From a phage: a stretch of DNA of 40,893 nucleotides. The notes under the pieces were generated by a model. That model saw only the letters and a list, made by a program, of their open reading frames with translations, was not told the origin of the DNA and ran no database searches. Each line of letters opens with the position of its first letter. The first letter of the stretch is position 1. The stretch lies in the sequence record PZ513996.1, one strand, 5' to 3'. Positions 1 through 40,893 of this stretch are shown here, piece by piece. The translations under genes were made by a program, and so were the position numbers.

Positions 1-9492: not shown

Positions 9493-10485
9493 ATGGCTAA
9501 TACTGCATACACTGGTAACTCAACTAAGCCACATTGGGCTGGCGCGCAGTCTGATACTGACATCCATCTGGAAGTGTATCAATCAGAAGTAGATTCTCGC
9601 TTCGAATACCAAGCGCTGTTCTTGGGCCTGTCCTCTCAGCGTTCTACTCAGAACCAGTCTAACACTTATCGTATTGACCGCCTGAATACTTCTTCAGTTA
9701 AAGGCCGTCAGTCTGGTGAAGCTCTGGCTCCGACTCCGGTTCGTAACGATAAGATGATTATCGTTGTTGATACCGTGCTGTACATCCGTAACCCGATTGA
9801 CTATCAGGATGATTGGACTGCTCCAGACTTCCTTACCGAGATGGGTCAGAACAACGGTTATGAGTTCGCAGAGACCTTTGACCAGGCACACTTGATTCAG
9901 CTGATTAAAGGCCGTACTTGGGTTGCTCCTGAGCATCTGAAACCTGCATTCTCTGATGGTATTGAGATTACTGCCTCTCTGGCTGCTAACCCGGTTGGCG
10001 TAACTGGTCGTGAAGCTAACGCAGTAGCAATCAACGAAGCACACCGTAAAGGTGTTGACGAGCTGATTAAGCGTAAGGTTCCGCTGTCTGACATGGTTAC
10101 TCTGGTATCTACTGAGATTTATTCTCAGTTGCTGGAACACCCGAAACTGTTCGACCGTGAATTTGGTAACAGTAACGATGACGGTTTCAAACAGCGTCGC
10201 GTAGTTGTAATGAACGGTATCCCGGTTGTTGAGGCTGTAGAGTTCCCGGACGCTGGTCCGCATCCGCTGGGTTCTGCTTATACCGTTACTGCTGCTGATG
10301 CAAAGTGCCGTATGGTAACCTTCAGCAAGTCTAAGACTCTGGTAACTGTTGAAGCTCAACCGTTCACCGCCCGTATTTGGGACGATGAACTGAACTTCGC
10401 TAACGTACTGGATTGCTATGCGATGTATACTGTTGGTAACCGTCGTCCAGATACCGCAGCTATCGTTAGCTTCACCACTGCGTAA
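9493..10485 (+). CDS. major capsid protein
   Basis: 330 aa; strongly biased high-expression codon usage (cgt/ctg/ggt/tct); size and position next to scaffold and tail tube genes. Confidence 0.7.
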   Translation: MANTAYTGNSTKPHWAGAQSDTDIHLEVYQSEVDSRFEYQALFLGLSSQRSTQNQSNTYRIDRLNTSSVKGRQSGEALAPTPVRNDKMIIVVDTVLYIRNPIDYQDDWTAPDFLTEMGQNNGYEFAETFDQAHLIQLIKGRTWVAPEHLKPAFSDGIEITASLAANPVGVTGREANAVAINEAHRKGVDELIKRKVPLSDMVTLVSTEIYSQLLEHPKLFDREFGNSNDDGFKQRRVVVMNGIPVVEAVEFPDAGPHPLGSAYTVTAADAKCRMVTFSKSKTLVTVEAQPFTARIWDDELNFANVLDCYAMYTVGNRRPDTAAIVSFTTA

Positions 10486-10581
10486 ATGTGGAAGTACAGT
10501 ACACTCCGTGTGGCTTTCTGCTTAATACTCCCTGCCCACCTCCGGCAACTAAACTTAAACTCTCAATCACTCTATATATAG

Positions 10582-11406
10582 ATGTCAGATGATATTTCAG
10601 CAGTACCAAGCGAAGTTCCAGCAACTATAGTTGTTGAGAATGTCGACGGCCCCAAGATTCCGGGCCCTGGCGCAAACGTTAAGGCACCAAACATGCAAGG
10701 TGTGCCTGAGGTCGCAGTAGCTCCTGCTCCTGCTACGCTTGATATTGAAGCGCTGTCTAAGCTACTTAATAAATCAGAGGCTCCGACTCCTGCTTCAGCT
10801 CAGACTGAATTAGCAGAGACAGGTAATCCAGCAATTGATGCTGGTATTGCTATGCTCAAACAAGTATCTAAACTGAATGACTCGGACATGGTCCGTGCTA
10901 TCGGTAAGGCTATTGAGTATGGTGATGCTAACTTAATTGATAAGGCATTCATCCAAGAACGTTTCGGTGAACATGCTGCATATGCAGAGATGCTAGCTAA
11001 GGCGTATCTGGAAGACCAAGTAGGTCAGGTTCAGAAGGCAGTTAATTCGGCTTATGAAATGGCTGGCGGTAAAGAGCAATGGGATGCAGCGACGCAGGTA
11101 TTTAATGCTAAGGCTCCCGAGCACATCCGTAAGGCTGCACGTGCACTCGCCGATTCAGGCGATATCGCAGGGGCTGCTAAGTTCGTTATCGAGACTTGTC
11201 AAAGCCTCGGCGTAATGGCGACTATTAATCCTAAGTTTCAAGGCGCACCTGGCTCTGCTGGTGCTCTTAGTGCTAAGGCATTCAGCGAAGAATATTCTAA
11301 ACTTCGCAAAGAGGTAGGTAACCGCAGCTTGCAGTCTCAAGCTTTCGCTGGTCGCTACCAAGACCTGTTAGACCGTCGCACTGCTGGTAAGCGTGCTGGG
11401 CTGTAA
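10582..11406 (+). CDS. scaffolding protein
   Basis: 274 aa, acidic, Ala/Pro-rich N-terminus then helical region; sits between capsid and portal. Confidence 0.55.
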   Translation: MSDDISAVPSEVPATIVVENVDGPKIPGPGANVKAPNMQGVPEVAVAPAPATLDIEALSKLLNKSEAPTPASAQTELAETGNPAIDAGIAMLKQVSKLNDSDMVRAIGKAIEYGDANLIDKAFIQERFGEHAAYAEMLAKAYLEDQVGQVQKAVNSAYEMAGGKEQWDAATQVFNAKAPEHIRKAARALADSGDIAGAAKFVIETCQSLGVMATINPKFQGAPGSAGALSAKAFSEEYSKLRKEVGNRSLQSQAFAGRYQDLLDRRTAGKRAGL

Positions 11407-12963
11407 ATGCAAAAGCGTTTAGCAGATTTATTCGTTCGATTGAAGGATGCATCTACACTAGACGCTGCTGAGCAATACGCTCGCTGGACACTTCCTAACG
11501 TATTCACTAAGGATATTACAGCGAGTGACGGTAAGCGTACTTCTCTGGTGCATGACTATCAGAGTACTGGTGCGCTGCTTGTCAACTCAGCAGCTACTAA
11601 GATTGTAGATGCATTGTTTCCACAAGGCAGTCCATTCTTTAGATTCGCGGCATCCGCTGACCTTACAGGGATTGTTGACCAATTAGGTCTGCAAGGTCCG
11701 GTCTTCTCAGCTCAGGCTGAAATGGAAGCTGTAGCATCTAGTATCGTATTCACTAAAGGTGGGTATGCTGCAAAGCTACGCGCTATTAAACTATTACTCG
11801 TAACTGGCAATGCTCTGGAATACTTCGACTCCGAAACTGAACGTTCTTACGTATACAGCGTGCGCGATTATGCTACTAAGCGTGATGGAGCCGGTAACGT
11901 ACTGACTACAATCCTACGTGAACGTATCAGCGTTGCGGATATCCCAGATGATATCCGACGAGCTCACTTCTCCAATAAGGAGATGTACGATGATGTGCGC
12001 TTATTTACTGGAATTATGCGTGAGCGTCGTGAGCTTGGTTATGTATATAAAGTATATCAGGAAGTCGAAACCTACCCTGTAGGTGAGCCTAGCTATTATC
12101 CTGAGGACCAATGTCCGTACGTAGTACTGGCATGGAACCTTGTTAATGGTGAGCACTACGGTCGTAGCCTCGTTGAGGATTACGCTGGTGACTTCGCCCG
12201 TTTATCTGTACTTTCCCGTAGCTTAACCTTGTATGAGGTGGAAGCAGCGAGAGTAGTTAACATGGTTAGCTCAGCTTCTGGTGTAGATATTGATGCATTG
12301 CAAGATGCAGAGACAGGTGAGTTCGTACAGACTAACCAGCCCGCAGGTACCAGTTCTGGAGTATGGTCCCATGAAGGTGGGAACGCTCAGAAGATTGCCG
12401 CGCTACAAGCTGAGATTAGCACTATCGAGCAGAAGCTATCCCGTGCATTCATGTACGGCGGTAACACTCGTCAAGGTGAGCGTGTAACTGCTTATGAGAT
12501 TCGTCAGAATGCTCAAGAAGCACAATCAGCCTTAGGTGACGCTTACTCTACACTTGCAGATAATTGGCTTCGTAAACTCGCGTACCTGTACGTTCTTAAT
12601 AAGTATCCTGAGATTCGACCTATGTTCGAGCTCGGTGCATTGGAGCTGGATGTAACGGTAGGGACCGCTAGCTTGTACAAGTCAGCCCAGGCTGATAGAC
12701 TACTTGAAGCAGTACAGAGTCTTCAATTAATTGTACCAGTACTGCAACAGGCAACTGTACGTACTAACGTTGATGCTTTGATTGACAGTGTAATGGATAG
12801 CTTCGGCATTCAGAGCAGTGCCTTCTTCTATAGTGAAGAGGAATTGCAAGCACGCCAGCAAGCAGAGCAAGCACAGCAGCAGCAGGACCAGCAGCAGCAG
12901 CAATCATTATTGCAAGTTACTGACCCGACTGTAGCAGGTCAACAATTAGGTTTAATTCAATAA
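11407..12963 (+). CDS. portal (head-tail connector) protein, T7 gp8-like
   Basis: 518 aa; NGEHYGRSLVEDYAGDF and TRQGERVTAYEIRQNA match T7 gp8 DGESYGRSYIEEYLGDL and QRTGERVTAEEIRYVA. Confidence 0.85.
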   Translation: MQKRLADLFVRLKDASTLDAAEQYARWTLPNVFTKDITASDGKRTSLVHDYQSTGALLVNSAATKIVDALFPQGSPFFRFAASADLTGIVDQLGLQGPVFSAQAEMEAVASSIVFTKGGYAAKLRAIKLLLVTGNALEYFDSETERSYVYSVRDYATKRDGAGNVLTTILRERISVADIPDDIRRAHFSNKEMYDDVRLFTGIMRERRELGYVYKVYQEVETYPVGEPSYYPEDQCPYVVLAWNLVNGEHYGRSLVEDYAGDFARLSVLSRSLTLYEVEAARVVNMVSSASGVDIDALQDAETGEFVQTNQPAGTSSGVWSHEGGNAQKIAALQAEISTIEQKLSRAFMYGGNTRQGERVTAYEIRQNAQEAQSALGDAYSTLADNWLRKLAYLYVLNKYPEIRPMFELGALELDVTVGTASLYKSAQADRLLEAVQSLQLIVPVLQQATVRTNVDALIDSVMDSFGIQSSAFFYSEEELQARQQAEQAQQQQDQQQQQSLLQVTDPTVAGQQLGLIQ

Positions 12964-13194
12964 GTGACTGACCTTGTTGGACTGACTGACACTGCGGCAC
13001 TGGAAGCGCAGCAGAAAGCAGCTGAACAACAGCGGCAAGCCATCGCGGCACAGGCTGCATTAGATAACGATGCTTCTGGTGAGAACCTGACTCAGGTAGA
13101 TTCAGGCGGCGCAGCCTCTGCATCTGCAACTGCAATTACCTCAGACCAGAAGCGACGTCGTCAAGGCGCAGCATCGTCTGCACTTGGGATTTAA
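12964..13194 (+). CDS. hypothetical protein
   Basis: 76 aa, GTG start, Ala/Gln-rich. Confidence 0.3.
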   Translation: MTDLVGLTDTAALEAQQKAAEQQRQAIAAQAALDNDASGENLTQVDSGGAASASATAITSDQKRRRQGAASSALGI

Positions 13195-13623
13195 ATGAGC
13201 AAACAAAACAACACTCTCTACAACACTAGATTATACAATTGGAATACTTCCAGTGATTACATAATCAAGATTGTAAAACAGCTTCATATCTGGGGCATTG
13301 GCATTAAGCTAGGTATGGACGAGGAAGAGCACTTCCAGAAGGTTGTCCAGGAGATACAAGGGCACAGTGTCTTAGCTGTGTTCAGTGGAGATGAGTTGGT
13401 AGGTGGGGTAAGTATCCTGCCTGAATTACTAGAGAATTCACATTACCCTGGGAAGAGTATGGTTACGGGCTTCTTGGTAGTTGAGCCTTATCATCCCCAG
13501 GCAGTTGCTACACTCTACAGGAATTTAAAACGTATTGTTCGAGAGAACGGTGCAGACTGGTTAATACTCACCCGTGCGGTGTCGGATAAGGACTATCTTC
13601 AGCGCGGAATCAAACTCAACTAA
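13195..13623 (+). CDS. hypothetical protein
   Basis: 142 aa ORF directly upstream of the RNA polymerase; no confident motif. Confidence 0.3.
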   Translation: MSKQNNTLYNTRLYNWNTSSDYIIKIVKQLHIWGIGIKLGMDEEEHFQKVVQEIQGHSVLAVFSGDELVGGVSILPELLENSHYPGKSMVTGFLVVEPYHPQAVATLYRNLKRIVRENGADWLILTRAVSDKDYLQRGIKLN

Positions 13624-16074
13624 ATGCAACACGAAACATTAGAACAGAAAGTAGAACGCCAGTTACAGCTAGAGAAAGATTACCGCACTCGTAGCCTGAA
13701 CAAGTCGCGTGAGCTGGTGCAGAAGGCACTGGCAGCAGGTAACTTAAGCAGCCTGCCTAAGGTAAGTCGCATGATTGCAGCAGCCTATGATACTGTTGCT
13801 CAAGGCATTGACGAGATGAAGGCACAGAAGACCGCAGGCGTCGGCGGTAAGTACCGCAGCATTATCCGTCTGGTCCCTACTGACGTTCTCGCTGTAATGG
13901 CACTCACTAAATGCATTGACTCCCTCTTCCTTAAAGAGTCTGGTGGAAGCCGTACATCTGCACAAGCTTTGCTGGCTAGCCTAGGGCGCCAGGTTCAAGC
14001 CGAGGTCCTTAGCATACAGTTAGAAGTAGTTGCACCCGCATATATGAATCGTGTATTTGAGTACTTGAAAGAACGTAACACTACAAGTCAGTCGCATATT
14101 ATGAAGACCTTACGTGCTTCAGCAGAGAATGTGCACTACGGGCATGAACCTTGGTCCGCTTCTCAGTGTGTAGCAGTAGGTAAATTAATCCTACAACCTG
14201 TGTGGGAAACAGGCCTGTTCACGTGGGATAAGAGCACTGACGCAACCCAGCTACAATACTTGGCACCGTCTGAAGTATTAGCTGAGGTACTAGGCGATTT
14301 AGTACTGGACGCAGATACCGTAGAGATTAAACCCCCAATGATTGTACCTCCGCAGAAGCATGTAGACATGTTCTCAGGTGGATACCTTCTAAGCAGCACT
14401 TGCAAGCGCGGTACTTACCATAATCACCAGATTACTCGTGCAATGAAACGTGAAGTAGCAGAGGCATTCAAGCAGGCAGAGGGACTGAAGGATATGCTGA
14501 ACAAGGCGCAGGAAGTGCCTTACGTTATCAACAAGGAAGTACTTAATCTGCTTAACCAAGCACGTCGTGAAGGTGTAACGACAGGTATGCCTAGTTCCTA
14601 CCCAGCCCCTAAACCTGAGTGGTATCTGGACGGTGTACCTAAAGAGGATTACACCGAGCGCCAGATGGATGACTTCCAGACTTGGAAGATGAATATGCGT
14701 AACTGGTACATCCAAGAGCGTACTCGCGTAAGTAAGTTGCGTTCCATGGTGACACTGGTTCAACTCTGCGAGGAGTTTAAGGATGAGAAAGAACTGTACT
14801 TCCCAACCTGCGTTGACTGGCGCTACCGCCTGTACTTCAAATCAAGCCTGCACCCTCAGGGTCCTGACATGCAGAAAGCTTTGCTCTCCTTCAGTCGGGC
14901 AAAGCCTCTGGGAGAGCGGGGTTTGTTTTGGCTCAAGGTACACGTCGCTACCTGCTATGGTTATGATAAAGCCTTATTCGAAAAGCGTGCAGCTTGGACT
15001 GATGCTAATATCGAGCAGATTCGACTTGTCGCATCAAATCCGTTTAATGCAGAAGCTTTCAGGAGTGCAGACAGCCCGTGGTGTTTTCTGGCAGCCTGCA
15101 TCGACCTCGTTGCTGCTATTGACTCGGGCAGCCCGGAAACATACGAATCACGCATTCCGGTGGCTATGGATGCAACCAACTCGGGGCAGCAGCACTTCGC
15201 CGCGTTACTGCGTGACTCAGTAGGTGGTCGTTTAGTTAACCTGTTCTGGGAGGGTAACGAAGAGAAAGCAGATATGTACATGGACGTTAAGCGCCGTACT
15301 GATGCTAAGGTCATCATGGACCTGGACAATCCTGACTTCGTAGTGCAGGCTAACTACTGGCGTGGGAACGAGATTACCCGCAGCATGGCTAAACGTCCAT
15401 GCATGACACACGTATACTCGGCTACTGTGCGCTCTTGCTCAGAGTACATCCTTCAGTCTGCACAGGAAGAAGGTTACGAAGGGACGGAAGAGTACAGCCT
15501 GTTCAAGCTGGCAGGATATCTGAGTACTCGCATGAAGGCAGCAGTAGAGGACGCTAACCCAGCAGCTACTGAGGCGATGAAATATGTACAGTCACTGTGC
15601 TATCGTGTACCAGCAGCCAACCACCTTCAATGGAAGACTCCGTTAGGCGGGCTGGTTATCAACCGATACACTGAATCAGAAGAGACTAAGGTTTCTGTTA
15701 AGAGCATGAACCTGACACACCTGCTGGTGTACAACCGTAACTACAATGTAAACAACAAGCGTAAGGCTAAGTCAGGCATCTCCCCTAATTGGGTGCACAG
15801 CTTAGACGCTACTCACTTAGGTATGACTATCTCTGCATTCTCAGGAGACATTATGCCTATCCACGACTCGGTAGCTACTCACGCTTGCGATGTAGATGAA
15901 ATGCATTCTGCTATCCGCGAACAGTTCCTACGTCTGTACACAGAGCATGACGTACTTCAGGAGATTACTGATGCGGCAGTAGCTTGTGGGGCAGACTTAG
16001 AAGGGCTGGAGTTACCAGCTAAAGGTTCTTTGGACCTTAAGCAGGTACTGGGTAGCAGATTCTTTTTCTGTTAG
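13624..16074 (+). CDS. single-subunit DNA-directed RNA polymerase (T7 RNAP family)
   Basis: 816 aa; AMDATNSGQQHFAALLRD (cf. T7 DGSCSGIQHFSAML) and PIHDSVAT (cf. T7 HDSFGT) catalytic motifs. Confidence 0.85.
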   Translation: MQHETLEQKVERQLQLEKDYRTRSLNKSRELVQKALAAGNLSSLPKVSRMIAAAYDTVAQGIDEMKAQKTAGVGGKYRSIIRLVPTDVLAVMALTKCIDSLFLKESGGSRTSAQALLASLGRQVQAEVLSIQLEVVAPAYMNRVFEYLKERNTTSQSHIMKTLRASAENVHYGHEPWSASQCVAVGKLILQPVWETGLFTWDKSTDATQLQYLAPSEVLAEVLGDLVLDADTVEIKPPMIVPPQKHVDMFSGGYLLSSTCKRGTYHNHQITRAMKREVAEAFKQAEGLKDMLNKAQEVPYVINKEVLNLLNQARREGVTTGMPSSYPAPKPEWYLDGVPKEDYTERQMDDFQTWKMNMRNWYIQERTRVSKLRSMVTLVQLCEEFKDEKELYFPTCVDWRYRLYFKSSLHPQGPDMQKALLSFSRAKPLGERGLFWLKVHVATCYGYDKALFEKRAAWTDANIEQIRLVASNPFNAEAFRSADSPWCFLAACIDLVAAIDSGSPETYESRIPVAMDATNSGQQHFAALLRDSVGGRLVNLFWEGNEEKADMYMDVKRRTDAKVIMDLDNPDFVVQANYWRGNEITRSMAKRPCMTHVYSATVRSCSEYILQSAQEEGYEGTEEYSLFKLAGYLSTRMKAAVEDANPAATEAMKYVQSLCYRVPAANHLQWKTPLGGLVINRYTESEETKVSVKSMNLTHLLVYNRNYNVNNKRKAKSGISPNWVHSLDATHLGMTISAFSGDIMPIHDSVATHACDVDEMHSAIREQFLRLYTEHDVLQEITDAAVACGADLEGLELPAKGSLDLKQVLGSRFFFC

Positions 16075-16755
16075 ATGGGTAAAGTTGTATGGTCTTTATT
16101 TGACGGTTCAGGGTATGCTGTTCTTCCCTTCGCTGAGGCCGGTTACAAGTGCTACTGCTTTAACTCTGACGATGCCGACCACGGGCCTTATAGTGGTATT
16201 AAGGTTAAGCACCTTAATATTACATACGTTAACGTGTGGTTAGATAGTTCATTTGATTTTGAAGAGACGCCTGATTTAATACTCGCATTCCCTCCATGTA
16301 CTGACTTAGCAGTAAGCGGCGCCGCGCACTTTGCAGCTAAGATAGCTAAAGACCCAGAGGTACAGAACAAGGCAGTAGCTACGGCTAAGCTAGCTGCTAT
16401 CTTAGGGGATAAGTACGCTGTACCTTACATGATTGAGAATCCAGTAAGTGTACTGAGTAGTAAGTGGCGTAAGCCGGACTACTCCTTTCACCCATACCAG
16501 TATGGCGGCTATTTGGATACTGACGACAGTCATCCTGAGTTCCCAGACTATATAAAGCCACGGGACGCTTATCCTAAGAAGACGTGCTTATGGGTAGGTA
16601 ATGGTTTTAATATACCTGAAGTTAAACCTGTAGAAGTGGAAGCAGGGTACAGCGCCCAACATAGTAAACTGGGCGGTAAATCTGTTAAGACTAAAGTAAT
16701 TCGCTCATTAACTCCAAGAGGGTTTGCTAAGGCAGTGTTCCTAGCAAACCAGTAA
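16075..16755 (+). CDS. putative small C5-cytosine methyltransferase-like protein
   Basis: 226 aa; LFDGSGY (motif I-like FxGxG), FPPC (motif IV PC-like), IENP (motif VI ENV-like) with spacing as in C5-MTases; no obvious target-recognition domain. Confidence 0.4.
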   Translation: MGKVVWSLFDGSGYAVLPFAEAGYKCYCFNSDDADHGPYSGIKVKHLNITYVNVWLDSSFDFEETPDLILAFPPCTDLAVSGAAHFAAKIAKDPEVQNKAVATAKLAAILGDKYAVPYMIENPVSVLSSKWRKPDYSFHPYQYGGYLDTDDSHPEFPDYIKPRDAYPKKTCLWVGNGFNIPEVKPVEVEAGYSAQHSKLGGKSVKTKVIRSLTPRGFAKAVFLANQ

Positions 16756-16854
16756 ATGCAGAAGTGGTCAGAGGCTGTTGAGCGTGGAGACACGGCAGCA
16801 GCTAAGGATTACGAAGAGCTTTATCAGATTTGGAAGGGACGCGAGTCCAAGTGA
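16756..16854 (+). CDS. hypothetical small protein
   Basis: 32 aa ORF tiled between neighbours. Confidence 0.2.
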   Translation: MQKWSEAVERGDTAAAKDYEELYQIWKGRESK

Positions 16855-17031
16855 ATGCATAAACCAAACAAGATTATTGCAGTAATTGAGATTGACAGTA
16901 CTGACTTAGACTATGCAGAGCAGTTCATGCAGGACCTGTTCTGGGCTGGGCAGCAAGCTGGCATAGTAGAGCATGATTACGACTTCTACCTAATGGAAGG
17001 TACAGAGTCTACAGGGGAAGTATTACATTGA
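16855..17031 (+). CDS. hypothetical small protein (paralog of 17680..17862)
   Basis: 58 aa; shares M-x-KPNKI...LFW...DY-x-(F/Y) pattern with the 60-aa ORF at 17680. Confidence 0.3.
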   Translation: MHKPNKIIAVIEIDSTDLDYAEQFMQDLFWAGQQAGIVEHDYDFYLMEGTESTGEVLH

Positions 17032-17253
17032 ATGACTGATATGGTAAATCACCCATCACACTATGCTGATGGCAGCATTGAGTGCATTGAAGCTATTGAA
17101 GCTAGTATGACCGAGGAAGCCTTCTGTGGATACTTGAAAGGGAATGCACAGAAATACTTCTGGCGCTATGAGAAGAAGATTAATCCGGTGGAAGACCTGA
17201 AGAAGGCACGCTGGTACACTGACCGACTGATTGAGGTACTTGAGAATGCATAA
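17032..17253 (+). CDS. hypothetical protein, possibly DUF3310-like
   Basis: 73 aa; N-terminal VNHPSHY...G..ECI motif recalled as typical of a small phage protein family; from memory, unverified. Confidence 0.3.
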   Translation: MTDMVNHPSHYADGSIECIEAIEASMTEEAFCGYLKGNAQKYFWRYEKKINPVEDLKKARWYTDRLIEVLENA

Positions 17254-17679
17254 ATGGCCTTAAGGAAGGTTACACGAGCACAGCTTCGTACCATTACTAT
17301 GAAGCTTGCTAAGGAGCAGGGTGGCAATTGCCTACTCTGCGGTAAGCCGCTAGATTTCTCAATTAAGGGGGCTAAAGGTGACAGTGTTGTATGTGACCAT
17401 GACCATAATAATGGGCGTATACGTGGTGCATTGCATAGGTCATGCAATGGGGGTGAGGGGAAAGTGGCGTCCGCTTGTGGTAGGTGGATTGTTGGCAGCA
17501 TGGGTAGTAGTGCTGCTATCGCCAATGCTTTACGCAATATGGCAGATTACTTAGACCGTGAACCCACCAATTATATTTACCCTACACATAAGACCGAAGA
17601 AGAGAAACGTCTAGCAGCTAACGCTAAGACACGTAAGCAACGCGCAGTTAAACGCGCAGCACGGGAGATTAAGAAATGA
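17254..17679 (+). CDS. endonuclease VII-like Holliday junction resolvase (HNH-type)
   Basis: 141 aa; CLLCGKP...CDHDHNNGRIRGALHRSCN matches the T4 endonuclease VII zinc/HNH signature. Confidence 0.7.
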   Translation: MALRKVTRAQLRTITMKLAKEQGGNCLLCGKPLDFSIKGAKGDSVVCDHDHNNGRIRGALHRSCNGGEGKVASACGRWIVGSMGSSAAIANALRNMADYLDREPTNYIYPTHKTEEEKRLAANAKTRKQRAVKRAAREIKK

Positions 17680-17862
17680 GTGGTAAAGCCTAATAAGATA
17701 CGTGTAGTTAAGGTCACTTCATTAAAGCGCGTTTACTACGCTATAGAGGTAAAGGCACTGTTTTGGTGGTTTAGATACAATGATTACGAATACGTTACTC
17801 TCGAACAAGCACTTAGGGTAATCCAGTATAAACGTTGCGTTAAGGAGCAGGTATGGCCTTAA
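17680..17862 (+). CDS. hypothetical small protein (paralog of 16855..17031)
   Basis: 60 aa, GTG start; MVKPNKI...ALFWW...DYEY pattern. Confidence 0.3.
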   Translation: MVKPNKIRVVKVTSLKRVYYAIEVKALFWWFRYNDYEYVTLEQALRVIQYKRCVKEQVWP

Positions 17863-17887
17863 ATGGCGACTTTCAACGCAGCAGTAG
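17863..17887 (+). repeat. 25-nt duplicate (atggcgactttcaacgcagcagtag) of 18960..18984
   Basis: read directly; start of the 64-aa ORF equals the 3' end of the exonuclease gene. Confidence 0.85.
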
Positions 17888-18057
17888 AAGCAGTAATTGA
17901 ACTGTACTTCCAAGAGAACTTCGCAGAGATGGAAGACAAGCTGGCTGAGCTGTACAAGCAAGACCCTGCATTGTATAAGCAGGCGCAGGTACAGCTTGAA
18001 GACTTGATTGCAGAGCAGCACTATTTAGATGAAGGCGAGGAGTTGAACCTGTGGTAA
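17863..18057 (+). CDS. hypothetical acidic protein
   Basis: 64 aa; first 25 nt duplicated at the 3' end of the exonuclease gene (18960..18984), indicating a native overlap. Confidence 0.35.
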   Translation: MATFNAAVEAVIELYFQENFAEMEDKLAELYKQDPALYKQAQVQLEDLIAEQHYLDEGEELNLW

Positions 18058-18984
18058 ATGCTGATTAACTTTAAAGGCATTAACTTAGATGAGTTAGGCG
18101 CTCAGTTAGAGACGCCTGCTCCTTCAGATACTGTGCTGCTGCTTGATGCAGACCAAGCAGTGTACAAGGCAGCCAGTACAGTGAAGCGCTTAGATACAGC
18201 TATCCGGCGCTTCTATCAACTGGTTCTGGAAGATAAGTTCTACACGAACGCTAAGGAAGTACGCGCCTACATTACTCCTTCTGATAACTTTAAGTGCGGC
18301 AGGTTCCTCCTGCCTACCGTCAAGCCTTACCAAGGTCAGCGTGCAACTAGAGCAGAGATACCGCTGAAGGCGCCGCTTAAGGCACACCTCATAGCTAACC
18401 CGAATGAGTATGCTCAGCAAGGGATTGAGATTATCTTCGACTACCAGCAGGAGGCCGATGACCTTATCATTACCGATAGTATCCTGTTTGGTGAGCGTGG
18501 CTTAGTAAGCAGCTTCGATAAGGATATGAACCTCTGCCGAGGTCCTAAGTGGAACCCTGAGCTAGGTACTGTAGATGCGATTGATGATGCTTACGGCTGG
18601 ATTGAGTACGATAAATCCAGAGGTAAGGTAGTCGGTCATGGTTTAGCTTTCATGTTCGCCCAGATGCTAATGGGTGACGCTGCTGACCACGTTGCTGGAC
18701 TTACTAAGTACAAGGGAAAGAACATAGGCCCAGCTGGTGCGTATGAGTTCCTAGAGGATTGCAGTACGGAGAAGGGAGCGGCTAACAAAGTAGTCGCGGC
18801 CTACGCAGAGATTAACCAGAACTTCCTAGCTGAGATGGAATGCTTGTTCCTTCGTCGCAGTCCAGATGACTCGGCATTCAGTTATATACACCCCCTACTG
18901 GAGGGCGACCTCCAGAAATGGGCGGAAGCCTTGCATCAATACAACGAGGAATACAAGGCATGGCGACTTTCAACGCAGCAGTAG
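18058..18984 (+). CDS. 5'-3' exonuclease (T7 gp6-like, FEN family)
   Basis: 308 aa; N-terminal LLLDADQAVYKA and SFDKDMN (cf. T7 gp6 CDKDF) motifs. Confidence 0.75.
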   Translation: MLINFKGINLDELGAQLETPAPSDTVLLLDADQAVYKAASTVKRLDTAIRRFYQLVLEDKFYTNAKEVRAYITPSDNFKCGRFLLPTVKPYQGQRATRAEIPLKAPLKAHLIANPNEYAQQGIEIIFDYQQEADDLIITDSILFGERGLVSSFDKDMNLCRGPKWNPELGTVDAIDDAYGWIEYDKSRGKVVGHGLAFMFAQMLMGDAADHVAGLTKYKGKNIGPAGAYEFLEDCSTEKGAANKVVAAYAEINQNFLAEMECLFLRRSPDDSAFSYIHPLLEGDLQKWAEALHQYNEEYKAWRLSTQQ

Positions 18985-19506
18985 ATGAAGAAGGCAGCTA
19001 GCGACTACGGTATAGCTTGGGAAGATTACTTCCAATATGAGGACGGGCAGTTACTGTGGAAGGTAGCTGCTGCTCGACGGATAAAAGTTGGCACTGAAGC
19101 AGGTACGCCCAGCGGTTCTGAGGGTAGGTTATCTGTAGCACTGAAGGGTACCAATTGGTATGTTCACAGGATTGTATGGGAACTGCATAACGGCGCTATT
19201 CCTTTTAACCTAGAAGTAGCTCATGTGGACAGGGATGTTCTTAATAACAGAATTGAAAATCTTAGGTTAGTCACATGTGCAGAGAACCAGCGGAACAGAA
19301 GTATTCAGCGTAATAATAAATCTGGAATTGCAGGTGTAACCTGGGTGTCTAGGCTATGCAAGTGGCAGGTGTATATAAATGTAGAAGGGTCTCGTAAGCA
19401 CTTGGGGGTCTATCCGGAGCTATTAGAGGCAGTAGCCTGTCGTATGGCTGCATTAAGGGAATATGACTACTGCCTAAGTCACTGGAGATTAAAGTATGCT
19501 GATTAA
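18985..19506 (+). CDS. HNH homing endonuclease with AP2-like DNA-binding domain
   Basis: 173 aa; VHRIVWELHNG...AHVDRDVLNNRIENLRLVTCAENQRN HNH motif, then GVTWVSRLCKWQVYI AP2-like segment. Confidence 0.7.
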   Translation: MKKAASDYGIAWEDYFQYEDGQLLWKVAAARRIKVGTEAGTPSGSEGRLSVALKGTNWYVHRIVWELHNGAIPFNLEVAHVDRDVLNNRIENLRLVTCAENQRNRSIQRNNKSGIAGVTWVSRLCKWQVYINVEGSRKHLGVYPELLEAVACRMAALREYDYCLSHWRLKYAD

Positions 19507-19881
19507 ATGACTGATAAAGTACTTAACCATTACACTGAACTCTGCAACTCTGTGTCTGACTTTGTAGTTAGCCTGTACACCTCAGATGAAAGTCTGGGCG
19601 TATGTGATATTAAGGCTGCTCTCTGGGCAGTCGCTGAAGACTTTGGCATCACGGCTGATGAGGTCGTACAGGTCCTGAAGGATAACAACGACATTACAGC
19701 TCAGGCTGGTAAGCTGACTGGTGATGAGCTAGTGTATGTTCGTATCACTGGTAGCCTGTTCGCTCACGTAAGTAATATCGCCTCAATCATCTACGACATT
19801 GAGCAGGGTCTGCACGCAGTAGGTGCTATCAATGAGATGATTGGTACACTCTTAATCTTGGAAGAAATGGGCTACATCTGA
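19507..19881 (+). CDS. hypothetical protein
   Basis: 124 aa ORF. Confidence 0.3.
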   Translation: MTDKVLNHYTELCNSVSDFVVSLYTSDESLGVCDIKAALWAVAEDFGITADEVVQVLKDNNDITAQAGKLTGDELVYVRITGSLFAHVSNIASIIYDIEQGLHAVGAINEMIGTLLILEEMGYI

Positions 19882-20682
19882 ATGACTATCAATCTGAACG
19901 CACTGTCTTCCCTCGTTAACGAAACCGTAGCTACTCAGGGCATCGACCAGTCAGTAACACAGGCTGGCGGTAACTTCGCTGATGTACTGCTTCCGCGTGG
20001 TACTTACTTTGGTCGCTTCATGGAGTACATCGAGTTAGGTAAAAAGATTCCTATGCACATGGGTAAGCCGACTGGCAAGCCAGCAGTAATGAACGTGCGC
20101 TTAGGCTTCATCGTTTACACCCCTGATGGTTCTATCAAGCGTATTAATCCGTTCCCAATGGCCATTAGCAGCTTCGAGAAAGCTAAGTTTAAACAAGTCT
20201 TCGACAAGATGAACTATGACGGCACGCTGAAGCACATGGCACAACGTCTAGGCCAAGCGTTCATGTTTGAGGTTGAGCAGTACACCAGTAAGGCTGGTAA
20301 GACTTCTAACACCATCGACTTCCTGAGTCTGCGTACTCTACCTAAGTTTGACCCGCAGACTGGCGCTCCGGTAGAGCTGCCAGCATTGGACGAATCAGGT
20401 CTTCGTCTGTTCCTGTTTGATAACCCGACTAAAGAAACTTGGGATTCTCTGCATATTGAGAAGAACAATTTTCTGCAAGAAGATATTTTAAGCGCTGTTA
20501 ACTTCGAAGGCTCGGCTCTTCAGCAGATGCTAATGGGCGATGTTCCTGACATGGCGGCTATGGCTGCACCTGCTTCAGTATCTGCACCTGCTGCACCTGC
20601 TGCACCTGCTGCACCTGCTGCTCCAGTAGCTCCAGTAGCTCCAGCCGCACCTACATTCGCTGTTGTTCCTCCTGCACTTTAA
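19882..20682 (+). CDS. hypothetical protein with C-terminal Pro/Ala repeat
   Basis: 266 aa; C-terminus APASVSAPAAPAAPAAPAAPVAPVAPAAP low-complexity tail. Confidence 0.3.
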   Translation: MTINLNALSSLVNETVATQGIDQSVTQAGGNFADVLLPRGTYFGRFMEYIELGKKIPMHMGKPTGKPAVMNVRLGFIVYTPDGSIKRINPFPMAISSFEKAKFKQVFDKMNYDGTLKHMAQRLGQAFMFEVEQYTSKAGKTSNTIDFLSLRTLPKFDPQTGAPVELPALDESGLRLFLFDNPTKETWDSLHIEKNNFLQEDILSAVNFEGSALQQMLMGDVPDMAAMAAPASVSAPAAPAAPAAPAAPVAPVAPAAPTFAVVPPAL

Positions 20683-21669
20683 ATGCCACGCATTAACGCT
20701 ATTAAGCTGTTCACTAAAGAGCAACACCAAGAGATTCTCAGCAAGTACAAATCCAACGCTGAGGCAGCGGCAGCTTATAACAAGGCATCTGGTCTGAGCG
20801 AGCCAGTAGCTTACCGTCAACTGGTTAAATACTGGCGCAGAATTTATGAGGCAGCTAATGGCAGTAAAGCAAAAGCTAACAAGGGTTTGGTTGAAGCTCG
20901 TAAACTCATCCAGCCTTCCCCGACCGATGATATAGGAACTACTGACGTACCTGAGATGTGCCATCGCATCCTTGTGGTCGGAGACTTGCACGCTCCTTAT
21001 ACTCATCCTGACGCTCTTGACTTCCTTAGCAGCGTCCGGGATAGCTATGCTCCTGACATGGTAGTGCAGGTAGGTGATGAGACAGATGGGCACGCTATCA
21101 GCTTCCACAACTCTGACCCTGACCTAGACAGCGCAGGGGTTGAGCTGGAGAAAGCTAAGATGGTACTGGAGAAGGTGCATGCACTATTCCCTAACCTACT
21201 GGTATGTGACTCTAACCACGGCTCACTTATCTATCGCAGAGCCAAGGCGCATGGCCTTCCGGTACAGTTCATCAAGAAGTACCGCGACATACTGTTCCCT
21301 GAGCATGGTGCTAAGAAGTGGTCTTGGTCAGATGCGTGGGTACTGAATACTCCGCTAGGCCCGGTTCGTTTTCAACACCAAGTAGCCGGTGACTTGCTGA
21401 TTAATGCTGCTCATGAGCGGATGTCTATGGTAATAGGTCACTTCCATGGAGCCTTCGATGTAACTTATAAAGCAAGTTCAACATCGCTGTACTTCGGGGC
21501 GCATGCCGGCTGCTTAATTGACCATAAGGCAATGGCATTTGCTTACGGGAAGCTAAGCCGTAACAAACCGATTCTGGGAATTTTAACAATAACTGAAGGC
21601 TGTCCAAGCCTAGTACCTATGCTTCTAGATGATGAGGGTCGTTGGATTGGAAGAAACAAACGTACTTAA
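20683..21669 (+). CDS. calcineurin-like metallophosphoesterase
   Basis: 328 aa; VVGDLHAPY, GDETDGH, DSNHG, GHFHG phosphoesterase motifs in canonical order. Confidence 0.7.
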   Translation: MPRINAIKLFTKEQHQEILSKYKSNAEAAAAYNKASGLSEPVAYRQLVKYWRRIYEAANGSKAKANKGLVEARKLIQPSPTDDIGTTDVPEMCHRILVVGDLHAPYTHPDALDFLSSVRDSYAPDMVVQVGDETDGHAISFHNSDPDLDSAGVELEKAKMVLEKVHALFPNLLVCDSNHGSLIYRRAKAHGLPVQFIKKYRDILFPEHGAKKWSWSDAWVLNTPLGPVRFQHQVAGDLLINAAHERMSMVIGHFHGAFDVTYKASSTSLYFGAHAGCLIDHKAMAFAYGKLSRNKPILGILTITEGCPSLVPMLLDDEGRWIGRNKRT

Positions 21670-22251
21670 ATGAACTATCAAGAAATCTGCGAAAAGTATA
21701 AGTTAGGAAGACTGCACAGCGTTGACCTGCGCCGCGCTAACCTGCGCGACGCTGACCTGCGCGACGCTGACCTGAGCAGTGCTAACCTGCGCGACGTTGA
21801 CCTGCGCGGCGCTAACCTGCGCTACGCTAACCTGCGCGGCGCTGACCTGACCGGCACTGACCTGCGCGGCGCTGACCTGAGCGGCGCTGACCTGCGCGAC
21901 GTTGACCTGCGCGGCGCTGACCTGCGCGGCGCTGACCTGACCGGCACTGACCTGCGCGACGCTGACCTGCGCGAAGCTGACCTGCGCAGCGCTAACCTGC
22001 GCCGCGCTGACCTGCGCGGCGCCAAGACTGTCATTATATACGGAGAAACGTACTTCATTAGTATCTGTAATGACATAGTGCGTGTAGGATGTCAGCAGCA
22101 TACGGCAGCAGAGTGGCGCAGCTTCAGTAAGCGCCAGGTTGCGGAAATGGACGGTAAGAGTTCGCTGAAGTATTATCCACGCTTACTAGACCTGATTGAC
22201 TTTTACTGCGGTAAGGGTGAGCGTCCTGATTGGGTTAATGTAAGCGAATAA
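21670..22251 (+). CDS. pentapeptide-repeat protein with C-terminal globular domain
   Basis: 193 aa; ~20 consecutive A(D/N)L(R/S/T)x pentapeptides ([20 protein letters not shown]...), then a 70-aa non-repeat C-terminus. Confidence 0.85.
21715..22021 (+). repeat. coding tandem repeat array, 15-nt period (gctgacctgcgcggc-like), pentapeptide-repeat gene 1
   Basis: near-identical 15-mers at nucleotide level; generates spurious long ORFs on the opposite strand. Confidence 0.9.
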
Positions 22252-22440
22252 ATGAAAGTTCGCATTCTTAACTACAGTGCATATGGTGTAGGCGAGATGT
22301 TCGAGTACATGGATAGATTCCCGGTAGGCAGTGTTCACGAAGTATATGAGTTCTTCCCTGACACAGGAGAGGTTGATTTAGGAGATGAAGATGAGGAGTT
22401 TACTTTTGCACCCTCTGAGTATGAAGTTGTGGAGAAGTAG
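22252..22440 (+). CDS. hypothetical small acidic protein
   Basis: 62 aa; C-terminal DLGDEDEEFTFAPSEYEVVEK. Confidence 0.3.
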   Translation: MKVRILNYSAYGVGEMFEYMDRFPVGSVHEVYEFFPDTGEVDLGDEDEEFTFAPSEYEVVEK

Positions 22441-22558
22441 GTGCACGGGAGGAACCGCTCAAGCTCGTACTATCTACCCAGAGCTTTCAGGAGGGCACCG
22501 GGATTAAAGTCCCCGGTGACTATCAATCCGCTTTGCTATCTGCATCTCGTCTTGATGA

Positions 22559-22607
22559 AATGAATGACCTTGCACATTATTTTATTGGGATGGAACAAGA
22601 TGGCTAA
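22559..22607 (+). repeat. 49-nt duplicate of 24849..24897 (aatgaatgaccttgcacattattttattgggatggaacaagatggctaa)
   Basis: read directly; duplicates the 3' end of the exonuclease-domain ORF across the start of the polymerase-domain ORF. Confidence 0.85.
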
Positions 22608-23751
22608 GTTAGCTTCAGACTTCTTCAAAACATACAAAGAAATGACTACACGCCAGAAGGACCTCGGCTTCTATGAAGTACGTGAGACTAATAAGGATGG
22701 CAGTCTGCGTAAGGTGACGGGCATGCTGCCGTACGTCATCCCTACATCAGCAGATGGTTCTGGCATCATTCACCACAGGTCGAATCACTGCTCAACTACT
22801 ACCGGACGCCTGTCAACATCTAACCCGAACATGCAGCAGCTGCCGCGTGAGTCTAAGGTTAAGCAGATTCTGCGTAGCCGCTATGGTGAGCAGGGTATGA
22901 TTGCACAGTGTGACTACTCAGCTATGGAGGTTGTAATGGGCTGTGTAATCACTGGTGATAAGAAATTACTGAGCTTGCTTGAAGCCGGTACGGATATGCA
23001 CTGCTATCGTCTAGCATTCCAAGAAGGTATGCCTTATGAAGAAGTCTACGAGCTTTGCCATAACCTGGATGCACCGGACCATAAAGGATGGAAGAAGAAG
23101 CGAACAGCCATCAAAACCTTCAGCTTCGCAGCACAATATGGAGCATCCGCTAAAGGACTGGCGTTCGCCTCAGGTGCTAGCTTAGCCGACGCTGAGAAGT
23201 TCTTAGCTAACGAGGAGGCACTATTCCCTGAGTCTATTAAGTACAGGGATGTCATTGCAGCTGAAGTAAACCGTACTGCGCTGCTGGAGCCTATACGCCG
23301 TGAACAAGCAGATGACGGCAGCTGGCGTATCTATCGCGAGGGCTACTTCACTACGCCTTGCGGTACTCGCTACCGCTTCCGTCAGAAGCCGGTGTGGCGC
23401 GAAGGTAAGCAGGTAATGGACTTTAAGCCCACAGAGATGGCTAACTATCCGTTTCAAGGATCAGGTTCCCTGCTTATGCTTATTGCAACCGGAATGGCTA
23501 TGAGGGCTGGTATAGCTGACAATTGGATGGGGGGTAAATGGTGTTTGCTGGTTACCGTCCATGACTGTTTGTACATAGATTGTGCTGACGAAGAGACGGC
23601 CCGTAAGGCGGGTAAGCTCATCAAAAACGTTATGGAAGGAGCCCGTGATAGGATGCTACAGCTGTGGCCTAACTTTGGCATACTGTCTGAAGTTAAGTTT
23701 CCCGCTGAATGTGAGATTGGTAAGTCCTTTAAAGGGGAGATGGTAATTTAA
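22564..23751 (+). CDS. DNA polymerase, family A, polymerase (palm/fingers) domain ORF
   Basis: 395 aa; GRLSTSNPNMQQLP, DYSAMEV (motif A), KRTAIKTFSFAAQYG (motif B), VHD (motif C). Confidence 0.8.
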   Translation: MTLHIILLGWNKMAKLASDFFKTYKEMTTRQKDLGFYEVRETNKDGSLRKVTGMLPYVIPTSADGSGIIHHRSNHCSTTTGRLSTSNPNMQQLPRESKVKQILRSRYGEQGMIAQCDYSAMEVVMGCVITGDKKLLSLLEAGTDMHCYRLAFQEGMPYEEVYELCHNLDAPDHKGWKKKRTAIKTFSFAAQYGASAKGLAFASGASLADAEKFLANEEALFPESIKYRDVIAAEVNRTALLEPIRREQADDGSWRIYREGYFTTPCGTRYRFRQKPVWREGKQVMDFKPTEMANYPFQGSGSLLMLIATGMAMRAGIADNWMGGKWCLLVTVHDCLYIDCADEETARKAGKLIKNVMEGARDRMLQLWPNFGILSEVKFPAECEIGKSFKGEMVI

Positions 23752-24897
23752 ATGAGTAGCATTCTAATTTGGGATATTGAAACTCAAAATCATCCGTACT
23801 ACGGCGGGGTCGCAACTCCGTACTGCCCTGATAACTACATCGTAGAATCAGGCTTCCGCATCGATAGGACTATGCCGGATGGGACTGTACAGTGCAGCGA
23901 GGTGCAGAGTGTACGCTATGAATCCCGAACTGATTTCTTAGCAGCTGACCCTAAGCAGTGGCTACCTATTCAGGATGATACGTGGTTAATCGTAGCGCAC
24001 AACGCAGCGTACGAGATTAGCTGGGCGCTGACCTTTGCCCGTGAGCAGTTCGAGTCGTTCCTTAGACGAGGAGGTCGAGTCTTTGATACTATGCAGGGCG
24101 AGTACATTGCCAGCGACTTCCAGAATCTTTACCCGTCACTAGATGAGACTGCCCCTAAGTATGGCGGGTCACACAAAGTCGACGGCGTTAAGCTACTATG
24201 GCAGCAAGGGGTTCTGACAGCAGACATTGACCCTATGCTACTACATGAATACTTAACAGGGCCTAACGGTGACATAGTCAACACAGCGCTGTGCTTCTAC
24301 GGGCAATGCGCAGTATTTGCGGAACGTGGACAGATGCCTATGGTCTGGGAAAGGATGGAGGCAGTCGCAGCTCTGGCATACTGTGAGTTCAATGGCGTGT
24401 ACGTTGATATGCCTACAGCCAGAGCTAATCAGAAGGAGCAGGAGGACGCTATTCGGAATCTGCGGGAGTTACTTCAGACATTCTTGCCAGAATTGCCAGA
24501 GGGCTTCGAGTTTAAATGGAATAGCGGTTATCATATGTCCGCTTTAGTGTATGGCGGCACGGTTAAGTACAAGTGCAAGGTTCCTTATGACCCACCTAAA
24601 TACATTAAGAAGGAAGTACAGGACGGGGTGTATAAGTCTGGGCGTAATAAGGGTATGCCTAAGTTCATAAAAGTAGACACTGACGAGCAAGCTATGAAGT
24701 GGGGTGAACGCCTGTACCGCTTCGACGGGCTGGTTAATATTCAGGACCTACCTCAGTCTCTACGTGAGAAGTACGGAGACCGCGGTGAATACAAAGGTGC
24801 TCAAACATTAGCGGATGGTAGCCCTGTGTACAGCACAGGAATGGACGCAATGAATGACCTTGCACATTATTTTATTGGGATGGAACAAGATGGCTAA
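23752..24897 (+). CDS. DNA polymerase, family A, 3'-5' exonuclease domain ORF
   Basis: 381 aa; IWDIET (Exo I DxE) and AHNAAYE (Exo II-like); 3' end shares 49 nt with the region upstream of and overlapping the polymerase-domain ORF start. Confidence 0.75.
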   Translation: MSSILIWDIETQNHPYYGGVATPYCPDNYIVESGFRIDRTMPDGTVQCSEVQSVRYESRTDFLAADPKQWLPIQDDTWLIVAHNAAYEISWALTFAREQFESFLRRGGRVFDTMQGEYIASDFQNLYPSLDETAPKYGGSHKVDGVKLLWQQGVLTADIDPMLLHEYLTGPNGDIVNTALCFYGQCAVFAERGQMPMVWERMEAVAALAYCEFNGVYVDMPTARANQKEQEDAIRNLRELLQTFLPELPEGFEFKWNSGYHMSALVYGGTVKYKCKVPYDPPKYIKKEVQDGVYKSGRNKGMPKFIKVDTDEQAMKWGERLYRFDGLVNIQDLPQSLREKYGDRGEYKGAQTLADGSPVYSTGMDAMNDLAHYFIGMEQDG

Positions 24898-24914
24898 ATG
24901 CTAAAGCAAAGTGA
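24898..24914 (+). repeat. 17-nt duplicate (atgctaaagcaaagtga) of 25196..25212
   Basis: read directly. Confidence 0.85.
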
Positions 24915-25050
24915 TATTACTGAGGCAGACTACGAAGTCATCAGAGCAATTGCTAACAATCGTAAGCAGGTTAGGCGCTACACGCTGGACAGTAGCGAGA
25001 TGATTGTACGGGCAGCCATTAATAAATCACGTCGGAGTAATTGGAAATGA
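24898..25050 (+). CDS. hypothetical small protein
   Basis: 50 aa; first 17 nt duplicated at the 3' end of the next ORF. Confidence 0.25.
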   Translation: MLKQSDITEADYEVIRAIANNRKQVRRYTLDSSEMIVRAAINKSRRSNWK

Positions 25051-25212
25051 ATGACATTACATGAAGCAGCTTTAAAATTAATAGAGTTGGAGCAGGGGGA
25101 TTCAGGAATGTTCGAACTGGATGAGGATACTATTGTTGAGTTAGTCGAGTGCCTTAAATCCCATCTAGCTGGCCTTAAAGGTGAGGTGAATAACAATGCT
25201 AAAGCAAAGTGA
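25051..25212 (+). CDS. hypothetical small acidic protein
   Basis: 53 aa ORF. Confidence 0.25.
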   Translation: MTLHEAALKLIELEQGDSGMFELDEDTIVELVECLKSHLAGLKGEVNNNAKAK

Positions 25213-25638
25213 ATGAGTAATTGCATAGAGCATAATCAGAAAGGTAATAAGGCTGGTTATGGTAATGGGTATTGGGAAGGGGAACAGGTAATGCTGCACA
25301 GGCTGGCCTACTGTTTTAATAAGCAGATTCCAGTCAGCCAGATAAAAGGTAGCGTAGTGATGCACACTTGCGATAACCCAAGATGTGTTAATCCTGAACA
25401 CTTAAGGTTAGGTAGTCAGGATGATAACATGAAGGATATGCAAGGAAAGGGGCGTATGAGTAAAGGAAGTCAGCACTACATATCTAAGCTTACTGAGGAT
25501 GCAGTACGTTACATTCGAGAGAACTATGTGCCGCGACATCCTGAGTTTGGAGGTAGGGCATTAGCCCTTAAATTCGGAGTAGACCCTGCTACAGTATGTG
25601 AGGCACGTACTGGTAAGAAGTGGAAAGCCGTAGTATAG
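25213..25638 (+). CDS. HNH homing endonuclease
   Basis: 141 aa; HTCDNPRCVNPEHLRLGSQDDNMKD HNH signature. Confidence 0.7.
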   Translation: MSNCIEHNQKGNKAGYGNGYWEGEQVMLHRLAYCFNKQIPVSQIKGSVVMHTCDNPRCVNPEHLRLGSQDDNMKDMQGKGRMSKGSQHYISKLTEDAVRYIRENYVPRHPEFGGRALALKFGVDPATVCEARTGKKWKAVV

Positions 25639-26913
25639 ATGGACTTTAATTTACTACGCGCTTTCTGTGAACGTAAGATAATGGACAGGTTGTATGAGCA
25701 GACACCTAAGTCTCTGTTAGCACCTGATACAGTAGCGATGATTGGTTGGCTGCAACTGTACTTTGCAACTTACCCTGACTCTAACGAAGTTAACTTTGAG
25801 ACGATGAATACGCTCTTGGATATGCGCGGTACGCATCTTCAGAAAGAGCAGATGGATATCCTGAAGCATATGCTTAAGACTATCCAGAACGTACCTAACG
25901 AGCTTGTAGCTGGTACAGTTAAGACTCTGAACGAGCTGGCTTACTCAGGTGAGATGGCTGCGCTTGTAAGTAAGTATCAGGCAGGAGGGGAAATAGATTT
26001 CGTACAAGAAGCTAAAGCGCTTGAGCGTAAGTACTCAGGCGTAGCAGCTGCTAATGATTCATTATTGAAATGGGAAGACGGAGGTGTAGATGATATCCTT
26101 GCAGCTACTGATGAAAGCGGCGGGTTACAGCTTACTGTATTCTCTGAGTTATCTCGGAACATTCGCGGCCTGCGTGGTGGTGATTGCGTCGCTGTTGCTG
26201 CACCAGTGGACGCGGGAAAGACGAGTCTGCTTGCTGCTACCGTTGTCTCGCTTGCAGAGCAGATGCATCAAAGCCCTGACATCTACTCTGACAGACCTAT
26301 ACTCTGGTTAGTGAACGAATCACTAGCTAAGCGTACTGTTCCGCGTATCTATCAGGCAGCTACTGGACTTACCTTGCAGCAGATTGTTGAGCAGCATAAA
26401 GAAGGTAAGTTCGCTGATAAGTATCTGAAGAAGGTTGGGACGTGGGATAAGATTCGCGTTAAGGATGCGCATAGCATTGGGCTCGGGCAGATTAGCAGTC
26501 TGCTGGAAGAGATGCGCCCAGCTGTGCTGGTGGTGGACATGGTAAGTAACATCAAAGGCGGGAACGCTGAATCTGAATACCAGGCATTAGAGCAGAAGTG
26601 GCAGCAGTTACGAATCTTAGGATGCGAACACGACTGTATAATCTTAGGAACTGTGCAGCTGTCAGTCGAAGGGTATGACTGTATGTACCCCCCGCTGACA
26701 GCGCTGAAAGGTTCTAAGATAGGAATTCAAGGGGCTTTAGATTTGTGTATTATGATGGGTCGCATGAATGTTAACGATAGGCCGGATATGGCTACGGTAC
26801 GTGGAATCTCGACACCAAAAAATAAGCTAGGACTGTCAGGCAGTCCAGCGTATGTTCAATTTCAGGTAGAGTTTAACGGTGGTACATGTCAATTTAGCGA
26901 GGGGTTAGCATGA
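25639..26913 (+). CDS. DnaB-like replicative DNA helicase
   Basis: 424 aa; Walker A AAPVDAGKTSLL, Walker B-like VLVVDMV, RecA-like core. Confidence 0.8.
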   Translation: MDFNLLRAFCERKIMDRLYEQTPKSLLAPDTVAMIGWLQLYFATYPDSNEVNFETMNTLLDMRGTHLQKEQMDILKHMLKTIQNVPNELVAGTVKTLNELAYSGEMAALVSKYQAGGEIDFVQEAKALERKYSGVAAANDSLLKWEDGGVDDILAATDESGGLQLTVFSELSRNIRGLRGGDCVAVAAPVDAGKTSLLAATVVSLAEQMHQSPDIYSDRPILWLVNESLAKRTVPRIYQAATGLTLQQIVEQHKEGKFADKYLKKVGTWDKIRVKDAHSIGLGQISSLLEEMRPAVLVVDMVSNIKGGNAESEYQALEQKWQQLRILGCEHDCIILGTVQLSVEGYDCMYPPLTALKGSKIGIQGALDLCIMMGRMNVNDRPDMATVRGISTPKNKLGLSGSPAYVQFQVEFNGGTCQFSEGLA

Positions 26914-27684
26914 ATGGCTAACGAGCAATGGCTTAGAGCAGCACAGAGATTGGCTGTTGGTCAAACTGAAAGATTCCGATGCTGCGGTAAAACAGCAGCA
27001 GCAGTAATCAGGAACGAGCCAGATAAGTGGACTTGCTCTTGCTTCAGATGCAAGTCATATCATTCAGAGCGTAAGCAGTACGCTCAATTAGCAGTACCAG
27101 AAGTGCTGGGGCGTGAGTTAGCCGCCCCTCAGGACCTGAAGCCGCTGCCTGAACTGGACGTAGGGCTTCAGCAGTTCCTATACGGATTCTTAATACAGAA
27201 AGGCATCTGGCCTGATATGGTCGGCGACGTTTATTACTCAGAACAATACAAGAGGTTAGTGTGGAAATTATCAACGGGAAGTTACATAGCAAGAGCACTG
27301 CACGAGTACCAGCATCCGAAGTGGGTGATGCTAGGGAAGTCATTACAGTGGGTGCAGCTTGGGAATACTGGAACCATAACGATACTGACCGAGGACTACC
27401 TTTCAGCGCTGAAGGTTCAGCAGGTCTTGGAGAAGTATTCTTCACAGACTGCTCAGGCAATAGCTTTGCTTGGGACGAAGTTTCCGCTTGGGCTTAAGGC
27501 CCAACTTATTAAAGAAGGTAAGCCAGTAATCTGTATGTTAGACGATGACCGTGCAGGTTGGAACGGCACGGTTTCAATTACTAAGCAACTTAAGCCCTTC
27601 GTGCCCGTGCATGATAGGCATCTGAACGTAGACCCAAAGGCTGCTCAATGCAGCCAAATACTTGGAGCACTTGATGGACTTTAA
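26914..27684 (+). CDS. DNA primase (zinc-ribbon + TOPRIM-like)
   Basis: 256 aa; Cys cluster FRCCGK...WTCSCFRC and acidic ICMLDDDRAG motif. Confidence 0.5.
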   Translation: MANEQWLRAAQRLAVGQTERFRCCGKTAAAVIRNEPDKWTCSCFRCKSYHSERKQYAQLAVPEVLGRELAAPQDLKPLPELDVGLQQFLYGFLIQKGIWPDMVGDVYYSEQYKRLVWKLSTGSYIARALHEYQHPKWVMLGKSLQWVQLGNTGTITILTEDYLSALKVQQVLEKYSSQTAQAIALLGTKFPLGLKAQLIKEGKPVICMLDDDRAGWNGTVSITKQLKPFVPVHDRHLNVDPKAAQCSQILGALDGL

Positions 27685-28014
27685 ATGTTACCAGTAGAAG
27701 AAGTAACAGAGCAGTACTGGCGTATGCTCGAGAGCCAGAGCAGCTTAGGCCTTAAGACGTTAAAGGACGTACCGATTGAACTGCGTAAGCTCTGCCCTTT
27801 AAAATGGTGCAGGGACTACGATACTAAGGAAGGTATGCGGTTGTTGGTAGGTTATTATAAGTATGATGCTGAAAGGGCCTCAGAGGTCCTGCGACGCATC
27901 AATTTCGATATAGTAAGGCAGTTGCAGCAGCTGGGGTATGAGGGCGCTAAGCAGGCGTTTAAGGCTGCTTGCATTGAGTATTATGAATGGCAGACATCCT
28001 ACAGAGGCATCTAA
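27685..28014 (+). CDS. hypothetical protein
   Basis: 109 aa ORF. Confidence 0.3.
   Translation: MLPVEEVTEQYWRMLESQSSLGLKTLKDVPIELRKLCPLKWCRDYDTKEGMRLLVGYYKYDAERASEVLRRINFDIVRQLQQLGYEGAKQAFKAACIEYYEWQTSYRGI

Positions 28015-40893: not shown

What the first reader, a model, noticed from the sequence alone, without database searches (positions are those of the whole stretch)
21670..22251. Second pentapeptide-repeat paralog with a C-terminal domain; repeats nearly identical at DNA level
It shares the MxYxxICxKYKL N-terminus with the other copy but adds a 70-aa Cys-containing C-terminal domain. It sits between the metallophosphoesterase and the polymerase genes. The 15-nt units are near-identical within and between the two genes, implying recent expansion or gene conversion and a recombination hotspot.
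Basis: partly seen in the sequence, partly recalled or inferred. Interest (0 to 1): 0.6.

Follow-up and report, generated by a model that had tools for sequence, protein, structure and literature searches.

The report
Phage pentapeptide-repeat gene with hypervariable array
This is a real accessory gene of an E. coli K1 phage: a beta-helix of twenty near-identical 5-residue repeats joined to a conserved but uncharacterised 75-residue end domain, and its repeat block changes length quickly between related phages; its function is unknown.

Summary
Window 21670-22251 (+) is a 193-aa ORF with a 17-aa N-terminal cap, 20 tandem 15-nt units (A[D/N]Lxx) and a 76-aa C-terminal domain. A 178-aa paralog lies at 28015-28551 and has 31 units.

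The window is 100% identical to Escherichia phage vB_EcoP_P64441 (Slopekvirinae), but every CDS has been flipped individually, so the gene order in the window is artificial.

The arrays show concerted evolution. One codon backbone (GCT GAC CTG CGC GGC) is used throughout, and unit differences are 74.5 nonsynonymous against 3.5 synonymous steps. Orthologs carry 4 to about 31 units.

The paralog is a derivative that lost the C-domain by deletion. It shares a 69-nt exact tract with the first gene although their N-termini are only 61% identical.

The protein is not a Qnr or MfpA member. Function is inferred only: probably an early or middle host-interaction factor.

It is a new variant of a known kind, of moderate interest.

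The parts
21670..22251 (+). PRP-A: complete CDS, 193 aa plus stop. GenBank XXQ42861.1, 'pentapeptide repeat-containing protein'.
   Evidence: ORF list and translation. 100% identical to PQ847473.1 20490-21071. PF00805 E=4e-38. AlphaFold2 model with mean pLDDT 85.
21670..21720 (+). N-terminal cap, 17 aa ([17 protein letters not shown]). It is shared with the paralog and with orthologs.
   Evidence: 9/17 aa and 31/51 nt identical to the paralog, with third codon positions 7/17. Orthologs begin MNYLDICEKYNV... or MNYLNICKQYNV.... The model has a helix at residues 3-9 at low confidence.
21721..22020 (+). [quoted passage not shown]
   Evidence: TRF and pattern search. Unit table. The backbone GCT GAC CTG CGC GGC has 1.5 synonymous against 28.5 nonsynonymous steps from consensus. 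The model shows one short strand per unit. The closest solved sequences are consensus or cyanobacterial pentapeptide proteins.
22021..22251 (+). Conserved C-terminal domain, aa 118-193. It has four short strands followed by four helices, with motif G..Y.I.I....V.aGCQ.H...EW..F....I..MDG..aL.FYP.LL.iiDF.
   Evidence: tblastn finds 150 phage records. phmmer finds 237 representatives at E<=1e-3. Alignments A1-A3. Domain model with pLDDT 89.8 and pTM 0.80. No Pfam, NCBIfam, PADLOC or PDB match; the only PHROG hit, 37032, has unknown function.
28015..28551 (+). PRP-B: the paralog, 178 aa. It has the same N-cap type, 31 units and no C-domain, and it is acidic (net charge -12, pI 4.4).
   Evidence: It is absent from the same slot in PAS7, S.Kent 1-2-1 and metagenomic contig L012.
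28531..28551 (+). Tail of PRP-B (GCTGATTGGGTTAGTATCTAA), homologous to the last codons of PRP-A (22221-22237 region). It marks the deletion that removed the C-domain.
   Evidence: Local alignment GCGTC-CTGATTGGGTTA against GCGTCGCTGATTGGGTTA.
21905..21973 (+). 69-nt tract identical to 28460-28528 in PRP-B. It spans the rare [10 protein letters not shown] unit pair.
   Evidence: Longest common substring is 69 nt, against the longest exact repeats inside each array of 39 and 48 nt.
21703..22101 (-). Antisense ORF (132 aa), together with 21822-22076 (84 aa). These are by-products of a stop-free repeat and are not genes.
   Evidence: The same artefact was annotated as 'modular polyketide synthase' in phage PAS7.
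20683..21669 (+). Neighbouring metallophosphoesterase, natively downstream of PRP-A. It accompanies PRP-A in all five genomes or contigs that carry PRP-A.
   Evidence: PF00149 and phrog_221 at E=7e-108. Synteny hyp62, PRP-A, 326-328-aa protein in P64441, PAS7, L012, L014 and L015.
22252..22440 (+). 62-aa hypothetical ORF, natively just upstream of PRP-A.
   Evidence: phrog_6862, unknown function.

Best explanation
PRP-A is a functional accessory gene of a lytic K1-specific Slopekvirinae phage, and it has three modules.

(i) A short N-terminal cap.

(ii) A pentapeptide-repeat beta-helix of about 5 coils. Its 15-nt coding units expand, contract and are homogenised by slipped-strand or unequal recombination. 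The inward-facing Ala and Leu stay fixed, while the exposed positions (D/N, and the fourth and fifth residues) vary almost only by amino-acid-changing substitutions.

(iii) A conserved alpha/beta domain of about 65-75 aa. This domain defines a widespread, uncharacterised phage family in which it is attached to many unrelated kinds of tandem-repeat solenoid, or stands alone.

PRP-B is a copy that lost module (iii) by an internal deletion. It has since exchanged array sequence with PRP-A.

Shown here: the anatomy, the homology, purifying selection on the C-domain, concerted evolution of the array, length polymorphism, and the origin of the paralog.

Inferred only: the C-domain is the constant binding or oligomerisation module. 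The solenoid is a rigid, fast-evolving surface or spacer. The protein acts in the cytoplasm at early or middle times on a host, or competing-element, macromolecule, most likely in counter-defence or host takeover.
For: Real gene: it is identical to a GenBank CDS, and orthologs sit in the same slot in four independent assemblies.

Fold: PF00805 and an AF2 model with pLDDT 85. PDB pentapeptide proteins are the top hits by sequence and by fold.

C-domain: 237 representatives match. Of 127 whose core motif could be located, 66 follow pentapeptide repeats, 13 follow hexapeptide-type repeats, 25 follow other, mostly repeat-bearing, N-terminal regions, and 23 have fewer than 30 residues in front. Third-position identity of 44-47% against about 82% at positions 1 and 2 between orthologs shows purifying selection.

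Concerted evolution: Sd 3.5 against Nd 74.5, binomial P=1.6e-8, or 8e-6 on distinct units only. Nucleotide positions 7-9 (Leu) never vary. The phage L array uses GCC..GGT instead. Short arrays retain synonymous variants.

Length variation: 4, 8, 11, 20 and about 31 units among Slopekvirinae orthologs. Salmonella prophage alleles with identical N- and C-termini carry 2 or more units, with more than 11 seen in truncated records. Phages L and ST64T differ by one 15-bp unit (PMC8022706). A pentapeptide gene in near-identical Caulobacter phages differs by a 375-bp deletion (PMC11053796).

Paralog origin: the tail homology and the 69-nt tract.

Early or accessory context: the phage L homolog lies in the PL operon between ral (antirestriction) and gene 17/cIII/kil. 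Other homologs lie beside repressor, N or integrase regions. The gene is present in only some close relatives.
Against: There is no experimental or homology-based functional evidence. Every curated library searched returns nothing or 'unknown' for the C-domain. Literature searches found no characterised member.

The counter-defence reading rests only on genomic neighbourhood and evolutionary mode.

The net charge of orthologs ranges from +5 to -9. A conserved DNA-mimic role for the solenoid is therefore doubtful.

The excess of nonsynonymous differences could partly reflect constraint on synonymous sites rather than positive selection. The same codon backbone persists in four arrays whose flanks are saturated at synonymous sites.

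The PAS7 ortholog is frameshifted, so the gene is dispensable at least there, unless that is an assembly error.
Confidence: 0.55

Rival explanations
1. It is a Qnr/MfpA/McbG/AlbG-type topoisomerase-interacting pentapeptide protein. A head-to-head dimer would mimic a DNA segment and bind DNA gyrase, either protecting it or inhibiting it during phage replication.
For: It has the same fold class; QnrB1, MfpA and AlbG are found by sequence and fold search. It is located among the replication genes. Phage-encoded gyrase inhibitors exist, although they are not pentapeptide proteins (PMC10886550).
Against: The NCBIfam Qnr model scores 45.6 bits (PRP-A) and 68 bits (PRP-B) against a cut-off of 240. 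The MfpA model scores 48.3 and 69.1 bits against a cut-off of 360. The closest solved sequences are consensus or cyanobacterial pentapeptide proteins, not Qnr. The C-terminal dimerisation helix of those proteins is replaced by a different 75-aa domain with no fold match. Helix length ranges from about 1 to 8 coils among orthologs, which does not fit mimicry of a fixed DNA segment. PRP-A is nearly neutral (net -2), and one ortholog is basic.
Confidence: 0.12
2. It is a phage-encoded exclusion or defence factor acting against other phages or mobile elements, rather than a counter-defence or takeover factor.
For: Homologs are common in prophages and lie in variable regions near the immunity region. 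One family member is fused to a TIR-like domain, PF08937.
Against: There is no PADLOC match. In P22-like phages the gene lies in the PL operon among lytic early genes, which by textbook knowledge is repressed in lysogens. P64441 belongs to Autographivirales and is taken to be lytic.
Confidence: 0.12
3. The repeat works at the DNA level, for example as iterons, a recombination hotspot or a spacer, and the reading frame is incidental. Alternatively the gene is a decaying remnant.
For: The array is open in several frames on both strands. Two direct arrays flank the replication module in the native genome. Synonymous positions are frozen across lineages. The PAS7 copy is frameshifted.
Against: Variation is confined to the codon positions that change exposed residues, while the inward Ala and Leu codons are invariant. 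The attached C-domain is under purifying selection. In P22-like phages the homolog is far from the replication origin. Relatives use quite different repeat types at the protein level with the same C-domain.
Confidence: 0.04
4. The array, its length and the paralog are assembly artefacts of short-read data.
For: Many database homologs are labelled 'partial' and end inside arrays. PAS7 has an internal 4-nt deletion. One representative starts in a shifted frame.
Against: The window matches a finished GenBank genome exactly. Both arrays are embedded in unique flanks. Length differences were reported from PacBio plus Illumina data for phage L against ST64T (PMC8022706).
Confidence: 0.03

Closest known systems
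orf232 of Salmonella phage ST64T and its homolog in phage L (P22-like Lederbergvirus early-left-operon pentapeptide protein; PHROG 37032/7713)
   Same: It has the same three-part architecture. The C-domain is 64% identical. The 15-nt A[D/N]Lxx units are homogenised within the array. Gain or loss of one 15-bp unit between near-identical phages is documented (PMC8022706).
   Different: It has a different N-terminal cap (MNSADLSKILEEHKVW...) and a different synonymous backbone (GCC..GGT). It is in a temperate siphophage-like or podophage lambdoid context (PL operon, next to ral) rather than the replication module of an Autographivirales phage. Its function is equally unknown.
Qnr / MfpA / AlbG / McbG topoisomerase-protecting pentapeptide repeat proteins
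   Same: They share the right-handed quadrilateral beta-helix built of A(D/N)LXX repeats.
   Different: The scores fall far below the family cut-offs. PRP-A has no protruding loops and a near-neutral charge. Its C-terminus is a separate domain rather than a dimerisation helix. Its helix length is hypervariable.
Consensus or cyanobacterial pentapeptide proteins (Np275/276, HetL All3740, Alr5209, designed 'beta1' solenoids)
   Same: They give the highest sequence similarity of the repeat region (E=4e-46 to 1e-17), and their repeats are almost ideal consensus units.
   Different: These lack the C-domain. They are chromosomal proteins of unrelated biology or synthetic designs. PRP-B's 179-bit hit to the Alr5209 model (cut-off 125) is spread over four stretches of a 113-position profile, which I read as a repeat effect.
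DNA-mimic anti-restriction proteins (T7 Ocr, ArdA)
   Same: Both are phage early accessory proteins. PRP-B is strongly acidic (pI 4.4). The P22-like homolog sits next to ral.
   Different: The folds are unrelated. PRP-A and several orthologs are not acidic. McbG and QnrB, tested as DNA mimics, did not inhibit BREX (PMC7261183). No anti-restriction test exists for this family.
Bacterial contingency loci and other coding tandem repeats that change length by slippage
   Same: They share in-frame unit gain and loss, DNA-level homogenisation, and frameshifted alleles (PAS7).
   Different: The unit here is 15 nt, so slippage keeps the frame. This is length and surface variation rather than on/off switching. 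It occurs in a virus rather than a bacterium.

Membership tests
Pentapeptide repeat protein superfamily (PF00805) | At least eight contiguous A(D/N)LXX pentapeptides scoring above the Pfam gathering cut-off. | tested here: met
   20 contiguous units; 128.9 bits against a cut-off of 20.2. The paralog has 31 units and 194.1 bits.
Pentapeptide repeat protein superfamily (PF00805) | [quoted passage not shown] | tested here: met
   The AF2 model has pLDDT 82-93 over residues 21-110, with one short strand every five residues. Foldseek finds PDB pentapeptide proteins at E down to 5e-9. This is a prediction only; no structure has been solved.
Qnr family (NCBIfam NF033086) | Score at or above the curated cut-off of 240 bits over the full 211-position profile. 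| tested here: not met
   45.6 bits (PRP-A) and 68 bits (PRP-B), as partial stretches only.
Qnr family (NCBIfam NF033086) | Protection of DNA gyrase or topoisomerase IV from quinolones. | not testable with these tools
   This needs MIC or supercoiling assays.
MfpA (NCBIfam NF000349) | Score at or above 360 bits; C-terminal helix-mediated head-to-head dimer. | tested here: not met
   48.3 and 69.1 bits. The C-terminus is a 76-aa strand-plus-helix domain. Its oligomeric state was not predicted.
ST64T orf232-like phage family (PHROG 37032; no curated name) | Conserved C-terminal domain with G..Y / GCQxH / W / MDG / FYPxLL motifs following a tandem-repeat solenoid. | tested here: met
   phrog_37032 at E=3e-32 for the domain alone. 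64% identity to the ST64T, L and epsilon34 proteins. Invariant G140, C141, W149 and M160 in alignment A2.
ST64T orf232-like phage family (PHROG 37032; no curated name) | Repeat-number polymorphism between close relatives. | tested here: met
   4, 8, 11, 20 and about 31 units in Slopekvirinae orthologs. Salmonella alleles also vary. PMC8022706 documents the same.
DNA-mimic anti-restriction proteins (Ocr/ArdA-like, by function) | Strongly acidic surface imitating the DNA backbone. | tested here: not met
   For PRP-A, the finding: net charge -2, pI 5.8. Orthologs range from +5 to -9. PRP-B alone is acidic, at -12 and pI 4.4.
Diversity-generating retroelement target | A reverse transcriptase and template repeat in the genome, with adenine-specific variation. 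| tested here: not met
   None of the 53 annotated features of the 43-kb genome is a reverse transcriptase. Variable unit positions include G, C and T sites.

The most novel reading that the evidence does not exclude
The conserved C-domain defines a large, undescribed family of phage effector proteins. In this family a constant binding module is coupled to a deliberately mutable tandem-repeat solenoid. This would be a viral contingency locus, whose length and exposed residues are tuned in an arms race with a host immune sensor or nuclease. PRP-B would be an acidic solenoid-only offshoot acting as a decoy.
Probability: 0.2. Interest if true: 0.7.

Novelty: new variant of a known kind. Interest (0 to 1): 0.42.

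Why it matters
Pentapeptide-repeat proteins are common in phage genomes. Searches of the held literature found none whose role in infection has been established.

This locus gives a compact, testable case. It has a conserved domain with no match in any library searched. That domain is attached to a repeat block that changes length between near-identical phages and varies almost only at exposed residues. A natural domain-deletion paralog sits in the same genome.

If the C-domain proves to be a host-binding module, it would annotate hundreds of phage and prophage genes, including the long-unexplained orf232 of P22-like phages. It would also show that phages use slippage-prone coding repeats to diversify an intracellular protein.

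There are practical consequences too. The arrays break assemblies and mislead annotators, as with the antisense 'polyketide synthase' call in PAS7. Two direct arrays flanking the replication genes are also a potential source of genome instability in a phage group studied as therapeutic candidates.

Tried and rejected
- A word-indexed protein search with the C-domain alone returned only 3 hits. It needed the exhaustive phmmer search and a profile query.
- A PDB sequence search with the C-domain profile gave only chance TPR matches, E>=0.38.
- The afdb50 Foldseek library was unavailable.
- BFVD returned only members of the same uncharacterised family.
- Pfam scans of 40 domain sequences gave nothing below E=0.0075.
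- PADLOC gave no hit, and NCBIfam gave no hit for the C-domain.
- Five literature searches and seven papers yielded no functional study of a phage pentapeptide protein.
- The per-codon log-probability under genome codon usage did not discriminate the repeats from the flanks. It was replaced by synonymous/nonsynonymous counting.
- Sigma-70 promoter and terminator scans of the native loci gave no decisive signal for either gene.
- A DGR origin of the variation was rejected: there is no reverse transcriptase, and the variation is not adenine-specific.
- Strict functional linkage to the phosphoesterase was considered. It co-occurs in 5 of 5 genomes or contigs carrying PRP-A, but these are close relatives, so this may be lineage rather than function.
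- Yersinia phage fEV-1 g01 looked like a first early gene but lies next to the terminase genes.

Full report
SOURCE AND A CAVEAT ABOUT THE WINDOW

The region around the finding is 100% identical to Escherichia phage vB_EcoP_P64441 (PQ847473.1; Autographivirales, Autoscriptoviridae, Slopekvirinae). This is a 43-kb podophage carrying an endo-N-acetylneuraminidase, so it is taken to be K1-specific.

A whole-window BLAST shows that the window is not collinear with that record. Every CDS has been turned to the + strand while being kept in the record's ascending order. Overlapping gene ends are duplicated, and most intergenic DNA is trimmed or left unflipped. Adjacency in the window is therefore real, but gene order relative to transcription is reversed.

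The native order is: PRP-B, hyp, primase, helicase, HNH, two hyps, DNA polymerase (exo half, pol half), hyp62, PRP-A, phosphoesterase... exonuclease ... RNA polymerase. I used the native locus L001 for anything that depends on flanks.

THE OBSERVATION

Window 21670-22251 (+) is an ATG-initiated ORF of 193 aa.

Tandem Repeats Finder reports a period-15 array of 20.3 copies at 21719-22022. A second array of 31.5 copies lies at 28063-28535. The unit pattern matches 50 times in the window against 1.9 expected by chance, and 48 of these lie in the two genes.

Both proteins match Pfam PF00805, at E=4e-38 and 2e-58. GenBank already calls both 'pentapeptide repeat-containing protein'.

The N-termini share M.Y..IC.KYKL. 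The last 76 residues of PRP-A are non-repetitive and contain three cysteines. One small correction: a 62-aa ORF separates the gene from the polymerase.

THE C-TERMINAL DOMAIN IS REAL AND WIDESPREAD

tblastn of the 75 C-terminal residues finds 150 phage records. These include P22-like Salmonella phages (ST64T, L, epsilon34, g341c; 64% identity), Edwardsiella, Vibrio, Acinetobacter, Caulobacter and Rheinheimera phages. Nearly all hits lie under genes annotated as pentapeptide proteins.

An exhaustive phmmer search of 1.84 billion cluster representatives gives 237 proteins at E<=1e-3. I could locate the core motif in 127 of the 150 listed. Among those, the domain follows:
- a pentapeptide-type array in 66;
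- a hexapeptide GNAxVx (YdcK-type) array in 13;
- other N-terminal regions in 25, mostly other short repeats such as GGGIKA, GDLNCK and an 18-mer;
- fewer than 30 residues in 23, i.e. it essentially stands alone.

Conserved positions are G125, Y128, G140, C141, W149, M160, D161 and G162.

Between P64441, PAS7 and a metagenomic relative (L012), the domain's codon positions 1 and 2 are 79-91% identical, while position 3 is only 44-66% identical. This is the pattern of a translated sequence under purifying selection.

AlphaFold2 gives a confident model for the domain alone: pLDDT 89.8, pTM 0.80, four short strands followed by four helices.

Nothing known resembles it:
- no Pfam hit;
- no NCBIfam or PADLOC hit;
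- PHROG 37032, 'unknown function';
- no PDB sequence match;
- BFVD matches only to the same family.

THE REPEAT ARRAY EVOLVES IN CONCERT

All 51 units of the two genes share one codon backbone, GCT GAC/AAC CTG CGC GGC.

The phage's codon usage does not explain this. Elsewhere in the genome CTG, CGC and GGC are used for only 28%, 24% and 23% of Leu, Arg and Gly codons.

Counted against the consensus unit, the differences amount to 74.5 nonsynonymous and 3.5 synonymous steps, where 31% synonymous would be expected from random mutation. The binomial P is 1.6e-8, and 8e-6 when each distinct unit is counted once.

The Leu codon never varies, and the Ala codon changes only to Val or Thr. Variation sits at nucleotide positions 4, 10-11 and 13-14. 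By the established pentapeptide geometry, these code for the residues that face outward (review PMC8145042).

Lineage comparison shows the classic signature of concerted evolution. The Salmonella phage L array is equally homogeneous but uses GCC ... GGT. Short orthologous arrays (4 and 11 units) still carry CTA, CTT, CGT, GGT, GAT and AAT. The long arrays are therefore recent expansions of one founder unit.

One point remains unexplained. P64441-A, P64441-B, PAS7 and L012 all share the same founder backbone, although synonymous sites in their flanks are near saturation. Exchange of array DNA between phages and paralogs, or selection on codons, could each account for it.

LENGTH VARIANTS EXIST

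Orthologs in the same slot (hyp62, PRP-A, 326-328-aa phosphoesterase) have:
- 4 units (L014, 108 aa);
- 8 units (L012, 127 aa);
- 11 units (L015, 142 aa);
- 20 units (P64441);
- about 31 units (PAS7).

The PAS7 gene is broken by a 4-nt deletion inside the array. It was annotated as an antisense 'modular polyketide synthase' plus a 75-aa ORF.

Salmonella prophage alleles with identical N- and C-termini carry from 2 units upward. Longer arrays, of more than 11 units, appear in records that break off inside the array, and many are labelled 'partial' for that reason.

The literature agrees. Phages L and ST64T are more than 99.9% identical and differ at only two sites, one of which is a single 15-bp unit in orf232 (PMC8022706). 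Near-identical Caulobacter phages differ by a 375-bp deletion in a pentapeptide gene (PMC11053796).

ORIGIN OF THE PARALOG

PRP-B (28015-28551) shares the N-cap with PRP-A, at 9/17 aa. Its DNA there is only 31/51 identical, with third positions 7/17, so this part is old. About 10 nt of upstream ribosome-binding region also align. This supports the 178-aa start rather than GenBank's 195-aa start.

Its last 21 nt align with the extreme 3' end of PRP-A: GCGTC(G)CTGATTGGGTTA, coding ...DWV in both. PRP-B is therefore an A-type gene from which the C-domain was deleted.

The two arrays share a 69-nt exact tract (21905-21973 = 28460-28528) that spans the rare [10 protein letters not shown] pair. This is longer than any exact repeat within either array, which reach 39 and 48 nt. 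Such a mosaic, with old flanks and a young shared block, is what gene conversion or recent recombination between the arrays would produce.

PRP-B is absent from the same slot in PAS7, S.Kent 1-2-1 and L012, so it is a recent acquisition of P64441. PRP-A itself is accessory. ECO104 4-5-2 and S.Kent 1-2-1 carry a different phosphoesterase-like gene and no pentapeptide gene in that slot.

In the native genome the two direct arrays lie 6.3 kb apart and bracket the primase, helicase and polymerase genes. Recombination between them would delete essential genes. This is a real but unmeasured cost.

WHAT IT DOES

Nothing in the curated libraries or in the papers searched assigns a function.

Membership in the gyrase-interacting families was tested and failed. 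The Qnr model scores 45.6 and 68 bits against a cut-off of 240. The MfpA model scores 48.3 and 69.1 bits against a cut-off of 360. The repeat region is closest to consensus or cyanobacterial pentapeptide proteins.

PRP-A is nearly neutral (net -2, pI 5.8). Its orthologs range from +5 to -9, and only PRP-B is clearly acidic (-12, pI 4.4). Helix length ranges from one to eight coils. These facts argue against a conserved DNA-segment-mimic role for the solenoid of PRP-A.

What is constant across the family is the C-domain. It occurs with many unrelated repeat types and also on its own. I therefore infer that it is the binding or oligomerisation module, and that the solenoid is a rigid, fast-evolving extension.

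Context gives the only functional hint. In phage L the homolog lies in the early-left operon between the anti-restriction gene ral and genes 17, cIII and kil, upstream of erf and abc1/abc2. Other homologs sit next to repressor, N or integrase regions or at the head of early operons. In P64441 both copies are inserted between core replication genes.

Patchy distribution, rapid length change and amino-acid-only variation at exposed positions fit a host-interaction or counter-defence protein. This is inference, not demonstration. I put it at roughly one in three, with exclusion or defence and gyrase targeting as the main rivals.

NOVELTY AND SCORE

The gene is already annotated as a pentapeptide-repeat protein. 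Its P22-like homolog has been on record since the ST64T genome paper (2003, as cited in PMC8022706), and unit indels have been reported.

Five things are new here:
- the delineation of the C-domain as an autonomous, library-absent module coupled to diverse solenoids;
- the quantitative evidence for concerted evolution, with almost exclusively nonsynonymous unit differences;
- the 4 to about 31 unit series among orthologs;
- the deletion origin of the paralog;
- the shared 69-nt tract.

This is a new variant of a known kind, of moderate interest (0.42). It would rise substantially if the C-domain proved to be a host-targeting module.

Noticed in passing
whole window (e.g. 18058-18984/18985-19506; 22441-22565): The window is not collinear with its source genome PQ847473.1. 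Each CDS is individually turned to the + strand but kept in the record's ascending order. Overlapping gene ends are duplicated, and intergenic DNA is trimmed or left in record orientation. Gene order relative to transcription is therefore reversed, and native promoters and RBS contexts are lost.
   Followed up: yes
L004 (phage PAS7, OQ921331.1) 10867-11612: The PAS7 ortholog has about 31 units and is interrupted by a 4-nt deletion (GGCG) inside the array. GenBank annotates the antisense strand of the array as 'modular polyketide synthase' and the C-domain as a separate 75-aa hypothetical protein.
   Followed up: yes
window 22564-23751 and 23752-24897; L005/L006: The family-A DNA polymerase is split into an exonuclease ORF (381 aa) and a polymerase ORF that overlap by 8 nt in the native genome; PAS7 and contig L012 have the same two-ORF split with short overlaps. 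In ECO104 4-5-2 and S.Kent 1-2-1 the polymerase half aligns in two pieces separated by about 730 nt, which may be an intron, intein or homing-endonuclease insertion.
   Followed up: partly
L005 6398-7582 (ECO104 4-5-2): Close relatives lacking PRP-A carry a different 394-aa protein with GDxxxD and GNHDH motifs (phosphoesterase-like) in place of PRP-A plus the 328-aa phosphoesterase. PRP-A co-occurs with the 326-328-aa type in all five genomes or contigs that have it.
   Followed up: partly
L001 8465-8492 (native intergenic region between polymerase and hyp62): A sigma-70-like promoter, TTGACA-16-TAGAAT (11 of 12), lies upstream of hyp62, PRP-A and the phosphoesterase. A weak terminator-like hairpin at 8918-8937 lies just before PRP-A.
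   Followed up: no
window 20563-20644: The 3' end of the 266-aa hypothetical gene holds 9-nt tandem repeats coding an Ala-Pro-rich tail (APAAPAAPAAPV...).
   Followed up: no
window 28015 vs GenBank CDS 27205-27792: GenBank starts PRP-B 17 codons further upstream (195 aa). The ATG at window 28015 aligns with PRP-A's start codon and upstream AGGTTA..ATG region, which favours the 178-aa product.
   Followed up: yes
proteins P0263, P0011, P0259/P0260, P0149, P0006 (homolog searches): The C-domain also occurs in other arrangements: fused to a TIR-like domain (PF08937), fused to a protein named DUF551, after YdcK-type solenoid repeats (PF18836), and in a tandem duplicated solenoid-plus-domain arrangement. 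One representative begins with 'PTCSVPTCAV...', an out-of-frame reading of a pentapeptide array.
   Followed up: partly
window 28015-28548 vs NCBIfam NF052603: PRP-B exceeds the curated cut-off of the cyanobacterial 'Alr5209 family' equivalog model (179 against 125 bits), with four matched stretches on a 113-position profile. This reads as a repeat-driven false family assignment that automated annotation could propagate.
   Followed up: no
native genome L001 2382-2846 and 9052-9351: The two arrays are direct repeats 6.3 kb apart that bracket the primase, helicase and polymerase genes. They share 119 position pairs of exact 25-mers, so recombination between them would excise the replication module.
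   Followed up: partly

Follow-up and report, generated by a model that had tools for sequence, protein, structure and literature searches.

A family A DNA polymerase encoded as two adjacent, overlapping genes in a phage identical to Escherichia phage vB_EcoP_P64441, recovered from a window of concatenated open reading frames

The whole stretch of phage DNA that was analysed (hereafter the window; 40,893 nt) holds a family A DNA polymerase as two ORFs, one carrying the exonuclease domain (exo part) and the other the polymerase domain (pol part). Both have already been annotated in the GenBank record of Escherichia phage vB_EcoP_P64441 (PQ847473.1), as two adjacent CDSs named 'DNA-directed DNA polymerase' that overlap by 8 nt. 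The features of the locus, in window coordinates, are as follows.

22441..22563, + strand: unrelated 40-codon ORF piece, not part of the polymerase
22559..22563, + strand: AATGA, the last 5 nt of that preceding unrelated piece, a chance match to the native sequence upstream of the overlap
22564..22607, + strand: first written copy of the 44 nt that are natively common to both called ORFs (PQ847473.1 22764..22807)
22564..22599, + strand: additional 5' stretch of the pol ORF, opened by an in-frame ATG specific to this phage (MTLHIILLGWNK); very unlikely to be translated with the pol protein
22600..23751, + strand: C-terminal (polymerase) part, 383 aa, from the conserved start ATGGCTAAG; natively the second gene (PQ847473.1 22771..21620)
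23752..24897, + strand: N-terminal (exonuclease) part, 381 aa; natively the first gene (PQ847473.1 23909..22764, minus strand)
24854..24897, + strand: the same 44 nt written a second time, here closing the exo part at its 3' end as they do natively
24890..24897, + strand: ATGGCTAA, the 8 nt in which the exo stop codon and the pol start codon natively overlap, also written at 22600–22607

It was found that the window consists of 59 start-to-stop ORFs tiled exactly, with no spacer, no overlap and no intergenic bases, and that 57 of the 59 are exact substrings of PQ847473.1. Each ORF had been turned to the plus strand with the blocks mostly kept in record order, so that local gene order is reversed in the window. 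All natural gene overlaps of the source genome (18 of 18, 1–44 nt) are written twice, and 2,054 nt in 33 intergenic gaps of the source genome are absent. The window is thus not contiguous DNA but a string of ORF calls, joined end to end, whose source phage is identical to vB_EcoP_P64441. Because it is built of concatenated gene calls, whatever rests on the order of genes in it, on short direct repeats at the ends of genes or on absent regulatory DNA reflects its construction rather than biology.

At face value the exo ORF follows the pol ORF and shares its reading frame, and an exact 49-nt direct repeat, far beyond chance, is present at 22559–22607 and 24849–24897. Both the repeat and the order of the two ORFs result from the concatenation of ORF calls with duplicated overlaps and reversed order. 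The meaningful part of the repeat is 44 nt (22564–22607 = 24854–24897), which is extended to 49 nt by the chance match of AATGA at 22559–22563. The 40-codon piece that supplies these five bases is the only one that the source record has on its other strand (21457..21579); natively it falls within the 272 nt of intergenic DNA that follow the pol part, and it is unannotated in GenBank and gave no Pfam match. The original prediction described a duplicated 49-nt sequence with the two ORFs offset by +1 across it. The repeat itself is exact, but its duplication is not biological, being the 44-nt overlap written twice plus five chance bases. Likewise, the offset is true inside the repeat and in the native arrangement, where the pol part is read one base further right than the exo part, but the frames of the two ORFs as they stand in the window are identical.

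In the N-terminal part a DEDD 3'–5' exonuclease domain leads into helices and a long beta-hairpin, and the ORF (23752–24897) ends, as had been predicted, in the 10-residue tail HYFIGMEQDG and a stop codon, here TAA. Pfam, NCBIfam and PDB sequence searches with this part gave no useful match, and it was therefore identified by its colinearity with intact orthologues and by its fold. Tblastn and alignment show its colinearity with the N-terminal half of intact polymerases, and it corresponds to positions 669–912 of the PHROG profile phrog_17. The model of the 381-aa chain (mean pLDDT 84) matches the DEDD 3'–5' exonucleases RNase T and TREX2 (Foldseek probability 1.00, ~230 columns), and residues D8, E10, N84, E88 and D174 are invariant in 18 relatives. 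Fold and invariant residues bear out the exonuclease label that the ORF had initially been given.

The pol part (GenBank CDS XXQ42863.1) matches Pfam PF00476 with E=7.7e-30 and 104.5 bits (cutoff 34.3), aligns to Taq residues 556–818 and corresponds to positions 931–1234 of phrog_17, in agreement with the earlier assignment of a polymerase domain to ORF 22564–23751. The TGRLS motif and motifs A (DYSAME), B (RTAIKTFSFAAQYG) and C (VHDC) were all found; in motif C the catalytic Asp is kept and the following Glu of HDE is replaced, by C here and by A in the intact orthologue of KKP 3828. The profile match, motifs A, B and C and the DEDD exonuclease domain of the N-terminal part identify the enzyme as a family A DNA polymerase. 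The genome annotation lists no further DNA polymerase.

In PQ847473.1 the native order is exo part (381 aa) followed by pol part (383 aa) in the +1 frame, joined by the 8-nt start/stop overlap ATGGCTAA. The same ATGNNTAA geometry is seen at two further gene pairs of this genome (ATGCATAA and ATGCGTAA), in PAS7 (ATGAGTAA) and in ECO104 4-5-2 (ATGAGTAA and ATGACTAA). The junction carries ~31 nt more than intact orthologues, and these supply the tail, the stop and the start. Anti-Shine–Dalgarno pairing at the pol start has an energy of −6.4 kcal/mol, ranking 23 of 52 genes and equal to that of the exo part, so the ribosome-binding site is typical for this genome. GenBank places the pol start at the position equal to window 22600. 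This conserved start lies inside the repeat, as had been predicted, but the ATG at 22564 from which the pol ORF begins in the ORF listing is peculiar to this phage: the codon is AAA in PAS7 and ECO104 4-5-2, and a TGA stands directly upstream of it in the pol frame in all three lineages. Translation of 22564..22599 as part of the pol protein appears very unlikely on this comparison.

To place the break, the junction was located by alignment to intact polymerases, as the original prediction had proposed, and it falls at an internal site that reads DAMNGLA-AQGFEF, with no insertion, in intact orthologues (e.g. in the KKP 3828 alignment). A model of an intact orthologue matches KlenTaq, the Bst large fragment and T7 gp5. 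In this model helices 273–280 and 285–302 are linked at the junction (280|281) by a turn of 4 residues, with pLDDT of about 73–85, and the break is accordingly modelled in a short, surface-type turn between two helices. Assignment of this turn to the thumb-to-palm region draws on the secondary structure of the model and general knowledge of the family A fold, as the HMMER alignments to Taq, Klenow and T7 start 20–50 residues downstream of the junction and do not align the break at residue level.

The split is conserved among relatives. For the N-terminal part, all 54 clusters (90 % identity clustering; 68–99 % identity) end 10 residues after ...LA, with the tail consensus [HND]YF[IM][GER][MIV]E... 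For the C-terminal part, 7 clusters at 90 % identity (107 member sequences of 383–384 aa) begin at the same Met, and the conserved start M[A/T/S][K/N][L/K/R]AS.FF is common to these clusters, PAS7 and ECO104 4-5-2. The split geometry of PAS7 (83 % aa identity) is identical to that of the phage studied here. Sequence comparison therefore shows that the split is real and conserved.

Other relatives show other states at this one site. Most of the ~1,000 related phage records gave a single tblastn match across the junction and are taken as intact. Two relatives (L008 and P0134) carry a free-standing HNH_3 gene between the halves at the same residue position, with no intron signal at that junction; because the HNH gene intervenes with no such signal, their enzyme must work as two chains. 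In ECO104 4-5-2 the parts are separated by a 66-codon ORF, and the pol part, with an AAGGAA motif ahead of it, nevertheless begins MTKLASDFF. This ORF had no PHROG family match and no similarity to the HNH genes tested, leaving its interpretation as an endonuclease remnant unsupported. Lastly, one metagenomic contig (P0023) is fused in frame and yet retains the insertion. The comparative series at this single site thus runs through intact, endonuclease-occupied, short-insertion, extra-small-ORF and re-fused forms. A group I intron or intein at the break was also considered and rejected: an Rfam search of the native locus (L001) gave no match at E<=0.1 in the same run that found introns in two relatives, and the insertion is only ~31 nt.

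Of the alternatives to two separately translated genes, the one that survives best, itself improbable, is a programmed +1 frameshift or hop at or near the exo stop that would give a polymerase of ~87 kDa, alone or beside the separate chains. Every split lineage has its pol part in the +1 frame with respect to the exo part, and a ribosome that slipped by +1 at GGC-TAA-G, passing over the T of TAA, would read ...MEQDG-KLASDFF in frame; the PAS7 junction and both ECO104 junctions likewise permit in-frame fusion, and the naturally fused contig indicates that a single chain with the linker can exist. The arrangement also resembles prfB-type programmed +1 frameshifting in having the downstream ORF in the +1 frame and a stop codon at the junction. 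It differs from that type in its strong stop, its conserved independent start codon and the absence of a conserved slippery codon. No stop codon is more efficient than TAA. The sense codon that immediately precedes it varies (GGC, GAG or GAC, with tails ending in G, E or D), and none of these re-pairs well in +1. Every lineage keeps the in-frame ATG that stands 5 nt ahead of the stop, something that a mechanism producing only the fusion would not need, and the 8-nt overlap is a generic junction type of this genome. In L008 a whole HNH gene intervenes. Frameshifting would be improbable, not impossible, in ECO104 4-5-2, because two successive +1 events would be needed across the 66-codon ORF, both junctions of which keep the +1 geometry. 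The T-rich run to which the original prediction drew attention encodes the Tyr-Phe-Ile of the conserved tail in the exo frame, in split and fused forms alike, and has no special role. Alignment returns independent proteins, the second with a conserved native start (in the 7 clusters, PAS7 and ECO104 4-5-2), the outcome that the original prediction had set as its refutation. Among the three explanations originally offered, this disfavours programmed frameshifting and argues for the genuinely split polymerase, for which the conserved break, the shared pol Met and the HNH gene between the halves in one related lineage also speak.

A decaying pseudogene, with another polymerase serving the phage, is still less probable. 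The gene is interrupted and motif C reads HDC in place of the canonical HDE, both of which speak for decay, but intact orthologues of the clade also lack this Glu (HDA in KKP 3828), so that its loss is a trait of the clade rather than a sign of decay. Both halves are conserved (68–99 % identity, many clusters), D8/E10 and motifs A and B are invariant or retained, neither half contains a further stop or frameshift, and the annotation offers no other DNA polymerase that could take over.

A sequencing or assembly indel in an unbroken gene, for example in the TTTT run, has a negligible probability; the presence of the T-rich stretch in the overlap is all that suggests it, and it is excluded by the comparative data, since 54 clusters (90 % identity), drawn from many independent assemblies, all have the same stop and tail length, the isolates PAS7 and ECO104 4-5-2 share the break with differing junction nucleotides, and the junction differs from intact orthologues by ~31 nt rather than 1 nt. 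Equally remote is a truly rearranged locus with pol before exo between 49-nt direct repeats (e.g. by tandem duplication and deletions), which is exactly what the window displays at face value and which was rejected on the ORF tiling result, as the whole window is built alike (59 abutting ORFs, no intergenic DNA, all native overlaps duplicated), both polymerase pieces occur unchanged in a genome with exo then pol, and exo precedes pol in all other phage loci examined.

We consider it highly probable that the two layers hold jointly, i.e. that the window is a concatenation of ORFs and that natively the family A polymerase is encoded by two adjacent genes and made as separately translated chains. 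The artefact, the native arrangement, the conserved split and start and the alternative states of the site are shown by the sequence data; we infer separate translation, assembly of the two chains and origin. The exo and pol parts would be made as separate polypeptides of about 43–44 kDa, the pol part initiating at its own conserved ATG overlapping the exo stop (ATGGCTAA). Translation of the two genes is probably coupled, because this ATG overlaps the exo stop and has a genome-typical ribosome-binding site. The two chains would then assemble non-covalently into one enzyme; the conserved start, the ordinary ribosome-binding site and the surface-type turn at the break lend indirect support to separate production and assembly into an active polymerase.

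The split most likely arose by insertion of a mobile element at the site, because a related lineage keeps an HNH homing-endonuclease gene there. As to the order of events, the endonuclease may have come first or may have invaded an already split gene. In the genome studied here no HNH or other homing-endonuclease gene lies between the pieces, which overlap by 8 nt. Neither the tail nor the 66-codon ORF matches a known family, which counts against a firm assignment of a mobile-element origin. It is conceivable, though we think it rather unlikely, that the endonuclease-free split is a fixed and selected state, in which the ~31-nt insertion would destroy the HNH target and so confer immunity to re-invasion, and the tail (xYFIGxExxx) would dock the two chains. 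If true, the junction would represent a naturally optimised split site inside the family A polymerase domain. Literature searches returned no specific description of a split polymerase in Slopekvirinae or phiKMV-like phages, and the polymerase is not mentioned in the PAS7 paper. The present case would extend the list of phage replication enzymes known to function in pieces by one from family A, and the single-site series could guide split-polymerase engineering or the study of homing endonucleases that fragment essential genes.

The closest parallel is gene 43 of Aeromonas phages 25 and 44RR, in which a replicative polymerase is cut into adjacent cistrons and is continuous in relatives (PMC2988022). 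There, a seg homing-endonuclease gene occupies the break in one phage and a short untranslated insertion, not an endonuclease gene, splits the same gene in the other, phage 44RR (PMC2988022). Correspondingly, an HNH gene is found at the site in L008-type relatives and only ~31 nt in P64441 and PAS7. For phage 25, the split proteins 43A and 43B co-purify, with polymerase activity (PMC2988022). The Aeromonas enzymes are of family B rather than family A, belong to T4-like myoviruses rather than phiKMV-like podoviruses and involve a different endonuclease family. In addition, the 44RR insertion is an untranslated spacer, whereas the one described here is a translated tail with overlapping stop and start. 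The ribonucleotide reductase of phage Aeh1 (nrdA split by mobE) is likewise encoded by an essential gene that is split there and continuous in relatives, and the enzyme stays functional through assembly of its pieces (Friedrich et al. 2007, cited in PMC2988022 and PMC8849078); in Aeh1 the endonuclease gene still lies between the pieces, whereas nothing lies between them in the present genome.

Among family A enzymes, LUZ24-like Pseudomonas phages also have separate exonuclease and polymerase genes, annotated 'DNA polymerase part I / part II' (PMC3890496). These are cut at the exonuclease/polymerase domain boundary (171 aa and 546 aa) and have ~2 kb of other genes between them (PMC3890496), whereas the cut described here lies ~200 residues further in, past the exonuclease domain, and 8 nt are common to both genes. 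Polymerase genes interrupted by group I introns, as in cyanophage Pf-WMP3 (PMC3428280), are comparable in that HNH-encoding introns occur in the same gene of relatives, at 3047–3733 in L004 (Rfam RF00028, 51 bits) and at 1706–2330 in L010 (38.8 bits). Unlike the studied junction, which has no intron signal, these introns are located at the SNP|NMQQLP motif and at motif B and are removed from the RNA. The best reading is that the P64441 polymerase is a two-chain family A enzyme, of a known kind of fragmented phage gene.

The polymerase locus of the window contained two abutting reading frames, preceded by a short third piece:

22441-22563 (PQ847473.1 21457..21579), plus strand, the sole piece that sits on the opposite strand of the source record: 40-codon piece
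22564-23751, plus strand: polymerase-domain ORF, 395 codons as listed; Pfam PF00476, E=7.7e-30
23752-24897, plus strand: exonuclease-domain ORF, 381 codons; C-terminus ...HYFIGMEQDG-TAA

The polymerase-domain ORF, aligned over Taq residues 556-818, precedes the exonuclease-domain ORF, an order that does not fit a single enzyme, and the ORFs around the locus all abut with a spacer of 0. Its motif C (VHDC, window 23566-23574) follows the HD[C/S/A] form of the clade, intact orthologs included, rather than the canonical HDE. As originally predicted, the exonuclease-domain ORF ends HYFIGMEQDG-stop and an exact 49-nt direct repeat is present (22559-22607 = 24849-24897), but this duplication is an artefact of pasted gene calls.

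In-frame reading from the first base divides the 40,893 nt of the window into exactly 59 ORFs without gaps or overlaps, each starting with ATG, GTG or TTG and closing at a stop. The polymerase region was 99.9% identical to Escherichia phage vB_EcoP_P64441 (PQ847473.1, Slopekvirinae) but matched it in seven separate pieces, and the whole window mapped as a chain of blocks, each individually reverse-complemented. Exact substrings of PQ847473.1 accounted for 57/59 ORFs (56 on the minus strand and one on the plus strand). Gaps between native genes (33, totalling 2,054 nt) were absent, and each of the 18 overlaps between native genes (1-44 nt) was written twice, opening one piece and closing the following one. 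The longest is the polymerase repeat of 44 nt (22564-22607 = 24854-24897); the other 5 nt of the 49 (AATGA) are the end of the unrelated 40-codon piece and match by chance. The duplication and gene order of the window are, with practical certainty, artefacts of concatenated gene calls, the local order being reversed because it is the minus strand of the record that carries the source genes, while pieces near the locus were kept in record order. Since the window holds no intergenic DNA, it lacks the promoters and terminators found between genes, and any RNA genes located there.

The same artefact explains further short direct repeats at piece ends, such as 24897-24914 / 25195-25212 and two pairs of ATGNNTAA (16855/17246 and 30310/30743). 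Piece order is not strictly that of the record (window 1-3213, 31753 and 38380-40893): the window opens with PQ847473.1 31562-33648, continues with 42957->1385 up to 31538 and closes with 33658-42958. Both pieces that lack an exact match cross the record origin, where ~125 nt are repeated at both record ends.

The native arrangement was taken from PQ847473.1, in which helicase, HNH and two small genes are followed by the exonuclease (exo) part, the polymerase (pol) part and a 272-nt intergenic region:

23909..22764, minus strand: exo part, annotated 'DNA-directed DNA polymerase'
22771..21620, minus strand: pol part, annotated 'DNA-directed DNA polymerase'

There is an 8-nt overlap (ATGGCTAA) between the annotated pol start (ATGGCTAAG) and the exo stop, with the pol frame at +1 relative to the exo frame, as had been noticed within the 49-nt repeat. 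The window pol piece begins 36 nt earlier, at an ATG unique to this phage; the split-polymerase relatives PAS7 and ECO104 4-5-2 have AAA there, and in all three phages a TGA shuts the pol frame just upstream of this position. Two further gene pairs of the same genome share a ATGNNTAA start/stop junction, such overlaps being a normal junction type there. Predicted anti-Shine-Dalgarno pairing for the pol part was -6.4 kcal/mol (rank 23 of 52 genes), the same as for the exo part.

The 40-codon piece is probably a spurious gene call within the 272-nt region that follows the pol part. Other features of this region are a sigma-70-like promoter close to consensus (TTGACA-N17-TAGAAT) and a hairpin rich in GC (CACCGGGG...CCCGGTG); ~52 nt of the region are found again at record 28781-28832 with 85% identity. 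Two pentapeptide-repeat paralogues (window 21670-22251 and 28015-28551) show strict 15-nt tandem periodicity over 18-20 repeats and are ~85% identical to one another across roughly 300 nt.

The split was found to be conserved. PAS7 (83% amino acid identity) carries the same gene pair with overlap ATGAGTAA. With the N-terminal part as query, 54 clusters at 90% identity were recovered, 68-99% identical to it, and in all 54 the tail extended exactly 10 residues past the conserved ...DAM..LA, with the pattern [H/N/D]YF[I/M][G/E/R][M/I/V]E... The pol-part search returned seven clusters (107 member sequences, 383-384 aa), all beginning M[A/T/S][K/N][L/K/R]AS.FF.

Five states were observed at this single site among the relatives. 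In the first, the polymerase is intact, a single tblastn piece covering the junction in most of ~1,000 related phage records. Alignment to an intact polymerase, as suggested with the original prediction, placed the break after DAMNGLA: Salmonella phage KKP 3828 continues directly as DAMNGLA-AQGFEFAKLVNEL, so the split forms hold ~31 extra nt. In the second, an endonuclease gene occupies the site: in contig L008, DAMKGIA at the end of the N-terminal part is extended by a 9-residue read-through tail (a type shared by cluster P0134), followed by a 153-aa HNH_3 gene and a pol part starting at a GTG (SLAQFFNSVVEL) that overlaps the HNH gene end; Rfam found no intron at this site. The third, a short insertion with overlapping stop and start, is that of this phage, PAS7 and the 54 clusters. 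In the fourth, ECO104 4-5-2 has an extra ORF of unassigned function, without a PHROG match, whose two junctions are ATGAGTAA and ATGACTAA and which is flanked by the near-identical 9-mers ATGAGTAAG and ATGACTAAG; its pol part begins MTKLASDFF after an AAGGAA motif. In the fifth, protein P0023 (contig L010) is fused, reading ...DAMKELADYFISMGKDDHASGFFKAYNEL in one frame and retaining the insertion, 4 nt shorter than in PAS7. PHROGs has separate families for fragments of the polymerase (phrog_9556 and phrog_2573).

Programmed +1 frameshifting, one of three explanations originally offered, would join the two parts at the exo stop, and the junction geometry permits it, as omitting the T of TAA reads on as KLASDFF. 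However, the pol part keeps a conserved start codon, the exo stop is TAA, the codon preceding this stop is not constant (GGC, GAG or GAC), the ECO104 layout would require two shifts in succession and that of L008 is unbridgeable. The T-rich run, originally singled out, encodes Tyr-Phe-Ile in the exo frame of split and fused forms alike. We therefore consider frameshifting very improbable. Sequencing error, including the proposed homopolymer indel, is excluded by conservation of the split in PAS7 and in 54 N-terminal and seven pol-part clusters, the 54 sharing break and tail length.

The native feature is very probably a genuinely split, separately translated polymerase, the remaining original explanation, which agrees with the tail and pol start conserved across clusters. 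The conserved start, ribosome-binding pairing and genome-typical start/stop overlap argue for separate but coupled translation, in which the pol part would be translated from its own start and the two chains would assemble into one enzyme.

Structure models were consistent with two-chain assembly. The N-terminal-part model (mean pLDDT 84) showed a DEDD exonuclease fold, then helices and a long beta-hairpin, with the final helix (364-378) continuing into the tail. The intact-ortholog model, P0010 (mean pLDDT 72), matched KlenTaq, Bst large fragment and T7 gp5, and its junction (280|281) was a 4-residue turn between helix 273-280 and long helix 285-302 (local pLDDT ~73-85). We take this turn to sit before the long helix leading from thumb to palm in the family A fold; none of the residue-level alignments to solved structures extended to the junction.

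Elsewhere in the relatives' polymerase genes, bigger HNH-containing insertions were identified by Rfam as group I introns; no intron signal was found by Rfam at the split junction. Some database 'polymerase fragments' are therefore exons rather than separate proteins. In Klebsiella phages the same gene is interrupted at several further positions (the last three entries below). The insertions and breaks were:

L004 (ECO104 4-5-2) 2636-2836: 66-codon ORF MMSKFQDIEY..., inserted exactly at the polymerase junction
L004 3047-3733: group I intron at the SNP|NMQQLP motif; RF00028, 51 bits (gathering score 50)
L010 1706-2330: group I intron at motif B; RF00028, 38.8 bits; downstream exon without a start codon
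L006 2375-2845: HNH gene insertion at ~residue 300 of the polymerase
L007 1262-2110: 849-nt insert at ~residue 138
580-aa clusters P0037-P0078: common break at ~residue 580

In this phage group the polymerase gene is an insertion hotspot. Within the replication module, an HNH endonuclease gene (window 18985-19506) showed 36% identity over 145 residues to the break-site HNH of L008.

Both polymerase coding sequences were already annotated, and the arrangement is mechanistically unsurprising; neither where the gene is broken nor the series of states found at that one site seems to have been reported previously. In LUZ24-like phages, a family A polymerase is cut at a domain boundary into 'part I' and 'part II', ~2 kb apart (PMC3890496). 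The closest precedent is the split gene 43 polymerase (family B) of Aeromonas phages, in which a seg endonuclease gene lies at the break in phage 25 and a short insertion only at the break in the same gene of phage 44RR, and the phage 25 proteins co-purify and are active (PMC2988022).
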